Shown: one piece after another, positions 1 to 61,414 of the stretch
Layout: every line of letters begins with the position of its first letter
How positions within the stretch are numbered: the stretch's first letter is position 1
Source: Candidatus Enterousia sp.
Lineage (GTDB): Bacteria > Pseudomonadota > Alphaproteobacteria > Rs-D84
Length of the DNA: 61,414 bases
NCBI GenBank assembly: GCA_045536625.1
Contig: JAZSNY010000018.1
Coordinates: forward strand, 1-61,414
Direction: 5' to 3'
Position numbers and translations under genes: made by a program
The notes under the pieces: generated by a model
Databases searched by the model: none
What the model saw: the letters and a program-made list of their open reading frames with translations, nothing else
What the model was told of the DNA's origin: nothing

Positions 1-303
<303 letters not shown>

Positions 304-401
304 TTACATTTTTAAAAACTATAAATCACGATGTATAAAAAATCAAGACAGGCCAACAAATTTATTTGATTTATCGTATATTGTGGTATTATGTGCCCAC
401 T

Positions 402-746
402 ATGATACGTGATACAATAAAAAGACATGAAGATTTTGCCATGGGGCCAAATGACCCCGTGGGTAAGTGTGCGTACTTTCTGGTGCGGGCAAAAAAGGCA
501 AAATTCCCAGATGATGCACGATACGGCCTTATCGTCACAAAAAAGACTTTTAAACATGCCGTTGACAGGAATCGTGCGAAACGTTTAATCCGGGATTGGA
601 TTGCCTTTAATGAACATATGATGCGACCAGAATGGGATTACGTGTTTGTTATTCGTCGTGGAATACTGGATGCAGACCGTACGTCCGGTCGCGTCGCAAT
701 GAAAAAGGCCTTGAACTATCTGCGCAAACAAGAAATCAATGAATAA
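402..746 (+). CDS. rnpA: Ribonuclease P protein component
   Basis: Basic 114-aa protein with ...GLIVTKKTFKHAVDRNRAKRLIRDW... (RNR-like motif), followed by an overlapping yidD. Start moved to the internal ATG at 402 because the upstream extension is hydrophobic nonsense. Confidence 0.85.
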   Translation: MIRDTIKRHEDFAMGPNDPVGKCAYFLVRAKKAKFPDDARYGLIVTKKTFKHAVDRNRAKRLIRDWIAFNEHMMRPEWDYVFVIRRGILDADRTSGRVAMKKALNYLRKQEINE

Positions 747-975
747 AAAACAATCTTTATCTGGACGTGTGGCCGTTGCAATGGTGCGTGCATATCAATT
801 TGCCATTTCTCCAATCATTGGGGGCAGGGCCGCATGTCGCTTTGTCCCGACATGCAGTGAATATACGCGACAAGCCATTGAAAAATATGGCGCTTTGCGC
901 GGCGTTTGGTTGGGAATAAAACGTATGTCACGTTGCAGACCCGGTGGAGGGTGCGGTTATGACCCCATACCTTGA
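739..975 (+). CDS. yidD: Membrane protein insertion efficiency factor YidD
   Basis: 78 aa containing AISPIIGGRAACRFVPTCSEYTRQAIEKYG...CRPGGGCGYDPIP, the canonical YidD signature. Overlaps rnpA by 8 nt. Confidence 0.9.
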   Translation: MNKKQSLSGRVAVAMVRAYQFAISPIIGGRAACRFVPTCSEYTRQAIEKYGALRGVWLGIKRMSRCRPGGGCGYDPIP

Positions 976-1042
976 CAACGAGGGATAATGTGATACAATT
1001 TTATTCCATGCGAGACAGTTAATTATAAAATAAGGATAAAAA

Positions 1043-1486
1043 ATGTCATTTCGTGCAACCGTGGAGTCTATGTCAAAAATCATGGACGATATGGGGATTA
1101 CAGAATTGAATTTGGAACGTCAATTCTTGTTTGGTTTATATCGCAAACATATTCATCTATCAAAACAAAAAAACGCTGCGGTTTCGACGCCTGTTGCCCA
1201 GGTCGCAGAGGTAAAAACAATAAATAATGATGCAGGCACAAACGTGATTAATGGCCATGTGTTGAAATCGCCAATGGTTGGGGTTGTATATTTGGCACCA
1301 GAGCCTGGGGTAGATACATTTGTATCAGTTGGTCAGTCGGTCAAGGCGGGGGATACAGTCGCCTTGGTCGAAGCAATGAAAACATTCAACCCAATTAAAT
1401 CTGACAAAGATGGCGTTATCAAAGAAATATTGGTAACAGACGGTGCAGCGGTTGAATTTGATCAACCTTTAATCGTAATTGAATAA
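1043..1486 (+). CDS. accB: Biotin carboxyl carrier protein of acetyl-CoA carboxylase
   Basis: C-terminal biotinyl domain with [11 protein letters not shown] (EAMK biotinylation motif). Directly upstream of and overlapping accC. Confidence 0.9.
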
Positions 1487-2834
1487 AATGTCACAAATCA
1501 AAAAAGTTTTAATTGCCAATCGCGGGGAAATTGCCCTGCGCATCATTCGTGCGTGTCGCGATATGGGAATTCGTACTGTTGCGATATACTCAACCGCGGA
1601 CAGGGATGCAATGCATGTACAACTGGCAGATGAATCTGTGTGTATTGGACCGGCCCCGGCACGCGATTCTTATTTAAACGAATCTGCTATTTTGACGGCC
1701 GCTTTGTTAACAAACGCAGATGCAATACACCCGGGATATGGTTTTTTATCAGAACGTGCCGACTTTGCGCAAAAGGTCGAACAACACGGTATGATTTGGG
1801 TTGGACCATCGCCAGATATGATTACAAAAATGGGCGACAAGGTTAATGCAAAACGTACCGCAATTGAGTGTGGTTTGCCGGTTGTACCGGGGTCAGATGG
1901 CGCGTTGGAATCATTGGAACACGCATTGGATGTGGCCGAAAAAATTGGATATCCCATTATATTAAAAACAACATCCAATGATGGTGGTCGCGGCATGCGA
2001 CCGGTTAGCTGCGCCAATGATATGGCCGAAGCGTATCAATTAACAAAAAACGAAGCAAAATCTGCATTTGGTGATGATACGCTGTATATGGAAAAACTGT
2101 TGACGCACCCACGACACATTGAATTTCAGGTTTTGGGGGATAAACACGGCAATGTTGTTATCTTTGGTGAACGCGACTGTTCACTGCAAAGACGTAATCA
2201 AAAGGTTATGGAAGAATGTCCCGCCGCCATCCTATCACAAAAACAGCGCGACGATATGATTGAAGTCTGCAAGAGCGCCGCAAAAAAAATGGGATATACC
2301 AATGCCGGAACATTTGAATTTATGTTTGAAGATGGTAAATTCTATTTCCTTGAAATGAATACACGATTACAGGTTGAACATCCGGTAACGGAAATGGTAT
2401 ATGGTGTGGACCTGGTTCGGGAACAAATTCGTATCGCAGGCGGTGAAAAGTTGGGATACAATCAATCAAATGTTATTCCAAATGGTCATGCAATTGAATT
2501 TCGTATTAATGCCGAAGATCCGGAAACTTTTGTTCCAAACCCGGGCAAAATTACATTGTATGCACCGTCTGGCGGGTTGGGGGTGCGCGTTGACAGTGCG
2601 GTTTACACCGGATACACAATCCCACCAACGTATGATTCTATGATTGCCAAGTTGATTGTTCACGCACAAAACCGACCGGCATGTATTATGCGTGCAGGTC
2701 GTGCATTAGACGAATTTGTTATCGAAGGGGTAAAAACAACCATACCTTTGCAAAGAAAACTGTTGAATAACAAGGATGTAAAACAGTTAAAATTTGATAA
2801 TAAATGGTTGGAAAAAATTTTAAATAAAGATTAA
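1479..2834 (+). CDS. accC: Biotin carboxylase
   Basis: 451 aa with N-terminal [23 protein letters not shown], an ATP-grasp core and [14 protein letters not shown]. Confidence 0.97.
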
Positions 2835-2835
2835 C

Positions 2836-2863
2836 AAAAAGCCGGCAAACACCGGCTTTTTTT
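2836..2863. terminator. Bidirectional intrinsic terminator between accC and the mini-HTH gene
   Basis: AAAAA-GCCGG-caaaca-CCGGC-TTTTTTT; the stem is flanked by an A-tract and a T-tract. Confidence 0.7.
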
Positions 2864-3050
2864 ATAACAAAGATTCCAGAGGATGACGCGTTATGGATAT
2901 AAACATTACTAACTGATATATTGTGGGGTGTATATGATTGTAAATGATATTACGGTATTCTGATTCTGTAACCCCCATTGTATTACAGACCTCAATTACT
3001 GATAAATTTCGCAATGTACGAATATATTCAATTTCATGTCCCAAAGTCAT
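2862..3050 (-). CDS. Mini HTH (XRE/Cro-like) protein, copy A
   Basis: 62 aa, MTLGHEIEYIRTLRNLSVIEVCNTMGVTESEYRNII...PTIYQ. Paralogous to the ORF at 19150-19335 (shared GH-IE-IR...PTIYQ...PLE pattern). Start set at the second ATG, which has GGGGA 6 nt upstream. Confidence 0.6.
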   Translation of the reverse strand: MTLGHEIEYIRTLRNLSVIEVCNTMGVTESEYRNIIYNHIHPTIYQLVMFISITRHPLESLL

Positions 3051-3071
3051 TTCCATTCCCCAGTTTTTCTA

Positions 3072-3242
3072 AAATAAAAAACCACCTTGGAATAGGGTGG
3101 TTGGAGGTAGAAATCACGACACTTCGTGGCTCGGGTATTCAATGTATTAACCGACCTCCAACCACGGGTTGGAGCAATTAACGCCTGCGCAGGCGAGTGT
3201 GTCGCGAGATTTCTAGCCTCGCATAATAGGTGCCCTATTACA
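3072..3242 (-). ncRNA. Structured leader/sRNA, copy A of a 4-member family (ends approximate)
   Basis: Has its own promoter and the terminator AACCACC/GGUGGUU + U-run. Helices: UAGAAAUC..CGACAC / GUGUCG..GAUUUCUA and CUCCAACC/GGUUGGAG, followed by a 3' CCUCCAACC. Same architecture as the copies at 19358, 19572 and 61160. Confidence 0.55.
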
Positions 3243-3248
3243 ATCGGT

Positions 3249-3278
3249 ATTGTATCCCATAACAAATATCATTTGCAA
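3249..3278 (-). promoter_or_regulatory. Sigma70-like promoter for RNA copy A
   Basis: On the minus strand: TTGCAA (3278-3273), 18-nt spacer, TACAAT (3254-3249). Confidence 0.45.
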
Positions 3279-3300
3279 TTATATTTTTCTTTGTTATAAT
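3273..3300 (+). promoter_or_regulatory. Sigma70-like promoter for tRNA-Val
   Basis: TTGCAA (3273-3278), 16-nt spacer, TATAAT (3295-3300), ending 13 nt before the tRNA 5' end. The -35 hexamer is palindromic and shared with the divergent promoter. Confidence 0.5.
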
Positions 3301-3313
3301 GGGCGCGATTTAC

Positions 3314-3390
3314 GGGTGGTTAGCTCAGTTGGTTAGAGCGTTACGTTGACATCGTAAAGGTCGTTGGTTCGAGTCCAATATCACCCACCA
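3314..3390 (+). tRNA. tRNA-Val (anticodon GAC)
   Basis: Folded by hand into a 77-nt cloverleaf: acceptor GGGTGGT/ATCACCC, anticodon loop TTGACAT, T-loop TTCGAGT, encoded CCA. Confidence 0.95.
3375..3390 (+). repeat. attL-like direct repeat (inside tRNA-Val)
   Basis: 16 nt, with one mismatch to 11940-11955. Weaker similarity extends about 9 nt further upstream (GGTTCGAGTC vs GGTTTCTGAC). Confidence 0.6.
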
Positions 3391-3533
3391 TGAATTTTCC
3401 TTGAATTTCCATAAAAGTGTTATATTATTGATAAAAAGTCGCACAAAGCCAAAACATGCGGTTTTCTGGGCTTTTTTACACGTTTGCCGCTGTGAAAAAA
3501 TAGGCAAAATTTATTTTCATGGTGGTGTGACCA

Positions 3534-5324
3534 GTGGTGAGACGTGTAAATATAAAAAATTTAGTACTTCGTGATGGTGTGTACTATTTTCGGATGGCAG
3601 TAAAACGGCCAGACGGTTCATTCAAATCCGTACGGCAAAGTTTGGGTACAACCGACTTTGATGCCGCTGTGGTGAAAATGATAAATCAAAGGAGACTGTA
3701 CATGTTGATTGCCGGACTAGATATACCAGATAACTACGACAAATCCATACGTGACATCAATGATTATAAGTCACGTATCTCAGAAAATGACGATGTTGCA
3801 AACAATGTTATAGCAAAAGAATTTGAACATTTGTCTGACGAAGAGTTAGTTGACCGTTTGGTGCGTTGCCAAGAGATAATAGAAGCATGCCACGGGGAAG
3901 AACAGCCGGCAGGGAAGAATATACTAAACACCTTGAAATTTGTATTACTTGAAGCAAACAAATTGCAAATCGCCTATAATGACCGTTATAAGAATGAAGT
4001 AATGGCGGCAACCGGCATGGCCCCCGAAGAAAATTTTGAATTTGTCCCACATATCTATAAATTATACGAATTTGCAATGTCAAAAATAGGTGCAAGGTGT
4101 AAAAATTTATTAGAATTAGAAGATAGATATAAAGCGGTTTGCGTGCCTTTGACAACTGCGCCCGCCGCTAGATATTTACAGACTATCGCGCAGCCCATTC
4201 CGACACCCCAACATTCCATCAGTACCATAGTCGCAGAAATGACAGAAAGGAACGCAGAGTCACATAAAGAACGTACGATGGATAACATTGCTCGTTGGCT
4301 CAAGACGGTTGGTCTAACTCTTGACGACACATACGATAAAATCAACAATCCAACAATTATATCTCAGATTGCGAAAAATATCAAAAACGCAACCGGTATG
4401 AATCGCGACACAAAAAATGAATATTTAGGGCAGTTTGAAAAATTGGTAAATCAAGCACATTTGAAAGAGCCAGACTATTACTTGAAAGAAAAGCTTATCT
4501 ACCCGCTTGGAAGATTGAAAAAAGCGACTAAAAACGATAAAAAAGCATATGGAATGTTTAGTGATAGCACACTGGCAAATATATTTGATACCAACAATAC
4601 TTGTTTCAAACGATATCCGGAAATGTTTTTGGCTGATTTGATAGGGTTGTATTCTGGCTCACGGACAACGGCTGCTATTACATTACAGTTTGGCGACATC
4701 AAGCAACTATATGGCTGTTGGTGTATTGATTTTTGCTGCAATAACGATTTCAAACGTCTGAAGAATGAAGCAACCGAGCGTGAGTGGCCAATGCCAAAAC
4801 AGTTGGTTGACTGGGGATTGCCAGAACTTATAAAAAAGAAACAGAAACAAATCAATGCCAAGGATACTGATTTCATTTTTATGCGCACAAACCTATTTTT
4901 GACAGACGAAAAACAAAGAAAATCAACAAATACTACAAGCCAGAGAACGAAAAAAGAACCTGCCGCAAAGTGGTTCGGTCCACAAAAATCATATTGGACA
5001 AAACAATTGAATATCACAGATACAGAAAAAAAGAGATTTGGCTTTCATTCGTTTCGTAAAACAGCCAGCCATACCGCCTCTAAATTTGGGATTAGCGAAG
5101 AAATGAAAAATAAACTTATTGGCTGGGAAGGGACGACCACTCAACAAAGATTTTATTCCGAAAAAGAATTTTTAGAAATAAAAGAAAACTCTGACAAAAT
5201 GTATTATCCAGAAGATGTTTTGCATTTGGACGAATGGAAGCCGGTCATTCATGATTTGTATTTACACCCAGAAAAAATCAGTAAACAACGTGGAAAATAT
5301 AAACCGAAAATAAAAACAGACTAA
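3534..5324 (+). CDS. Tyrosine recombinase / phage-type integrase (long, 596 aa)
   Basis: N-terminal RDGVYYFRMAVKRPDG is arm-type-like. The C-terminus has GFHSFRKTASH (HxxR), LIGWEG and RFY (catalytic Tyr region). Adjacent to the tRNA. Start is GTG; the exact start is uncertain. Confidence 0.8.
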   Translation: MVRRVNIKNLVLRDGVYYFRMAVKRPDGSFKSVRQSLGTTDFDAAVVKMINQRRLYMLIAGLDIPDNYDKSIRDINDYKSRISENDDVANNVIAKEFEHLSDEELVDRLVRCQEIIEACHGEEQPAGKNILNTLKFVLLEANKLQIAYNDRYKNEVMAATGMAPEENFEFVPHIYKLYEFAMSKIGARCKNLLELEDRYKAVCVPLTTAPAARYLQTIAQPIPTPQHSISTIVAEMTERNAESHKERTMDNIARWLKTVGLTLDDTYDKINNPTIISQIAKNIKNATGMNRDTKNEYLGQFEKLVNQAHLKEPDYYLKEKLIYPLGRLKKATKNDKKAYGMFSDSTLANIFDTNNTCFKRYPEMFLADLIGLYSGSRTTAAITLQFGDIKQLYGCWCIDFCCNNDFKRLKNEATEREWPMPKQLVDWGLPELIKKKQKQINAKDTDFIFMRTNLFLTDEKQRKSTNTTSQRTKKEPAAKWFGPQKSYWTKQLNITDTEKKRFGFHSFRKTASHTASKFGISEEMKNKLIGWEGTTTQQRFYSEKEFLEIKENSDKMYYPEDVLHLDEWKPVIHDLYLHPEKISKQRGKYKPKIKTD

Positions 5325-5352
5325 AAACTGGGGGCTAATCAAGCCCCCGATG
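5325..5352. terminator. Bidirectional hairpin between the convergent integrase and recombinase genes
   Basis: GGGGGC-taatcaa-GCCCCC (5330-5348). Confidence 0.55.
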
Positions 5353-5904
5353 TTATTTCATATAATTATATACCGAAGCACGTGATATACCGTATCTTTT
5401 CTGTGCTTCTTTTATGCTAATGCGGCCCGTAGATACTAACTCTTTCAATTCTGTTGCATCATATTCAGATAATTTTTTGGAACCGCCTTTGAATTTGCCT
5501 TTTGCCTTAGCGATAGCGATGCCTTCGGTCTGACGGGTTTTGATAAGCGAACGTTCAAATTCTGCAATAGCCCCCAAAATCTGCAGCATCAGATTATTCA
5601 AACTATTTTCTTTATTCGGTTCAAATTTTAGATTTTCCTTTTTGAATTCTACAGAACAACCAGATTCAGTGATTTTTTTTACCAATTCCAACAGGTCAAA
5701 TGTATTTCTTGCCAAGCGGTCCAATGAATGACATGTGATACTGTCGCCGACGCGCAGATTGTCCATCATGGCTTTCAGTTGTGGACGGTCTGCATCTTTA
5801 CCGGAACACTTGTCAACGTATGTTCTATCATATTGTTCAGTATCTACTAATTGGCGTTCTTCATTTTGACCTACTGACGAAACGCGAGCGTATAAAAATT
5901 TCAT
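5353..5904 (-). CDS. Serine recombinase (resolvase/invertase family)
   Basis: MKFLYARVSSVGQNEERQ (catalytic Ser motif), a 183-aa size, and a C-terminal HTH ISIKEAQKRYGISRASVYNYMK. Start moved to the internal ATG at 5904. Confidence 0.9.
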   Translation of the reverse strand: MKFLYARVSSVGQNEERQLVDTEQYDRTYVDKCSGKDADRPQLKAMMDNLRVGDSITCHSLDRLARNTFDLLELVKKITESGCSVEFKKENLKFEPNKENSLNNLMLQILGAIAEFERSLIKTRQTEGIAIAKAKGKFKGGSKKLSEYDATELKELVSTGRISIKEAQKRYGISRASVYNYMK

Positions 5905-5917
5905 TTTCTTGTCCTTT

Positions 5918-6062
5918 TTGTCTAAACTATATCCTTGTGTTTGATTAGATTTTACAATATTGTGTATAAAAGTCAAGAAAATAACTCTGTTTAGACAATT
6001 TTTATTTTTCTAGCCTGCGTATGCTCGCTTAGACCTTGCTTGGACATCAAAAAAGCTGTCCA
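5918..6062. promoter_or_regulatory. Recombinase promoter flanked by TGTCY inverted repeats (res/operator-like)
   Basis: TTGTCTAAAC (5918-5927) and GTTTAGACAA (5989-5998) bracket the minus-strand promoter TTGACT-16-TAAAAT (5976-5949). A second site is TGGACA-N10-TGTCCA (6041-6062). Confidence 0.4.
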
Positions 6063-6300
6063 TTCAGGGTGGTTTGAGACAACAAACGTAATTTATTCGG
6101 TCAATAAATAACGGATAATTGATAAATTGGTTTGGGCTTGAAATTGATTAATCTAATTGATACACTATGAATTGAATCCATAGGGATATGGGTTCGGGGC
6201 TGTCACAAGCCTAGTATATCCGGTGCAAAATGCTGATGGCATCGTTATCCGATGTCATTCCTGTGGTTTTGTGTCGTTATTTATCCCTGACTTGCTAAGT

Positions 6301-6425
6301 CGGGGAGCTGTTTGCTATACAACAGGGGCAACCCAAAGGCAACAGAATCAACGATATACTGATTTGTGAACTCCCCGGCCGCCTGATGTCCCATGGCGGT
6401 CTAATTTTATACATGGGAGTTATAC
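6301..6425 (+). promoter_or_regulatory. Structured 5' leader of the lipoprotein/Slam operon
   Basis: CGGGGAG (6301-6307) pairs with CUCCCCG (6371-6377), enclosing CUGUUUGC/GCAACAG. A hairpin GGCCGCC/GGCGGUC (6377-6401) is followed by a U-rich run. Loop UCCCAUG (6389-6395) is complementary to CAUGGGA (6412-6418), which covers the SD. Confidence 0.35.
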
Positions 6426-7475
6426 ATGAAAAAACTTGCGATTTTGACATCTGTTCTGGCACTGGCTGCATGTGGTGGCGGCAGCGGTGGTTCAGATGGT
6501 GGATACACAGGCGACCCAACACCAGACACACCAATCGTTGATACAGACACACCGAATACGGGCGATAATACCGGTGGCGAAAATAACAACGGTAATGATA
6601 CAAACAATCCAGGGTCAGATTCTGGAAATGAAGACGATACAACAAATCCTGACTTACCTGAAATAGATGGTTTTTTATCAGTTGAAAATGTCACATTTGG
6701 TGGCGGGCTTTCCATACAAACCAATGCCAAAGGACAAATCGTTGCACTGGCAGAAACTTGGGAAACCCCAGAAGGCGAAACAAACAGTGTCACATATCAT
6801 ATCGTTCCAGAAACAGGCAAGATTTCAAGTGTAGAATATCCTGATGGCGAAAATGAAGGAGTATTAGAAGACGGTGCGGTTCAACTTTATGGCAGACATG
6901 TTGGGCTGAAATTTGCCGACTTTGGTATGATGTATGTAAAAGAGATAGCACCAGGATATGGAACAGATACAACATGGTCAGCACTGTTGGCAGGCAATCC
7001 AGACAAAGAAATCCAAACAATCAATGGGACAAAGGCATTTACTGGTGCCGCAGTGGCTGTAATTGGGGCCGACAGTTATACAGATGGCTCGGATGTGATG
7101 ATAACAAACACAGACGATGCAAATCTGGTATTCAATGGTACAACAGGGGAATACACACTGGCAATGGATTTTACAAAATCTGATGCGGACAAATGGTATA
7201 AGGTCACACTCAACAATGCCACCGATAGCACAGGGCAAACAGTGGTGTTTTCTAATCCAAACAACGTATCCATAAATGATACATTTACACTGGCGAACGT
7301 GTCAGAACGTATTTCTATGGACGATATGGATGGCGCGTTTGTTTCGGTGAATTTTTATGGTGAAGACACCACAGCCAGTGAAGCGACCGCTGAACTTGGG
7401 GTGTATGACCTGGAAGGTGCGATTGGCAATACCGTTCATTTCCATTCTACGTTCGGTGGGAAAGTGGCCCAATAA
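6426..7475 (+). CDS. Surface lipoprotein candidate 1 (putative Slam substrate)
   Basis: Lipobox LALAAC followed by GGGSGGS, a D/T/N/G/P-rich linker, and a beta-rich C-terminus ending HFHSTFGGKVAQ (the TbpB/fHbp-type barrel end as I recall it). Stop abuts the Slam start. Confidence 0.6.
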   Translation: MKKLAILTSVLALAACGGGSGGSDGGYTGDPTPDTPIVDTDTPNTGDNTGGENNNGNDTNNPGSDSGNEDDTTNPDLPEIDGFLSVENVTFGGGLSIQTNAKGQIVALAETWETPEGETNSVTYHIVPETGKISSVEYPDGENEGVLEDGAVQLYGRHVGLKFADFGMMYVKEIAPGYGTDTTWSALLAGNPDKEIQTINGTKAFTGAAVAVIGADSYTDGSDVMITNTDDANLVFNGTTGEYTLAMDFTKSDADKWYKVTLNNATDSTGQTVVFSNPNNVSINDTFTLANVSERISMDDMDGAFVSVNFYGEDTTASEATAELGVYDLEGAIGNTVHFHSTFGGKVAQ

Positions 7476-8834
7476 ATGCGTCTGTATTGTTTAATCTTTG
7501 CGTTGGTTATGGTTTTGCCTGGGGTGACCTGGGCAAAATCTGATACCAAAACAAAAAATACCCCAAAAGAAATCACCATGACCACGACACAGGCAATGCA
7601 ACTGGCCGGAACAATGGTTGACAATGGGGATTATGACCATGCGCTGCAAATCCTAACCCAGACCCCAAAAATGAATAATGTGGCATTGGAAATAGAGCGA
7701 TGGTTTTTATTGGCGCAGATTGCCCAAAAACGCGGTGATTATGAATCCGCAATCAAGATATATCGCAAGATACTGGACGACCAACCAAACCTGGCGCGCA
7801 TACGCTTTGAACTGGCAACATGTTATATGCACACCGAACAATGGTCACGTGCCGACTATCATCTGCGCCTTGCCATGGCGGGAAAAGATTTGCCGGAAAA
7901 TGCACGTGGGCTTATGAACTATTACCGGTATATAGTGCGAAAGAATAAGAATTGGAACGTATGGTTCAATATTGGGGCTGCGCCAGATAACAATGTAAAT
8001 AATGCCGCCGGTGGTCAAGAATGTGTGGCGACTATGTTCGGGCTGATGTGTCGTGATTTGAATGAACCGGAATCTGCAATCGGGACAAATCTGACCTTGG
8101 GTGGGTCTTATGAATTCAAATTGTCTGACCAGTGGCGATGGAAATCAGAAGCAAACATATACAGCAACATATATGACAAACACGAATTTGACGACATGTA
8201 CATCGGTGCATCGACTGGGCCACGCTTTGTTTGGAATCGTGGGGATGTTTGGTTGGCGGGTATTGTGGCGCGGCGTTGGTATGGGTGGGAAAAATATAAC
8301 TGGTCTGTGGGTGCACGATTGGACACAAATTATGACTTTACGCGTAGGTTGTCGGGTGGATTGTATCTGCGCGCTATGAATAACGAATATGACCTGTACG
8401 GGGATTTTTTGAGCGGTCAGACCTATTCAGCAAACACGCGCCTGACATATTCATTTAGCGCAAGTGTGTATATGAATATTCGTGCCGGCATTACCCGTGA
8501 AGACACCACCAGTCCAACATATGCATACTGGCAACCAAGTTTATCTGTAGGGGTGGGTGCAGAATTGCCATGGGGATTTCATGCGTATTTTGAACCGTCT
8601 GTGTATTGGTCGTTGTATGACGATGCGCGTTGGACGGTGGATAACAATCAATTCAAGGAAATAACCGAGCGGGACTTTACACATCGTTATGCCATGTCAC
8701 TATCAAACAACAAATTGGATATATGGGGCTTTGTACCAACAATTACATTCAGCTATACACAACGGGATTCAAATATATGGCAACGGGAATATAACAAGAC
8801 GGCAATAGAATTCACGATGCAACAAAGATTCTGA
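7476..8834 (+). CDS. Slam / DUF560 outer-membrane protein (type XI secretion, surface lipoprotein assembly modulator)
   Basis: Signal peptide; TPR-like segment LLAQIAQKRGDYESAIKIYRKILDDQPNLARIRFELATCY...DYHLRLAMAG; a long beta-barrel region rich in aromatic-x-aromatic strands; terminal QQRF. Confidence 0.7.
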   Translation: MRLYCLIFALVMVLPGVTWAKSDTKTKNTPKEITMTTTQAMQLAGTMVDNGDYDHALQILTQTPKMNNVALEIERWFLLAQIAQKRGDYESAIKIYRKILDDQPNLARIRFELATCYMHTEQWSRADYHLRLAMAGKDLPENARGLMNYYRYIVRKNKNWNVWFNIGAAPDNNVNNAAGGQECVATMFGLMCRDLNEPESAIGTNLTLGGSYEFKLSDQWRWKSEANIYSNIYDKHEFDDMYIGASTGPRFVWNRGDVWLAGIVARRWYGWEKYNWSVGARLDTNYDFTRRLSGGLYLRAMNNEYDLYGDFLSGQTYSANTRLTYSFSASVYMNIRAGITREDTTSPTYAYWQPSLSVGVGAELPWGFHAYFEPSVYWSLYDDARWTVDNNQFKEITERDFTHRYAMSLSNNKLDIWGFVPTITFSYTQRDSNIWQREYNKTAIEFTMQQRF

Positions 8835-8857
8835 TAACAACAAAAAAGGAGCAAAAC

Positions 8858-10339
8858 ATGAAAAAACTTGTATTATTGACATCTGTTTTAGCACTGGCCG
8901 CATGTGGTGGTGGCAGTGGCGGTTCAGGTGGCGGTGCCGGCATTGGTGATGTGCCAAGTATTCCAGAAACACCAAACACCCCAGATACACCAACCATAGA
9001 AGCACCAGTATTGATTACAGAAACGATTAGCGATACTGTTCGGGCATCAAATGCATCTGTGACAGGTATTGCATTGGACAATCGTGCAGAATTGATTGAT
9101 ATGGTTGAACAGACATTGGGCAAAACATACCAAGACGAAGAAACATCTGCCGCCACATATTCTTTGCGTGCAGGTCATGGTATGGATAATGACAAACGCT
9201 GGGAATGGGCTAAGGGCAAGATTAATCACATGGGATGGTTTGATAAATCGGACGAAGATTTGTTGGCCAAACTGAACGAGTACAAAGAACAAGGGGAAGC
9301 TGCATATAACAAATTTATCAATGACCTGAAAGATGCCTTTACACTTATTGGTGGCAGTGCGGGGGATTTTGATAGTTTTTTAGACTCTGACGATTGTGCA
9401 GGCCTGGCAGGGTTTATTGCAGGTATTATTGGTGGTGACTTGAAAGACGATTTTGAGCAGACCAAAGAAGATATGCAATACAAGGAATTTGACCTGAGTG
9501 GTGTAAAATTTTATCGTGGTAATGCCCATGACGCAGGCGAATACATTCAACTCAAATTAGATAACAACGGCGAAATCAAACAGATGTATATGTCAGATGC
9601 CGGAACTTTTGACCGCTCTAACACTAATTCGCAATTTGCTTTCCATGGATACAGATATGAAGTTGATGGACACGAATTTATGTCCGCTACAAAAATAACA
9701 ACAGACGAAGAGTTGAGACGTATATTACAGGACTATAGCAGTATTGAAGATGTATCAGACATTACCCTGGCGGATGTGGAAGAACAAGAAGTTTCATACA
9801 GCATAGACATGACAACATTTGGGCGCGATATCGGTTTGCAATATTCGGACTTTGGTCAGATATTATTGTCGGCTAACAATTCGTCTAATCCTGGGTATGG
9901 AATGTTTGCAGGCGGATATGACGACAAGAAAATTGATGTCAAAAATATTGATAACGCAACCGAGATGATGTTTACAGGTACAGCCATCGCGAACGTAAAA
10001 CTGGAAGAAGAAGAAAAACTGTTAGCCCCTGCCGAAGCGACCCTGACATTCAACCCAAGCACACAGACAGAAGAGCTAAATATGTCTTTCTCTGACTGGC
10101 ATGATGTTCAAATTACCCGTTCTGGAGATAACGATGCGGTATTTGAATTTTCTAACTTTACGGGTGAAAATGAAGACTGGGCCATCGTTGGTACAGACGT
10201 TTACAAGCAACAGTTTGAAACAACATATTATGGCGCAAATGGTACACCAACAGAAGCAACAGCGGCATTTGGCTATGTTGAACAAGACCGTGGCGGTACT
10301 GAATTACGATTTGGTGGTGCGTTCGGTGGTGTAAAATAA
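8858..10339 (+). CDS. Surface lipoprotein candidate 2 (putative Slam substrate)
   Basis: Signal/lipobox MKKLVLLTSVLALAACGGGSGGSGGG is almost identical to that of candidate 1. C-terminus ends LRFGGAFGGVK. Confidence 0.6.
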   Translation: MKKLVLLTSVLALAACGGGSGGSGGGAGIGDVPSIPETPNTPDTPTIEAPVLITETISDTVRASNASVTGIALDNRAELIDMVEQTLGKTYQDEETSAATYSLRAGHGMDNDKRWEWAKGKINHMGWFDKSDEDLLAKLNEYKEQGEAAYNKFINDLKDAFTLIGGSAGDFDSFLDSDDCAGLAGFIAGIIGGDLKDDFEQTKEDMQYKEFDLSGVKFYRGNAHDAGEYIQLKLDNNGEIKQMYMSDAGTFDRSNTNSQFAFHGYRYEVDGHEFMSATKITTDEELRRILQDYSSIEDVSDITLADVEEQEVSYSIDMTTFGRDIGLQYSDFGQILLSANNSSNPGYGMFAGGYDDKKIDVKNIDNATEMMFTGTAIANVKLEEEEKLLAPAEATLTFNPSTQTEELNMSFSDWHDVQITRSGDNDAVFEFSNFTGENEDWAIVGTDVYKQQFETTYYGANGTPTEATAAFGYVEQDRGGTELRFGGAFGGVK

Positions 10340-10362
10340 AGCATTATACCGATGTGCAAAAG

Positions 10363-10397
10363 TCCCCCTGACAAACTTCAAACCAGGGGGATTTTTT
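10363..10397 (+). terminator. Intrinsic terminator of the Slam operon
   Basis: CCCCCTG-13 nt-CAGGGGG followed by TTTTTT. Confidence 0.75.
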
Positions 10398-10434
10398 ATG
10401 TCAGATTTGTATTGTTTCTTTGAGAAATTTTAGC

Positions 10435-10466
10435 AAAAACACCCCGAAAAGCACTGTAAAGGGGTG
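10435..10466 (-). terminator. Intrinsic terminator of the HUH gene
   Basis: Minus sense: CACCCC-15 nt-GGGGUG followed by UUUUUG. Confidence 0.55.
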
Positions 10467-10515
10467 TTGAATGTGTAATGTTTTTGTTCTAAAGGCGAGA
10501 GATTAAGTTTTGTGC

Positions 10516-11022
10516 TTACAGGGAAAAAATCTCTTCTGAAAACTCAAATCGTATCTGACGCTCTACAGATTTTTCTTCCTGCCAGACTTCTTTTTGACAG
10601 TAATTCACAGCATCTTGAACTGATTTTATATTGTCCAACAAGCTAACATCAACATCCAAATCCGTTTTACATCCATTGTTGCAGCGGAAAGTGTGGTTGG
10701 CGCGACTTACTGCTTTTTCTATATCGTCATAGCTCTCTATTTTACCGTTTTTGTTATCTGTGAAGTTGCCCAAGATGTGTGCGTGCCATGGTTCCAATTC
10801 ATTTTTATTTTCGTAAAACACAATGAAGCGATAATGATGTTTGTGCCATTTCTTACCTAACAATTCTTTCTCAACTTGTTGCATTATATTTTTGATATTG
10901 AATCTAAAACGTTCTAGTTTTTTTGATTTATATGCTGATGGAAGTTGTATCGTTATCATATAGTTTGGCTGTATTGAATTGACTATACTTTCTACTCTTG
11001 CTCTTTTCAGATTTTTTTTCAT
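10516..11022 (-). CDS. Small HUH-Y1 endonuclease-like protein (Rep/relaxase/transposase superfamily)
   Basis: 168 aa. Motif order: MITIQLP (beta strand), PWHAHILGNF (HUH at aa 80-82), NYCQKE (Tyr141). The roughly 59-aa HUH-to-Tyr spacing resembles IS200/IS608 TnpA and CRESS/RCR Rep nuclease domains. No helicase domain. Confidence 0.4.
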   Translation of the reverse strand: MKKNLKRARVESIVNSIQPNYMITIQLPSAYKSKKLERFRFNIKNIMQQVEKELLGKKWHKHHYRFIVFYENKNELEPWHAHILGNFTDNKNGKIESYDDIEKAVSRANHTFRCNNGCKTDLDVDVSLLDNIKSVQDAVNYCQKEVWQEEKSVERQIRFEFSEEIFSL

Positions 11023-11253
11023 TTCTTCTATCCTTTTTTTTTAGGGGTAATATACGGGGCAACACGCACGCGCGAGTATATAGTACTTATTTGACACCAA
11101 ACCACCCATGTCTGTTTGATTTCTGGCCACAAAATCCGACCGGAGAAAGTGCATCTGGTGCTGTTTTTTGAGCTTTTGGGAATAAAGGCCACCTAGGCTG
11201 AACGAGACCTTTCCCCTAAGGATTTGCTTGCAATCAAATCTGTCAAAAAACAT

Positions 11254-11293
11254 AAAAAAGACCCACCATGCGGTTCATGAGACATGATGGGGT
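11254..11293 (-). terminator. Intrinsic terminator of the 11391-11705 gene
   Basis: Minus sense: ACCCCAUCAUG...CAUGGUGGGU followed by a U-run. Confidence 0.5.
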
Positions 11294-11390
11294 TTCTTGC
11301 CAAAAAACTTTCAAAGACCATGAACCGTATAGCAGTAAAACAGTAGCAGGATAAAAGGCAAGTTCCAACCACCGTTTATATATAATAGAA

Positions 11391-11705
11391 CTAAAATTTT
11401 TTTACTTTTTTGCACGACATAAATTTTTTTATTGCGTCATGCAGTTGCTTTTTCTCATGCTGTCTTGCGTGGCGCGCCAATGTGGTCATAATTTGTTCTT
11501 TGATTTGGGCTTGGCCTAGTTCGTCCTTGCAATGAAATCCATCGGGGTATGTCACGTTGTTCTGACTTGGATTTTCGTCTGAATATGTCGCCTGTATACC
11601 ATCTATAACAAATGCATTGTCTACGGTCATACGTACCAATGCGGTAAACAGGTCAGAAATATTATTATAATTTGAGTTGTTGATTTCAATGTTTGTGACT
11701 TTCAT
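11391..11705 (-). CDS. Hypothetical protein (104 aa)
   Basis: ORF with its own terminator and no recognisable motif. Start set at the ATG at 11705 because the upstream TTG has no spacing to its G-run. Confidence 0.35.
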   Translation of the reverse strand: MKVTNIEINNSNYNNISDLFTALVRMTVDNAFVIDGIQATYSDENPSQNNVTYPDGFHCKDELGQAQIKEQIMTTLARHARQHEKKQLHDAIKKFMSCKKVKKF

Positions 11706-11939
11706 ATTTTTGTCCGTTTGATATAGTAAATAGAACTGCAACCCCCAAATAATTTATACTGCGTGTGAATTTTATGCTTGTTTAATCTTGACAACACACA
11801 AATGCTGATGTAAGGTATTCCTGTATTTTCATGGTGGGACCAGTAATGTGACACCATCGTGGAAAACAAGGGCAAATTTAGGTGGCATTGCAAATAAAAA
11901 AGCCGAGAAATCAAGCTTTTTGATTTTCAAGGTTTCTGA

Positions 11940-11955
11940 CCAATACCACCCACCA
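11940..11955 (+). repeat. attR-like direct repeat (copy of the tRNA-Val 3' end)
   Basis: CCAATACCACCCACCA vs CCAATATCACCCACCA at 3375-3390. Confidence 0.6.
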
Positions 11956-11963
11956 GACACGAT

Positions 11964-11992
11964 AAAAAACACCGGCATTTGCCGGTGTTTTT
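11964..11992. terminator. Stereotyped bidirectional terminator
   Basis: AAAAAA-CACCGGC-attt-GCCGGTG-TTTTT. Confidence 0.7.
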
Positions 11993-12500
11993 ATTTCAAT
12001 TTGTGACGATGCTTGATAAATGATTGAACCTCTTGCAAAAATTCTTGATTATTTATTTGCAATGGTGCAATCACAGGCTTGAACAAACAGGTCGGTAATG
12101 TATGCTGAATAAAATAACACAAATCTTCGGTACGATGGTTCGAATAACAATTACGCACCTTTTCAAATGCGTGATTCAAACGCACCTTTTCGTTTGCAGC
12201 AAACATTGTTTGCGAAAAGTTCGGAACACGACCGGATATAATTTCCGATTGAATTTCGTAATAATTGTTGGAACATAGAACCTCGGCCGGGCCGCGTTCA
12301 TAATTTATAAAACGCATGTTTGCCATCGGTGAATTTTTGGGGAATTCGTATCCGGGCTGTAACGATGCATATTCCAACCACAGTAAATATGTCAACCGGC
12401 CCAACTTTACCGGTGGTACATTTTTTATGCCATGATGGCGCGTTATTTCGTTTACAATATAAATAATGGTATTTTTATCAATTTGATTTAATGTTTTCAT
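11991..12500 (-). CDS. DUF4065/Panacea (SocA/GepA)-like protein, tentative
   Basis: 169 aa. VKLGRLTYLLWLEYA resembles the kLqKLLYfaqg helix, and NYERGPAEV resembles the w.yGPV segment of this family, both from memory. No adjacent toxin-like ORF. Confidence 0.3.
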   Translation of the reverse strand: MKTLNQIDKNTIIYIVNEITRHHGIKNVPPVKLGRLTYLLWLEYASLQPGYEFPKNSPMANMRFINYERGPAEVLCSNNYYEIQSEIISGRVPNFSQTMFAANEKVRLNHAFEKVRNCYSNHRTEDLCYFIQHTLPTCLFKPVIAPLQINNQEFLQEVQSFIKHRHKLK

Positions 12501-12621
12501 ATTACACCCCCAAAAGGTTATAACAAATGTACTATATCAGTTTGTTTTTTCAAGTTTTTTATTAATATTGATTTATTCAAAATATGTTTTATAATTCCCG
12601 CGATAAATAAAAGGGCATAAA

Positions 12622-14622
12622 ATGGCGAAAAAATATTTAATTACCTCGGCTTTACCATACGTTAATTATAATTTACATATTGGGCATCTGGTGGGATGCC
12701 TGTTGCCAAGCGATGTATACGCACGATTTTGCCGGGCACGTGGACGCGATGTTTTGTTTGTCTGTGGCGCAGATGAGCATGGCACGGCCAGTGAAATTGG
12801 CGCAATGAAGGAACGTATGCCCGTTGAAAAATATGTCGACAAATATCGTGCCGCACATGAAGATGCAGTGAAAAAATTTAATCTGTCTTTTGATATTTAC
12901 GGTCGTACACACACAAAAAAACACGCCGAGTTAATTCAGTCGCTGTTTAAACGATTGGACGAGCAGGGGATGTTAGAAGAAAAAATATCTGTTCAGCCGT
13001 ACTCAATAAAAGACGAAATGTTCTTGGCCGACAGATTTGTTGTTGGAACCTGTCCACGGTGCGGTTATGAAAAAGCATATGGTAACGAGTGTGGCAAATG
13101 TGGCGCAACCCTGGAACCGGAACAATTAATTAACCCGCACAGTGCGATTACACCGGATTCGCCGGTCGAAATGCGCGAAACCAAGCATCTGTATTTCCGG
13201 ACCAGCGCAATGCAAGAAACTTTGCGTAAATGGATTGATTCACGCGTGGGTTGGCCCAAAACTGCAATATCTATTGCAAACAAATGGTTGGACGAAGGAT
13301 TACGTGACAGTCCGATTACACGTGACCTGAAATGGGGAATTCCTGTCAATAAGCCGGGGTACGAGAACAAAGTGTTTTATGTTTGGTTTGATGCACCATG
13401 GGGATATGTTTCTATTTCACAGGCCGCAAATGATAAATGGGCGGATTGGTGGCACGGGGGGACGGATGTGCACTATACCCAATTTATGGGCAAGGACAAT
13501 GTGTCGTTCCATTCTATCTTTTTCCCAGCCCAGGAATTGGCAATGAATGATAATTGGAAAACCGTTGATACGTTAAAGGCCTTTAACTTTTTAAATTATA
13601 ATGGGGCAAAGATTTCTAAATCGACGGGAAATGGTATATTCCTGAATGATGCAATTGAAGATGCACCCGCAGACGCGTGGAGGTACGCAATCATTGCAAG
13701 TGCACCGGAAACAGATGATACAGATTTCACAATCGCACGCTTTGCCGATATTGTGAACAAAGACCTGAACGGAATGTTGGGGAATTTTGTATCACGTGTA
13801 TGCAAACTGACCGCCAAGAATTTTGGAAATAATGTTCCAAATGCGGGCGCGTGGGACGTGGAACTGGAATCACAGATTAATGAAAAATTGACTGAATTGA
13901 CCCGTGCATTGGATGCGTGTGAATTTCGCGCATCAATCGTGGCATTGCGCGGACTGTATGCGATAGGTAATGAATATATGACAAAAATGGAACCGTGGGC
14001 ATTGGTTAAAAATGGTGATATGGCGGGCGCTGGGAATGCGCTGAATAAATGTTTTCAGTTAATTGACCTGTATGCACGTGTGTCGGCCCCCTTTATCCCA
14101 ACGGCGGCAAAGAAAATGCAAAATATTTTTGCAAATGCGCAAGACCTGACGTGGCCAGAAAAGTTTGAAGTGCGTATTACGGACGGCGCAGAATTTATCG
14201 TGCCAGAAAACCTGTTTAATCGCATTGATGATGAAATGATTGCAAGATTAACAGAAAAATATGCACCACGCGTGGTGGATAATTCCCCAAAATTAACGGT
14301 TGCAGAAATTGTCGAGGTAAAAAATCATCCTTCGCGTGAAGATTTGCATATATTGGTTGTTAACAACGGTACGGACAAGGTTCAAATTGTTTGCGGCGCG
14401 CCAAATGCACGTGTTGGATTGCGCGGTGTTTTGGCACCGGTGGGATGTAAATTGCCGGGCGCAAAAAAACCAATGGCACAACGCACCGTTGCGGGCGTCG
14501 AATCATTTGGTATGATGTGCAGCGCGGCCGAAATTGGCACCGGATCAGACGATGATAACATTATCGACCTGGGCAATGAGGCATTGGTTGGCACAGAATA
14601 TAAAGTAAATGAAGGGAAATAA
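12622..14622 (+). CDS. metG: Methionyl-tRNA synthetase with C-terminal tRNA-binding domain
   Basis: HIGH-type NLHIGHLVG, a Zn knuckle CPRCGYEKAYGNECGKCG, the KMSKS variant KISKSTGN, and a C-terminal Trbp111-like domain. Confidence 0.97.
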   Translation: MAKKYLITSALPYVNYNLHIGHLVGCLLPSDVYARFCRARGRDVLFVCGADEHGTASEIGAMKERMPVEKYVDKYRAAHEDAVKKFNLSFDIYGRTHTKKHAELIQSLFKRLDEQGMLEEKISVQPYSIKDEMFLADRFVVGTCPRCGYEKAYGNECGKCGATLEPEQLINPHSAITPDSPVEMRETKHLYFRTSAMQETLRKWIDSRVGWPKTAISIANKWLDEGLRDSPITRDLKWGIPVNKPGYENKVFYVWFDAPWGYVSISQAANDKWADWWHGGTDVHYTQFMGKDNVSFHSIFFPAQELAMNDNWKTVDTLKAFNFLNYNGAKISKSTGNGIFLNDAIEDAPADAWRYAIIASAPETDDTDFTIARFADIVNKDLNGMLGNFVSRVCKLTAKNFGNNVPNAGAWDVELESQINEKLTELTRALDACEFRASIVALRGLYAIGNEYMTKMEPWALVKNGDMAGAGNALNKCFQLIDLYARVSAPFIPTAAKKMQNIFANAQDLTWPEKFEVRITDGAEFIVPENLFNRIDDEMIARLTEKYAPRVVDNSPKLTVAEIVEVKNHPSREDLHILVVNNGTDKVQIVCGAPNARVGLRGVLAPVGCKLPGAKKPMAQRTVAGVESFGMMCSAAEIGTGSDDDNIIDLGNEALVGTEYKVNEGK

Positions 14623-14624
14623 TT

Positions 14625-15176
14625 ATGGAAAACAGATTAACGAAAGAAGAGTTTGGCATTCGACAAAAAATAACGGTGCGTGTGCACGCCGATAAATTTT
14701 TGTCCGAAGGTGAAATTTTGGATATGAATGAGATACTTGGGGGGATTACCAAAATATTGGGGTTGGTAGGCGACTGTTACAGAATGGAAATTATTAGAAC
14801 AAAGGAAAACTATAATATTAGAACAGGGGTTGCCACGCATTTCTTGGAACAGAAAACTTTGTCAATGTGGGTTACGGACGAAATAACAAGTCCGAAAAAA
14901 ATAAAACAAGATGCACCAACTGCAAAATTTGAACCGGTAATAACAAATGAAAAAATGAACGTACCCGCAATAAAAAAAGGGATATGTACGCAGTATGGTA
15001 TAGGCCTTAGAACAAGAGCAGGCGCAACAAAACGGGTCCCCGTATCAAAAACGGTAATGTGGCATGAATTAACGCAAGAAGACACCGTTGTTAACAAGGA
15101 TTTAAAACAGATTTATCCGACCGCAACCGGCAAAATACCCATGGCTTTGGCAGAATTGTTACAACATGTCAGATAA
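14625..15176 (+). CDS. Hypothetical protein (183 aa)
   Basis: Starts 3 nt after the metG stop and overlaps queH by 11 nt. No motif recognised. Confidence 0.45.
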   Translation: MENRLTKEEFGIRQKITVRVHADKFLSEGEILDMNEILGGITKILGLVGDCYRMEIIRTKENYNIRTGVATHFLEQKTLSMWVTDEITSPKKIKQDAPTAKFEPVITNEKMNVPAIKKGICTQYGIGLRTRAGATKRVPVSKTVMWHELTQEDTVVNKDLKQIYPTATGKIPMALAELLQHVR

Positions 15177-15711
15177 AAATTTACGCCTTGTTTTGTTGTC
15201 TTGTTGCGCACCGTGCAGCGCGGGCGCAATAAAACAGTTGGCAGATGGCGCAATTGACGGGGTTAAAGATTTTATTGTTCTGTTCTATAACCCCAATATC
15301 TTTCCAGAATCGGAATATACCAAACGTATGTATGAACAGATAAAATACTGTGAAAGCGTTGGCGTGAAATATGCTGTTCTGGAATATAACCATAATGAGT
15401 GGCGTGCAGCCATTCGCGGATTAGAGACAGAACCCGAACGTGGGGCACGTTGTTCATTGTGCTTTGCGTATCGTTTTCGGCGCGCAGTGCAATTCGCACG
15501 TGAAAATGGATATAATGCAATTGGCAGTGTGTTGGGGGTATCGCGTCATAAAAGTCAACCCCAGGTGGATGATGCGGCCATTAAGACGTGCAACGATTTA
15601 TCATATATGCCGATTAAATGGGATGAAAATTTACGTGTACAAATAAATCGTGAATCTGATTTCTATCGGCAAAATTATTGCGGTTGCGAATTTAGTATTC
15701 GCAAAGTATAA
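15166..15711 (+). CDS. queH: Epoxyqueuosine reductase QueH (DUF208)
   Basis: LLSCCAPCSAG near the N-terminus, CSLCF, and the C-terminal YRQNYCGCEFS cysteine pattern. Confidence 0.8.
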   Translation: MSDKNLRLVLLSCCAPCSAGAIKQLADGAIDGVKDFIVLFYNPNIFPESEYTKRMYEQIKYCESVGVKYAVLEYNHNEWRAAIRGLETEPERGARCSLCFAYRFRRAVQFARENGYNAIGSVLGVSRHKSQPQVDDAAIKTCNDLSYMPIKWDENLRVQINRESDFYRQNYCGCEFSIRKV

Positions 15712-15740
15712 TGCCTTTATAATTTAACAAAGGGCAAAAT

Positions 15741-16619
15741 ATGTCATCGATATTTGTATTTCCCGGCCAGGGCGCACAAAGCGTCGGTATGGGCAAAGAG
15801 TTATATGAAAGTAATGCCGCCGCACGTGCGGTTTTTGACGAAGTGGATGCGGCTTTGGGTGAAAAACTGTCCGATATTATTTTTAATGGTCCGGCAGAAG
15901 ATTTAACGCTAACCGCAAATGTTCAACCCGCCATTATGGCAACCAGTATCGCCATGATGCGCGCGGCGGGGGCACGTGTTCCCGATTATGTTGCAGGACA
16001 CAGTTTGGGCGAATATACCGCGCTGTGTGCGGCGGGGGCGTTGTCGGTTGGCGATGCCGCAAAATTGTTGCGCGCACGTGGAAACGCAATGCAGACGGCC
16101 GTACCGGTGGGGCAGGGACTGACCGCGGTTATTTTGGGACTGAGTATTGAAGCGGTTCGTGAAATTTGTAACGAGACGGACTGTGACGTTGCAAATGATA
16201 ATTCCCCGGGACAGGTTGTTATTTCGGGGGCACGGGATATTGTCGAAAAAACAATGGCCGTGGCCAAAGAACGTGGCGCAAAGCGTGCGATGCCTTTGGC
16301 GCTGTCTGTGCCGGTACACTGTCGGATTCAGGCGCCCGCCGCAGAAGAGATGCGCGTGGCATTGGATGGGGTAAAATTTAATACGCCATGTGTGCCACTG
16401 ATATCAAACAAAACATGCGCACCCATGACAGATATTTCGGAAATCAAAGAAGCACTGGTTTATCAAATTACACACGGTGTACGTTGGCGCGAAAGTGTTT
16501 TAAATATGGCAGACATGGGAATTACAGAAATGATAGAAGTGGGGCCGGGCAGTGTATTAACAGGACTGTGTGGACGTATAACCGATAAAATAACCGCAAA
16601 AAAGTTGGAGATAAATTAA
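15741..16619 (+). CDS. fabD: Malonyl-CoA-ACP transacylase
   Basis: FVFPGQGAQSVGMG and the GHSLGEY active-site motif. Confidence 0.95.
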   Translation: MSSIFVFPGQGAQSVGMGKELYESNAAARAVFDEVDAALGEKLSDIIFNGPAEDLTLTANVQPAIMATSIAMMRAAGARVPDYVAGHSLGEYTALCAAGALSVGDAAKLLRARGNAMQTAVPVGQGLTAVILGLSIEAVREICNETDCDVANDNSPGQVVISGARDIVEKTMAVAKERGAKRAMPLALSVPVHCRIQAPAAEEMRVALDGVKFNTPCVPLISNKTCAPMTDISEIKEALVYQITHGVRWRESVLNMADMGITEMIEVGPGSVLTGLCGRITDKITAKKLEIN

Positions 16620-17347
16620 TGTTTGATTTAACAGGTAAAGTTGCATTAATCACAGGCGCCACGGGTGGCATCGGTGCGGAAATTGCAAAAAAAATGAAGC
16701 AGGCAGGCGCAACCGTTGTTGTATCGGGGCGAAATGTCGCAAAAATGGATGCAGAATTTGGTGATGAATATATCAAAATTCCGGCCGACCTGGCCCAGGA
16801 TGGCGCGGCGGTGGAATTAATTATGGACACAATCGAACGCGCCGGAAAAATTGATATTTTAATCAATAATGCCGGTATCACACGTGACACCCTGCTGATG
16901 CGTATGACAGATGAACAATTTGATGAAGTGATTAATACGAATTTGCGTTCTTGTTTTAAAATGTGTCGTGCGGCAATTATGCCAATGATGAAAAACCGTT
17001 TTGGGCGTATTATTAATATGGCATCTATTATCGGTACCATTGGTGGCCCGGGCCAGGCAAACTATGCCGCATCCAAGGGTGGTATGATTGCGATGACAAA
17101 ATCAATCGCGGCCGAAGTTGCATCCCGCGGTATTACCGCAAATGCGATTGCGCCGGGATTTATTAAAACACCCATGACGGATGTTTTGTCGGACGATTTA
17201 AAGAAAACCTATTTAAGTCAGATTCCGGCGGGGCGCTTTGGCGAACCAGAAGATATTGCAAATGCGTGTGTGTTCCTGGCTTCGGACGAGGCATCATATA
17301 TCAATGGGCAAACACTGCATGTAAATGGTGGTATGGGGCGTTTTTAA
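16619..17347 (+). CDS. fabG: 3-oxoacyl-ACP reductase
   Basis: SDR with TGATGGIG, NNAG and YAASK motifs. Follows fabD. Confidence 0.95.
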   Translation: MFDLTGKVALITGATGGIGAEIAKKMKQAGATVVVSGRNVAKMDAEFGDEYIKIPADLAQDGAAVELIMDTIERAGKIDILINNAGITRDTLLMRMTDEQFDEVINTNLRSCFKMCRAAIMPMMKNRFGRIINMASIIGTIGGPGQANYAASKGGMIAMTKSIAAEVASRGITANAIAPGFIKTPMTDVLSDDLKKTYLSQIPAGRFGEPEDIANACVFLASDEASYINGQTLHVNGGMGRF

Positions 17348-17348
17348 T

Positions 17349-18992
17349 ATGCAAATGTATGATGTGATTGTTATCGGTGGTGGGCACGCAGGGGTCGAGG
17401 CCGCGGCAGCATCTGCACGACGTGGTGCAAAAACACTGTTATTAACCCAGGCAAAATCAGACCTGGGGGCATTGTCGTGTAACCCAAGCATTGGGGGACC
17501 CGGAAAATCACAAATGGTCGCAGAAATAGATGCATTTGGTGGCGTTATGTCACGCGCGGCCGATCGCGCGGGTATTCATTGGCGCACATTAAACGCAACG
17601 CATGGTGCCGCAACCCAGGCTTTGCGCGCACAAATCGACCGCGATTTATATCATGCGGCAATCGTGGATATTTTGGGCGAATATGAAAACCTGGACATTG
17701 TTTTTGAAGCGGTTGAAAATTTAGATATAAAAAACGCAACCGTTAACAATAAATATCGGGCGGGGGCAATCGTTTTAACAACGGGGACCTTTTTACATGG
17801 CATTGTTACACGCGGGCAAGAAAAGATTTCGTCGGGTCGACTGCAAGACGATGGAACATACCAGGCGGCGGACAAAAATATTTCGGACGTTTTGAAAGAT
17901 GCCGGATTTAAATTACTGCGTCTGAAAACCGGGACACCGGCACGCATAAAAAAAGATTCTATTGATTTTTCTGTTTGCGAAATTCAACCGGGGGACAGAC
18001 CACACGATTGGTTCAGTGATGGTGATGAAAATAACAATTATGATTGTGTGTGTTATATCACACATACAACCCAAAAAACACACCAGGTTATTCGTGATAA
18101 TATAAAAAATGCGCCCATGTACAATGGTGACATTGTTGGCACAGGGCCACGATATTGCCCCAGTTTGGAAGACAAGGTTATGAGATTTCCGGAACATACG
18201 TCGCATCATGTATTCTTGGAACCCGAGGGGTGGAACAGCGACCTGATATACCCAAATGGCATTTCAACCAGTTTTGGCAGTGACGTTCAAGACAAATGGA
18301 TTCGTACAATACCGGGATTGGAAAATGCGCAAATCGTTCGGTATGGATATGCGATTGAATACGATGCGATTGATGCACGCGCATTAAATGACAAACTGCA
18401 AAGCAAAGATATTCCACACCTGTTTTTCGCAGGACAAATAAACGGCACATCCGGATATGAAGAGGCGGCGGCCCAGGGATTGGTTGCGGGGGCAAATGCG
18501 GCGGCGTTTGCGTGCGATTTGCCGTATCTGGAAATTGACCGAACAAACGCCATGATTGGGGTTTTGATTGATGATATAACAACCCTGGGGGTTGATGAAC
18601 CGTATCGTATGTTTACTTCGCGTGCAGAATATCGATTAAGTCTGCGGGCAGATAATGCGATTACGCGACTGGGGCAAATTAGTATGCGTTTGGGGTTGAT
18701 TGATTTAAAATCTTATACAGAAAAACTGATACGCAAATCCGATATTATCGAAGCAAACGATAAATTCTATGCGGGATATATCGCACGCAATGAACGCGAA
18801 ATCGCCGCGTACAGACGTGATGCAGAATTAAAAATTCCGGCGGACTTTGTATATTCGGGATTACCGGGATTGACGAACGAATTGATTGAAAAATTGACCG
18901 CCACGCGACCGGAAAATATCGCCAGTTTGTCACGTATACCGGGAATGACCCCGGCGGGAATTATGGTCGTGCTAAGAAAAATCAAGGCATGA
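17349..18992 (+). CDS. mnmG: tRNA uridine 5-carboxymethylaminomethyl modification enzyme MnmG (GidA)
   Basis: YDVIVIGGGHAGVEAA FAD motif, EPYRMFTSRAEYRL, and C-terminal SRIPGMTPAG. At about 547 aa it is shorter than typical. Start set at the ATG at 17349. Confidence 0.9.
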   Translation: MQMYDVIVIGGGHAGVEAAAASARRGAKTLLLTQAKSDLGALSCNPSIGGPGKSQMVAEIDAFGGVMSRAADRAGIHWRTLNATHGAATQALRAQIDRDLYHAAIVDILGEYENLDIVFEAVENLDIKNATVNNKYRAGAIVLTTGTFLHGIVTRGQEKISSGRLQDDGTYQAADKNISDVLKDAGFKLLRLKTGTPARIKKDSIDFSVCEIQPGDRPHDWFSDGDENNNYDCVCYITHTTQKTHQVIRDNIKNAPMYNGDIVGTGPRYCPSLEDKVMRFPEHTSHHVFLEPEGWNSDLIYPNGISTSFGSDVQDKWIRTIPGLENAQIVRYGYAIEYDAIDARALNDKLQSKDIPHLFFAGQINGTSGYEEAAAQGLVAGANAAAFACDLPYLEIDRTNAMIGVLIDDITTLGVDEPYRMFTSRAEYRLSLRADNAITRLGQISMRLGLIDLKSYTEKLIRKSDIIEANDKFYAGYIARNEREIAAYRRDAELKIPADFVYSGLPGLTNELIEKLTATRPENIASLSRIPGMTPAGIMVVLRKIKA

Positions 18993-19044
18993 TAATTTTT
19001 TCCTGGTATTTATTTTTTGAATAGGTTATAGTCATTGGCACCAG

Positions 19045-19120
19045 GCCGGTGTAGCTCAGTTGGTAGAGCATCTCATTCGTAATGAGGGGGTCGTAGGTTC
19101 AAGTCCTATCACCGGCACCA
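19045..19120 (+). tRNA. tRNA-Thr (anticodon CGU)
   Basis: 76-nt cloverleaf: acceptor GCCGGTG/CACCGGC, anticodon loop TTCGTAA, T-loop TTCAAGT, encoded CCA. Confidence 0.95.
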
Positions 19121-19128
19121 GGAATTTG

Positions 19129-19152
19129 TAAATCCCCGTTTCGGGGATTTTA
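19129..19152. terminator. Bidirectional terminator between tRNA-Thr and mini-HTH gene B
   Basis: AATCCCCG-ttt-CGGGGATT followed by T-rich sequence. Confidence 0.7.
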
Positions 19153-19335
19153 TATTTCCAATGGTTTACGCGTGTTTATAACAACCATTATCTGTTGATA
19201 TATTGTTGGGGCAACCATGCCCGTACGTATTTTATGATAATCCATTTCCGATGTCAGCCCCAGTATGTCACACATTTGATATAATGGTATATTTTCAGAA
19301 ATACGAATACGTTCTATTGCATGGCCGACATTCAT
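19150..19335 (-). CDS. Mini HTH (XRE/Cro-like) protein, copy B
   Basis: 61 aa, MNVGHAIERIRISENIPLYQMCDILGLTSEMDYHKI...PTIYQQ. Paralog of 2862-3050. Start set at the internal ATG that aligns with copy A. Confidence 0.6.
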   Translation of the reverse strand: MNVGHAIERIRISENIPLYQMCDILGLTSEMDYHKIRTGMVAPTIYQQIMVVINTRKPLEI

Positions 19336-19357
19336 TGATTTACCCCGCGTTTCCATA

Positions 19358-19527
19358 TAAAGAAACCGCATTTGAATTTCAAAAGCGGTTGGAGGTTAAG
19401 AACTATCCAAGAATAGTGCCGTTTATTTATATATATCCCGGCCCTCCAACCAGGGTTGGAGGTTGTTTTATGTCTTGCCAGACATCTTGGAGAGGTTCTT
19501 ATACCCCACACCGGGATTGTTCCGATG
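19358..19527 (-). ncRNA. Structured leader/sRNA, copy B1 (ends approximate)
   Basis: Promoter TTGCAA-17-TATAAT; helices UAAGAAC..CCAAGA / UCUUGG..GUUCUUA and CCUCCAAC/GUUGGAGG; 3' CCUCCAACC; terminator AACCGC/GCGGUU. Ends about 25 nt before the HTH start. Confidence 0.55.
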
Positions 19528-19534
19528 CAACTTT

Positions 19535-19563
19535 ATTATATTTACATAAAATACAAATTGCAA
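19535..19563 (-). promoter_or_regulatory. Sigma70-like promoter of RNA copy B1
   Basis: Minus strand: TTGCAA (19563-19558), 17-nt spacer, TATAAT (19540-19535). Confidence 0.55.
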
Positions 19564-19571
19564 CCATTTGA

Positions 19572-19747
19572 TAAAAAAACCGCGTTTGAATTTCAAAAGC
19601 GGTTGGAGCTCAAACACTATCAAAGCGAATAGCGGGCTTATTCAATATATTCACCACACTCCAACCGATAAAGAGGTCGGAGTTTTTTACGCCACTTCTG
19701 GCGCGCTTTGACGGGCGTTTGAAACCCACACCGGGATTGTTCCGATG
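19572..19747 (-). ncRNA. Structured RNA, copy B2, orphan with no downstream ORF (ends approximate)
   Basis: Same architecture with covarying helices UUCAAAC..UCAAAGCG / CGCUUUGA..GUUUGAG and CUCCGACC/GGUUGGAG. Terminator AACCGC/GCGGUU + U7 abuts the B1 promoter. Confidence 0.5.
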
Positions 19748-19754
19748 TAACTTT

Positions 19755-19783
19755 ATTATATTTACATAAAATACAAATTGCAA
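19755..19783 (-). promoter_or_regulatory. Sigma70-like promoter of RNA copy B2
   Basis: Identical TTGCAA-17-TATAAT, lying within a 70-nt segment duplicated from 19505-19574. Confidence 0.55.
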
Positions 19784-19961
19784 CCATTTGATAATTAAAT
19801 GTTTTGGGTGGATATCAATACTTGCATTTTCTGTAAATACGTTGTAACCTGGGGCGTGATGAAACAAACAACAATAATTATTATTAAATAATGGACACTG
19901 CGCTTTGGCGGTGGCTGGGGCGCATGGGCGCCCATTTTTAATATAAAAACGGAGTATAATT

Positions 19962-22900
19962 ATGGCATACCCAAAAACAGACCCACGTGCAAACTTTCCA
20001 GAATTGGAACAGCAGGTGTTGGAATATTGGCGCGAAAATAATACATTTCATAAGTCGTTGGAGCAAACAAAACAGGGACATCCGTTTTCTTTCTATGACG
20101 GTCCACCCTTTGCCAATGGAACACCACACTGGGGACATTTGGGTGTGTCGGTGGTAAAAGATATGATTGGTCGTTTCCAGACAATGAACGGTCGGTTTGT
20201 ACGTCGCGAACTGGGGTGGGATTGCCACGGGTTGCCGGCGGAAAATTCCGTTGAAAAAAAACAGGGAAAATCAGCCAAAGACATTGTTGCAAGTGACGGT
20301 ATTTCGGCGTTCTGTGATATGTGCAGAACCGATGTTATGACATATGCAAACGAGTGGAATCGTTTTATTACGCGCATGGGACGCTGGGTCGATATTGGTG
20401 ATGAATATGGTTACAAGACCATGAATAAAAACTATATGGAATCTATGCTGTGGACATTAAAGTCACTGTATGAAAAGGGTCTGTTGTACAAAGATTACAG
20501 CGTGAATCCATATGACTGGGTCAATGGTACGGTTGTGTCAAATTCCGAAGCGTCCAGTGACTATCGCGAAATTGTTGATGATGCGGTAACGGTTTGGTTC
20601 GAACTGGAAAATGGTGACCGCGTGATTGCATGGACAACTACGCCATGGACGTTGCCGGCAAATTCTGCGTTGGCGGTAAATCCAAACATGGAATATGTGC
20701 GTATGCAGGATGAAGACGGCGCGGTTTATATTGTTGCCGCTTCGCGCCTGGGGGCATACGAAAAACAATTTGCAAATGCAACCCAGGTTGGTTCTGTTAA
20801 GGGGGCAGATTTGGTCGGGATGCACTATACACCGCTGTTCCCATATTATGCGGGCGGATCCGAATTATTATTCCAGGTAATACCGGCGGACTATGTTTCG
20901 GATTCTGACGGTACGGGTATTGTACACATTGCGCCGGCGTATGGGGCGGACGATTTTTGGGCGGCAAAAAATATTGATGCAAAATTCCCGGTACTGTTAA
21001 ATGTGGATGACTATGGCAATTTTGATGAAACGGTTGTGGATTTTGCGGGACAAAATATCTTTGCGGCGACGCCCGCTATTTTGGATTGGCTGAAAACAAA
21101 TGGACGATTGGTCAAAAAAGAACAATACAAACACAGTTATCCGTTTGGTGACAGATCCAAAGAAAAATTAATTTATCGCGCAACGGATTCTTGGTATATC
21201 GATGTGCCAAAAATTAAAGACAAATTATTGGCAAATAACGCGTTGGTTAATTGGACATCGGCCGGGGAACGTTTCCGTTCGTGGATTGAAAATGCACGCC
21301 CGTGGTCGATTTCACGAAATCGTTTCTGGGGGATGCCTTTGCCAATTTGGGAAAAAGACGGTGAATACAAAGTATTCGGGTCAATCGCGGAATTAGAAGA
21401 ATTCTTTGGTGTGAAAATTGATGATTTACATCGCCCAACACTGGATAAACTGACCAAGGATGGTTGGACGCGTATAACAGATGTTTTGGATTGCTGGGTG
21501 GAAAGTGGTTCTATGCCGTGGGCGTCACTGCACTATCCATTTGAAAACACAGACCGCTTTGCGGCGACATTTCCGGCGGACTATATTATCGAGGGCCAGG
21601 ACCAAACACGTGGTTGGTTCTATGCGCTGATGGTATTGGCGACGGCGTTGTTTGATAAGCCTGCGTTCAGGGCCGTGTCTGCAAACGGTATGGTGGTGGA
21701 TGAAAATAAGAAAAAATTCTCGAAATCATTGCGCAACTTTGTTGACCCAAGCGAACAGATTGAACAATATGGCGCAGATGCCGTGCGTTTATATATACTG
21801 GGGTCGAATTTTATGAAGGCGGAACCGGTGCCCGTCGATAAAGAAGGCAAGGTATTTGTTGATTCAACAAAAACAATTCAGACACCACTGTGGAACGCAT
21901 ATCACTTCTTTACATTGTATGCCAATGCAGGCAATGTGACCGCGCATGAAATAACAGATGGGACAACACCGTTGGATAAATATATCCTGGCCGAATTAAA
22001 TGTGTTAATCGGTGTTGTAAAAAATGCGCTGGATGAATATAAACCGGACGTGGCAATCAAAGAATTTGTGCGATTCCTGGATATCCTGAACAACTGGTAC
22101 ATCAGACGCGGGCGCGCACGTTTCTGGGATGAAGAACAGGCGGCATTTGATACGCTGTATACAGTATTGGTAAAATTCTGTCGCGTGATTGCGCCGTTTG
22201 CACCGTTTGTCGCAGAACATATCTATAAAAACCTGACCGGGGATGAATCTGTACATTTGACAGCGTTCCCAACGGCGGGTGTGGTGGATACAAAAATCGT
22301 AGAAGATATGCGACGTGTGCAATCAATCGTATCGGTTGGAAAACAGCTGCGTGAACAATATAAACTGCGCAATCGTTTGCCGTTAAATTCGCTGACCGTG
22401 GCGGGTGCAAACATGCCGGAATACGCCGATATTATCAAAGACGAATTAAATGTTAAATCGGTTAAGTTCGAAGAATCTTTTGGTAATGTGGCCGATAGTT
22501 TCGTTTACCTGATTACACCAAAGATTGGTGCACGTTTGGGTGGTGCGTTAAAGGAAATTATTCCGGCCGTTAAACGTGGCGATTATGAAATCGTGGGCGA
22601 TAAATTAGTTGCGGCGGGACATGAATTAATGGCGGACGAATTTGAAATGCGCCTGACCGTGCGTGATGGTATAACCGGCGCGGCATTGCCGGACAATACC
22701 GCGGTGGTTGTTTTGGACACAGATGTTAATTCAGAACTGGTGGCCGAAGGGTTGGCAAATGATGCGTTGCGCTTTGTCCAGGATACGCGCAAGACGGCGG
22801 GATTGGATGTATCCGACCGCATTGTGTTGACATACAATGCAGACCCTGCATTGGCAATCGCCATGGAACAGCATAAAAAACGTATTATGCGTGATGCACT

Positions 22901-22985
22901 GATTGTTGAAATGACAACCGGTGATGGTGAATACAGCACGGAAATAGAAGGTTATGCGCTAAATATTTCCGTTAAAAAGGCATAA
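19962..22985 (+). CDS. ileS: Isoleucyl-tRNA synthetase, type 2 (eukaryote-like) form
   Basis: FYDGPPFANGTPHWGHL (HIGH region), KFSKSLRN (KMSKS), 1007 aa, no C-terminal Zn finger of the type-1 form. Confidence 0.95.
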   Translation: MAYPKTDPRANFPELEQQVLEYWRENNTFHKSLEQTKQGHPFSFYDGPPFANGTPHWGHLGVSVVKDMIGRFQTMNGRFVRRELGWDCHGLPAENSVEKKQGKSAKDIVASDGISAFCDMCRTDVMTYANEWNRFITRMGRWVDIGDEYGYKTMNKNYMESMLWTLKSLYEKGLLYKDYSVNPYDWVNGTVVSNSEASSDYREIVDDAVTVWFELENGDRVIAWTTTPWTLPANSALAVNPNMEYVRMQDEDGAVYIVAASRLGAYEKQFANATQVGSVKGADLVGMHYTPLFPYYAGGSELLFQVIPADYVSDSDGTGIVHIAPAYGADDFWAAKNIDAKFPVLLNVDDYGNFDETVVDFAGQNIFAATPAILDWLKTNGRLVKKEQYKHSYPFGDRSKEKLIYRATDSWYIDVPKIKDKLLANNALVNWTSAGERFRSWIENARPWSISRNRFWGMPLPIWEKDGEYKVFGSIAELEEFFGVKIDDLHRPTLDKLTKDGWTRITDVLDCWVESGSMPWASLHYPFENTDRFAATFPADYIIEGQDQTRGWFYALMVLATALFDKPAFRAVSANGMVVDENKKKFSKSLRNFVDPSEQIEQYGADAVRLYILGSNFMKAEPVPVDKEGKVFVDSTKTIQTPLWNAYHFFTLYANAGNVTAHEITDGTTPLDKYILAELNVLIGVVKNALDEYKPDVAIKEFVRFLDILNNWYIRRGRARFWDEEQAAFDTLYTVLVKFCRVIAPFAPFVAEHIYKNLTGDESVHLTAFPTAGVVDTKIVEDMRRVQSIVSVGKQLREQYKLRNRLPLNSLTVAGANMPEYADIIKDELNVKSVKFEESFGNVADSFVYLITPKIGARLGGALKEIIPAVKRGDYEIVGDKLVAAGHELMADEFEMRLTVRDGITGAALPDNTAVVVLDTDVNSELVAEGLANDALRFVQDTRKTAGLDVSDRIVLTYNADPALAIAMEQHKKRIMRDALIVEMTTGDGEYSTEIEGYALNISVKKA

Positions 22986-23042
22986 AACGCACCTATCTTG
23001 GAACTGTTGCAGCAGCAAAAACAAAACCAGAAATAAGTAACA

Positions 23043-23696
23043 ATGACACCGGCACAATATTTTGATACAGTTATTCCGACCGTTGATATGACAATTCGGT
23101 CGGAACTGTATCATACAAATGAATTTAACTTTGCGGTGGCGGTGATATTGTCTGCCCAGGCGACCGATAAAAAAGTGAACGAAGTTACACCCGAACTGTT
23201 TCGCGTGGCACCAACACCACAGAAGATGTTGGCCCTGGGGATTGATGGGTTAAAAAGTCACATCCGGGTTATTTCATTTTTTAATAACAAGGCAAAAAAT
23301 ATTATTGCGTTGGCCGAAATGCTGGCGGCGGAAAATGTTACAGATACTTTCCCAGACAAATATCACAATCGCGATGCGTTGATGCGCCTGCCCGGTATCG
23401 GGCAAAAGACCGCAAATGTTGTTTGCAATGTTTTATGGGGCGCACCAAATATTGGCGTGGATACACACGTATTTCGTAATGCGCACCGTTTTGGATGGGT
23501 TGGTGATTGTGATAACACGCCCGAGAAGGTAGAGGCAAAATTGCTCTCAAAAATACCGCGCGAATATCACCCAATTGTAAATCATGTTATGGTTTTACAT
23601 GGTCGATATGTCTGCACGGCGTTGCGACCAAAATGCGAAAATTGTGCCGCCGCAGAAATTTGCCCATTTAGAAAAAAATTACTGATAAAATCATAA
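23043..23696 (+). CDS. nth: Endonuclease III
   Basis: HhH-GPD LPGIGQKTANVV and the C-terminal 4Fe-4S cluster CTALRPKCENCAAAEIC. Confidence 0.95.
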   Translation: MTPAQYFDTVIPTVDMTIRSELYHTNEFNFAVAVILSAQATDKKVNEVTPELFRVAPTPQKMLALGIDGLKSHIRVISFFNNKAKNIIALAEMLAAENVTDTFPDKYHNRDALMRLPGIGQKTANVVCNVLWGAPNIGVDTHVFRNAHRFGWVGDCDNTPEKVEAKLLSKIPREYHPIVNHVMVLHGRYVCTALRPKCENCAAAEICPFRKKLLIKS

Positions 23697-23704
23697 TGAT
23701 TTTA

Positions 23705-23830
23705 TATTACCTGGGTCCCGCGGGATTTACCCACAAAAATGTTCTTACATTTTTGCGGGGCCCAAACAAGCCGCGGGATGACAGTGGGATGGATAACCCA
23801 GGTTCCATGATGTGCCGCGGGATGACATGT
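23705..23830. repeat. Cluster of GC-rich palindromic repeat units (dispersed family)
   Basis: CCTGGGTCCCGCGGGA (23710-23725), GGGGCCCAAACAAGCCGCGGGATGACA (23757-23783), CCGCGGGATGACA (23815-23827). Related units occur at 45919-45944 and 60880-61085. Confidence 0.55.
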
Positions 23831-23855
23831 TCTTTAATATCTTTTACAACATTAT

Positions 23856-23886
23856 AAAAAAAACACCGGCGATTACCGGTGTTTTT
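23856..23886. terminator. Stereotyped bidirectional terminator
   Basis: AAAAAAA-ACACCGG-cgatta-CCGGTGT-TTTT. Confidence 0.7.
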
Positions 23887-23889
23887 ATA

Positions 23890-24162
23890 TTATTTACGCA
23901 GACCCAATTTTTTAATCAAGGCTTCGTAATCAGAAGGATTGCGTTTCTTGATATAGGCCAACAATTTTTTACGACGGTTAACCATCAACAACAGACCGCG
24001 TTTCGAGTGGTTGTCTTTGTGGTTTGCCTTCATATGTTCCGTCAGGTTACGAATACGTTCGGTTAACACTGCAACCTGGGATTCAACAGAACCGCCATTA
24101 TCTTTGTCAGATACTTTGTATGCCTGAATCAATTCAGACTTCTTTTCTTTTGTTACGGACAT
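23890..24162 (-). CDS. rpsO: 30S ribosomal protein S15
   Basis: 90 aa, ...[45 protein letters not shown]... Confidence 0.97.
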
Positions 24163-24180
24163 TATATTTTCCTTTTATTT

Positions 24181-25056
24181 TTAAATTGTTCGTTTTGGAC
24201 GCAAACAATTTCCCGACACCACACCAATACCAATGAACATGTCACCCGTATAAATGCGATACAAACCATTTGCCACATCAGTTTTGATAAAGCCACCGTT
24301 TCTGTAAAATTCGGCATCTTTACAGATGAGATTCAGAACCGGAATGTCCCCCAGTCCAAAATCCACCGGTTTTAGGTTTTCACCAAAACTGCCACTATTA
24401 TTAAACATATTTTCCAAAAAATCAAGTTTTACGGCACTTTTTATATCAAAGCCATTTGCAGAGACGCGCCGTATCATGTCAACCGTGGCAAATGCACCAT
24501 ACTTTTTTGCGATGTCACGCGCAATGGATCGTACATATGTGCCAGTGGAACAACGCATCCGAAAATGCCAGGAACCGTCCCGCACCCCCAGGTATTCCAA
24601 TTCATAAATTTCAACACTGCGTGGTGGAATTTCAACAATTTTATTGTGACGTGCCAATTCGTGTGCACGGGCACCATCAACGTGTACCGCCGAATACATG
24701 GGTGGGATTTGCGATATATTCCCAATAAAATCGGGCAGGGCGCGTATAATTTGTTCGTCCGATAAAATAACATCATTACGATTTATTTCGCGACCCGTTA
24801 TATCCAATGTATCCGTTTCAAAACCAAATTGACAAGAAAACAGATATTCTTTGATATGCGGATTTGCATCCTGGACAAAGGGTATCATTTTGGTTGCGTC
24901 ACCAATCGCGATTGGTAAAACACCCGTCGCCATTGGATCCAATGTGCCAATGTGACCAAACTTTTTTGTCCCCAGCATTCGCGCAATGCGCCCCCCCGCC
25001 GTGCGCGAGAACAAACCAGAATCTTTGTCCAAAATTATCCATCCGGATTGTGTCAT
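24181..25056 (-). CDS. truB: tRNA pseudouridine-55 synthase
   Basis: GWIILDKDSG...HIGTLDPMATGVLPIAIG (catalytic Asp motif). Start trimmed to the ATG at 25056, just after the mutS stop. Confidence 0.9.
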   Translation of the reverse strand: MTQSGWIILDKDSGLFSRTAGGRIARMLGTKKFGHIGTLDPMATGVLPIAIGDATKMIPFVQDANPHIKEYLFSCQFGFETDTLDITGREINRNDVILSDEQIIRALPDFIGNISQIPPMYSAVHVDGARAHELARHNKIVEIPPRSVEIYELEYLGVRDGSWHFRMRCSTGTYVRSIARDIAKKYGAFATVDMIRRVSANGFDIKSAVKLDFLENMFNNSGSFGENLKPVDFGLGDIPVLNLICKDAEFYRNGGFIKTDVANGLYRIYTGDMFIGIGVVSGNCLRPKRTI

Positions 25057-25061
25057 CTTGT

Positions 25062-27587
25062 CTATCCAAATAAACTTAGTTGTGGTTGGGGCAGGTTGTC
25101 CGATACGCATGTTTTCCTGCGCGCAGGTTTTGGGATTGCGGCACAGGTCGCCGTGGGTTGAACCGGTTCGTTTGATTCCAACGCAGATAATACACATTCT
25201 GCACGCGCAATCACAGATGATGGCATGCCCGCCATGCGCGCCACATGAATACCATATGAACGATTGGCGACACCCGGCACAATTTTATGCATAAATATAA
25301 TTTCACTATTATGTTCACGCACATCAATAGTTAAGCATGTGACATGTTTTAAACCGTTCTCACCCGTTAATGCGGTTAATTCATGATAGTGTGTTGCGAA
25401 CAGTGTTCGTGATTGTAATGCGTCCAGGTATTCCAATACCGCCTGGGCAATGGCCATACCGTCGTATGTAGCGGTTCCACGACCGATTTCATCAAAGATA
25501 ATAAAAGAACGTTCGGTTGCGCGATTCAAAATATTTGCTGTTTCCGCCATTTCAACCATAAAAGTTGACTGACCCGCGGCCAAGTTATCAGATGCACCAA
25601 CACGACTGAATAATTGGTCACAGATTCCAATGCGTGCACGGGTCGCCGGCACAAAAGACCCCAGGTGCGCCAAGACAACAATCAAGGCATTCTGACGCAG
25701 ATATGTTGATTTTCCCGCCATATTCGGTCCGGTTAATAAAGCAATGGCATACGCATTCAGGTTACAATCATTTTTTACAAAATTATCCCCGCGTGTGCGC
25801 AATACCGATTCAATTACCGGATGACGACCACCAGTTATGTCAAACGCACAATCGTCGGTGATTTCTGGTCGGGTCCAGGAATATTTATCTGCGACCGTAG
25901 CCAATGAACACCAAACATCTGCATCCGCCAATAAATCCGCCGCAGACAGCAAATCGTCCGAAATTTCACGAATTGATTCAACAAAGGTATTTATAATTTC
26001 TGCTTCAATCGCAGACGCTTTTTCGGCGGCACTGCGAACATCATTATCCAAATCAATCAGGCGCGATGTAGTAAAACGCATATTGCCGGACATCGTTTGA
26101 CGATGAATGAAACCTGAATCGGGTTTTAATAATGCGTCGGCGCGAGCACTGGGAACTTCGATAAAATATCCAAGAATATTGTTATATTTTATTTTTAGAT
26201 TGTTTATCCCAGTCATGGAAATATATTCCGACTGCAGACCCGCAATCGTTTCGCGTGCACCATTTGACAATTCACGCATATTATCCAATGCAACATCAAA
26301 CCCATCACGAATAACGCCACCATCACGGAAAAAAGTCGGCAATTCATCCGCCAGGGCACGTGACAATTTATTTGCCAAATCACCATGTGTTTCTATTGAT
26401 TCAAAACGCGGTGAAAAATACATATCCAGACGTGACGATAAAAGTTGTGCCCGCGGAAGCGTTGTCATAAATTCGCATATGTGACGCAGGTCACGGGGCC
26501 CACCACGACCCGATAATAGACGCGATAATGCACGACCAACATCGGGAACAGATGATAAAACATTTTTTACAATTGCCAATATATCAGGATTTAATAAAAA
26601 ATGCGAAACATGTAATTGGCGAATTTTAATTTCATCTATATCAGATGATAAATTACGTAAATACGCACGCAATTTTCGCGCGCCCGCGGACGTGGTCGTT
26701 TCATCCAAGACATCAATTAAACATATACCACCGTCGTTTATAGGGGCATCTATTTCAAGACTGCGCCAGGTGGCAGAATCAATTAACAACTGATGTCCGG
26801 ATTTAAATGTGTATGGTGCACGAAATGTTATTTTTGCATCACGTTGGGTGTTAAACAAATATCCCGCCAACAGGCAAATTGCACCGTCATTATTCTTGGC
26901 AGCCATGCCAGAATCCACCGCGCCACCAAACACACGCGATACAACCATATCAATATCTGCACGATGATACAGTTTTTCGTATACAGGCGTTGATTTAAAT
27001 GCGTCACGTAATTTCTTGATTGTTTTGTCTTCGGCGGTGGAAAAGGGAAATATAACCTCGGCCGGGTTGATACGGGTCAGGTCATCCAATGCATCGGATG
27101 TTTGACCAATAAAAAATTCACCCGTTGATATATCACAACCCGCAATATCGTATGCGCCACCACCAATGGGTGCAATCGCAACCAGAAAATTAGAATTCTT
27201 TGGTGTTAACAAATTTTCATCCGTCAATGTACCCGGTGTTAATACGCGAACTACACGACGTTCTATAAATTTATGCCCGCGTTCTTTGGCCTGGGCCGGG
27301 GTTTCCATTTGTTCAACCAAGGCAACCTTGTACCCAGATCGCACCAAGCGACCAAAATAGTTGTCCGCCGCATGCCATGGAATCCCACACATTGGAATTG
27401 ACGCACCATCACCGTCCGTGCCACGCGCCGTTAATACCAGCCCCAAAGTACCACTGATTATTTTTGCATCTTCAAAAAAGGATTCATAAAAATCCCCCAA
27501 CCGAAACATTAGTAATGCATCGGGATTTTCAGATTTCATATCCACATATTGTTGCATTACGGGGGTTAATTTACTTTTTTCTGCCAC
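25062..27587 (-). CDS. mutS: DNA mismatch repair protein MutS
   Basis: N-terminal TPVMQQYVDMK...FRLGDFYE, Walker A GPNMAGKST, DEIGRGT and ATHYHEL. Confidence 0.97.
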   Translation of the reverse strand: MAEKSKLTPVMQQYVDMKSENPDALLMFRLGDFYESFFEDAKIISGTLGLVLTARGTDGDGASIPMCGIPWHAADNYFGRLVRSGYKVALVEQMETPAQAKERGHKFIERRVVRVLTPGTLTDENLLTPKNSNFLVAIAPIGGGAYDIAGCDISTGEFFIGQTSDALDDLTRINPAEVIFPFSTAEDKTIKKLRDAFKSTPVYEKLYHRADIDMVVSRVFGGAVDSGMAAKNNDGAICLLAGYLFNTQRDAKITFRAPYTFKSGHQLLIDSATWRSLEIDAPINDGGICLIDVLDETTTSAGARKLRAYLRNLSSDIDEIKIRQLHVSHFLLNPDILAIVKNVLSSVPDVGRALSRLLSGRGGPRDLRHICEFMTTLPRAQLLSSRLDMYFSPRFESIETHGDLANKLSRALADELPTFFRDGGVIRDGFDVALDNMRELSNGARETIAGLQSEYISMTGINNLKIKYNNILGYFIEVPSARADALLKPDSGFIHRQTMSGNMRFTTSRLIDLDNDVRSAAEKASAIEAEIINTFVESIREISDDLLSAADLLADADVWCSLATVADKYSWTRPEITDDCAFDITGGRHPVIESVLRTRGDNFVKNDCNLNAYAIALLTGPNMAGKSTYLRQNALIVVLAHLGSFVPATRARIGICDQLFSRVGASDNLAAGQSTFMVEMAETANILNRATERSFIIFDEIGRGTATYDGMAIAQAVLEYLDALQSRTLFATHYHELTALTGENGLKHVTCLTIDVREHNSEIIFMHKIVPGVANRSYGIHVARMAGMPSSVIARAECVLSALESNEPVQPTATCAAIPKPARRKTCVSDNLPQPQLSLFG

Positions 27588-27615
27588 AGTAAATCCGTTT
27601 TATTTTTTATAATAA

Positions 27616-27810
27616 TTATGCACCGACTTTTAATGTTTCGATTTTTAATTCGGCTTCTTTTAATAGTTGTTCACAATATGCCTTTAGTTTTATACCCTGT
27701 TCATAGGCGGATACAGAATCAGCCAATGGTAATTGACCAGATTCCATTTTTTTTACCAATTCCATTAATTGTTGGTATGCTTCTTCAAAAGATAATTTTT
27801 TTTCATCCAT
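27616..27810 (-). CDS. xseB: Exodeoxyribonuclease VII small subunit
   Basis: 64-aa helical protein: LSFEEAYQQLMELVKKMESGQLPLADSVSAYEQGIKL. Confidence 0.85.
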   Translation of the reverse strand: MDEKKLSFEEAYQQLMELVKKMESGQLPLADSVSAYEQGIKLKAYCEQLLKEAELKIETLKVGA

Positions 27811-27870
27811 GTTTTTCCCCTGTGATTATCGTGTTTTTACGATACAAAATTAAATGCATATTTTCAAATT

Positions 27871-27897
27871 AAAAATCCGGCAAACGCCGGAATTTTT
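27871..27897. terminator. Stereotyped bidirectional terminator
   Basis: AAAAA-TCCGGC-aaac-GCCGGA-ATTTTT. Confidence 0.65.
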
Positions 27898-28648
27898 ATC
27901 GTTTGTTTTGTGAATCCTGCCAGACAAGCGCATTTTGAACATATTGACGGGCACGTTCAATGTCAAATTGTCGGGTACCGGGTTTCATAAGGCGCCCTTC
28001 GGCATCAATCCATGTGTAATAATTTGATGGTAATTTTTCAGAAATCTTGTCCAAATTTTCCGACACATTTTCCGGTGACAGGCCACCCGCATAACCCATG
28101 GGATGCGTGATATATACCGGCGCGTTCCAATTTTCGGGCGACACACCATAACCATAAGAAGAATCATACAGTAATGAAAATTTTGCACCCGTTTTGTATA
28201 ACAAATCTATTTTGTCTTTTATTGTTTCATTATAGGGTAAAATAAATTCGTTGTCTGGGTGTGTACGAATTAAATGCGCAACCGCACCAGAATCAAATTT
28301 CTTTGTTCTGTCCCCAATATTTAGTTGCCACCTACGAATTGCTGGACCGCCGTTAACACGGTGTTGCATTTTTAACCAAGTATTCAACTCGTATGGAATT
28401 TTCCCTGAACATAAATCGTCGCACCAATCATAATTTATGTGCAGTGCAATATTTAACGGTCGCGGATTGGTTACAACATGAAACATCAACACATCAAACC
28501 ACAGCTTTCGTGGCTTTAACTGCGACATTGTGGACGATGACGCCTGAACCCCAATTTCAACAAGTGGTGACATTTTTAACAATCTTATCACATCCACCAC
28601 AGCCAGGTGTTCACGCGGATCAGAACATGTTATATATCGTAAATTCAT
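27896..28648 (-). CDS. TIM-barrel protein resembling phosphoribosylanthranilate isomerase (TrpF-like), tentative
   Basis: The C-terminal half, LLYDSSYGYGVSPENW...GYAGGLSPENVSENL, resembles the PRAI D-x-GGtG..W / LAGGL.p.NV pattern. Overlaps the rlmN stop by 4 nt. No other trp genes are nearby. Confidence 0.3.
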   Translation of the reverse strand: MNLRYITCSDPREHLAVVDVIRLLKMSPLVEIGVQASSSTMSQLKPRKLWFDVLMFHVVTNPRPLNIALHINYDWCDDLCSGKIPYELNTWLKMQHRVNGGPAIRRWQLNIGDRTKKFDSGAVAHLIRTHPDNEFILPYNETIKDKIDLLYKTGAKFSLLYDSSYGYGVSPENWNAPVYITHPMGYAGGLSPENVSENLDKISEKLPSNYYTWIDAEGRLMKPGTRQFDIERARQYVQNALVWQDSQNKR

Positions 28649-29751
28649 TTTTTACCCTTTGCATTATTTAGGCGTAACTGACCACAGGCCGAACCAATAT
28701 CTGTGCCACGTTCACGACGGATACGCGTATGAATTCCATTTTTTATTAATGTATCCTGGAATCTGTGTACCGCATTGCCCGACGGAGATGCAAAGTCACG
28801 TTCATCAACCGCATTCCATGGAATTAAATTCACCATACAATTTTTTCCATGTAACAGTTCCGATAATTTTTCTGCGTATTCTGGTGTTGCATTATACAAA
28901 ATGGTTTCACCCGTATCATCGCGCCGGGCCAATAGGATGTATTCTATCATTAACTGACGATTATGATTATCGGTAAATCGCCACGCCGCATCCAGGACTT
29001 CGCTTAATTTGTATTTGTTGTTTATTGGCATAATTTGCGAACGCAATTCATCGGTCGGTGCATGCAAAGATATTGCCAAATTTATCGGTCGATTCCATTC
29101 AATTAATCGGTCAATACCCGGAACAATTCCGCACGTAGATAACGTTATACGACGCCACCCAATACCCATATCACGATTTGCACGTTCAATAAAATCAATA
29201 ACGTTTTCTGTGTTTTGCAGTGGTTCCCCGGTGCCCATAATTACAATGTGTGATACATCACCATTATTTGCATCACCATTTGGGTGAATTGGTTTATCAC
29301 TGAATTTATCTGAACGCAATTCCCACTGGGCCAACAAAACCTGGGCAAAGATTTCATTGGATGTTAAATTCCTTTTTAGACCCAACAATGTACTGGCGCA
29401 AAAACGACACCCCATGGCACAGCCTGCCTGGGAACTGACACAAACACTGTTGCCATAGGTTGTGCGCATTAGAACACATTCTATTTGTTCACAATCGTTT
29501 AATTCCAGCAAAAACTTGGTCGTTTCACCATCAGAGGATTCCAACTTGCGTACAATTTTTACCGGCAAAGTTTGCGCAACCGTGTCCAATTCTTGGCGCA
29601 GTTTTTCCGGTATGTTTTTCATTGATGCAAAATCCGGCGCACCACGATTTAACCAGTCGCGAATTTGACGTGCCCTAAATTTTGGTTGCCCCATATCAAC
29701 CAGAAATTTTTCCAGCTCTGGGTCCGTGAAATTAAATAGTATTGGTTTCAT
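28645..29751 (-). CDS. rlmN: 23S rRNA/tRNA m2A methyltransferase RlmN (radical SAM)
   Basis: FRARQIRDWL near the N-terminus, radical-SAM CAMGCRFCAS, and C-terminal DIGSACGQL. Confidence 0.95.
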   Translation of the reverse strand: MKPILFNFTDPELEKFLVDMGQPKFRARQIRDWLNRGAPDFASMKNIPEKLRQELDTVAQTLPVKIVRKLESSDGETTKFLLELNDCEQIECVLMRTTYGNSVCVSSQAGCAMGCRFCASTLLGLKRNLTSNEIFAQVLLAQWELRSDKFSDKPIHPNGDANNGDVSHIVIMGTGEPLQNTENVIDFIERANRDMGIGWRRITLSTCGIVPGIDRLIEWNRPINLAISLHAPTDELRSQIMPINNKYKLSEVLDAAWRFTDNHNRQLMIEYILLARRDDTGETILYNATPEYAEKLSELLHGKNCMVNLIPWNAVDERDFASPSGNAVHRFQDTLIKNGIHTRIRRERGTDIGSACGQLRLNNAKGKK

Positions 29752-30566
29752 AATTTATATCGGTCGTCGTTAATGACAATGACCGCCCGCCTGCGTAATT
29801 GTTTTAATTGCTGATCCGCCATAAACATGGCCTGTTTATAGGTTGCGTTTTGTTTGATTATCTCGTCCAGATTTTTATATTCTGCTGTCTTTTTGGTGTC
29901 GCATACCAGTAGTACAGAATTATCCATACGTGACGACCAAGTAAGCTTTGGTAATGTTGCCACGCGTTCACGAATGTCCGCAGACAATTCGTATTGTAAT
30001 GCGGTAAATTTTTGAGGAATCCCACCCAGTTTTTCTGCCATTTCAATCGCATTGTCGCAAGATTTTGGTTTGGTTAACTTTTCAGAAATATCGGATGGAA
30101 TATCTGTTAAACGAACAATTGTCATTTCAATCGGTAATCCATGTTCACGCGCCAGGTTCGCACGTTCAGATGCAATATCTTCGGCCGAAACATCAATTGT
30201 TGGTAAAATTGTGCGGGCAACAATAACCTGCCATGCGATTTCAGAACGCAGGGCATTGCGTGCCATTTCACGTTCAGATGCAGATAAATCACCCAATTTC
30301 ATTTTCTTAAATTCTGTATCAACTGTTTTATCATCAGGCACGGCACCAAAGTTTGTGGCATATGCCAACTTTACATTATCATCAATGATATTTTGCAGGG
30401 CAACACGACGATTGTCGGTACTGGTCTTGCCCTGGCGCGCCATTAATTTTGTGCGCGCGGTTATATCAGTATCCGTTATCGGGGTGCCATTAACACTGGC
30501 CACGATGGATGCACCGAATGCAGGCGCAACAAAAAATACCGGCAGTAATATTAACAGTTTTTTCAT
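29748..30566 (-). CDS. SurA-like periplasmic chaperone lacking a parvulin domain
   Basis: Signal peptide, SurA N-domain-like VNGTPITDTDI...; located immediately downstream of lptD as in many proteobacteria. Confidence 0.55.
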   Translation of the reverse strand: MKKLLILLPVFFVAPAFGASIVASVNGTPITDTDITARTKLMARQGKTSTDNRRVALQNIIDDNVKLAYATNFGAVPDDKTVDTEFKKMKLGDLSASEREMARNALRSEIAWQVIVARTILPTIDVSAEDIASERANLAREHGLPIEMTIVRLTDIPSDISEKLTKPKSCDNAIEMAEKLGGIPQKFTALQYELSADIRERVATLPKLTWSSRMDNSVLLVCDTKKTAEYKNLDEIIKQNATYKQAMFMADQQLKQLRRRAVIVINDDRYKL

Positions 30567-30581
30567 CCTTGCTTCCTTTGA

Positions 30582-32594
30582 TTAATATTGTTGACCATCA
30601 ATCGCCATACCAAATCTGAATTGAAACGTTGTTGTGCCAACATAGTCTTCTTTAACCGCATTGTCGCGACGATATTCAATGGACAGATAATAGCATGGAT
30701 GGTTATAAAAGAATCCACCGGTGTGACGTTGAAACGCGCCCAATTCCATGTTATATATTGCATTCCAACGCAAAGACCAACGATTGGTTAACTGAATCCC
30801 AGCACCGATTATCGCTTCGTTAATATCAATATTTTCAGTGAATTCATCACTTAGATGTTGCGACCAAATGTGACCAATGTTTAAAAAGTTTCGGGGGGTG
30901 CCAATATTTGCAGACGTTTCCATATGACGAAGAGACAGGTTTTCTTGGTTTAACCTAAAACGTGATGCGATATTTAACCATTTCATGTTATTGTATGCAA
31001 TACGTCCAACATAGTCAGATGCACCATTGTGAAAACCACTGTTTAAATCAATGGATGGACGTTCGGTAAAATCATAGGATTGCCCCAAAAAGATTTCAAT
31101 GGTTTCTCCCTGTGTATTAAAGGCCGCCCAACGTGCACCATAGTCTGCATATGTGCCGTTTTCCCATAAATCCAAACCAGCCAAACGATTATCAGAAAAC
31201 AATGTAGAATCCGTTAAAATTGTACCAGCGGAATCGTTACTTAGTGCGAATTCTTCGGCATCCATATGACGCATAAATGTTATGCGGGCCCGTGGTTCGA
31301 TTATTTGTGTCCAATTTTTGGATGGCCTGAACATAGGAAGCCCCCATTCAAGGTAACCACTGGGTAAAAATCGGTTTTTAACCCCGGAATACATACCACC
31401 ATCAACCATTGGAGTTTTGTCGAAATGATATATATCGTATCGGGTTGAAATACTGGCCGTTAAGCGATTTCCACCCCATAATGTCCACGGCGTTGTCAGA
31501 CGTGCGTCACCAATTAAACGTTGGGCCGATGTCCCGTCACCCGATATTCCCAAAACATCACCAGAAAATGTCGCGTATGTTTCCCCAAACAATGGGGCCG
31601 TTTGATGAACCGCACGAATATTGGGTAATATATCACCGTCGGGTGCGGCCTGAACCCCGGTACTTTCACGTAATTCTTGGAATATGTGCGCGTCGGCAAC
31701 AACATAACTGCTTTGACCAAATAATTCCAATTTTGCACCAGAATCCAAATATGGTTGATCATTATAGAAGCCATATTTTTGTAAATATGTGCGATCCGAT
31801 GCGCGTTCCAGAAATATTGTAGCACGTGCATATTCACCCAATTCTATTACATCATCGTTAAAGATGTGCCATCTGTCCGCACCCGCACGATTATGGGTAA
31901 ACGAGCCACTGGTCCGATATTCAGAATGTGCGGCATTAAGACGGTGTTCCAGTTGAAATAATGGATTTTCCTGGGTCAAATACGACAAAGTTAATGTAAT
32001 ATCATGTGTATCAGATATAGATATATAAAACGGAACGTTTATTTGGGTTCCCATATTGTTCGTTGATTCAAAATCTGGCATCAAAAATCCAGTCTTGTAT
32101 TTCACACCCGGATCCGGCATTTCAAAATAGGGTAACCACAATACCGGTACGTCATATACACGCATTACTGGACTGTAAAATTCCAACATACGCGATTCCA
32201 TGTCATGAATAATCTTGTATGTGGTAATTTCCCATGCATCGCCGTATGCATCACAATCATCACACGCGGTAAATGTTGCATGACGCGCAATCGTTAAATC
32301 ACCACGACGTGTAATATTATCAGATTCAACATAAACATGGTGCCCCAACCATAATTTTATTTCATCACCCGACAATTCCGACCCCTGGGCCGAAATATAG
32401 GAATCAGTAAGGGTCATTCGCTGTCCCGATTTATTGGTGATTTCTGTATCACCAGATGTCTTAATTGTTTCGGATTTTACATCATATTCTATTTTATCGG
32501 CAATGATTGTTCGTGGTTCATCCACGTTTACAGATATCGCATATGACGATGCAATAAATAGAAAATTAACAAAAATAACAACTAACTTTTTCAT
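30582..32594 (-). CDS. lptD: LPS-assembly outer-membrane protein LptD
   Basis: Signal peptide MKKLVVIFVNFLFIASSYA, an OstA-like N-domain, and a large beta-barrel. Start trimmed to the ATG at 32594 (4-nt overlap with the upstream permease gene). Confidence 0.85.
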   Translation of the reverse strand: MKKLVVIFVNFLFIASSYAISVNVDEPRTIIADKIEYDVKSETIKTSGDTEITNKSGQRMTLTDSYISAQGSELSGDEIKLWLGHHVYVESDNITRRGDLTIARHATFTACDDCDAYGDAWEITTYKIIHDMESRMLEFYSPVMRVYDVPVLWLPYFEMPDPGVKYKTGFLMPDFESTNNMGTQINVPFYISISDTHDITLTLSYLTQENPLFQLEHRLNAAHSEYRTSGSFTHNRAGADRWHIFNDDVIELGEYARATIFLERASDRTYLQKYGFYNDQPYLDSGAKLELFGQSSYVVADAHIFQELRESTGVQAAPDGDILPNIRAVHQTAPLFGETYATFSGDVLGISGDGTSAQRLIGDARLTTPWTLWGGNRLTASISTRYDIYHFDKTPMVDGGMYSGVKNRFLPSGYLEWGLPMFRPSKNWTQIIEPRARITFMRHMDAEEFALSNDSAGTILTDSTLFSDNRLAGLDLWENGTYADYGARWAAFNTQGETIEIFLGQSYDFTERPSIDLNSGFHNGASDYVGRIAYNNMKWLNIASRFRLNQENLSLRHMETSANIGTPRNFLNIGHIWSQHLSDEFTENIDINEAIIGAGIQLTNRWSLRWNAIYNMELGAFQRHTGGFFYNHPCYYLSIEYRRDNAVKEDYVGTTTFQFRFGMAIDGQQY

Positions 32595-33649
32595 TTTTTT
32601 GACAATACCAACAACACACAGGATAAAAACACCACCAAACCAATTCCCAATAAAACAAATCCCGTCATACTGCCAATCATATTTGTTGCAGACATATATA
32701 AAGCCATTACACATGCCATAGACGCAACCGCATACATTGGGGCAAAACTGGTCCGACGACGCAGCAAAGATGAACGAAGTAATATTGTTGCGCACAACGC
32801 AGCCAGGATAATATTCATTAACGGACTTAAAAATCTGTTGCACAATTCCGACAATATCATTTTGTGCTGCTTTTCTGTCTTGGCATCAAAGGCAACACGT
32901 AATAATTCACGCGTCGGCACACGACGAACACGAAAAGATGTATTACCGCCACGGTCAACCAAATTTAAATCCATATCAAATGTTTCAAATGTTCCCGTCA
33001 CACTTTGTGCGCCACTAAATTGCAACGCACCGTTTGTCATAACAAGTGACAATCCACGCATGGTTGTTACCAATTTTCCCTTTTCTGCAAAAATTGTACT
33101 GGGAGCCGATTCATCACGCATGTCGGATAACATAACCTGGGACAGGTCATGACCAGACACACGATCAACATACACAACCAAGCCATCCGAAATTTCGGTA
33201 AATGCATTTTCCTGTAATTTCATGTGGGCCATACCATATTGCAGATTCCACTGGGTGTCATAAAATACAGACTGACTGTGCGGAACAATCCAAATATTTA
33301 ATATTAGATTTAATATCGCCAATATCGTTCCCAAACGCAGTGCCGGACGCGCAATTTGACGCGGCGATAAACCAGATACCGCCATTACCGTTACTTCGTT
33401 ATCAGATATCATTTTGTTATAAACAAAGATAACCGCAATAAAACACACAAAAGGAACGATAATAGACGCAATAAAAGGTATCATTAACGCAGTCAATCCC
33501 AAAAAACTGCCCAAATCTATGCCATATTTTAACAAGAACTTCATCATGGACATAATTTGCATCATCCATGCCAATCCCGTTAATATCAGTAACAGCATGA
33601 TAAATATCGCAACCAGTTGGCGCATAAAATAGCGGTTTAAAATCTTCAT
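32591..33649 (-). CDS. LPS export permease, LptF/LptG (YjgP/YjgQ) family
   Basis: MKILNRYFMRQL start, six predicted TM segments with a periplasmic insert, next to lptD. Confidence 0.8.
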   Translation of the reverse strand: MKILNRYFMRQLVAIFIMLLLILTGLAWMMQIMSMMKFLLKYGIDLGSFLGLTALMIPFIASIIVPFVCFIAVIFVYNKMISDNEVTVMAVSGLSPRQIARPALRLGTILAILNLILNIWIVPHSQSVFYDTQWNLQYGMAHMKLQENAFTEISDGLVVYVDRVSGHDLSQVMLSDMRDESAPSTIFAEKGKLVTTMRGLSLVMTNGALQFSGAQSVTGTFETFDMDLNLVDRGGNTSFRVRRVPTRELLRVAFDAKTEKQHKMILSELCNRFLSPLMNIILAALCATILLRSSLLRRRTSFAPMYAVASMACVMALYMSATNMIGSMTGFVLLGIGLVVFLSCVLLVLSKK

Positions 33650-33721
33650 ATCCGCAGTATAGAGTATATTTTTTACCTTTTCAAGGTATGAATAAAGGGG
33701 GCACTGATGTGCCCCCGGGGT

Positions 33722-36025
33722 TTATTTATCACGAATTTGGGCATTACATTTTGTTTCAACCGCGCGGATTATTGAATCCTGTAATGATAACAGGTCGGAA
33801 TCCGACATGTTATCGGTTGGCTGAATCCAAATCGTAAAGGCAATGGATTTTTTGCCCGTTCCCATGTCAAATGCATCAAACACGACAACATCTGTTATAC
33901 GTGAATCCACCGATTTTGCAACAGACGTTAATTTTTCCGCCGGCATGTCAATATCTACAATAAACGCAAAGTCGCGTGTTATCGGTTGGAATTCCGATAG
34001 CGTCGGCTGTTTGCTTTGACGATGCGATGGCAGATTTGTAATATCATCCACATTTGCAATAACAACATTTGTTTTTATACGTAATTTTTTCGCAACCGAT
34101 GGATGTAATTCGCCAAATTCTGCAATTTTCTTTTTACCCTGCATCAGCGCCGCATAGCGATATGGATGTGCCCAGCGCGGGGCGTTTTCTGTTGAAAGCG
34201 TAAAACGTTGACCCGACATTAATGCAATCAGGTCTGATTTTACGTCGTATATATCAACATTGCGGTTACGCCCGGTCCAATGACGTGGTGCGGTTGCGCC
34301 GGTACGAACAATACATACGGATGTATGCTGTTGCCCCGGCATATCGCCATCAAAAACCGTTCCCAATTCAAACAGATTTAAATCCGCGTAACCACGCTTT
34401 TCATTATTTGATACAGACGACAGCAAACCAAACAACAACCCGTTGCGCATCGTGTTATAATCCGATGTTATGGGGTTTGATATTTCTGTGTTCGGCGCAT
34501 CTGATAATAACTGTTCCGTCGCCAAATTACCAAAACCAAACGAACGACATTCGTTCAGACCACGGGATGCCAATGCGCATTTAATATCCATTTCATGTGT
34601 GTTATGTGGACGACTGTCACCCGTTGTGTGACGGTCGGATGTCGCAATTTTATCATATCCATGGATACGTAATAAATCCGCAACCATGGTTTCAGGAATT
34701 TGCACATCAACACGCGAAGGATGTGGTATCGCAATCCAATCTGCGCCATCGGACGATAACGTATAGCCAAGACGGGTTAAAATTTCGTGTTGGGTTTCAG
34801 GTGCCAAATCAATACCTGTTTTTTTCATAAAATATTTCGGATTATATTTTATCTTGACGTCTGGTGCCACATCCGTTCCCGCACAATATGTGCCAACGAT
34901 TTTCCCACCACATGCATCCATGATTATTTCAGATGCACACATTGCCGCAACACCGGTTATTGTCGGGTCTATGCCACGTTCATAACGATACGATGCGTCT
35001 GTTGATATTCCCAATCTTTTTGCGGATTTGCGGACAGACACGGGGTCAAAATATGCGGATTCCAAAATAATATTTTTTGTTTCGTCCGTCGTGGATCCAC
35101 GCGTGCCACCAATTACACCCGCCAATGCCAAAATCCCAGATTTATCGGCAATAACCATATCGGATTCGGTTAATTCATGTTCATTGTTAAATAAGTCTGT
35201 GAATTTTTCATTTGGTTCGGCCATGCGCACAATGATATCCCCGTCTATTTGGTCTGCATCAAAACAATGCATGGGTTGCGCCATGTCATAACAGATATAA
35301 TTTGTTGCATCGACCGGTGCATTTTTTGGATTAATTCCAATCGCCATCAGGCGCGATGATATTTTTTTATTACTGGGGCAGACGGTTATGCCGTGAATTT
35401 CAATCATTTTATATGCGCGACATTTATCGGTCTTTAATTGCACAGAACGTTTTCCATTAATGGTCATAAATTCGGTATCGTTTGGCACAATGTATTCACC
35501 AATTCCCGCCGCCGCCAGGTCACGTGCAATACCACGCACAGATAAATAATCCGGACGATTTGGTGTAATACCCGCATCAAAAACAGTCTTGGTTTCTATA
35601 ACCGGGGCGCCAATAACAGTATCTTTGGGTAATTCAATAATACCACTGTGATCGTCCCCGATTCCCAATTCGCGCGCGCTGCACATCATGCCGTCTGATA
35701 AAACACCACCCCTTTTGCCGCATTTAATTTCCATGCCACCAACAACACATCCGGGAATTGCCAATGCAGAAATCAATCCAACACGTGCATTTGGTGCGCC
35801 ACATACAACCTGACGCAGTGTGCCGGTGCCATCGTCGACCATTAATACATGTAAATGGTCGCTGTTTTCATGTGGACGACATTCCACAATACGCGCCGCA
35901 ATGGGTGACGTGGGGGAAATAACATCTTCTACCTCTAGCCCGATACGGGTCAGGGTATCCGCAATTTCAAATGCAGATGCATCCGATTTTAAATATTCGT
36001 TTAACCAATCAAGTGTCCATTTCAT
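33722..36025 (-). CDS. pheT: Phenylalanyl-tRNA synthetase beta subunit
   Basis: MKWTLDWLNEYL start, a tRNA-binding domain, B3/4 and B5 domains, 767 aa, downstream of pheS. Confidence 0.95.
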   Translation of the reverse strand: MKWTLDWLNEYLKSDASAFEIADTLTRIGLEVEDVISPTSPIAARIVECRPHENSDHLHVLMVDDGTGTLRQVVCGAPNARVGLISALAIPGCVVGGMEIKCGKRGGVLSDGMMCSARELGIGDDHSGIIELPKDTVIGAPVIETKTVFDAGITPNRPDYLSVRGIARDLAAAGIGEYIVPNDTEFMTINGKRSVQLKTDKCRAYKMIEIHGITVCPSNKKISSRLMAIGINPKNAPVDATNYICYDMAQPMHCFDADQIDGDIIVRMAEPNEKFTDLFNNEHELTESDMVIADKSGILALAGVIGGTRGSTTDETKNIILESAYFDPVSVRKSAKRLGISTDASYRYERGIDPTITGVAAMCASEIIMDACGGKIVGTYCAGTDVAPDVKIKYNPKYFMKKTGIDLAPETQHEILTRLGYTLSSDGADWIAIPHPSRVDVQIPETMVADLLRIHGYDKIATSDRHTTGDSRPHNTHEMDIKCALASRGLNECRSFGFGNLATEQLLSDAPNTEISNPITSDYNTMRNGLLFGLLSSVSNNEKRGYADLNLFELGTVFDGDMPGQQHTSVCIVRTGATAPRHWTGRNRNVDIYDVKSDLIALMSGQRFTLSTENAPRWAHPYRYAALMQGKKKIAEFGELHPSVAKKLRIKTNVVIANVDDITNLPSHRQSKQPTLSEFQPITRDFAFIVDIDMPAEKLTSVAKSVDSRITDVVVFDAFDMGTGKKSIAFTIWIQPTDNMSDSDLLSLQDSIIRAVETKCNAQIRDK

Positions 36026-36040
36026 CTTAAATATCCCCCA

Positions 36041-36988
36041 TTAGAATCCGGCCGTTTTTAACCAGCGCACATCATTATCATAGAACTGACGAATATCGTT
36101 CAGACCATATTTTAACATTACCAATCTGTCCCAACCAAAACCAAAGGCAAAACCCTGGTATTCGTCTGGGTCAACGTTGCAATTACGCAATACATTTGGA
36201 TGAACCATGCCCGCACCCATAATTTCCAACCATTTGCCACCGCGCCATTTCATGTCTATTTCTATGGACGGGTCTGTAAACGGAAAGTACGATGGACGTA
36301 TACGCAATTCAATATTATCAATGCCAAAAAATCGCGATAAAAATGCACGAACGTCCGCGATTAAATCTGACATTGTTATGTTTTTGGCTATGTACAACCC
36401 TTCGATTTGATGGAACATTGGACTGTGTGTTGCGTCCATTTCTTTGCGGTATGTTGAACCTATGCCAAACATTTTAATGGGCACACCATCCATTTCCATT
36501 GCACGAATTTGAATTGCAGATGTTTGGGTACGCAATACATTGCCGTTTGGTAAAAAGAAACTGTCCTGCATGTCACGGGCGGGATGATGCATTGGTGTAT
36601 TTAACGCGGTAAAGTTATGCCAATCATCTTCGATTTCGGGTCCGGTGTACATTGTGTATCCGAACGATTCCAATATATGTGAAATTTCGGTCAGACCGTG
36701 TGTTAAAGGATGCAAAGTACCCGAATTTTCCGGCAATGGATTTAGCGATACATCCAACTTCTGTTTTTGCAGACCCGCCAATAATACCGCATTTTCAATT
36801 TCCATTTGGCGCGTTTTAAACAATTCGCGCAATTCGGTATTTTCGCGATTTAGTTCGGCACGTGCATCGTTATCCAAATCCTTCATTTGTTTTAAACGTG
36901 CGGTCATTGTGCCATTTTTACCAAAGGTCGCAGTATAAAGCGCCTGTAATTCTTCCAATGTATTTATATTTTTTATTTGTTCGTGCAT
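36041..36988 (-). CDS. pheS: Phenylalanyl-tRNA synthetase alpha subunit
   Basis: Class II motifs: HPARDMQDSFF, FRIRPSYFPFTDPS, GFAFGFGWDRL. Confidence 0.95.
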   Translation of the reverse strand: MHEQIKNINTLEELQALYTATFGKNGTMTARLKQMKDLDNDARAELNRENTELRELFKTRQMEIENAVLLAGLQKQKLDVSLNPLPENSGTLHPLTHGLTEISHILESFGYTMYTGPEIEDDWHNFTALNTPMHHPARDMQDSFFLPNGNVLRTQTSAIQIRAMEMDGVPIKMFGIGSTYRKEMDATHSPMFHQIEGLYIAKNITMSDLIADVRAFLSRFFGIDNIELRIRPSYFPFTDPSIEIDMKWRGGKWLEIMGAGMVHPNVLRNCNVDPDEYQGFAFGFGWDRLVMLKYGLNDIRQFYDNDVRWLKTAGF

Positions 36989-37070
36989 AATATTAACCCC
37001 AGATAAAAATTAAAAAGCCGTCATACGACGGCCTTGATTATTACAAAACAGATACCCCGCCGACAAGGTA

Positions 37071-37439
37071 TTATTTTCCTTCGGCGTTGATAAATCGTTT
37101 CGCTGTGTCAACCAATTTTGTGAAGTTTGCATCACCCGCATATGCCATTTCGGCCAATACCTTGCGGTCCAGGGCGACACCGGCCTTTTTCAAGCCGTTC
37201 ATAAACTGGCTGTAAGTCATACCATTTGCGCGCACAGCGGCATTGATACGAACAATCCACAAACCACGAAATTCACGTTTTTTAACGCGACGATCACGAT
37301 ATGCGTACTGTCCTGCCTTTTCCGTTTTTTCACGGGCGGCACGATATGTTGAATGATGACGGCCCAGGTATCCCTTGGCACGCGCCAAAATCTTGTTATG
37401 TTTTTGTTTTACGGTTGTTCCGCGTTTTACTCTTGCCAT
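37071..37439 (-). CDS. rplT: 50S ribosomal protein L20
   Basis: [18 protein letters not shown]...[22 protein letters not shown]. Confidence 0.97.
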
Positions 37440-37453
37440 GACGTGTTACCCCC

Positions 37454-37657
37454 TTATTTCAAACCATACGGTGCCAGGATTTTTGCCTGACCGACCATGT
37501 TTTCATTCAGATACTGTGGCTTTGCACCCGCTTTGTTTGCACGGGCAGACTTTTTACGCAACAGTTTCTTGTGAGAGTTACGTGCAACACGGATTTTGCC
37601 GGTCGCAGTCATAGACGCACGCTTTTTCAAGTACGACTTAGTCTTTAATTTTGGCAT
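37454..37657 (-). CDS. rpmI: 50S ribosomal protein L35
   Basis: MPKLKTKSYLKKRASMTATGKIRVARNSHKKLL. Confidence 0.95.
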   Translation of the reverse strand: MPKLKTKSYLKKRASMTATGKIRVARNSHKKLLRKKSARANKAGAKPQYLNENMVGQAKILAPYGLK

Positions 37658-37797
37658 TTTATATCCTCTTGTTCTATCTTAGATTTTACAGTCTGATGGC
37701 AATGCCTTGCCACTTTGACCGACTTTATTTTGGCATAAATAAAACAAAAATCAAGTTTTTATTGAATATCCGACTTTTTAGGATTAAAGTAGCACCG

Positions 37798-38622
37798 ATG
37801 AAACAAACAAAACTATCTTCCAAACTGTACCCGATAATTCGTGCCGTCGCCGCCAGTGCGGTTTTACCGGTACTGTTTATATATGTGATGATTGCCAAGC
37901 CTGATTATGCGATTATGAATGCTTTGTCACATGTGGTGGTACCGGTCGCACATTTTGTCGGTGATGTGGTTACTTGGCCAATTCGCGCAGTGGGGGGCGC
38001 AATTGATAATGTTGCGGAAATTTCAAACCTTCGTGCAGAAAATCAAGAGTTGCGAACAAGATTAGATGAAGCGTTGGCAAACAAGCATACATGTGACGTT
38101 GCAATTGCAGAAAATAAAAAATTAATCCGGGAATTAAATATCATAAGCGAACAACCACGTGATACAATTATTGCAGATGTTATCCGTGACAACAGCGTAT
38201 TGGGACATAATACATATATTATTAATCGTGGTGTACGTGATGGGGTTGGGGTTGGTATGGCGGTAACAAGTACAGATATGGTATTGACAGGAATTATTAT
38301 TGATGCGGCGGAAAATTTTGCCCGTGTACGCGCGTTAACAGATTCTGATACGAATATTGCCGTACGTGTCGCCGGGTCCGAAGTTTATGGTTTTATTACC
38401 GGCAATGGTTCTTCGCGACCAACAATTGGTTTTTTCAGCGACCCAGAATTTCAACCAACTTCGGGACTAAAATTAGTAACCAGTAATATTTCGGGGGTAC
38501 TGCCCGCAGGATTGATTGTCGGTGAATTACAGGACCAAACAGATGTTAATATTTTAAACCCTTTAAAACTATCGCGTGTTATGGTTTTAAAATTTGATAC
38601 ACCGAAAAATGAATATAAATGA
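37798..38622 (+). CDS. mreC: Rod-shape protein MreC
   Basis: N-terminal TM segment, coiled-coil ENQELRTRLDE, and a beta-rich C-domain. Precedes mreD-mrdA-rodA. Start set at the ATG at 37798. Confidence 0.85.
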   Translation: MKQTKLSSKLYPIIRAVAASAVLPVLFIYVMIAKPDYAIMNALSHVVVPVAHFVGDVVTWPIRAVGGAIDNVAEISNLRAENQELRTRLDEALANKHTCDVAIAENKKLIRELNIISEQPRDTIIADVIRDNSVLGHNTYIINRGVRDGVGVGMAVTSTDMVLTGIIIDAAENFARVRALTDSDTNIAVRVAGSEVYGFITGNGSSRPTIGFFSDPEFQPTSGLKLVTSNISGVLPAGLIVGELQDQTDVNILNPLKLSRVMVLKFDTPKNEYK

Positions 38623-39074
38623 AAAAAAATGCAATTGATTTTTTACGTATCTTGTTCCCGTTTTTGTTAACAATCGGGCTGTGGCGATTGTCAGTACCTT
38701 TTTGGAACCCCGGAGGAATAATGGCCATTATTCCAATATTTTTTTGTTCTTTTGTGTTACCGGTACGTTGGTTTGGATTTTTTTCAATATTGATGTGTTT
38801 GTGTTTGGATTATAATTTTGAAACTGTGTGTTTTTGGATTGCAATATATTGTTTGTTTTACGCAGTAAATGGATTTCAGAATTTTATAGATTTAACGCGT
38901 ATGGATAAAAATGGACTGACGGCTTTTATGGTCATGTTTGGGGCAGCAATTTTATTCCAAGTGTTGGGAAGTTTTTCGGCCGTCAGTTTTTTGCGTGGAA
39001 TTTGGATGTTTGTTTGGGTGTGCGCGATGTATATGCCAATAACACTGTTGATTCAAAGGATGCGTAATGATTGA
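38619..39074 (+). CDS. mreD: Rod-shape protein MreD (called by position and topology)
   Basis: 151-aa polytopic membrane protein between mreC and mrdA, overlapping both. Confidence 0.6.
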   Translation: MKKNAIDFLRILFPFLLTIGLWRLSVPFWNPGGIMAIIPIFFCSFVLPVRWFGFFSILMCLCLDYNFETVCFWIAIYCLFYAVNGFQNFIDLTRMDKNGLTAFMVMFGAAILFQVLGSFSAVSFLRGIWMFVWVCAMYMPITLLIQRMRND

Positions 39075-40833
39075 TAAAGAAGTTTCACGTACCTTTGACA
39101 GAAGAAGCGCGTTGTTCCTGGGGGCAGGGGCGGTGTTGACGTCTGTGTTAGTATTGCGTATGTTGCAAATGCAGCTGTTTAATTATCGGGATTATAAAAA
39201 GAAAAGCGAAAATAATTCATATCGTATTCAAATTGATATGCCAGAACGTGGAAAAATCCTGTCACGCAGTGGTGCACCTATTTCGCAAGACGCACCAACA
39301 TATCGTATATATATAATACCAGAAGAAGCACATGATATTGATGAATTAATAGAAATTGTTCGGGTGGAATTAAACCTTAAACAAAAAAAAGTTGATAAAA
39401 TTCGTACAAAAATAAAAAAACAGTTAAAATTCCAACCGGTATTGGTCAGTGAAAATACAAACTGGGGTAAATTGGCGAAATTACAAGCGAAAAATTTACC
39501 GGGGTTGCATGTAGAAAGCGGGTATACACGTGTGTATGAACTGGGGCCGGCTGGGGCACAGGTTTTTGGGTATATTGGCGACCCCGCAAAGCCTGTGCCA
39601 AACGCCCCATTTTTGACAACCGGTATAACGGGACTGGAAAAAAGATTTGATGACGATATGCGTGGCACGTCCGGACAAACCGTTATGATAACCAATGCCG
39701 TTGGACGAATAACCGGCGAAGATAAATCACAGTATGTTGCACCAATTATTGGTCAAAATATTCATACAACAATAAACGAAAATGCACAAAGGGTGATGTT
39801 TGATGCCCTGACACAACACAGATCGGGATGTGGTGTCGCATTAGATATTGATACCGGGGATATATTGGCGATGGTATCAACCCCCAGTTTTGATCCAAAT
39901 ATCTTCCGCCAAGATGATGGCGATGAATATATAGAAAGTCTGCGTACTGATATTGCAAAACCCTTTATGAATAAAGCAATAGAAGGCCTTTATCCACCGG
40001 GGTCTACGTTTAAAATAGTTGTTGCCCTGGCCGCGTTAGAGGCCGGCGCAATAAACCCACGTGAAAAGATTTTCTGTCCGGGATATTGGGATTATGGCGA
40101 CCGCAGATACCACTGTTGGGAGCACAAGGGTCACGGCAAGGTAGATTTGGCCGGGGCATTAAAACATTCATGCGATATATACTTTTATCAGGTGGCTTTA
40201 CGTATCGGAATTGATGCGATAAAAGAAATGGCGCTAAGGTTGGGATTTTCTGAAAAATATATGGGTGACGTTTTATCACGTGAAATGCCGGGGGTTATCC
40301 CCGATAGATATTGGAAAGAAAAAAATATCGGTTACAGGTGGGTACATGGGGATACCGTTATTTCCGGTATCGGTCAGGGATTTATTTTAACGAACTGTTT
40401 ACAATTGGCAACCATGATGGCACGAACGGTTTCAAATAAACGGGTTATACCGCGATTAATTAAGTCTGACGATAAACCGAATTTTGAAAGCATGAATTTA
40501 CAACAGAAAAATATTGATGCGGTGTTAAAGGGACTAGAAGAAGTTCTTAAAAAAGGTGGGACTGCGTCGGGTAGCGCGATTAATGTCAATGGTAAACGCA
40601 TGGGTGGAAAAACCGGAACATCCCAGGTACGCAGTATTTCAAAAAAAGAACGGGAAAGTGGCGTTCTGACCAATGAACAATTAAAGTGGCATATGCGAAA
40701 TCATGGTCTGTTTGTTGGATATGCGCCAACCGACAATCCAAAATATGCGGTTTGTATTGTTACGGAACATGCCGGGGGCAGTGGACCGGCCGCACGAACA
40801 TGCGCCGCAGTTATGAAGGAATTATTAAAATAA
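39067..40833 (+). CDS. mrdA: Penicillin-binding protein 2 (elongasome transpeptidase)
   Basis: STFK (PGSTFKIV), SxD/SCD (HSCD) and KTGT motifs. 588 aa. Confidence 0.92.
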   Translation: MIDKEVSRTFDRRSALFLGAGAVLTSVLVLRMLQMQLFNYRDYKKKSENNSYRIQIDMPERGKILSRSGAPISQDAPTYRIYIIPEEAHDIDELIEIVRVELNLKQKKVDKIRTKIKKQLKFQPVLVSENTNWGKLAKLQAKNLPGLHVESGYTRVYELGPAGAQVFGYIGDPAKPVPNAPFLTTGITGLEKRFDDDMRGTSGQTVMITNAVGRITGEDKSQYVAPIIGQNIHTTINENAQRVMFDALTQHRSGCGVALDIDTGDILAMVSTPSFDPNIFRQDDGDEYIESLRTDIAKPFMNKAIEGLYPPGSTFKIVVALAALEAGAINPREKIFCPGYWDYGDRRYHCWEHKGHGKVDLAGALKHSCDIYFYQVALRIGIDAIKEMALRLGFSEKYMGDVLSREMPGVIPDRYWKEKNIGYRWVHGDTVISGIGQGFILTNCLQLATMMARTVSNKRVIPRLIKSDDKPNFESMNLQQKNIDAVLKGLEEVLKKGGTASGSAINVNGKRMGGKTGTSQVRSISKKERESGVLTNEQLKWHMRNHGLFVGYAPTDNPKYAVCIVTEHAGGSGPAARTCAAVMKELLK

Positions 40834-40847
40834 GGAAACAGTAACAC

Positions 40848-41993
40848 ATGGCAAAGCAGACACGTGTATCAAATGCTAATATGATGACGTTCCCAGAAAA
40901 ACTGGGACGATTTTCATGGGGATTGTTTGTGCCGATGTGCATGGTGTTAACCATTTCTATTGTGGTTTTGTATTCGGCGGGGGGTGGTAATTGGAGACCT
41001 TTTGCATTGTCACAACTGATGAAAATTATCCTGGCGTTTGGTGTGTTTTTCTTTGCGGCATTCACAAATATAAAAACATGGATTAAGTCGGCATATCTGA
41101 TTTATGCAATTGCATTAATTATGATTATACTGGTGACATTTGTTGGACACACCGGTATGGGGGCACAAAGGTGGCTGAATCTGGGCTTTATTCATATTCA
41201 ACCATCAGAGTTAATTAAAATTGCACTTGTATTGGCGTTGGCGCGATATTTTGCATGGTTTAATTCTGTTGAATTGGGACAATTTAAAAACTATATCGCA
41301 CCAATATTGATGTTATTGGTGCCTTTTGGATTAATTGTGGCACAACCTGATTTGGGAACCGCTTTATCTTTGGGAATGATTACAGTTGGTATGTTCTATA
41401 TTGTTGGTGCAAATAAAAAATGGTTCATTATTGCGGCGATTTTGGGATTAATGGCGGCCCCCGCGATATGGTATGGTGGATTACATGATTATCAACGTGG
41501 ACGTATAATTACATTATTTAACCCAAACAGTGATTTACAAGGGGCCGGATATCAAATTAATCAGGCAAAAATCGCGTTTGGCAGTGGCGGAATGTTGGGG
41601 AAAGGATATATGCAAGGTTCACAATCACAACAGTCTTTTCTGCCGGAAAAACAGACGGATTTTATATTTACTATGTTGGGTGAAGAATTTGGTTTTATTG
41701 GGGCTTTTTGTTTATTGATGATTTATACATGGATTGTTGTAACACTGTTCTGGGTGGCAAAAAAGTGCCGTAACAGGTTTGGACAATTAATTTGTTTTGG
41801 TTTTATGTTGAACTTTTTTGTTTATTACTTTATAAATATTTCCATGGTTTTGGGATTACTGCCAACCGTTGGTGTACCGTTGCCGTTAATGTCTTTTGGT
41901 GGCAGCAGTTTATTATCACTGATGTTTGGATTTGGATTATGCCAAAACGCGTATATTCACAAAGACCAACAATTATCTGCAAAGGGGAGTTAG
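40848..41993 (+). CDS. rodA: SEDS glycosyltransferase RodA
   Basis: FtsW/RodA family: QPSELIKI, PEKQTDFIF, and 10 TM-like segments. Follows mrdA. Confidence 0.92.
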   Translation: MAKQTRVSNANMMTFPEKLGRFSWGLFVPMCMVLTISIVVLYSAGGGNWRPFALSQLMKIILAFGVFFFAAFTNIKTWIKSAYLIYAIALIMIILVTFVGHTGMGAQRWLNLGFIHIQPSELIKIALVLALARYFAWFNSVELGQFKNYIAPILMLLVPFGLIVAQPDLGTALSLGMITVGMFYIVGANKKWFIIAAILGLMAAPAIWYGGLHDYQRGRIITLFNPNSDLQGAGYQINQAKIAFGSGGMLGKGYMQGSQSQQSFLPEKQTDFIFTMLGEEFGFIGAFCLLMIYTWIVVTLFWVAKKCRNRFGQLICFGFMLNFFVYYFINISMVLGLLPTVGVPLPLMSFGGSSLLSLMFGFGLCQNAYIHKDQQLSAKGS

Positions 41994-41997
41994 GGAT

Positions 41998-44238
41998 ATG
42001 AATTTATTAATTGTGGAATCACCATCCAAGGCAAAAACAATAGAAAAATACCTGGGGTCAGGGTGGCGTGTTATTGCATCGGTTGGTCATGTGCGTGACC
42101 TGGTTCCTGAAAATGGCAGTGTGGATACAGAAAATAATTTTAAAATGAAATGGCAAATTATGCCCGGCAAAGAAAAACAAATAAAACTGATTACGGACGA
42201 ATTAAAAAAAGCAGATGCAGTTTATTTGGCAAGCGACCCTGACCGCGAGGGCGAGGCCATTGCATGGCACCTGTTGGATATTTTAAAGGCAAAAAAATTA
42301 TTAAAAGATAAAAAAGTTTATCGTGTGGCCTTTCATGAAATTACAAAAAAAGCCGTCCAGGCCGCAATCGAAGAACCACGTGAAATAGACAAGAATTTGG
42401 TGGATGCATACCTGGTGCGGCGTGCGTTGGATTACCTGATTGGTTTTGGAATCTCACCTTTGTTGTGGCGCAGAAATTTGGGCAAGTCCGCCGGACGTGT
42501 GCAATCGGTGGCGGTAAAATTGGTTGTTGACCGTGAAAAAGAAATCGAAAACTTTAAACCGGTGGAATATTGGTCACTGGAATCGATGTGTACGGCAAAT
42601 TCTGTGGATTTCAAGGCAATGCTTAATAAATTCAATGGTCAAAAAATTGAAAAAATGAGCATTGAAAACCAGGCACAGATTAACGATATTTTATCCGCAT
42701 TGGGTGAACCAAAAATTAATGCCACGGTTATTAACGTGGACAAGAAAAAAACCACGCGTAAACCGGCGGCACCATTTACAACCAGTACGCTGCAACAGGA
42801 AGCAGCACGTAAATTATACTTTGCATCAAAACGCACGATGAGTGCCGCACAGCACCTGTATGAACAGGGGTTGATTACATATATGCGTACGGACGCAACA
42901 AACCTGAACGCGGATGCAGTAAATGAAATACGTGGATTTATCGCACGTGAATATGGTGAAAAATTTGTACCCAAAACACCAAATATTTATGCAACAAAAT
43001 CCAAGAACGCCCAGGAAGCACACGAAGCAATTCGACCAACACACTTTGATGCGCCCGCAAAAAATTTAAGTGGCGACGAGGCAAAGTTATACGACCTGAT
43101 ATGGAAACGTACGATTGCGTGTCAAATGACATGTGCAGAATTTGATTCGGTTACCGCGGATATAGAAACACAAAACAAGGTTGCCGTCTTTCATGCCGTT
43201 GGTTCAACACGTACGTTTGACGGTTTTATGAAGGTCTATACCGAAGACAAAGATGACGAAGAAGATAAAAAAGAATCTAAATTGCCACCAATGAACGTTG
43301 GTGATAGTGTTGATATCACAGAACTGATACCGGAACAACATTTTACCCAGGCACCACCCAGATATACCGAAGCGTCCCTGGTTAAAAAATTGGAAGAATT
43401 GGGAATAGGGCGCCCTTCGACATACGCGACAATTATGTCCACGATTGTCGACCGCGCATATGTTGAACAGGATAAACAACGCCGTTTCCATCCAACAAAT
43501 GGCGGATGGGTTATTGCATCATACCTGAATAAATATTTTACCGATTTGGTTGATGTAAACTTTACCGCAAAAACAGAAGATACCCTGGACGATGTTTCAA
43601 ATGGTAAACAGGATAAAATTAGCGCATTGGAAAATTTCTGGAAACCAACAGATGCAATGATTGATGGTGCGCGCGGTATTAAAACATCCGAAATTATTGA
43701 TGAAATTAACGAATTTATGAACAAACATTTATTCCCCGATGGTAATGATAAGTGCCCAGATTGTGGCGCAAAGTTGGGTATAAAATTGTCTAAGTTTGGT
43801 CCATTTATTGGGTGTGAAAAATATCCGGATTGCAAATATACAAAACAACTGGGCAAGGTTGATGTAACCGCACAGGCCACAGAATCCGCCGTACAGAGCA
43901 CAAAATCAGATGCGGTTGAATTGGGTGATGGTATTGAATTTCGTGTTGGAAAATTTGGTCCGTATGTGACAGATGGTGGAAAAAATGTTGCGGCAAAACA
44001 ATATACATCTGAAACCATAACGTTGGAAATCGCACGTGATTTATTGGCGAATGCCGGTAAAAAGGCAGAACCAATAAAAATCGGTGAAAACCCAGAAACA
44101 AAGAAGATGATATTCTTTTATCCGACCGGACGATATGGGGCATATATATCTTCGAACCGTGTAAACGTTTCTGTTCGTGAACAGCCGGATCTAGAAACCG
44201 CAATCAAGTTAATTAATAACAAAACCAAGAAGAAGTAA
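41998..44238 (+). CDS. topA: DNA topoisomerase I
   Basis: Toprim MNLLIVESPSKAKTIEKYLG, DPDREGEAI, active-site ITYMRTD, and C-terminal Zn-ribbon CPDCG. Start set at the ATG at 41998. Confidence 0.95.
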   Translation: MNLLIVESPSKAKTIEKYLGSGWRVIASVGHVRDLVPENGSVDTENNFKMKWQIMPGKEKQIKLITDELKKADAVYLASDPDREGEAIAWHLLDILKAKKLLKDKKVYRVAFHEITKKAVQAAIEEPREIDKNLVDAYLVRRALDYLIGFGISPLLWRRNLGKSAGRVQSVAVKLVVDREKEIENFKPVEYWSLESMCTANSVDFKAMLNKFNGQKIEKMSIENQAQINDILSALGEPKINATVINVDKKKTTRKPAAPFTTSTLQQEAARKLYFASKRTMSAAQHLYEQGLITYMRTDATNLNADAVNEIRGFIAREYGEKFVPKTPNIYATKSKNAQEAHEAIRPTHFDAPAKNLSGDEAKLYDLIWKRTIACQMTCAEFDSVTADIETQNKVAVFHAVGSTRTFDGFMKVYTEDKDDEEDKKESKLPPMNVGDSVDITELIPEQHFTQAPPRYTEASLVKKLEELGIGRPSTYATIMSTIVDRAYVEQDKQRRFHPTNGGWVIASYLNKYFTDLVDVNFTAKTEDTLDDVSNGKQDKISALENFWKPTDAMIDGARGIKTSEIIDEINEFMNKHLFPDGNDKCPDCGAKLGIKLSKFGPFIGCEKYPDCKYTKQLGKVDVTAQATESAVQSTKSDAVELGDGIEFRVGKFGPYVTDGGKNVAAKQYTSETITLEIARDLLANAGKKAEPIKIGENPETKKMIFFYPTGRYGAYISSNRVNVSVREQPDLETAIKLINNKTKKK

Positions 44239-45848
44239 TGGCAGGTTTGGACCGCAATTTTACAGACGAACTGCGTGCACGTTTATCGATACTGGACGTG
44301 GTGGGACGTGCGGTGCCACTGACCAAAAAGGGACAAAATTATTGGGGATGTTGTCCGTTTCACAATGAAAAAACCCCCAGTTTTTGTGTCAATGAAGAAA
44401 AGGGCATTTTTAAATGCTTTGGTTGCGGCGAAGGGGGCGATATTGTTTCCTTTACAATGAAGCGTAATAATTTGGATTTTCGCGCCGCCATCCAGGAATT
44501 GGCGGATATGGCGGGAATAAAAATGCCGGACTATAAACCGCGTGATCCAAATATTGTAAAACGTGAAGAACAGTTGTTTGATATATGTGAAAAAGCATGT
44601 CAGACATATATGGAAAAATTATTTACCCCCGATGGCGCACATGCGTTGGCATACGCACGTAATCGGGGATTTTCCGATGATGATATAAAAAAATATAGAT
44701 TGGGATACGCACCAAAAAATAATATAATTGCAAATAAATTTGCGGGGTCAAAATATCTGATTGATGCGGGACTGTGTCGTCGTGGTGAATTTGGCATGTA
44801 TGATTTTTTCCGTGATAAATTAATGTTTCCGATTTTTAATGCCAAGGGTAATGTTGTTGCGTTTTCGGGACGTTCCCTGGATGGGTCGGATCCAAAGTAT
44901 ATCAACACAGTTGATACAGATATTTTTCATAAACGCAGAACCATTTTTGGGTTTAACTTTGCACGCGAAGGTATTCACCGCGCAAACCGCAGCATTATCG
45001 TCGAAGGGCAAATAGATGCAATAAAAATGCAAATTGCGGGCTTTGCAGAAACGGTTGCGCCTTTGGGTACGGCCCTGACCGAAGACCATATATCGTTATT
45101 GTGTAAATCAAACAGAAACATAACTTTTTGTTTTGATGGGGATACAGCGGGCAGCAAGGCAGCCGCACGTGCATGTGGTATCATACTGCCGTTTATACGT
45201 GATACATCCGATGTTCGTTTTGCGTTTGTGACCGGTGGCAAGGACCCAGATGAAATACTTAAAAATGGCGGTATTGACGCCATGCGCAAGATTATTGATG
45301 ATGCGGTGCCACTGGTTGATTATATGTGGGAAATGGTTAACAATCAATTTCTGGTAAAAACACCGGGTGGACGTGCACAGGCAGAAAAATTTTTAAAAAA
45401 AGAATTAGAAAAAATCGCAGATCCTGATTTGAAATCAGAATTCGAAAAAGAATATAATTCGCGTAAATTTAATACGTGGCACAGGTGGAAAAAGACAGAT
45501 GTTGCCGCAAATATTAAGTTGCCGGACATTGATGCGATTACGAAAAATACCCTGGTTTATATTGTAAATAATTTTCCGGAATTGGCGGAAAGATATTTGG
45601 ATTTCCTGGGGTCATTGGGGGTGGATTTTGATGGCATGGTGGCTGATTTGAATATGGATGCGACCGCGGCAGAGAAATATATTGTGTCATTAAAATTGCA
45701 AAGATATTTGGAAAAATTAAGGGCACAAAAACGCGAATTTACAAATCAACTGTTGGCCGGGGATGAAACGGCGCGCGATGAAATACAACGCATTGATGAA
45801 GAGATAAAAAAATATAATGAAAAATTAGAAGTTTTGATTTCAATATAA
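44238..45848 (+). CDS. dnaG: DNA primase
   Basis: Zn finger CCPFHNEKTPSFCV...FKCFGCG, Toprim EGQIDA and DGDTAG. Confidence 0.95.
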   Translation: MAGLDRNFTDELRARLSILDVVGRAVPLTKKGQNYWGCCPFHNEKTPSFCVNEEKGIFKCFGCGEGGDIVSFTMKRNNLDFRAAIQELADMAGIKMPDYKPRDPNIVKREEQLFDICEKACQTYMEKLFTPDGAHALAYARNRGFSDDDIKKYRLGYAPKNNIIANKFAGSKYLIDAGLCRRGEFGMYDFFRDKLMFPIFNAKGNVVAFSGRSLDGSDPKYINTVDTDIFHKRRTIFGFNFAREGIHRANRSIIVEGQIDAIKMQIAGFAETVAPLGTALTEDHISLLCKSNRNITFCFDGDTAGSKAAARACGIILPFIRDTSDVRFAFVTGGKDPDEILKNGGIDAMRKIIDDAVPLVDYMWEMVNNQFLVKTPGGRAQAEKFLKKELEKIADPDLKSEFEKEYNSRKFNTWHRWKKTDVAANIKLPDIDAITKNTLVYIVNNFPELAERYLDFLGSLGVDFDGMVADLNMDATAAEKYIVSLKLQRYLEKLRAQKREFTNQLLAGDETARDEIQRIDEEIKKYNEKLEVLISI

Positions 45849-45918
45849 ACACCGGCTTTTTTGAACAAAATTATCAAAAAAGCCGGGAATTTTTAACATT
45901 TTTATTTGTTGTTGCGTT

Positions 45919-45944
45919 GGGGCCAAACAAACCGCGGGATAACA
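45919..45944. repeat. Single unit of the dispersed GC-rich repeat family
   Basis: GGGGCCAAACAAACCGCGGGATAACA, matching the core at 23757-23783 and 61057-61084. Confidence 0.5.
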
Positions 45945-46120
45945 ATGTTTTATTCACATAAAAAAAGAACCGATTTTTATCGGTTCTGAAAACGGGCCGT
46001 AACCTCTTGCAAAATAACTGCATTGTAGGCGTCCCCAAAAAGTATTGTTCTTTTATGTACGCCTCGTTCTTTTGTTACGAAACACTTGTTATTATAATTA
46101 TATCCATAAAAATTTTCAAC

Positions 46121-46152
46121 AAAAAAAACACCGGCGTTTGCCGGTGTTTTTT
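46121..46152. terminator. Stereotyped bidirectional terminator
   Basis: AAAAAAAA-CACCGGC-gttt-GCCGGTG-TTTTTT. Confidence 0.7.
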
Positions 46153-46168
46153 AACAATTTTATTTAAA

Positions 46169-47248
46169 TTAATTATTAAACAAAAAGTGGCAAATGTCGC
46201 CGGGTTGCATAATATAATCACGACCAACCAGGCGCATTTTTCCGGCATCTTTAACCGCAACTTCGCCACCCAGGGCGATAAAGTCAGCGGGTGAAATTAC
46301 TTCGGCACGGATGAATCCCTTTTCAAAATCGGTGTGAATTTTTCCCGCCGCCTGGGGGGCAGTCATACCGGTTGTAATGGTCCAGGCGTGTGCCTCTTTG
46401 GGGCCAATGGTATAATATGTTTGCAGGCCAAGCGTTCTGTATCCAGTTTTGATAACCTGGTCCAGGCCGGATTCTGATAACCCCAAATCATCCAGGAACA
46501 TTTTTCTTTCGTCCGGGTCAACAATTTGTGAAATTTCCATTTCTATTTTTGATGATATTACCAATACATCATTGGTTGATCCGAATTTTTCACGTACCAA
46601 ATCCGAATATTTATTTCCGGTGGCGGCGGATGCTTCGTCCACGTTGCAGACATAAATAACAGGTTTTGATGTCAGCAAATTAAACGGTGCGGATTCAACA
46701 TCACCCAGGCGCGCAGGAATTGATTTTTCCAAATTCGCCTTTATCGTATTTGCATCGGCCAATAATTTTATTGCATCTTTGTCCAAACCGCGGGCTTTCT
46801 TTTCCAGGTTTTTAATTTGTTTATCAATGCTTTCCAGGTCGGCCAACATTAATTCGGTTTCAATCGTTTCAATGTCTGATAATGGGTCAATTTTACCATG
46901 TACATGCACAATATCATCATTTTCAAAACAGCGAACAACATGAATAATCGCATCGGTTGATAAAATATTGCCCAGGAATTTATTCCCCAAACCTTCGCCC
47001 GTTGATGCACCACGAACCAAGCCCGCGATATCAACAATTTCAAGTTGGGTTGGCAAAATTTTCTGGGACCCGGCAACACGCGCCAATTCATGCAAGGTTG
47101 AATCCGGCACAACAACACGACCCGTATTTGGTTCGATTGTACAAAATGGATAATTTTGCGCATCGGCGGCGGCACTTTGTGTTAATGCATTAAACAGTGT
47201 TGATTTGCCAACATTGGGCAACCCAACAATACCACAGTTGAATCCCAT
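46169..47248 (-). CDS. ychF: Ribosome-binding ATPase YchF
   Basis: GIVGLPNVGKSTLFNALT, DIAGLV and a C-terminal TGS-like domain. 359 aa. Confidence 0.95.
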   Translation of the reverse strand: MGFNCGIVGLPNVGKSTLFNALTQSAAADAQNYPFCTIEPNTGRVVVPDSTLHELARVAGSQKILPTQLEIVDIAGLVRGASTGEGLGNKFLGNILSTDAIIHVVRCFENDDIVHVHGKIDPLSDIETIETELMLADLESIDKQIKNLEKKARGLDKDAIKLLADANTIKANLEKSIPARLGDVESAPFNLLTSKPVIYVCNVDEASAATGNKYSDLVREKFGSTNDVLVISSKIEMEISQIVDPDERKMFLDDLGLSESGLDQVIKTGYRTLGLQTYYTIGPKEAHAWTITTGMTAPQAAGKIHTDFEKGFIRAEVISPADFIALGGEVAVKDAGKMRLVGRDYIMQPGDICHFLFNN

Positions 47249-47275
47249 AATTAAATCCTTTATAATGTGTGTAAT

Positions 47276-47956
47276 ATGTCATACATGTGGAACGAATTCA
47301 ACATAAAAACTTTTGCAGCGGAAACTATCGTTTTCCGCGATGGGAAATATTGTCCCGATTTATCAACATTGGATTATGCGCCAATAAATAAAAATTTTGA
47401 TTTACCGGTTCATATTATTTACGTTGGTGAAATTGTGGGCGAAAATAATTTGGAAATTTCGGTCGGTGCGGAAAATCAACGGGTCTGTGTCAGTGTTGAT
47501 ATAAAAAATAATTTGCCGGCTTTTTTTAACATTTTTATTAAAAACGCCGGGAAAAATTCCGAAATTTTGGGTCATGTTAGACTGCAAAATAATTCGGAAT
47601 TAATTTATAACTGTGATGCGCAACACTTATACAAAAATACGGCTATTTTGATAAAAAATAAGATTTTGGCCGGGAAAAATTCAAATTCAAAATTAAGTGG
47701 TACCGCAATTATTAACAAGGATTGTGATAAATGCAAATCTGATATTGCTTTTTCGGCAATGGTGGATGCGGGCGCAAAAATTGAATTTTTGCCGGCACAA
47801 AATATTTCGGCAGAACCAATTTGTGCCGACCACAGCGCCGGTATCTATGCACCAAAGGAAAATCAAATTATATATCTGCGTGGGGCAGGATTAAGCGGGA
47901 CCGAAGTTGATGAAGTTTTACATGAAGCTTTTATGAATGATTTTGATTTATTTTAA
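47276..47956 (+). CDS. SufB/SufD-domain protein, short stand-alone form
   Basis: C-terminal ADHSAGIYAPKENQIIYLRGAGLSGTEVDEVLHEAF resembles the SufBD beta-helix end (..FYL.sRG..). No sufBC or sufS nearby. Start uncertain. Confidence 0.45.
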   Translation: MSYMWNEFNIKTFAAETIVFRDGKYCPDLSTLDYAPINKNFDLPVHIIYVGEIVGENNLEISVGAENQRVCVSVDIKNNLPAFFNIFIKNAGKNSEILGHVRLQNNSELIYNCDAQHLYKNTAILIKNKILAGKNSNSKLSGTAIINKDCDKCKSDIAFSAMVDAGAKIEFLPAQNISAEPICADHSAGIYAPKENQIIYLRGAGLSGTEVDEVLHEAFMNDFDLF

Positions 47957-47984
47957 AAAACACCGGAATTTACCGGTGTTTTTT
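47955..47984. terminator. Stereotyped bidirectional terminator
   Basis: AAAAAA-CACCGG-aattta-CCGGTG-TTTTTT. Confidence 0.7.
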
Positions 47985-48597
47985 AATTGTAACACGAAAA
48001 TAATTCCGCATTATTTTCATTATTGTCAATTTGCTGATTTCTGATTTCTTGGGCTGCATTTATTTTTTGTGATAATAACATTAAATCTGGATGCGATATA
48101 AATTCAGAATTTAAAACCTCGACTGCGGTGTCCACATCTGTTTTTGATTCAATAAAAATTGGCATTACAGAATCGGCCGCCGTATATAGCGATTGATGAA
48201 TATCAGATTTAAATTCAGTCATTATCCCCAGGTAAGCATCAATATGTTTATCTTCGTGATGCAATACCGCATTATATGCACATGAATTCTGTTCATATTC
48301 TATATCAATATTTACAATAAAATTGTCATATCCGATGGTTGCATCAATCCCCTTTAACGATATACAATATCCATTTTCAACCGGTAAAACATCAATTATC
48401 AGCTCATAATTATTAACAAGGTTTGCTTTGACATTACCGTGTAAATTTTCCATTGGGACGGGCGGTTGAACAATTTTCTTTTCCCAATTTGGTGTATCAA
48501 CCAAGACATTTGGATTTTTTTTGTATTCTAAACAATCATCACAAAATGCCGGCGTGATGTATATTAACGATAAAAATATCATTAATGTTTTTAACAT
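47983..48597 (-). CDS. Secreted protein with HExxH motif, downstream of virB4
   Basis: Signal peptide MLKTLMIFLSLIYITPAFC, an LHHEDKHIDAY (HEDKH) motif, and a 4-nt gap to the virB4 stop. Possibly a DUF922-type Zn-peptidase (from memory, untested). Confidence 0.3.
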   Translation of the reverse strand: MLKTLMIFLSLIYITPAFCDDCLEYKKNPNVLVDTPNWEKKIVQPPVPMENLHGNVKANLVNNYELIIDVLPVENGYCISLKGIDATIGYDNFIVNIDIEYEQNSCAYNAVLHHEDKHIDAYLGIMTEFKSDIHQSLYTAADSVMPIFIESKTDVDTAVEVLNSEFISHPDLMLLSQKINAAQEIRNQQIDNNENNAELFSCYN

Positions 48598-48600
48598 TTA

Positions 48601-51030
48601 TTAACCCAAGGCGCCCTGGCGCTTTAAATATTCACCAACAAAATTATTTCCGTACATTTTGTATAGTTCTTCGGCCAATAATACAGAGGAACGTCCCGAT
48701 TCAAACAAGCGCAACATATTACCCAATCCACCAAGTTCCGTATTTAATATAACCGATTCACCATTTACCGGACGGGATAATAATACCGCGCGCTTTAAAT
48801 TCGGGTATGCCTTGCCCTGGATAAAGGCCATTTCAAGCGGGTTTAAGTTCCAATGTACATAATCATTGCTGTCGGCCGCAGGATTGCGAAAGAACATAAC
48901 CGTTTGGGCCTGACCACGGACAACATCACCAATGCCAAGTTTATCCAAAATATTTGCACGTTGGAATGCGACCATATAAGCTTGGCGATTTTTACGTCCC
49001 TCTTGCAGGCCGGCAATAAAATTGTCGCGGAACATTTTGTTTTCCAACATCGGTGCTGTTTCGTCAATCATAATTAGCGACGGATTTCCACCAGATACTG
49101 TTATATTATTAATTCGATGTAATATATATGATATAACCGCCGGCGCCAGGGTTTCATCCTGTAATATATCCGTAAAATCAAAAGTTGTTAAACGTGAGTG
49201 TAAATCCAATGTATCGGATGCTTCGTTAAACATATCGCCATATTGTAACGGATCAACCCACTTTTTAAGGGCAGGGCGCATGTTACCATTTGATGAAAAA
49301 CAACTTTCCCACAGATTCTTTAACAGACGGTCTTGGTCAGATAAATAATCAAAATTAACAGATACCGCACGGGCAATTTCATCGGCCGAATTCGCATCGG
49401 ATTGCCCCGATATTATCGCAAACCAACGACGTAAAAATGCGCGATTTGCCGCCGTGTCCGGCATCTTTAACGGATTTAGACGTGTCATAAAACTTTGTGC
49501 CATTGGGTCGGTATTTTTTTCTTTGCCCTGCATGGTGATATATTTACCACCAACCGCCATGGTAAATATTTCCGCGCCTTTGTTTCGGTCAAAGAAAAAT
49601 GCCTTTAATTTCGGATGACGCAGGGATTGCGCAATCAAGAACGAAAATAACGTTGTCTTACCACCACCGGTCGGTCCAATCGTCATAGTGTGACCAACCG
49701 CCGCCGGTTTGTCCGATACATGAAACTGAAATTGATATGGGGTGCCCTGGGCCGTGGGAAATACAACCAAGGGGCCGGGACCCCAATCGGAATTTGCAAC
49801 ACCACGTGGTTGGGTCGACATTGGTATTGATATTGCCGCCGTGCGGGATAATAATTTAAAACTGCGTGGAAATACATCAAATCCGGGTATTTGTGCAAAC
49901 CAAGAAACCTTGGACGCAAAGGTTTCAACAATCGGGGATATACCAAATGATGCAGATATCTTTTTAAATTCGTCAATATGTTTTTGCAAAGCCTCGCGGG
50001 TTGGGGCAAACAATATGAATAATGGATAATAATTTACCAACGTTTGGTTGCCAGATATATTTTCATCCATTGCCGTCTGAACCGCAGATATTTGATCTTC
50101 GGTTGAATCCTTGGATTCTTCGTCGGCGGTTGAGCGGCGTTGACGTATCGTTTTTTCAATATCAGTTGCACCCATTATTCCAAAGCCGTTCATACATATC
50201 ATTTCGGTTTGGATTGTATGGACTGTATCAAAAAATTCTTCGTCCAGATAATCAGGCGATATCTTAAATGAAAGACATGCTGCGAACGATTGTTTGCCAC
50301 CACTGATATAACGAACAATACCATCGCGCATAAATTCTACATCATCAACCGTTGTCAAATTTGCAATATTGTTATCGGCCGTTTTTGGAGACGGTTTTGA
50401 TATGGGAGATAATATGCGCCCAAAGAAACGTGCCATATTGTCAGGTGTATTATTTTTTAATACACGTGGTTTATATGCCGCCAATATGGATTCTATGTAA
50501 TTACCGTATTGATTTAACTTTGCCCGCGCGTCCGGACCAGATACTGATAATACAATATAATAACTGTTTAAAAATATCTTTAATCCCTGGCCCTGCCATT
50601 TATTATAAATTTGCTGTAATACAGGTTGGTCAAATTCATATTTTAAATTTTCATCGGCCGCATCGCGAACTGTATAAAAACGTAAAACCGTGCCGCGATC
50701 GCGAATTTGATTGAATAACTGGGCCCGAAGTTCCAAAAATTTAGCCTTGGTGTCATTGTCCTGCATACTGGTCTGGATGCCGGAAACACGATATACGCGT
50801 ATCAAAGAACCGTCCGTTAATGACATAGAATTGTCATTATATACCGTCTTGAATGGCAGGTAATTTGCATATTTGGCATAACCAAAGCGTGGAAATATTT
50901 TTCGTGTAAATGTCGGTATGTATATTATTAATACAATAAATAGTAACAGTACAAGCAATACCATAACCGTCACAGTTATTGGAAAACCGGTGCCCGCAAA
51001 ATAATTAAAAATATCTGAAAAATTTGTCAT
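48601..51030 (-). CDS. virB4: Type IV secretion system ATPase VirB4
   Basis: 809 aa, Walker A GPTGGGKTT, Walker B-like SLIMIDE, overlaps virB3 by 4 nt. Confidence 0.92.
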   Translation of the reverse strand: MTNFSDIFNYFAGTGFPITVTVMVLLVLLLFIVLIIYIPTFTRKIFPRFGYAKYANYLPFKTVYNDNSMSLTDGSLIRVYRVSGIQTSMQDNDTKAKFLELRAQLFNQIRDRGTVLRFYTVRDAADENLKYEFDQPVLQQIYNKWQGQGLKIFLNSYYIVLSVSGPDARAKLNQYGNYIESILAAYKPRVLKNNTPDNMARFFGRILSPISKPSPKTADNNIANLTTVDDVEFMRDGIVRYISGGKQSFAACLSFKISPDYLDEEFFDTVHTIQTEMICMNGFGIMGATDIEKTIRQRRSTADEESKDSTEDQISAVQTAMDENISGNQTLVNYYPLFILFAPTREALQKHIDEFKKISASFGISPIVETFASKVSWFAQIPGFDVFPRSFKLLSRTAAISIPMSTQPRGVANSDWGPGPLVVFPTAQGTPYQFQFHVSDKPAAVGHTMTIGPTGGGKTTLFSFLIAQSLRHPKLKAFFFDRNKGAEIFTMAVGGKYITMQGKEKNTDPMAQSFMTRLNPLKMPDTAANRAFLRRWFAIISGQSDANSADEIARAVSVNFDYLSDQDRLLKNLWESCFSSNGNMRPALKKWVDPLQYGDMFNEASDTLDLHSRLTTFDFTDILQDETLAPAVISYILHRINNITVSGGNPSLIMIDETAPMLENKMFRDNFIAGLQEGRKNRQAYMVAFQRANILDKLGIGDVVRGQAQTVMFFRNPAADSNDYVHWNLNPLEMAFIQGKAYPNLKRAVLLSRPVNGESVILNTELGGLGNMLRLFESGRSSVLLAEELYKMYGNNFVGEYLKRQGALG

Positions 51031-51317
51031 GCCGCTAACTTCCCCGGAATCTTCTTTTTAAATAATTGTAATTTTGCGGTTACAATCTGGCCCAGTTGGG
51101 GGTCACGTCGTGAAAATATCGCAATTATAGAGTGTACCGCAATAACAGATAACAGGAAAAACAAAGGATTTATAGCAACCCCAGTTGTAATTAATGTTAC
51201 AATAAAAATAACAATAAATACAATAAACTGAATCGCAAAATTTAATATAGCAAGCGAATACGGCACATAAAATATGTGCGATGGATTGGCCAATGCTTTT
51301 AATACCTGCTGTTTCAT
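51027..51317 (-). CDS. virB3: Type IV secretion system protein VirB3
   Basis: 96 aa with two hydrophobic helices, N-terminal LKALANPSHIFYVPY (VirB3-like L..al.rp..i.GVp), translationally coupled to virB4. Confidence 0.7.
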   Translation of the reverse strand: MKQQVLKALANPSHIFYVPYSLAILNFAIQFIVFIVIFIVTLITTGVAINPLFFLLSVIAVHSIIAIFSRRDPQLGQIVTAKLQLFKKKIPGKLAA

Positions 51318-51389
51318 TTCCCCCGTCCTGTTGATTAATTATATCATTTTTAACATTTTTCAACAAGGAGGAAAACACAGACCCGAAAA

Positions 51390-51506
51390 TTGTTAAAATT
51401 GTTAAAAAGCAGCTGCGTTTTCAACTGTTAATTATAGCAGGTGATTTATTAACAAAAAAATTTAACCGCTTAAAATCCGCCTTTTTTTTGTTAAAAAACT
51501 GTTAAT
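51390..51506. promoter_or_regulatory. AT-rich repeat-dense divergent control region (virB3 / rpmJ)
   Basis: TTGTTAAAA occurs three times (51390-98 and 51399-407 in tandem, plus 51488-96). ACTGTTAAT occurs twice (51424-32, 51498-506). One TTAA-N7-TTAA lies at 51491-51505. Confidence 0.3.
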
Positions 51507-51626
51507 TTAAAGTTTAAAAAAGTTTTCAACAATTTCAACAACCCCTACTAAAACAACAATAATTAATATTATTATTTGATTTTTCAAAAAATATGTTTAT
51601 AATCGCTTTGTAAAAAGGATAACGAT

Positions 51627-51761
51627 ATGAAATTTTTAAGTTCTTTAAAGGCTTGGAAAAAACGCGGTAATGTAAAACAAATCCGTCGTGGTAAACAAGT
51701 TATCTTGATTGACCCTGATAATCCAAAGTTTAAAGCAAAACAGGGCTTTAAGAAAAAATAA
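51627..51761 (+). CDS. rpmJ: 50S ribosomal protein L36 (long alpha-type, non-zinc form)
   Basis: 44 aa, MKFLSSLKAWKKRGNVKQIRRGKQVILIDPDNPKFKAKQGFKKK. SD AAGGA lies 8 nt upstream. Below the ORF-track size cutoff. Confidence 0.85.
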   Translation: MKFLSSLKAWKKRGNVKQIRRGKQVILIDPDNPKFKAKQGFKKK

Positions 51762-51786
51762 AAAATCCGGCAATCGCCGGTTTTTA
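51761..51786. terminator. Stereotyped bidirectional terminator
   Basis: AAAAAT-CCGGC-aatc-GCCGG-TTTTT. Confidence 0.7.
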
Positions 51787-51788
51787 TT

Positions 51789-52376
51789 TTAAAATGTATA
51801 TCGAAAACCGATCGAAAATTCATTTATGTTTTGTATCATGTCCAGATTTACCGGGGCGTATTTATATTGAATCAGGGCTGATACATTGTCATATGGAAAT
51901 GTAAACATTAATCCAATTCCCAGGCGGGTTGTTACGCGATTTTCCGATATTTTGTCAGATGTGCTTTCAAATACATTTATATAGTCGTATTCATCGTAAA
52001 AGTTATAGTTTGCAACGCCAAATGTGGTAAAAAAGTCAAAATCTGGACTTATTTTATAATAACCATAGATATCAAAACCATACCCCATGTAATAAACTTC
52101 GTGGTTGATTGTTTCGTATGTTGATGTTAAATCCAGGGTGTTATTGCCAGAATGAGTAAAGAAAAATTCCAGGCCAAAATTTGAACCAATTCGGGCGCCG
52201 GCGTTTATTGTTGCAGAATAGTATTGTTCATCCATATCGGTTTTTATGGTGTAATCAACGATATTTAATCCGGCATTAATACCAATATATGGACGGAAAT
52301 TGTTATTGTATGTGTATATACCACCAAAACCGGACAGTGGAAATAATAACACTATAAAAATAAATAATTTTTTCAT
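51789..52376 (-). CDS. Small outer-membrane beta-barrel protein (OmpA-beta/OmpW-like, 8-strand class)
   Basis: Signal peptide, alternating aromatic/glycine strands, terminal GFRYTF. Confidence 0.6.
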   Translation of the reverse strand: MKKLFIFIVLLFPLSGFGGIYTYNNNFRPYIGINAGLNIVDYTIKTDMDEQYYSATINAGARIGSNFGLEFFFTHSGNNTLDLTSTYETINHEVYYMGYGFDIYGYYKISPDFDFFTTFGVANYNFYDEYDYINVFESTSDKISENRVTTRLGIGLMFTFPYDNVSALIQYKYAPVNLDMIQNINEFSIGFRYTF

Positions 52377-52493
52377 TGTATATCCCCGTTTACTGTTTTA
52401 ATTATAGCATTTTTTTTATTTTTGATAAAGGGGGGAAATATCCAGATTGTAAAAAGAAAAACATCCACATGGGATGTTTTTTTCATTGAATCT

Positions 52494-52514
52494 TGGTTGC
52501 GGGGAATGGATTTG
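52494..52514 (-). repeat. 21-nt exact copy of the tRNA-fMet 3' end (att-like scar or pseudo-tRNA remnant)
   Basis: TGGTTGCGGGGAATGGATTTG is identical to 52670-52690. Each copy is followed (minus sense) by a hairpin plus U-run. Confidence 0.6.
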
Positions 52515-52669
52515 GCTACGCTCCATCTGCGCGAATCAACCGTTGGTTGACCGGCATACTGCCGTCTGCCTTTCGCTGGCTGTGAACCATCTTACCCCAA
52601 TGGTTCAAATTCAACACAACACACGTTAAATAAAAAATGCATCACAAGGATGCATTCTTTATTTAAAAC

Positions 52670-52746
<77 letters not shown>

Positions 52747-52890
52747 ATAAGGTGTGTGTATTATATATTATTTATATTTATAGTCAAATAAAAAAATTCT
52801 TTTTTTTGTTTTTTTGCTTTTTCCTAGTCTTTCTTGAATTATTTCTTTTTTATTGCTAAGATTCTGGGGATTTAAGAAAAAAGGCATATT

Positions 52891-53676
52891 GTGTTTCAAA
52901 ACAAGACGTTTAGAAAAATATGGAAGGGCTTTTGGGAGCCGATTTTGCATTTGGGGATTTTTCAATGGATTGTTGCCGTGATTATGGCGATTCCTATTTG
53001 GTTTGTGTATTTTACATCTATAAAAAAAATTACAAATATCAATGTATTCTATGAGTATCGTAAAAAACCGGCGATTTTTGTTTTTTGGCATGGCCGGTCT
53101 ATGATGTTAAGTCCTATTATTTGTTTGGGGGGGATGCGGGCCTATGCGGTGGCCAGTCGTCACAAAGATGGGCGTATGATGGCAAAATTACAGCATTTAT
53201 TTGGATTGCGTGCGATTTATGGTTCTTCGCATCGTGGGGGGGTGTCAGTATTACGTGAAGGGTTACGGGTTTTGTCGCGTGGTGATCATGGAATTTGTAT
53301 GTCGCCAGATGGACCGGGTGGGCCGTCGTTGCGTGTACAAGATGGGGCTTTGTATTTTGCAAAAATGTCGGGGGCGCCAATTATTCCGGTGTGTTATACG
53401 ACTTCGCGGGCATGGTTCCAAAAAAGATGGGACAGGTATTTGGTGGCGTTGCCTTTTTCAAAAATTGTGTGCAATATTGGAAATCCGGTATTTGTTCCGC
53501 GCAGGGCAACAGATGCGGAATTTGAAAAAATTCGTGCTGATTTGGAAAAATTTATGGTCGCGCAAATGCGTGAATTGGATGCGGAATTTGATTATCCGCC
53601 CGTCGAACAGGATTTGACCGCGTCTGAATTTAAGAAAAAATTGCGTGAAGAGAAAACAAGAAAAAAATCTAGGTAA
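52891..53676 (+). CDS. DUF374 / lysophospholipid-acyltransferase-like protein
   Basis: FVFWHGR...SRHKDGR...GGVSVLREGL...SPDGPGGP pattern. Upstream of lpxK, as is common in alphaproteobacteria. GTG start. Confidence 0.65.
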   Translation: MFQNKTFRKIWKGFWEPILHLGIFQWIVAVIMAIPIWFVYFTSIKKITNINVFYEYRKKPAIFVFWHGRSMMLSPIICLGGMRAYAVASRHKDGRMMAKLQHLFGLRAIYGSSHRGGVSVLREGLRVLSRGDHGICMSPDGPGGPSLRVQDGALYFAKMSGAPIIPVCYTTSRAWFQKRWDRYLVALPFSKIVCNIGNPVFVPRRATDAEFEKIRADLEKFMVAQMRELDAEFDYPPVEQDLTASEFKKKLREEKTRKKSR

Positions 53677-53686
53677 GGTTTTGTTT

Positions 53687-54589
53687 ATGAAAACACCAAA
53701 ATGGTTTTTAAAGAAGAATTTATTTTCGGTTTTATTAATCCCTGTGTCTTGGGTTTATTATGTTTTTAGCAGATTGGTATTTTATGTGCGGCGTTCGGGG
53801 GCAATGAAATCACGCAGAAAGATTATCTGTGTTGGTAATATCTTAACAGGTGGGGTTGGTAAAACACCAATTGTTAAACAAATAGCAAGCTATTTTGATG
53901 CACCAGTCGTTATGCGTGGTTATAAAAAAAGTAAAAATACTAATAATGTAGGTGACGAGGCAACTATGTTGGCGCGGGCCGGTTTGGCCGTGCATGTTGG
54001 GGACAGAAAAAGTAATATAATTTTGTTGAATAATCAAAATGATGCGGTTGGTCCGATTGTTATGGATGATGGTTTGCAAAATCCAACCATTGCCAAGGAT
54101 GTGTCTATAATTGTTTTTGATCAGGGTATAGGATATGGAAATGGATTTTTGTTACCGGCGGGGCCTTTGCGGACACCGAAAAAAAGTGCAGGTAAGGCAG
54201 ATGCGATAATTGTTATTCGTAACCAAACACCAAAAAAGAATTTTAAATTACCGAAAAATGTACCGGTCTTTTATGCGGATAATAAAACAATTTCACCGTA
54301 TGATGATACTCAAAAATTAGTTGCCTTTGCAGGAATTGGATATCCGGGAAAATTTTTTAAGTCTTTGAATAATGTCGTGGCGGTGCGTGCGTTTGCTGAT
54401 CATTATCAGTATACGGACGAGGATATAAAAAAATTGTTTGAATTGGCAAAAAAACATAATGCAAAATTGATTACAACCGAAAAAGATTGGGTGCGTTTGC
54501 CTGTGCAAATTCGTGATGAAATAAAATATGCAAAACTGGATACGGTTATAGAAAATAGATTTTGGGACTGGTTAAAGGAGAAATTATAA
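53687..54589 (+). CDS. lpxK: Tetraacyldisaccharide 4'-kinase
   Basis: P-loop VGNILTGGVGKTPIV. Start set at the ATG at 53687, after the upstream stop. Confidence 0.9.
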   Translation: MKTPKWFLKKNLFSVLLIPVSWVYYVFSRLVFYVRRSGAMKSRRKIICVGNILTGGVGKTPIVKQIASYFDAPVVMRGYKKSKNTNNVGDEATMLARAGLAVHVGDRKSNIILLNNQNDAVGPIVMDDGLQNPTIAKDVSIIVFDQGIGYGNGFLLPAGPLRTPKKSAGKADAIIVIRNQTPKKNFKLPKNVPVFYADNKTISPYDDTQKLVAFAGIGYPGKFFKSLNNVVAVRAFADHYQYTDEDIKKLFELAKKHNAKLITTEKDWVRLPVQIRDEIKYAKLDTVIENRFWDWLKEKL

Positions 54590-55530
54590 TGGCTACTTTT
54601 AAAAATTCGATATGTATTTCGGGTGTTGGAATTCATTCGGGAAACGTGGTTAATGTTGTGGTAAGACCGTCCGATAAGTATGGAATCTTTTGGCGACGTA
54701 TGGATATGCAAAATACGGATTTAATACCGGCGATGTTTGATAATGTTGGTGAAACAAAAATGCGTAATACCACAATAGGTAAAATGTCGGGTGCACATGT
54801 TCAAACGGTGGAGCATTTGATGGCGGCACTGTTTATGGTTGGGGTGGACAGTGCAATTATTGAAATAGATGGTGCGGAAACCCCGATTTTAGATGGTAGT
54901 GCGGCAGAATTTATCAAGGCCTTTGAACAGGCGGGGGTGACAAAAGGGGAGGTAAAAAAGATTATTGTCAAGCGTCCTGTTATTGCATATGCGCATGAGG
55001 TATTAAAACAATTACCGTGGTTTGTCAGGTTAAAGTTATGGATTGTTAATAGAATTACGGGACGAAAATCGGATGGTTTTGTTAGTTTGAAACCAAATAA
55101 GGGTGATTCTTTGGATATTAAGGCAACATTGGTTTATCCAGAAAAAATTATAGGGACACAATCTTATACTTATTCTTATGATGGAACAAAAAAGTCAGTT
55201 AGGGACTTTGTTGAAAATGTGGCAAGGGCACGTACCTTTGGCAAGTATTCCGAGTGGGAATATCTGAAAAAACGTGGTATGGGGCGTGGGGCAAGTGAAA
55301 AAAATGTTATTGCCTTGAATGATGCGGGTGATGCGACAATTAATCCGACAATTTGGCCGGATGAGTTTGTACGACATAAAATTGTAGATGCCATCGGTGA
55401 TATGTTTACCAGTGGGGGGATGATTTGTGGTAATATGGAATCTTATAAAGGTAGTCATGCGTTAAATAATATAGTGTTGAAAAAATTGTTCAGTGACCCA
55501 GAAAATTATGATATAATTGATGCAAAATAA
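54589..55530 (+). CDS. lpxC: UDP-3-O-acyl-GlcNAc deacetylase
   Basis: GVGIHSG, TVEHLMAAL and HKIVDAIGD motifs. Start overlaps the lpxK stop (TAATG). Confidence 0.93.
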   Translation: MATFKNSICISGVGIHSGNVVNVVVRPSDKYGIFWRRMDMQNTDLIPAMFDNVGETKMRNTTIGKMSGAHVQTVEHLMAALFMVGVDSAIIEIDGAETPILDGSAAEFIKAFEQAGVTKGEVKKIIVKRPVIAYAHEVLKQLPWFVRLKLWIVNRITGRKSDGFVSLKPNKGDSLDIKATLVYPEKIIGTQSYTYSYDGTKKSVRDFVENVARARTFGKYSEWEYLKKRGMGRGASEKNVIALNDAGDATINPTIWPDEFVRHKIVDAIGDMFTSGGMICGNMESYKGSHALNNIVLKKLFSDPENYDIIDAK

Positions 55531-55539
55531 AATAAAGGA

Positions 55540-55962
55540 ATGGATGTCATGAAAAAAATATTTGCTTTGATGGCTGTATTATTTTCGGTTGTTGCATGCG
55601 GCGGAATGATAAAAAATGAAAATGGGAGTCAATATTTAGTGCAATTGGATGCAGAACCGATTGGTTGTACCTTCTTGTACAAAATAGAGTCCGAAGTTTC
55701 GGTTTATGATACCGATGATGCCCGCAGGTATTTGGAAAACAGAATTGTTGATCAGGCACGTAATGGTAATGCATATTGGATTACAAGCCAGCGTACAAAA
55801 CCAAACGAGTGGGTAATCTTTGGGCCGGAACGTGCGTTTGTTTTGGTGGCAAATGTTTATGACTGTCCACATCCGAACAGTGTCCGTACCGCGCGTGGTG
55901 GAGGAACGGTTACTTATTCCCCGGTGGAAGGAACATCTTGTATATATGGAACATGTCAATAA
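55540..55962 (+). CDS. Small lipoprotein (possibly DUF4156-like)
   Basis: Lipobox FSVVAC. 140 aa, cysteine-containing. No firm family assignment. Confidence 0.45.
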   Translation: MDVMKKIFALMAVLFSVVACGGMIKNENGSQYLVQLDAEPIGCTFLYKIESEVSVYDTDDARRYLENRIVDQARNGNAYWITSQRTKPNEWVIFGPERAFVLVANVYDCPHPNSVRTARGGGTVTYSPVEGTSCIYGTCQ

Positions 55963-55965
55963 ATT

Positions 55966-55991
55966 AACCCCGTCACAGTGACGGGGTTTTT
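55966..55991 (+). terminator. Intrinsic terminator
   Basis: CCCCGTC-acag-GACGGGG followed by TTTTT. Confidence 0.7.
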
Positions 55992-56077
55992 ATGTGTTTA
56001 TCGCGTGTTTAATTCGTTTGCCTTGGTCACGGATTTTATGTTATAATTACAAAAGTACGTACGAGAGAGAGTTTTTA

Positions 56078-57340
56078 TTGGCCAATAGAGTAATTCATAT
56101 TAATAAAAAAAAGTATGCCGTTGGTGTGTTTTGGCAACCAATGGGTGTTGAACAGGGTGCACGAAATTATGCACGAAGTCTGGCGCGCAGTGTTGATAAG
56201 AAACTAAATTTGTATACCGAATATAGGTCTATGGTTGGTTTGGCAGCCCGTAAAGATGGTGCGCGTGTGGGAATGCAGTGTGCCGCTGCAGAAGTTATGG
56301 AAAGTTTTTCCGAATATACATCTTTTTTGGCTGTTTTTGTTGTTCCAAATGGTTTCTATATGGTGGCCGCTAGAAATGGTGTGATTTTGGTCGATAGGCT
56401 TTTTGATTCAGAACAAGATGCCCGAAATGAATATGTGAAATTATCTGAAATTCCAGATTGGGGGGCCTTCTTTGCGCCGGGGGTATGGGGAATGCCACGG
56501 GCCGCAGAAAGAAATTTAGCGGATTTATTAAATGGTCAATCGCGTGCGGTTCTGCATACTATCAGTCGTATGGGATCACGTATGGTTTCGGTGATTATTT
56601 TTGGGATATTTGTTTTGGGGATGGCGTTTGTTTTTCGTGATTCTATTGTCCAGACTTTGGCACCGCGGCCCCAGGTTGCAGAGCTGAATCCAGAATTAGT
56701 TGCAGAATATAAAAGACAGATTGAAGAAAAAGCAAAGGAATTAGATGAGCAGTTTGAAATTGAAAAGACTTTGCCACCGGAACCAATTGTTATGCCATAT
56801 GAATTGTTGCCGGATATGATGGCACGTGCATCGCAATGCTATCAGGCAATTGCATTTGTTATGCAGCCGATTTCGGGTTGGAATCAGGTAAATGCTGTTT
56901 GTGGCGAGGCGCATGCCATTGCGGAATTTAAACGTGACTTTGGTACCTTGGAAGAGTTTTATAATATTGCAACAAATTTAATGCCGGGTGCATTTGTTAG
57001 CGAAGTGGATGAAGATACCATTCGGATTCAGGTTACTTTGCCGCAATTAGAAACTGTTTCCAGTCAAGATGAGCGTGATGCAGATACTATTGTACGTGAT
57101 GTTACATCAGTATTCCAAGCGATTGATACGCCAATTGATTCAGAAATTGTGGTTGATACATTAACAAATGGTGTTGATGTTAAATCCGTTAATGTGGTAG
57201 AGGTGGCGGTGCGTTCAAAATTGATACCACAACAATTTATGGAAATCTTTCAAGATTTTGGTGGTGTTTATTTAATGCAGGCGGCATGGGACGTGCGTAC
57301 ACGTTCGTGGAACTATGAGGTGTTAATCTATGCAAAATAA
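56078..57340 (+). CDS. Type IVb pilus assembly protein, PilO2 (R64 PilO)-like bitopic protein
   Basis: N-terminal KKKYAVGVFWQPMG, one central TM segment (MVSVIIFGIFVLGMAFVF), then a coiled coil and a periplasmic domain. First gene of a four-gene overlapping operon. TTG start proposed (GAGAGAGAG 8 nt upstream); the ORF track begins at 55994. Confidence 0.45.
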   Translation: MANRVIHINKKKYAVGVFWQPMGVEQGARNYARSLARSVDKKLNLYTEYRSMVGLAARKDGARVGMQCAAAEVMESFSEYTSFLAVFVVPNGFYMVAARNGVILVDRLFDSEQDARNEYVKLSEIPDWGAFFAPGVWGMPRAAERNLADLLNGQSRAVLHTISRMGSRMVSVIIFGIFVLGMAFVFRDSIVQTLAPRPQVAELNPELVAEYKRQIEEKAKELDEQFEIEKTLPPEPIVMPYELLPDMMARASQCYQAIAFVMQPISGWNQVNAVCGEAHAIAEFKRDFGTLEEFYNIATNLMPGAFVSEVDEDTIRIQVTLPQLETVSSQDERDADTIVRDVTSVFQAIDTPIDSEIVVDTLTNGVDVKSVNVVEVAVRSKLIPQQFMEIFQDFGGVYLMQAAWDVRTRSWNYEVLIYAK

Positions 57341-58025
57341 GAAAAAAATATTTGGTTTTGTTTTTTGTGGGGTATTTTTGTTTGCAAGTGCGGCGTGTGC
57401 GGCGGACGTGTTTATAGAAGAAGAAATAATAGAAGAGGGGGATGTTGAACAATTGTCCGCAGATGCCGTTGCAGAATATAATCCGATGGGGTCTTTGTTT
57501 CAACAGATAACCGACCTGGAACAGGAAAAGGTTTTAATGCAATTGGAAAAAGAACGCGCGCAATTAGACCTGGAATTGGACAGATTGGCCGCAGAAAAAA
57601 TTAAACTGCATATGGAAATAGATACTTTGTCCGGACGGGCCGAACAGCAACAACAGGAAATAGAAACCCAAAAGGCCAAGTTAGAGGCCGAGGCCGCACG
57701 TATTGAGCGTGAAAAGGAATCTTGGTTAAAAGAAATTGAACAGGCCGATGCAAAAGAATCAAAATCTGTGGCGGGGTCAACGACCGTGGTTCGCGAAGAA
57801 AAAGACATGGATGTTTCAAAAAATTGGAGATTGGTTAATGTGGTTGGGGCCGGTGCACAATTACAGGCAACGGTTGAAGATTTAAATAATGGACAAAAAC
57901 GTCGTATAAATGTTGGCAAGGAATTAGATGGTTTAACCGTGAAATCCATATCGTTGTATGATGGGGTGGTGTTGGTTGATAAAGATGGTAATACCCAGGT
58001 GTTAAATGTTAGTGGTGGAAAATAA
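57330..58025 (+). CDS. Type IVb pilus PilP-like protein
   Basis: Signal/anchor, a long Q/E-rich coiled coil, and a C-terminal WRLVNVVGAGAQLQATVEDLNNGQKRRINVGKELDGLTVKSI... beta domain like R64-type PilP. Confidence 0.45.
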   Translation: MQNKKKIFGFVFCGVFLFASAACAADVFIEEEIIEEGDVEQLSADAVAEYNPMGSLFQQITDLEQEKVLMQLEKERAQLDLELDRLAAEKIKLHMEIDTLSGRAEQQQQEIETQKAKLEAEAARIEREKESWLKEIEQADAKESKSVAGSTTVVREEKDMDVSKNWRLVNVVGAGAQLQATVEDLNNGQKRRINVGKELDGLTVKSISLYDGVVLVDKDGNTQVLNVSGGK

Positions 58026-58030
58026 TTAAT

Positions 58031-59665
58031 ATGGCAAAGGAAAAAGAAATCTTGGGTGGTGAAAATATTGCGGATATGCCGTCTGTGCCGGCGGGGCTAG
58101 AGGCAGCAGATTCCAAAGATATTATAGATTTTTTGTTCGAAAACGGTAACAGGCTGTTGACCGCAACGGGTGCGATATTGGAATTGCCACATGATACCCA
58201 GGGTTTGGTTGCCTATTTTACAGGTGGTGAAATTATTATTTCGCGTACGCATCAATATGATGGGCGCGTGTTGGCCTTTGTTGATTTATTGAAACGCCGT
58301 GGCAGAAAAATGCGTAGACCCTTTTATTCTGATTTGGGGTTGATTTCAAATATTTATAAATCATATGAAATGCGTTTGGGTGGTGCGGGGCGTGGTCGTG
58401 TGGATTTTGATAACCAAATGCAAAAGGATTTTGTTGATATTATTGCCAAGGCCGCCGCACAAAAGGTGTCTGATGTTCATATCGAAGTTGCAGACCAAAC
58501 AACCATTTTCTTTCGTATTGATGGCAGTATGCAACCCGTTATGGAATATAATTCACAATGGGGGGAATCTTTTGTTCGTGCCGCGTTTGCTTCGTCGGAT
58601 ATGTCCAATGCAAACTATGCGCAAAATGAATATCAGTCTGCACAAAAAGATGGGCGTACGCCTTTGCGTGGGACCAAGGATTTGTATTTGCCGACGGGTG
58701 TGTTGGGTATTCGTATGCAATTTAATCCGATTGCTTTTGGCAGTCGATATGTTGTTATGCGATTGTTGTATGATAACCCGTCCGAAGGATTAAAGACAGA
58801 ACAGGAATTTGGACCATATGAACAAAGGTTGTTGGCGCGTTTGCGTTCTTTTCCGACGGGATTGGTTATTGTTGCGGGACCGACCAGTTCGGGAAAATCG
58901 ACGACATTGGTTCGTAATATGTCCATGATGTTGCGCGAACGTAATTATGAAATAAATATGATTACGGTGGAAAATCCGGTTGAACAAAAAATCTTTGGTG
59001 CGCGGCAAATGCCCGTGGTAAATACAACCAACGAAGAACAGCGTGAAGAAAAATATGTGGAAGCATTGGCGGCGGCGTTAAGAAGTGACCCTGATACACT
59101 GATGGTTGGGGAAATTCGCACATTGGCGGCCGCCGAATTGACGGTGCGTGGGGCGTTGTCGGGACATAATGTGTGGACGACCCTGCATGCGAATTCGGCA
59201 ATGGCGGCATTGACACGTTTGTTGGATTTGGGGGTTGAATCTTTTAAATTAAAAGAAGAAACTTTGATGCGTGGTTTGGTGTCAATGCGTTTGTTTAAAA
59301 AGTTATGTCCGCATTGCCGTGAACAATTGATTAATCATCCGGAACGTGGTGCATACAGACGTGTGATGGATGCATATGGTGAAATTGGCCTGCGTCAGGT
59401 TTATCAACGTGGGGCCGGGTGTGCGCATTGTCATGGTACGGGTAATGTTGGACGTGTCAAGGCCGGTGAAATTATTATCACCAACAGTGAATTTTTGCGG
59501 TTGGCATTGGCGGGCGAAACTGATTCGGCAGTACGGTATTGGATAGAAGAAATGGATGGGCGTACATTGAAAGAGGCGGCCGTATCACTGATGTTACAGG
59601 GGATTATCAGTATTGACGAAGTAGAACGTTGGGTTGGTCAGTTGGATCAACCGGGGGTGTACTGA
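58031..59665 (+). CDS. GspE/PilB-family secretion ATPase (R64 PilQ-type)
   Basis: Walker A GPTSSGKST, Asp box, Walker B LMVGEIR, His box TLHAN, and the tetracysteine CPHC...CAHCHGTG. Confidence 0.9.
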   Translation: MAKEKEILGGENIADMPSVPAGLEAADSKDIIDFLFENGNRLLTATGAILELPHDTQGLVAYFTGGEIIISRTHQYDGRVLAFVDLLKRRGRKMRRPFYSDLGLISNIYKSYEMRLGGAGRGRVDFDNQMQKDFVDIIAKAAAQKVSDVHIEVADQTTIFFRIDGSMQPVMEYNSQWGESFVRAAFASSDMSNANYAQNEYQSAQKDGRTPLRGTKDLYLPTGVLGIRMQFNPIAFGSRYVVMRLLYDNPSEGLKTEQEFGPYEQRLLARLRSFPTGLVIVAGPTSSGKSTTLVRNMSMMLRERNYEINMITVENPVEQKIFGARQMPVVNTTNEEQREEKYVEALAAALRSDPDTLMVGEIRTLAAAELTVRGALSGHNVWTTLHANSAMAALTRLLDLGVESFKLKEETLMRGLVSMRLFKKLCPHCREQLINHPERGAYRRVMDAYGEIGLRQVYQRGAGCAHCHGTGNVGRVKAGEIIITNSEFLRLALAGETDSAVRYWIEEMDGRTLKEAAVSLMLQGIISIDEVERWVGQLDQPGVY

Positions 59666-59666
59666 T

Positions 59667-60737
59667 ATGAAAAAACTGGAACTGTTATATGCCAAGATGA
59701 TGTTCCGTTTGAATACGGAAAAACGTATGGCGATTTGTCGCAAATTGGCATCATTGTTGCGAAATGATTTTACATTGATTGATGCGCTGGAACGTTTGGA
59801 AATGGTTGAATCAAAAAATGGGACCAAGCCAAATGAACCTTTTGCGATTGTAATGCGCCAATGGCAAAAAAATTTGGAACGTGGGATGACCTTTTCCGAG
59901 GCCACACGTGGTTGGGTTCCGCCAAATGAAACCCTGTTGGTGACAAGTGGTAATTTATCCAACCTGGTTGTGGCATTGGAAAATGTTGGGCGCGTGGTCG
60001 ATGGTATGCAACGTATCAGACGCGCGATGACGACGGCCGTGGCATATCCATTGTTTTTGTTGGCGTTGACATTTGGTATTATTATTATGGTGGGAATCTA
60101 TTTGGTGCCACCGTTGGCCGAAGTTGCCGGAAATACCGTTGTGTGGCGTGGAACGGCGCGCAGTTTGGTATGGTTGTCAGATTTTTCAATTCAATATTGG
60201 TATGTGTTTTTGATTGTTTTTGCATCATTGGTTGCGATTATATGGGCCAGTCTTGCAAATTGGAGTGGTCGCCTTCGTGCGGTGTTTGATAGGTTTCCAC
60301 CGTGGAGTACATATAAAATTCAGGTCTCGGTTGGATGGTTGATGAGTTTGGCCGCAATGGTCAGTGCGGGTGTTACCATACCCGATGCAATGCGGATGTT
60401 GGCGGATAATGCAAACAGGTATTTACGAAATATACTGGATCGAACTTTGCGCTTTATTGCAAATGGTGATAACCTGGGGCGTGCGTTGCATAATACGGGA
60501 CGCGGATTCCCGGATGATGAAATTATTGGTGATTTGACAATTTATGCCGATATGAACGGGTTTGATGAAAATTTAACCCAGGTTGCGGCAGACTATTTAA
60601 ATGAATCCGTCCGTAAAATGGAGAAGATTTCAAACACACTGAACAGTTTGGGAATTTTGTTGGTATCCGCAATTATTGCGTGGGTTGTGTTGGGAACGTT
60701 TCAGATGCAGGATCAGATTACAAGTGCATTATCATAG
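59667..60737 (+). CDS. GspF/PilC-family platform protein (R64 PilR-type)
   Basis: 356 aa, two GspF-type repeats with three TM segments. ATG lies 1 nt after the ATPase stop. Confidence 0.85.
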   Translation: MKKLELLYAKMMFRLNTEKRMAICRKLASLLRNDFTLIDALERLEMVESKNGTKPNEPFAIVMRQWQKNLERGMTFSEATRGWVPPNETLLVTSGNLSNLVVALENVGRVVDGMQRIRRAMTTAVAYPLFLLALTFGIIIMVGIYLVPPLAEVAGNTVVWRGTARSLVWLSDFSIQYWYVFLIVFASLVAIIWASLANWSGRLRAVFDRFPPWSTYKIQVSVGWLMSLAAMVSAGVTIPDAMRMLADNANRYLRNILDRTLRFIANGDNLGRALHNTGRGFPDDEIIGDLTIYADMNGFDENLTQVAADYLNESVRKMEKISNTLNSLGILLVSAIIAWVVLGTFQMQDQITSALS

Positions 60738-60879
60738 GCGTTTCATAACTTCTTGTGTTTATTTTAGAGTGTACCTAATAAATAAAGGGTATGTTATGGC
60801 GATAAAAGATCTGCTTTGATGGAAATCGCGTTCATGCAAAAAGTGTAAAAATTGGAAAAAATATCCTGATTACACGGGA

Positions 60880-61085
60880 TGAAAAAGGTGGGGACCTGGT
60901 TAAAACCCAAAAGGGTGATGTTCCCGGAACCCAGGTAATGCGCGTGAAACGCGTGCGAATTTGTTGTAATTGTTTTTATAAAAAATAAGAAATAATAACC
61001 TGGTTCCCGGTGTCAAGCACCGGGATGACAGAAGAAGAAAAACAAACCTGGGGCCCGGGGGCCAAACAAGCTGCGGAATGACAAA
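60880..61085. repeat. Cluster of GC-rich palindromic repeat units (dispersed family)
   Basis: CCTGGTTCCCGGTGtcaagCACCGGGATGACA (60999-61030, perfect 7-bp hairpin), GGGGGCCAAACAAGCTGCGGAATGACA (61057-61084), and degenerate units at 60883-60935. Confidence 0.5.
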
Positions 61086-61124
61086 GCGGAAAAAATCAGC
61101 GGTTGTAAAAATAAACTTTTGAAT

Positions 61125-61153
61125 TTGCGTTTTGGGTTTGTTTTGCGTATAAT
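61125..61153 (+). promoter_or_regulatory. Sigma70-like promoter of RNA copy E
   Basis: TTGCGT (61125-30), 17-nt spacer, TATAAT (61148-53). Confidence 0.5.
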
Positions 61154-61159
61154 GGTCAT

Positions 61160-61304
61160 GCATTGGGAAACCGGTGTGGGGCGTAAGAACCTCTTAACAG
61201 AAAACTCCGACCTTGTTGGTTGGAGGGTTGTGAATATATTGAATAAGCACGCTATTACTGTTAATAGTTCTTAACCTCCAACCGCCTTTTGTGCGGTTTT
61301 TTTG
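61160..61304 (+). ncRNA. Structured leader/sRNA, copy E (ends approximate)
   Basis: CCGGUGUGGGG box; helices UAAGAAC..UUAACAG / CUGUUAA..GUUCUUA and CUCCGACC/GGUUGGAG; 3' CCUCCAACC; terminator AACCGC/GCGGUU + U7. An SD AAGGAGG follows. Confidence 0.55.
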
Positions 61305-61327
61305 TTTAACAAAACAAGGAGGATAAA

Positions 61328-61414
61328 ATGAGCATTGTATTGGTGGACAGCAAATATTTTGGTCAGTATTTAACCCGTGCGCGCAAGACCGTAAATCTGC
61401 GTCGCGTGGATGCG
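61328..61414 (+). CDS. Mini HTH-type protein, 5' part (runs off the right edge)
   Basis: ATG 5 nt after AAGGAGG. MSIVLVDSKYFGQYLTRARKTVNLRRVDA resembles the first helix region of XRE-family proteins. Only 29 codons are visible. Confidence 0.4.
   Translation, partial: MSIVLVDSKYFGQYLTRARKTVNLRRVDA

Follow-up and report, generated by a model that had tools for sequence, protein, structure and literature searches.

The four repeated units in the analysed stretch of DNA (the window; 61,414 nucleotides of Candidatus Enterousia sp., contig JAZSNY010000018.1) are confirmed as copies of a previously undescribed structured RNA of small-genome gut bacteria. Most likely, the units are on/off transcription switches located before the genes of small regulators and secreted proteins, and are not tied only to mini-regulators. 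Each unit is a complete promoter-leader-terminator cassette, and we consider it probable that it regulates the next gene through transcription attenuation, with two mutually exclusive folds of the leader.

With the filters off, the covariance model of the family (R1) matched the whole window exactly four times, with E-values from 1e-19 to 1e-29, at the places where a previous reading of this DNA without database searches (the sequence-only reading) had located four units, here called B2, B1, A, and E (Table 1). The motif CTCCAACC occurs in 10 copies in the window (1.0 expected). The general order of the cassette is a -10 box (TATAAT), a 5' hairpin (P0), a four-way junction (P1/P1b, P2, P3, and P4), and an intrinsic terminator. 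In all of the four units, the 3' CUCCAACC is followed by a terminator hairpin and a U-tract, so that the terminators assigned previously are present, and the promoters proposed for B2 and B1 were found as TTGCAA-17-TATAAT, that of B2 with 10 of the 12 consensus positions matched. The pairings given for P1/P1b, P3, and P4 are also correct when read from the letters. However, the CCGGUGUGGGG, which had been regarded as a 5' box, is indeed present but forms the 3' strand of the covarying hairpin P0, and is followed by GGGG. The B1 promoter begins approximately 10 nt past the U-tract of B2, so that the two are complete units in tandem. The helices of B2 were recovered by RNAfold in both the unconstrained and the antiterminator-forced folds.

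Table 1. Coordinates of the four units and of the genes behind them in the 61,414-nt window
Unit	Feature	Position	Strand	Detail
B2	R1 match	19599-19760	-	127 bits
B2	Promoter	19755..19783	-	-35 TTGCAA 19783-19778, 17-nt spacer, -10 TATAAT 19760-19755
B2	Whole RNA	19573..19747	-	From R1 match and sequence reading
B2	P0	19747-19729	-	
B2	S1	19727-19713	-	GGG/CCC, around P1-5'
B2	P1-5'	19723-19717	-	UUCAAAC
B2	P1b-5'	19711-19704	-	
B2	P2	~19704-19689	-	
B2	P3	19682-19659	-	
B2	P4	19657-19632	-	
B2	P5 with P1b-3'	19632-19617	-	
B2	P1-3'	19615-19609	-	
B2	3' box	19608-19601	-	CUCCAACC
B2	Terminator stem and U-tract	19604-19573	-	
B1	R1 match	19385-19540	-	120 bits
B1	Promoter	19535..19563	-	-35 TTGCAA 19563-19558, 17-nt spacer, -10 TATAAT 19540-19535
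B1	Whole RNA	19359..19527	-	From R1 match, sequence reading, CTCCAACC positions, and two-state folds
B1	P0	19527-19509	-	
B1	S1-5'	19507-19504	-	GGGG
B1	P1-5'	19501-19495	-	UAAGAAC
B1	S1-3'	19495-19492	-	CCUC
B1	P1b-5'	19490-19485	-	CCAAGA
B1	P2	19484-19471	-	
B1	P3	19461-19444	-	CUCCAACC/GGUUGGAG
B1	Ninth G	19443	-	
B1	P4	19442-19418	-	
B1	P5	19416-19403	-	CUAU/AUAG
B1	P1b-3'	19412-19407	-	UCUUGG, in the P5 loop
B1	P1-3'	19403-19397	-	GUUCUUA
B1	C and 3' box	C19395, 19394-19387	-	
B1	Terminator and U-tract	19390-19359	-	AACCGC...GCGGUU
B1	Shine-Dalgarno of mini-HTH gene	19346-19343	-	GGGG
B1	Mini-HTH gene	19150..19335	-	61 aa + stop; ATG 19335, ~23 nt past U-tract
A	R1 match	3097-3253	-	84 bits
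A	Whole unit	3076..3254	-	
A	-10 box	3254-3249	-	TACAAT
A	P0	3240-3224	-	
A	S1	3222-3204	-	GCGAG/CUCGC, around P1-5'
A	P1-5'	3215-3208	-	UAGAAAUC
A	P3	3174-3156	-	
A	3' box	3106-3099	-	
A	Terminator and U-tract	3102-3076	-	AACCACC...GGUGGUU
A	Mini-HTH gene	2862..3050	-	62 aa + stop
E	R1 match	61148-61285	+	114 bits
E	Whole unit	61125..61303	+	No P2
E	-35 box	61125-61130	+	TTGCGT
E	-10 box	61148-61153	+	TATAAT
E	P0	61161-61176	+	
E	GGGG	61178-61181	+	
E	P1-5'	61184-61190	+	
E	P1b-5'	61194-61200	+	
E	P3	61205-61225	+	
E	P5	61252-61267	+	
E	P1-3'	61267-61273	+	
E	3' box	61276-61283	+	
E	Terminator and U-tract	61280-61303	+	
E	XRE-type gene, start	61328..61414	+	MSIVLVDSKYFGQYL...; gene cut by window end

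We gathered 223 distinct copies of the unit, almost all of them from gut and rumen metagenome-assembled genomes, which are labelled as Candidatus Enterousia, unclassified or uncultured Alphaproteobacteria, or 'Rickettsiales' (order Rs-D84, genomes below 1 Mb). Enterousia has been placed in the order Rs-D84, the members of which are uncultured, are widespread in the guts of humans, rodents, birds, and ruminants, and have a genome size of about 0.75-1.0 Mb (PMC12306168). At a fixed distance to the RNA, 99 of 219 units have a perfect -10 box and 199 have one that matches at five or more of the six positions; a terminator hairpin with a U-run was found behind 126 of 135 units. Parsing of 222 units gave eight tandem arrays, which comprise 20 units in groups of two to four complete ones. 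Multi-copy small RNA (sRNA) genes would account for such arrays as well as tandem leaders do, or better. Two loci from the genome scan (L074 and L094) were rejected as chance pattern matches, and the sole locus from a viral contig (L120) was rejected as having no R1 match. As for known families, Rfam 15 at gathering scores detected only tRNAs in the window and 14 other loci, and thus none for the units, in accordance with the check suggested by the sequence-only reading; an E-value scan of positions 19100-19900 gave only weak matches, the best being rliG with 23 bits against a cutoff of 55. A full-text literature search with the motif strings, and one for riboswitches in Rs-D84, gave nothing relevant.

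P0, P1, P1b, and P4 covary strongly, and the earlier view that the helices differ between copies and yet stay complementary holds in the larger sample. In alignment A2, which was made from sequence without structure, 92% of the cells pair versus 74% after shuffling, the double-change cells number 231 versus 77, and pairing falls to 39-49% when the partner columns are slid. In the same alignment, P1 is 98.6% paired, with 4 to 18 compensatory sequences per pair, and covariation was found in all seven pairs of P0 and all three of P4. The corresponding pairing in an alignment of 115 sequences is 96.4% (74.2% shuffled). Comparison within and between units gave a median longest complementary run in P1b of 7 versus 4, and 6.92 versus 4.31 of the seven P1 pairs, with 110 distinct P1-5' sequences. 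Two short helices, S1 and P5, go beyond the earlier description. P5 covaries clearly, one pair being UA in 74 and AU in 32 units of the 115-sequence alignment. S1 covaries weakly and is the weakest of the helices (one pair is GC in 72, GU in 24, and AU in 15 units of that alignment); its alignment-free test (2.44 pairs within a unit versus 2.30 between units) is uninformative, with GGG/CCC near-invariant and the register shifting, and thus the case for S1 comes from the alignments. Furthermore, P1 could possibly be extended by pairing of GGGG with CCUC of the 3' box, which is present in the minimum free energy (MFE) folds; at least 4 bp of this extension can form in 157 of 222 units, although the same is true of 43% of shuffles.

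The second CUCCAACC, previously noted as a conserved box, is conserved, but it is not just a box: it is an alternative partner of the P3 3' strand. This strand, GGUUGGAG, can pair either with the P3 5' strand or with the identical 3' box CUCCAACC, and the latter overlaps the terminator stem. All eight positions of the helix between the P3 3' strand and the 3' box are paired in 217 of the 223 units (fully Watson-Crick in 205), and those of the P3 hairpin in 184 (fully Watson-Crick in 141), where the figures are inflated because the patterns by which most units were found prescribed either P3 and the box or P4 and P5. The variant helices came from covariance-model hits and from a scan that left P3 free, and at least six compensated variant sequences keep both pairings: GGUCAGGA/UCCUGACC, GGCAGGAG/CUCCUGCC, GGCUGGAG/CUCCAGCC, GGUUGGGG/CCCCAACC, GGGCAGGG/CCCUGUCC, and UGUUGGAG/CUCCAACA. 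The ninth pair of the antiterminator is G-C in 197 units, U-A in 18, and others in 8; the nucleotide preceding the P3 5' strand does not covary with the ninth position. Alignment A7, in which variants are enriched, gave 98.4% pairing for the antiterminator helix, where five of nine pairs together have 27 double-change cells, and 97.0% for P3, where 23 such cells are spread over four of eight pairs. A search of the variant units by eye found no other conserved partner of the P3 5' strand. CUCC of the box and GGAG of the P3 3' strand are constant even among the variants, which hints at an extra constraint, for example mimicry of the Shine-Dalgarno (SD) and anti-SD sequences. The units therefore combine mutually exclusive terminator and antiterminator pairings, as attenuation leaders do, with a conserved structured domain supported by covariation, as is found in both riboswitches and attenuation leaders.

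According to the mechanism we propose, in one fold (fold T) P0, the long closing helix P1 and P1b, P2, the P3 hairpin, and P4 would form the four-way junction, the 3' box CUCCAACC would be free to become the 5' arm of the intrinsic terminator, and RNA polymerase would halt approximately 25 nt ahead of the start codon. In the other (fold AT), the P3 3' strand and one additional nucleotide would pair with the 3' box, the terminator stem would lose 3-4 nt, and readthrough would follow; this antiterminator would be incompatible with P1/P1b, and the S1 and P5 hairpins would replace them. Unconstrained MFE folding of 195 units gave P1 in 157, P3 in 184, and the terminator in 177. Forcing the antiterminator in these units costs a median of 13.5 kcal/mol and excludes P1/P1b, with S1 present in 132 and P5 in 157 of the 195 folds. 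Since the terminator fold has a nearest-neighbour energy advantage of about 13 kcal/mol, readthrough would need a factor or a kinetic route. A putative effector, either a small molecule, a protein, or another RNA, may shift the balance, possibly through the kinetics of folding during transcription. In addition, the terminated RNA, which would be abundant, may have a trans-acting role, and the candidate seed for predicting its targets is CCUCCAACC.

The position of the units relative to the genes is consistent with attenuation. The next start codon is located at a median of 30 nt from the start of the U-tract, and those of the window (3050, 19335, and 61328) are about 22-24 nt past the U-tracts. 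Such a 5'-leader position, as in attenuation leaders, leaves no room for a separate promoter between terminator and start codon, and thus the downstream gene would be expressed only by readthrough. Within the 250 nt downstream, the longest ORF has the orientation of the unit in 84 cases and the opposite one in 24; the corresponding upstream numbers are 65 and 45. The 22 units without a called ORF are mostly upstream members of tandem arrays, units cut at the locus end, or units before ORFs with a weak SD sequence. Among 113 downstream ORFs, 19 encode small helix-turn-helix (mini-HTH) proteins and 21 encode XRE-type proteins of other kinds; of the remaining 73, the products of 54 resemble signal-peptide proteins. 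Overall, about 35% of the downstream genes are of the XRE-type HTH class and about half encode secreted, often Cys-rich, proteins; approximately 65% of the units precede non-HTH genes. An XRE-type gene is directly downstream of three of the four window units (B2 precedes B1 instead), and such genes make up 40 of the 113 downstream ORFs family-wide. Coupling to mini-HTH genes, which had been taken as a property of the family on the basis of the window, is thus not general. The spacing of 20-30 nt previously given between units and HTH ORFs agrees with the present values; however, the ORF behind unit E is not a protein of 61-62 aa but a member of a larger XRE class, 12-strong, mostly of 69-76 aa, and found behind other units, a relative of which (at locus L023) matches Pfam HTH_3 with 29.1 bits (E = 1e-6). 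The content of the downstream genes (XRE regulators and unannotated secreted proteins) gave no hint of a ligand.

It is possible, though in our view unlikely, that the short terminated RNA itself is the product, i.e., that the units are multi-copy trans-acting sibling sRNAs of about 165-190 nt, with the gene adjacency secondary or reflecting a dual function. In that case, the C-rich CCUCC segments would pair with the SD regions of target mRNAs. The conserved -10 box and the intrinsic terminator of each unit would suit such genes, as would the arrays of two to four complete units, an arrangement known from sibling sRNA families such as LhrC1-4 and CcsR1-4. Thermodynamics strongly favours the terminator fold, so that mostly the short RNA would be expected, and CUCC and GGAG, kept in all variant helices, are compatible with anti-SD/SD mimicry; Brt/Trp is a published precedent (PMC5387305). 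However, an antiterminator helix that is kept by compensatory changes in three segments is needless for an sRNA gene, and so are the fixed orientation and the spacing of about 30 nt from U-tract to start codon. Furthermore, one CCUCC is hidden within P3 in the terminator fold, and the 5' GGGG may pair with the second copy, which is located between P1 and the terminator. The sequence-only reading, in treating the units as stand-alone sRNAs, missed the terminator/antiterminator switch; because this switch is supported by covariation, a cis-acting leader is the better reading.

We regard it as very improbable that the units function at the DNA level, as operators for XRE or mini-HTH proteins, a mobile promoter cassette, or a MITE-like repeat, with the RNA helices as by-products of palindromes. 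P3 is a perfect and unusually constant inverted repeat in the DNA, HTH genes adjoin many units, and there are many copies per small genome as well as tandem copies. However, the P3 half-sites are 2 to 12 nt or more apart, a variation incompatible with a dimeric operator, and P0, P1, P1b, and P4 are divergent in sequence yet complementary, G-U pairs included. R1 scored 84-127 bits on the unit strand at the four window sites and only 14-27 bits on the opposite one, and of the viral-contig hits none passed the model. The locus of unit A is syntenic with five others (L066, L069, L032, L001, and L040; 75-78% identity), each with a counterpart of unit A and a mini-HTH gene; its presence at an orthologous locus in several species shows that it was inherited and not recently transposed. 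Thus, the strand asymmetry and the covariation largely refute a DNA-level element. The chance that the units encode small proteins or leader peptides, either in the overlapping ORFs of 51-85 aa or in a leader ORF from (A/G/U)UGGGG, appears negligible. Mechanically called ORFs do overlap the units and AUG, GUG, or UUG precedes GGGG in many of them, but insertions and deletions in helices and loops shift any reading frame, the NUG is missing in several units (e.g., ...GCGGGG, CCAGGC, and CGGAGC), and the changes follow the covariation of paired columns rather than a codon-like pattern.

The small ORFs of the window had been read as HTH-type, and structure prediction agrees with this. The two window mini-HTH proteins (42% identical between units A and B1) were modelled with AlphaFold2; the B1 model has four helices (pLDDT 92.3), and Foldseek aligned it with C.BclI, SinR, and P22 c2 at TM 0.73-0.78 and rmsd of 1.5-2.0 A over 56-59 residues. 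A profile from 16 mini-HTH members matched an XRE-type HTH of the PDB at E = 6e-4. The protein of unit A matched Pfam HTH_3 with 16.6 bits (E = 0.0085), under the 23-bit cutoff, and that of B1 did not match HTH_3. The small ORFs are therefore predicted from their fold to encode XRE/Cro-type HTH proteins, with only a weak sequence signature. They have the helical HTH fold in common with the XRE/Cro-C1 domains (C-proteins, SinR N-domain, and P22 c2), but comprise only 58-78 aa and are 9-17% identical to most solved structures. A search of 5.8 billion proteins with the 61-aa protein found its own cluster (9 members) and no further relatives, and exact look-ups of two window proteins found no record.

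With four copies in a 61-kb window, located before many regulators and secreted Cys-rich proteins, the units may account for a major share of gene control in Rs-D84, and the cassette would probably shape how these bacteria deal with their host or partner. We suggest, tentatively and as a doubtful extension of the attenuation model, that the units are sensor RNAs of a new class, either riboswitches for a small molecule or second messenger or targets of a dedicated antitermination factor, which switch on XRE regulators and secreted or surface proteins of Rs-D84 bacteria as one regulon, which perhaps also act in trans as terminated RNA, and which arose independently of Brt. The genomes of Rs-D84 (below 1 Mb) and their partner-dependent lifestyle leave few other regulators. 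A bistable leader with covariation for both conformers and more than 220 natural variants is also a candidate for the search for a ligand or factor.

Among known systems, the units resemble riboswitches and attenuation leaders in that a multi-helix domain is followed by an intrinsic terminator, that they lie directly 5' of the putatively regulated ORF, and that one strand has two mutually exclusive partners. Tandem riboswitches, including the glycine riboswitch and other arrangements, also exist. However, the genes concerned here encode regulators and secreted proteins rather than metabolic or transport functions, and a genome below 1 Mb has many repeats of the unit, each with a conserved promoter of its own. 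Furthermore, the closing helix, of about 15 bp, makes the terminator fold far more stable than that of a typical ligand-gated aptamer. Mechanisms resembling the T-box or ANTAR systems, or based on a leader peptide, were considered and rejected, as the P3 loop varies in length and the units have neither conserved hexaloops nor a conserved ORF.

The sibling anti-SD sRNAs (alpha-r14/'cuckoo' CcsR and NfeR1 of Alphaproteobacteria, and LhrC1-5 of Listeria) are encoded in several copies, often in tandem and each with its own promoter and terminator, and can pair with SD sequences through CCUCC or UCCC motifs. The units share the multiple copies, the tandem arrangement, the promoter and terminator, and the C-rich repeats. 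However, they gave no match to the Rfam models of these sRNAs, and their C-rich repeat, with one copy enclosed in P3 and a second that overlaps with the terminator, is accounted for by the alternative pairing. The units are, furthermore, in strict orientation to a start codon immediately downstream.

Tu et al. (2016, PMC5387305) described Brt RNA of Bartonella, a multi-copy structured RNA directly upstream of a small XRE-type Trp gene, and proposed that it ends in a terminator or riboswitch-like element limiting expression of the regulator, and that Brt1 has a dual function. Brt is abundant as a discrete RNA of approximately 200 nt, and the gene behind it is transcribed only poorly. The units are similar to Brt/Trp in being multi-copy structured RNAs that in some cases adjoin a small XRE-type HTH gene in an alphaproteobacterial host, and in copy number (9-34 per Bartonella genome; 4 per 61 kb here). 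The downstream XRE class of one locus (L003) is 48% identical over 63 aa to a Trp-type protein of plasmid pBGR3, although BLASTP found no similarity between the window mini-HTH and Trp. The sequence-only reading had left open whether the units are distant relatives of Brt or a new family; the latter is consistent with Rfam 15, and no homology of the unit RNA to Brt RNAs was detectable. With the filters off, R1 gave no match to the loci of pBGR3 (NC_012847; L119) and of B. henselae trp1 (L214) and trp6/7 (L215), the best score being 9.2 bits (E >= 0.36). The regions upstream of B. henselae trp1 and the pBGR3 HTH gene align mutually, which confirms them as Brt, and neither has the CUCCAACC/GGUUGGAG motif. 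Furthermore, Brt1-9 are 74-100% identical among themselves, with the 3' end most conserved, and Brt RNAs are 194-203 nt and restricted to Bartonella, whereas the units are outside that genus, and most of them precede non-HTH genes. Beside Brt/Trp of Bartonella, the units would represent a second, independent case of a structured RNA before XRE regulators.

The structured RNA units of the window appear, from their sequences, to belong to a general cassette of promoter, leader and terminator whose terminator/antiterminator switch is supported by covariation. Its action on expression is predicted, and across Rs-D84 bacteria it is apparently used before regulators as well as secreted proteins. A covariance model of the family (R1), built from 37 diverse members and searched with filters off, recovered exactly the four units claimed in the sequence-only reading (127, 120, 114 and 84 bits), whereas the opposite strand of these sites scored only 14-27 bits. 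The P1/P1b, P3 and P4 pairings given there were also correct; its CCGGUGUGGGG box is made up of the G-rich segment and the P0 3' strand (see the table). The unit family is thus real and better supported than that reading could know, and its meaning has changed.

Features of the window units and of the wider family.
Feature	Position	Strand	Basis or detail
Units B2 and B1, head to tail, then a 61-aa ORF	19150-19794	minus	Sequence read
Unit A, similar	3072-3254	minus	Sequence read
Unit E, similar	61125-61304	plus	Sequence read
Promoter TTGCAA-17-TATAAT	19783-19755	minus	Consensus scan
Promoter TTGCAA-17-TATAAT	19563-19535	minus	Consensus scan
Antisense terminator-like sites	19438-19462, 19665-19680	plus	Complement of P3 and of the A-rich linker, scored as a hairpin followed by a T-run
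tRNA-Val	3314-3390	plus	Divergent from unit A
tRNA-Thr	19045-19120	plus	Convergent with the B1 mini-HTH gene
Hairpin	19130-19150
GC-rich palindromic repeats	60990-61075		GGTTCCCGG...CCGGGATGAC; just upstream of unit E
P0	After the -10 box		5' hairpin
G-rich segment	3' of P0		Usually GGGG
P1-5', CCC, P1b-5'	After the G-rich segment		In this order
P2	After P1b-5'		Optional hairpin
A-rich linker	Between P2 and P3		61% A
P3			CUCCAACC, loop of 2-12 nt or more, GGUUGGAG
P4 "loop"			GAAUA-N4-GAAUAA in 159 units
P5-5' (CUAU/CAAU), P1b-3', P5-3' (AUAG/AUUG), P1-3'	After P4		In this order
3' box	One or two nt after P1-3'		CUCCAACC
Terminator			5' arm begins with AACC of the 3' box; U-tract after
Variant helix	L079, L131, L157		GGUCAGGA with UCCUGACC
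Variant helix	L127, L146; L014		GGCAGGAG with CUCCUGCC; in L014 as UGCAGGAG, 7/8 paired
Variant helix	L180, L193		GGCUGGAG with CUCCAGCC
Variant helix	L133, L145, L174		GGUUGGGG with CCCCAACC
Variant helix	L099		GGGCAGGG with CCCUGUCC
Variant helix	L089		UGUUGGAG with CUCCAACA
Mini-HTH proteins, 58-78 aa	Downstream		19/113 products
Small "LVDxKYFG" XRE proteins	Downstream		12/113, including the ORF of unit E
"FQQVQKYESG" XRE proteins	Downstream		6/113
Other HTH proteins	Downstream		3/113
Other products	Downstream		73/113; 54 with signal-peptide-like N-termini, 35 of these with at least 3% Cys

Species-representative genomes were scanned with the pattern CTCCRACC-N2-12-GGTTGGAG-N40-60-CTCCAACC, giving at least 118 loci, and a metagenome scan with a pattern leaving P3 unconstrained gave 92 further loci. 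R1 confirmed 115, 19 and 106 matches in the locus sets and rejected a few chance loci; after duplicate removal the family comprises at least 223 distinct units, a large share of them ascertained by pattern. The hosts of the matches listed are nearly all gut or rumen MAGs labelled Candidatus Enterousia, uncultured Alphaproteobacteria or "Rickettsiales bacterium", and the animal sources of the MAGs listed are human, mouse, chicken, sheep, goat, cattle, buffalo and deer. Rs-D84, the uncultured order that includes Enterousia, has genomes of about 0.75-1.0 Mb (PMC12306168). Window positions 1-3393, which hold unit A and its mini-HTH gene, are syntenic with five of these MAG loci (75-78% identity); the window therefore derives from an organism of this kind, and unit A was inherited as an orthologous locus. 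A 97-bit unit is carried by L024 (CAZJGX010000002.1), labelled an uncultured Muribaculaceae MAG, of which about 2.9 kb is syntenic with window positions 1-2830 at 74% identity; this is probably a misbinned contig of alphaproteobacterial origin. The Rfam comparison proposed in the sequence-only reading assigned no family: at gathering thresholds, Rfam 15 found three tRNAs and nothing else in the whole window and tRNAs only in 14 further loci, and an E-value scan of 19100-19900 gave weak matches only, all well under the gathering scores of their families. In full-text literature searches the motif was not found described.

A perfect TATAAT -10 box precedes 99 of 219 units (at least five of six positions match in 199), most often 37-40 nt before P1 and about 7 nt before P0; only 10 of 195 control regions have a perfect match. 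The claim that P1/P1b and P4 differ in sequence between copies yet remain complementary is borne out by covariation on A2, a sequence-only MAFFT alignment, and by alignment-free tests. On A2, 92.1% of the cells pair, compared with 73.7% after shuffling, with 231 against 77 double-change cells, and sliding the partner columns lowers pairing to 39-49%. In P1 the paired fraction is 98.6%, and one base pair, never broken, occurs as AU 20, CG 8, GC 4, UA 4 and UG 1 times; compensatory changes occur in 7/7 pairs of P0 and 3/3 of P4. A 115-sequence alignment, itself fitted to the model, gave 96.4% versus 74.2%. Among 222 units, which have 110 different P1-5' sequences, P1 forms 6.92 of 7 pairs when its strands come from one unit and 4.31 when they come from different units, and the longest complementary run of P1b has a median of 7 within units and 4 between them. 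In five units (L018, L019, L024, L103 and L126; L126 at 814-982) a short GC-rich hairpin, with GAAUAA and AAAUAA on its flanks, takes the place of the middle of the P4 loop (GAAUA-UAUU-GAAUAA); the conserved purine-rich strands of P4 therefore behave as an internal loop with a variable cap.

Because the 3' box has the same sequence as P3-5', P3-3' has two possible partners, and its pairing with the box would form an antiterminator. The nucleotide after GGUUGGAG and that before the 3' box are G-C in 197 units, U-A in 18 and other in 8, and no comparable relation is seen for the nucleotide preceding P3-5'. We regard as decisive the units with non-consensus P3, obtained from model matches in locus flanks or from the scan without fixed P3, in which the three segments have changed in concert. 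In 217 of 223 units P3-3' and the box pair at 8/8 positions (205 fully Watson-Crick), and the P3 hairpin itself reaches 8/8 less often (184 and 141, respectively). On A7, a variant-enriched MAFFT alignment, the antiterminator helix is 98.4% paired, with double changes in 27 cells at 5/9 pairs, and P3 is 97.0% paired, with 23 such cells at 4/8; these counts are of sequences rather than independent events, although they cover at least six distinct helix sequences.

Only 1-2 nt separate P1-3' from the 3' box. From geometry, the antiterminator and P1/P1b are predicted to be mutually exclusive, because the junction-proximal end of P3-3' would have to reach the far end of the P1/P1b stack of about 15 bp. 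Of 195 unconstrained RNAfold MFE structures, 157 contain P1, 184 contain P3 and 177 contain the terminator. A median of 13.5 kcal/mol is needed to force the antiterminator, and the forced fold has hairpin S1 (GGG/CCC around P1-5') in 132 and P5 (around P1b-3') in 157 of the 195. These predictions are consistent with a two-state picture. P5 covaries (one pair is UA 74 versus AU 32, and window unit A has CACG/CGUG), and S1 covaries weakly (one pair is GC 72, GU 24 and AU 15). S1 crosses P1 and P5 crosses P1b, and a double pseudoknot inside one fold is possible. Under the two-state reading, which we prefer, S1 and P5 would be features of the readthrough fold, and readthrough would have to overcome a strong thermodynamic bias for the terminator fold. 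The antisense terminator-like sites within the window units could halt antisense transcripts that run into the unit or be incidental.

A terminator-like hairpin with a U-run follows 126 of 135 units, and the median distance from the start of the U-tract to the start codon that follows is 30 nt, too close for a separate promoter. Within 250 nt downstream, the longest ORF has the orientation of the unit in 84 cases and the opposite one in 24, versus 65 and 45 upstream; the 22 units for which no ORF was called are mostly tandem upstream members, cut by locus ends, or followed by ORFs with weak SD sequences. The proposed coupling to mini-HTH genes holds for 19 of the 113 downstream products assigned but fails as a family rule, 73 being neither mini-HTH nor XRE/HTH. 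The window mini-HTH protein is modelled as a four-helix XRE/Cro domain (pLDDT 92.3; TM 0.73-0.78 to C.BclI, SinR, DdrO and P22 c2). Pfam assigned no family to five secreted representatives (four long proteins and one 65-aa peptide). A family of secreted peptides of 51-80 aa ending ...TANQTMAGTYTVSGTLIVPTPPLPSAE is encoded just after units in L015, L042, L113, L070, L072, L033 and L002; their K-D...M-G-Y motif resembles phage tail fibre N-termini. The post-signal motif A(S/T)xxYV(D/E) is common to longer proteins of L053, L086 and L118. Of these products, a 65-aa peptide and the L053 protein were scanned and matched no Pfam family.

Complete units often stand in tandem arrays of two to four (8 arrays among parsed units), with four in a row in L126. 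The first array units of L089 (6005-6163, minus) and L051 (3385-3536, plus) have the 3' box and no recognisable terminator hairpin, and the promoter of the following unit comes directly after them; such units may be in decay or may depend on read-in. tRNAs also occur near units in other loci (e.g., L082, tRNA 150-223 and unit 366-519), and in the window the hairpin at 19130-19150 could serve as terminator for tRNA-Thr and the B1 mini-HTH gene. Palindromic repeats similar by eye to those near unit E lie downstream of some units without an adjacent ORF (L008, L026 and L037), and may be a REP-like element.

The Brt RNAs of Bartonella (194-203 nt) lie upstream of XRE proteins of 108-152 aa, are specific to one genus, and were proposed to be a terminator or riboswitch element (PMC5387305). 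We compared pBGR3, B. henselae trp1 and B. henselae trp6/7, whose upstream regions align mutually and are thus confirmed as Brt. The distant relationship offered in the sequence-only reading was not upheld: R1 scored at most 9.2 bits on these loci, and their upstream regions have no common motif with the present units. One downstream XRE class is 48% identical to the Trp-type protein of pBGR3, whereas the mini-HTH protein of the window has no BLASTP similarity to a Trp protein. Therefore, the likeness to Brt/Trp is one of arrangement, not of RNA ancestry. In Brt regions (L119, 26540-26690; L214, about 1380-1500) we observed, by eye, a hairpin CCCGGAAUUCCGGG followed by a U-run and a second CCCGGAAUA segment further downstream; by analogy, this repeated strand could provide an alternative pairing like the switch of the present units.

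Follow-up and report, generated by a model that had tools for sequence, protein, structure and literature searches.

sRNA-Xcc1 (RF02221) is an RNA encoded widely on proteobacterial integrons, islands and phages; in Bartonella, the RNA Brt1 controls biofilm and BadA regulators. Brt, which is about 200 nt long and present in multiple copies, lies directly upstream of a small promoterless gene, trp, for an XRE helix-turn-helix (HTH) protein; this gene is silent, whereas the RNA itself is abundant (PMC5387305, PMC8070961). Deletion of the 3' stem-loop of Brt1 resulted in high transcription of the HTH gene trp1, which showed that this stem-loop is an attenuator (PMC8070961). Hemin was reported to have an effect on Brt1, and a brt1-gfp reporter is available in B. 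henselae. Brt was reported to be specific for Bartonella and to be always linked to HTH genes (PMC5387305, PMC8070961). In Xanthomonas sRNA-Xcc1 accumulates with a length of 88 nt (PMC2996969), and in Xylella it forms tandem arrays (PMC12189769). The c4 RNA of the phages P1 and P7 controls ant, and IsrK of Gifsy-1 exists as a short terminated and a long read-through isoform (PMC4825925). The RNA family described here resembles Brt and sRNA-Xcc1, two RNAs that had not been connected before.

The window analysed here is a stretch of 61,414 nt from a Candidatus Enterousia sp. Close to its end, at 61159-61303 on the plus strand, reading of the sequence and our covariance model R1 located a structured RNA of about 145 nt (copy D) with its own promoter and a 3' intrinsic terminator. 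The predicted promoter (61125-61153) is sigma-70-like, with a -35 box TTGCGT (61125-61130), a 17-nt spacer and a -10 box TATAAT (61148-61153) read from the sequence; 104 of 123 family members have a -10 box with at least five of six matches to TATAAT at the same aligned position. The terminator (61280-61303) consists of the arms AACCGC (61280-61285) and GCGGTT (61293-61298), both of which were found where a preliminary description of this DNA had placed them, and a U-run. The seven U said to follow the 3' arm are present as seven T, but the run spans 61297-61303 and its first two T lie inside the stem. An SD sequence, AAGGAGG, follows at 61316-61322 and an ATG at 61328-61330; the 25 nt that had been given as the distance from the terminator to the SD and start codon is the distance from the T-run to the ATG. 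The small XRE-like HTH gene that starts here (MSIVLVDSKYFGQYL...; SD to window end, 61316-61414, plus strand) is truncated by the end of the window. Its full-length orthologues, which have 71-77 aa and follow 22 family copies, match Pfam HTH_19 with E = 1.2e-5, below the curated cut-off.

The RNA of copy D starts with hairpin P1 (61160-61177, CAUUGG GAAA CCGGUG), which is part of the minimum free energy (MFE) fold and showed double changes within the family in seven of its eight pairs. It is followed by hairpin Pa (61178-61193) with the co-varying stem GGGG/CCUC. The Pa loop, UAAGAA(C), forms site a' (61184-61190) and pairs with 61267-61273; this a':a helix showed AU/CG/GC/UA exchanges at all positions, and 91.5% of the cells were paired. 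Site b' (UUAACAG, 61194-61200) in the linker after Pa is complementary to CUGUUAA of the Pc loop region (61258-61264). The b':b helix is present in the MFE fold of copy D, and its longest complementary run had a median of 8 nt over 123 copies, compared to 4.6 nt with shuffled loops. Box 1 (CUCCGACC, 61205-61212) forms a local hairpin with the partner (GGUUGGAGG, 61218-61226), the strand common to two alternative helices.

Downstream of the partner lies hairpin P4 (61227-61251), whose stem co-varies in all five pairs and whose conserved 16-nt loop (GAAUAUAUUGAAUAAG, 61232-61247) is nearly invariant in sequence across the family. This loop aligns with the AUACAAUA...GAAUAAU core of Rfam sRNA-Xcc1 and is a reasonable candidate for a binding site. 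Hairpin Pc (61252-61267, CUAUUA CUGU UAAUAG) bears site b and has a co-varying stem, as seen for pair 195-214 (UA 82, AU 30). Site a (GUUCUUA, 61267-61273), the target of the Pa loop, lies immediately 5' of box 2 (CCUCCAACC, 61275-61283), which forms 9 bp with the partner. The alternative pairing splits box 2, with CUCC going to GGGG of Pa and AACC into the terminator, the 5' arm of which starts within box 2. The terminator also showed covariation (pair 233-265, AU 65 and GC 51; pair 234-264, CG 110 and UA 11). The motifs that the preliminary description had put at 61205-61212 (CTCCGACC), 61218-61226 (GGTTGGAGG) and 61275-61283 (CCTCCAACC) were all present at these positions. Its view of the RNA as a three-way junction turned out to be a poor description, since the 5' half meets the 3' half at three sites.

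Four copies of the element lie in the window, with R1 scores of 101-122 bits. Copy B (19359-19529, 122 bits) and copy C (19573-19749, 119 bits) are arranged in tandem on the minus strand. Copy B is followed by a gene for a 61-aa protein (19150-19335, minus strand); copy C is located directly upstream of copy B, has no ORF of its own and has GGUUGGAGU as partner and GCUCCAACC as box 2. Copy A (3075-3243, minus strand, 101 bits) is followed by a gene for a 64-aa protein (2862-3056, minus strand), is divergent from tRNA-Val (3314-3390) and has CACGA/UCGUG as Pc stem in place of that of copy D. All four copies have both boxes, as had been claimed, together with the partner and a terminator starting inside box 2, and the terminator of copy A is AACCACC/GGTGGTT as described. 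The B-type mini protein gave no record on exact-protein look-up, and exact matches to the A-type mini protein were limited to three short metagenome contigs (about 1 kb each). Within the window Rfam at gathering thresholds found tRNAs alone, and BLAST of the element (61100-61414) or of 54000-61414 against plasmids gave no match.

We searched contigs of one genome per species with a family pattern that omitted box 1, the terminator and the downstream gene. At least 118 stretches matched, compared to about 7 matches expected by chance in a uniform-composition estimate; the two-box/one-partner element is beyond chance. Among the matches listed, almost all were from metagenome-assembled genomes of gut Alphaproteobacteria, e.g., Ca. 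Enterousia, and there are at least 3-4 copies per genome. Although outside the pattern, box 1 was conserved in the matching copies, with CUCCA in 93-100% and its ACC in 77-88%. On viral contigs the family pattern had just 3 matches, so the family is not mainly phage-borne; a Brt-type three-box pattern had 0 matches on these contigs. A metagenome scan with a 19-mer of the P4 loop was dominated by an unrelated, apparently eukaryotic high-copy repeat from termite-gut samples.

In the family alignment 90.8% of the cells were paired, compared to 76.7% in shuffles. The covariation score was 0.379 (0.159 in shuffles), a value attained by 0 of 500 shuffles, and it fell to 0.04-0.09 when the partners were slid. 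The comparative data thus support every helix of the predicted structure. G.U cells were far more frequent than A.C cells (376 vs. 103), which indicates that the structure acts at the RNA level and on the given strand.

The alignment also gave support for selection on both helices that the partner can form. The ninth pair of the partner:box2 helix, which lay outside the search pattern, co-varies (GC 98, UA 14, UG 8), and divergent copies retain the helix through full compensation (GGUCAGGAGG/CCUCCUGACC, GGGGUUGGACAG/CUGUCCACCCC, GGUCGGGGUG/CACCCCGACC). For the box1:partner helix a mononucleotide-shuffle test that allowed G.U pairs was uninformative, because the G-rich partner pairs with any C/U-rich stretch. 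We used instead a permutation of own versus foreign box 2, in which box 1 tracked box 2 of its own lineage (P about 1e-5 for 13 lineages). The terminator shares 3-4 nt with the partner:box2 helix, and in 94-120 of 123 copies GGUU of its 3' arm pairs with AACC of box 2. In L021 box 2 has GACC in place of AACC, and this is matched by a change of the terminator arm from GGUU to GGUC. The preliminary description had proposed that two CUCCAACC boxes compete for one GGUUGGAGG; this logic gained support by comparison, because box 1 co-varies with box 2 and the terminator arm pairs into box 2. A few copies have lost box 1 and kept partner:box2 (L042 938-1113 and 264-440, L018 7107-7293, and the L081 copies), so the three-box competition is not obligatory for the family.

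We also looked at the predicted folds. In 120 of 123 copies the MFE fold contained the box1:partner helix, and in 111 of 123 it placed ACC of box 2 inside the terminator. In the predicted default state the 5' and 3' halves are joined by pairing at three sites, which are arranged in antiparallel order. The constrained comparison of the two folds, which had been suggested as a check, favoured the local hairpin together with the terminator; forcing partner:box2 had a median cost of 13.3 kcal/mol in a nested model that excludes pseudoknot contributions. These energies suggest that termination is the default and that read-through needs help. By the same calculation, the read-through fold might never be populated or might form only after processing.

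An SD and an ORF start follow at a median of 50 nt past box 2 in 109 of 126 copies. This short gap leaves no room for a separate promoter, and the arrangement supports that the element behaves as a leader. Small HTH-like proteins are encoded by 33 of the 109 downstream genes (about 30%), and the remainder mostly encode signal-peptide proteins. In copy D and after the 22 D-type copies the gene encodes an HTH-like protein with a weak HTH_19 match, 11 further copies precede genes for proteins of 60-67 aa without Pfam match, and about 70% lie before other genes. As a possible trigger, feedback by the HTH protein itself had been put forward. As a general trigger HTH autoregulation was rejected, since most downstream genes are not HTH-like.

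We consider it probable, with moderate confidence, that the element is a conditional transcription terminator (attenuator), i.e., a multi-copy cis-regulatory leader RNA with a sigma-70 promoter for each copy. The sites a', b' and box 1 of the 5' half would complement, in antiparallel order, the sites a, b and the partner of the 3' half. In the default state the partner would pair with box 1 immediately on being transcribed, and the free box 2 would lend its AACC to the terminator stem. Transcription would then stop 25 nt before the gene and yield a stable RNA of about 145-190 nt. In the alternative state the partner:box2 helix of 9 bp would close an sRNA-Xcc1-like core of P4 and Pc and take 3-4 bp from the terminator stem of 6-7 bp, resulting in read-through into the downstream gene. 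The two states would interconvert in vivo, and what decides between them may be a factor that either sequesters box 1 or makes the core more stable; candidates are a trans-acting RNA and a ligand or protein that binds the conserved P4 loop. Through its variable a/a' and b/b' sequences each copy could have a private address. A change of box 1 from CUCCGACC to CUGGGACC would be expected to lower termination.

This logic is close to that of trp leaders and riboswitches, in which four segments pair as 1:2, 2:3 or 3:4, the 3:4 helix is an intrinsic terminator before the ORF, and termination is the default. As for an attenuator, we found a terminator before the ORF, a selected helix that overlaps it and, in box 1, a third segment in competition for the antiterminator strand. 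In contrast to these systems, segments 1 and 3 of the gut family are near-identical copies, and two extra long-range helices, a':a and b':b, link the two halves. Rfam at gathering thresholds and an unsystematic look at leader ORFs revealed no T-box, known aptamer, known protein-binding site or leader peptide.

The element could also be a stand-alone trans-acting sRNA with a constitutive terminator, for which the boxes and alternative helices are folding or processing intermediates. The Xcc1-like core would perhaps be cut out as the active species, and downstream expression would be leaky, non-regulatory read-through. The element indeed has its own promoter and terminator, tandem copies without an ORF of their own occur (copy C; arrays in L042 and L081), and the P4 loop is conserved like a seed. 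Moreover, the 88-nt sRNA-Xcc1 was described as trans-acting (PMC2996969, PMC12189769), and an action in trans was likewise proposed for Brt1 (PMC5387305). However, the SD and ORF at a fixed short distance, with no space for another promoter, argue for a leader, and a plain sRNA terminator would require neither a stem made from box 2 nor a box 1 that co-varies with box 2. Removal of the 3' stem-loop of Brt1 also de-represses the downstream gene (PMC8070961). Taken together, we regard a stand-alone sRNA as unlikely. A translational role had been considered in the preliminary description, since the boxes contain the anti-SD-like CCUCC and the partner the SD-like GGAGG. Under such control the boxes would block access to the SD of the downstream gene or to SDs on other mRNAs, and their overlap with the terminator would be incidental. 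The downstream SDs are GGAGG-like, and the Brt 3' hairpin is without a U-run and abuts a GGGGG SD, which fits with such a role. Related lineages, however, swap CUCC/GGAG for CCCG/CGGG or CACC/GGUG with the three-box layout kept, which speaks against SD/anti-SD mimicry as a general function. In addition, the terminator arm co-varies with the AACC/GGUU half of the boxes and not with CUCC, and the terminator of the main family sits between the boxes and the SD. Translational control is therefore quite improbable.

We also tried an explanation at the DNA level, by which the element would be no RNA but a repeat, for instance a MITE, recombination site or other palindromic mobile element. It is multi-copy, tRNA genes and an integrase are nearby, and the palindromic pair GGTTGGAGG...CCTCCAACC is accompanied by weak R1 matches of 22-31 bits on the reverse strand. 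The covariation, however, keeps pairing and not sequence, and the asymmetry between G.U and A.C cells, on which this explanation was rejected, reveals a strand-specific signal. A promoter upstream and a terminator and SD downstream always occur in one orientation relative to the ORF, and we saw neither terminal repeats nor target-site duplications. A DNA-level repeat is thus very improbable.

The proposed conditional terminator resembles Brt in being a multi-copy RNA of an alphaproteobacterium; copy D, for its part, lies upstream of a small HTH-like gene. The order P1, Pa, linker, box 1, partner, box 2 is also the same in 11-13 Brt copies, where box 1 is CCCGGAA, the partner UUCCGGGAG and box 2 CUCCCGGAA. 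The Pa loop of Brt pairs just 5' of box 2, and its linker pairs with the Pc loop over 7-9 nt with a sequence that differs for each copy. In the Brt alignment A3 the a':a helix had 4 pairs with double changes, and b':b runs of 7-9 nt were found in 10 of 11 copies. Nevertheless, the box sequences of Brt differ, its inner domain has an extra hairpin, and its 3' hairpin has no U-run. Brt was reported always with HTH genes, whereas about 70% of the downstream genes of the gut family are non-HTH. On the Bartonella plasmid pBGR3 model R1 had no significant hit with default filters or with filters off; in the latter case its Brt scored 16.9 bits, no better than an unrelated site (17.3 bits). BLAST similarity to Brt1-9 was the criterion of the authors who described Brt, and the BLAST of 61100-61414 against plasmids including pBGR3, which carries one Brt, gave no match. 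A homology to Brt can be argued only from the layout; the covariance models do not establish it.

The likeness to sRNA-Xcc1 concerns the 3' half. The 87-position model aligns over its full length (1-87), end to end, with 61218-61291, where it covers the partner:box2 helix, P4, Pc and a 6-nt linker; the same helices co-vary in the family. Shared features are the closing stem of 9 bp, the two hairpins and AAUA.A...AAUAA in the first hairpin. Copy D scored 33.2 bits against RF02221 (E = 4e-4 in a 415-nt search), which is under the gathering threshold of 53 bits, and a second gut subfamily scored 38.5 and 32.7 bits, also below this threshold. Eight other family loci had no match to RF02221 at E <= 0.01. 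The phage controls Aaphi23 and P13374 reached 86 and 80 bits, respectively. In both phages an upstream Pa-like hairpin and linker complement the same two sites, and the Xcc1 element lies just upstream of a gene (ant in Aaphi23). In contrast to the gut family, the Rfam model contains no 5' half, no box 1 and no terminator. In the phages the two halves are kept apart by a second terminator and about 60 nt, and the published role is that of a trans-acting sRNA, not a leader.

As for the a':a and b':b helices, loops of the upstream RNA in c4/IsrK systems are complementary to later sites in the same transcript, and alternative structures decide on expression of a downstream regulator. The complementary sites of c4 were reportedly found by Citron and Schuster in 1990 to vary and to give specificity. 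Unlike the gut family, which fuses both halves in one RNA, c4/IsrK systems act at the level of translation or Rho and not by an intrinsic terminator made from a shared strand. Copy D had no match to Rfam C4 (RF01695) and scored 15.7 bits against isrK (RF01394; E = 0.45). In phage P13374 true isrK and C4 elements are located 900 nt upstream of the Xcc1 element and are separate from it.

A wider reading, which we put forward tentatively and with considerable doubt, is that Brt, sRNA-Xcc1 and the gut family could belong to one ancient 'self-antisense' riboregulator superfamily. A 5' module would address a 3' Xcc1-like core through two copy-specific helices, and a third, shared helix, for which box 1 and box 2 compete by pairing with the partner, would set ON or OFF at the terminator. 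A common signal would be received by the deeply conserved P4 loop (AAUAYAUUG..AAUAA); this signal may be a ligand, a protein (e.g., Hfq or ProQ) or a trans RNA. If true, this would provide a mechanism for the two orphan RNA classes Brt1 and sRNA-Xcc1, with three helices for which compensatory mutations can be taken from the alignment, and Brt-type RNA would not be confined to Bartonella. In uncultured gut Alphaproteobacteria, small HTH regulators and surface or secreted proteins would then make up a regulon, a large set of such proteins and mini-regulators being coordinately controlled. A GGUCGGGG subfamily is a further candidate homologue beside the main family, Xcc1 and Brt.

Copy D of the leader RNA (61159-61303(+)) was confirmed to carry two near-identical boxes that would compete for one complementary strand, the partner, beside a terminator. 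The attenuator logic suggested by this arrangement is supported by conservation, three-way covariation, overlap with the terminator, predicted folding, position, and experiments on an RNA of the same architecture. Two orphan RNA classes are linked by it, and their mechanism is made directly testable. As read from the sequence, box 1 (CUCCGACC, 61205-61212(+)), the partner (GGUUGGAGG, 61218-61226(+)) and box 2 (CCUCCAACC, 61275-61283(+)) all lie where the preliminary description had placed them, as does the terminator AACCGC/GCGGUU with its U-run (61280-61303(+)), the 5' arm of which begins within box 2. An SD (61316-61322(+)) and an ATG (61328-61330(+)) follow, and a sigma-70-like promoter (TTGCGT 61125-61130(+), 17 nt spacing, TATAAT 61148-61153(+)) precedes the RNA.

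To define the family, one genome per species was searched with the pattern GGTTGGAG N4-9 RATAYAT N30-46 CTCCAACC, from which box 1, the terminator and the downstream gene are all absent. At least 118 stretches matched, against about 7 expected by chance (our own estimate, uniform composition). Nearly all matches listed were MAGs of uncultured gut or rumen Alphaproteobacteria (Ca. Enterousia, 'Rickettsiales bacterium', RUG and RGIG bins); several MAGs had at least three matches apiece among those listed, and the nearest listed relative of copy D was in a Ca. Enterousia MAG (locus L034), which makes this group the probable source of the window. A covariance model (R1) was built from an alignment of 123 copies (A2) and found 16 additional, more divergent copies in the fetched loci. 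In the window, R1 also matched copy A (3075-3243(-)), copy B (19359-19529(-)) and copy C (19573-19749(-)), the last in tandem with B and upstream of it; the four copies scored 101-122 bits. Copies A, B and C could be aligned end to end, and it held for all four that both boxes and the partner are retained and that the terminator starts inside box 2. ORFs of 61-64 aa come after copies A and B.

Eight of the nine partner:box 2 pairs were imposed by the search pattern. The ninth was unconstrained and co-varied (GC 98, UA 14, UG 8, unpaired 2). Box 1, outside the pattern, had CUCCA in 93-100% and ACC in 77-88% of the copies, with departures mostly C-to-U, retaining a G.U pair. In divergent copies box 1, partner and box 2 varied in concert: CUCCUGACC / GGUCAGGAGG / CCUCCUGACC in locus L053, CCUUCUGCC / GGCAGGAGG / CCUCCUGCC in L023, UCCCGACC / GGUCGGGA / UCCCGACC in L021 and CACCCCUGAC / GGUCGGGGUG / CACCCCGACC in L112. 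A permutation test on 13 lineages with one representative each, including the Bartonella Brt RNAs and two phage Xcc1 elements, showed that the sequence preceding the partner is more similar to box 2 of its own lineage than to box 2 of other lineages (P about 1e-5). Exceptions were two tandem copies of L042 and L018 7107-7293, in which partner:box 2 was compensated (GGGGUUGGACAG/CUGUCCACCCC among them) and no matching box 1 was present. Compensation even in such copies is strong evidence that partner:box 2 is a real helix. In 94-120 of the 123 copies, the GGUU that closes the terminator 3' arm pairs with box 2 AACC, and the distal terminator stem co-varied (AU 65 / GC 51 at one pair, CG 110 / UA 11 at the next); in L021, GACC ends box 2 and GGUC ends the terminator arm. 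From these comparisons we infer that the partner has two mutually exclusive pairings, both of them selected, one of which competes with the terminator. As far as sequence comparison can show, the proposed competition holds.

The order of elements in A2 is P1 (a 5' hairpin), the hairpin Pa, an optional hairpin Pb, box 1, partner, the hairpins P4 and Pc, box 2 and terminator; the P4 loop GAAUAUAUUGAAUAAG is almost invariant, and the -10 box was kept in 104 copies of 123. Two long-range helices between the 5' and 3' halves are very well supported by the alignment. In a':a, the Pa loop pairs with the 6-7 nt directly 5' of box 2, with AU/CG/GC/UA exchanges at each position. In b':b, the linker 3' of Pa pairs with the Pc loop (complementary run of median 8 nt versus 4.6 nt for shuffled loops). 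Over the whole structure 90.8% of the cells were paired, compared to 76.7% in shuffles, and the covariation score of 0.379 (0.159 shuffled) was reached by none of 500 shuffles and dropped to 0.04-0.09 when partners were slid by 1-3 columns. G.U cells (376) far exceeded A.C cells (103); therefore, the signal is RNA-level and strand-specific.

In all four window copies the MFE fold predicted by ViennaRNA was the same: P1, a long interrupted hairpin and the complete terminator. The interrupted hairpin joins Pa GGGG to box 2 CUCC and includes a':a, b':b and box 1:partner. The three-way junction proposed earlier is the wrong picture, the 5' half being paired to the 3' half at three sites in antiparallel order; in effect, it is antisense to the 3' half. 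Across the family, the box 1:partner pairing was present in the MFE fold of 120/123 copies, and ACC of box 2 was in the terminator in 111/123. The alternative partner:box 2 fold was disfavored, costing a median of 13.3 kcal/mol when forced, in a nested energy model free of pseudoknots. If Pa and Pc fold locally, partner:box 2 could be accompanied by a':a and b':b. The local stems of Pa and Pc both co-vary, so they do form at some stage. Our reading of the predicted folds is that termination is the default, and read-through would need a factor that keeps box 1 away or stabilizes the core closed by partner:box 2.

A same-strand SD and ORF were found after 109 of 126 copies, with the start at a median of 50 nt past box 2 and 20-25 nt past the U-run; most remaining copies were at locus ends or ahead of another copy. 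Of the proteins encoded downstream, 22 are of the D type, small and XRE-like with 71-77 aa; their HTH_19 match (E = 1.2e-5) falls short of the Pfam cut-off. A further 11, of the A/B type, have 60-67 aa and no Pfam match, and many others are unrelated proteins with signal peptides. Such variety is characteristic of a portable leader ahead of many genes, and it argues against the HTH product as a general feedback signal, as had been considered.

The Brt RNAs of Bartonella, about 200 nt long, are followed after 10-18 nt by silent XRE HTH genes; deletion of the Brt1 3' stem-loop de-repressed trp1 (PMC5387305, PMC8070961). Thirteen Brt copies were retrieved from B. henselae, B. tribocorum, Bartonella sp. 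WD12.1 and plasmid pBGR3. Their layout is identical to that of the window RNA element for element: P1 and Pa are present, a':a has double changes in four pairs, and b':b runs of 7-9 nt, different in each copy, were found in 10/11 copies. The boxes are CCCGGAA (box 1), UUCCGGGAG (partner) and CUCCCGGAA (box 2), and P4 (UUUUGC/GCAAAA) surrounds YAUGUCCAG-hairpin-UAAAA. Brt did not rise above noise in the R1 search and was not matched by the Rfam Xcc1 model. Our claim is that the window RNA has the architecture of Brt and functions in the same manner; homology is not proven. IsrK is a functional analogy for the window RNA, and P1 c4 is a second one. IsrK has a short terminated and a long read-through isoform and alternative cis structures (PMC4825925).

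In a permissive Rfam search, 61218-61291 aligned to full sRNA-Xcc1 (RF02221) at 33.2 bits, short of the 53-bit threshold; the closing stem of sRNA-Xcc1 corresponds to the partner:box 2 helix of copy D. A second subfamily from the same gut MAGs (L034:3983-4187(-), L021:1627-1815(-), L112:1655-1872(+), L042:6314-6504(-)) has GGUCGGGG-type boxes and the inner motif YAUACAACAG-hairpin-AAAG. With 38.5 and 32.7 bits to Rfam sRNA-Xcc1, it is intermediate between the latter and the main family. The true Xcc1 elements of phage Aaphi23 (L130:1375-1600) and Stx phage P13374 (L131:1395-1590) scored 86 and 80 bits, respectively. In both, the core is preceded by an unannotated module, a Pa-like hairpin and a linker whose sequences complement the same two core sites; unlike in the window RNA, a second terminator belonging to the module and about 60 nt part it from the core. 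In Aaphi23, module and core are flanked by the Q antiterminator gene and by ant, which follows the element after 39 nt. Xanthomonas accumulates the core as an RNA of 88 nt (PMC2996969), and Xylella has five tandem copies (PMC12189769). No paper naming both Brt1 and sRNA-Xcc1 was found in the literature searched. An alpha-tmRNA gene (4574-4951) lies some 400 nt from the second-subfamily copy of L034, and in P13374 the Xcc1 element is preceded, at a distance of 900 nt, by isrK and C4 elements.

Tandem arrays with a promoter and terminator for each unit were seen at 19359-19749(-) in the window, L042:48-1113(-), L081:2782-3134(-) and L085:733-1168(+); the L081 pair kept the partner-to-terminator half, and its 5' halves are unrelated A/T-rich sequence. 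Termite-gut metagenomes (L132-L211 and later loci) contained a high-copy element with an identical P4 hairpin GCGAAUAUAUUGAAUAAGC, for example at L142:700-1000, L158:3003-3021 and L158:5242-5260. Outside the searched 19-mer, UGGAGGGU directly precedes the hairpin, and the three-box layout reads CCUCCA / UGGAGG / UCCUCCA. It had no Rfam match, and its R1 similarity was limited to the loop. Since long ORFs are almost absent from these contigs and one has a microsatellite, they are probably eukaryotic; the likeness may reflect chance, convergence or transferred sequence.

The 300 nt spacer before the copy D promoter (window 60840-61120) contains repeated CCTGG...CCCGG / CCGGG-type inverted segments (e.g., 60895-60935 and 61000-61065), which might form a further structured element. 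A VirB4-like ATPase (48601-51030(-)) and a type IVb-pilus-like set (55994-60737(+); PilO-like, T2SSE ATPase, T2SSF) are found a short way upstream of copy D, surrounded by genes of housekeeping function (accC, metG, a class I tRNA synthetase, mutS, pheT). tRNA genes adjoin copies preceding 60-67 aa proteins (window 3075-3390 and 19045-19749; L006:595-913; L045:1877-2236), in the window tRNA-Val (3314-3390) and tRNA-Thr (19045-19120). An integrase-like ORF of 596 aa (3534-5324) comes after tRNA-Val, and together with the tRNA genes this suggests island borders.
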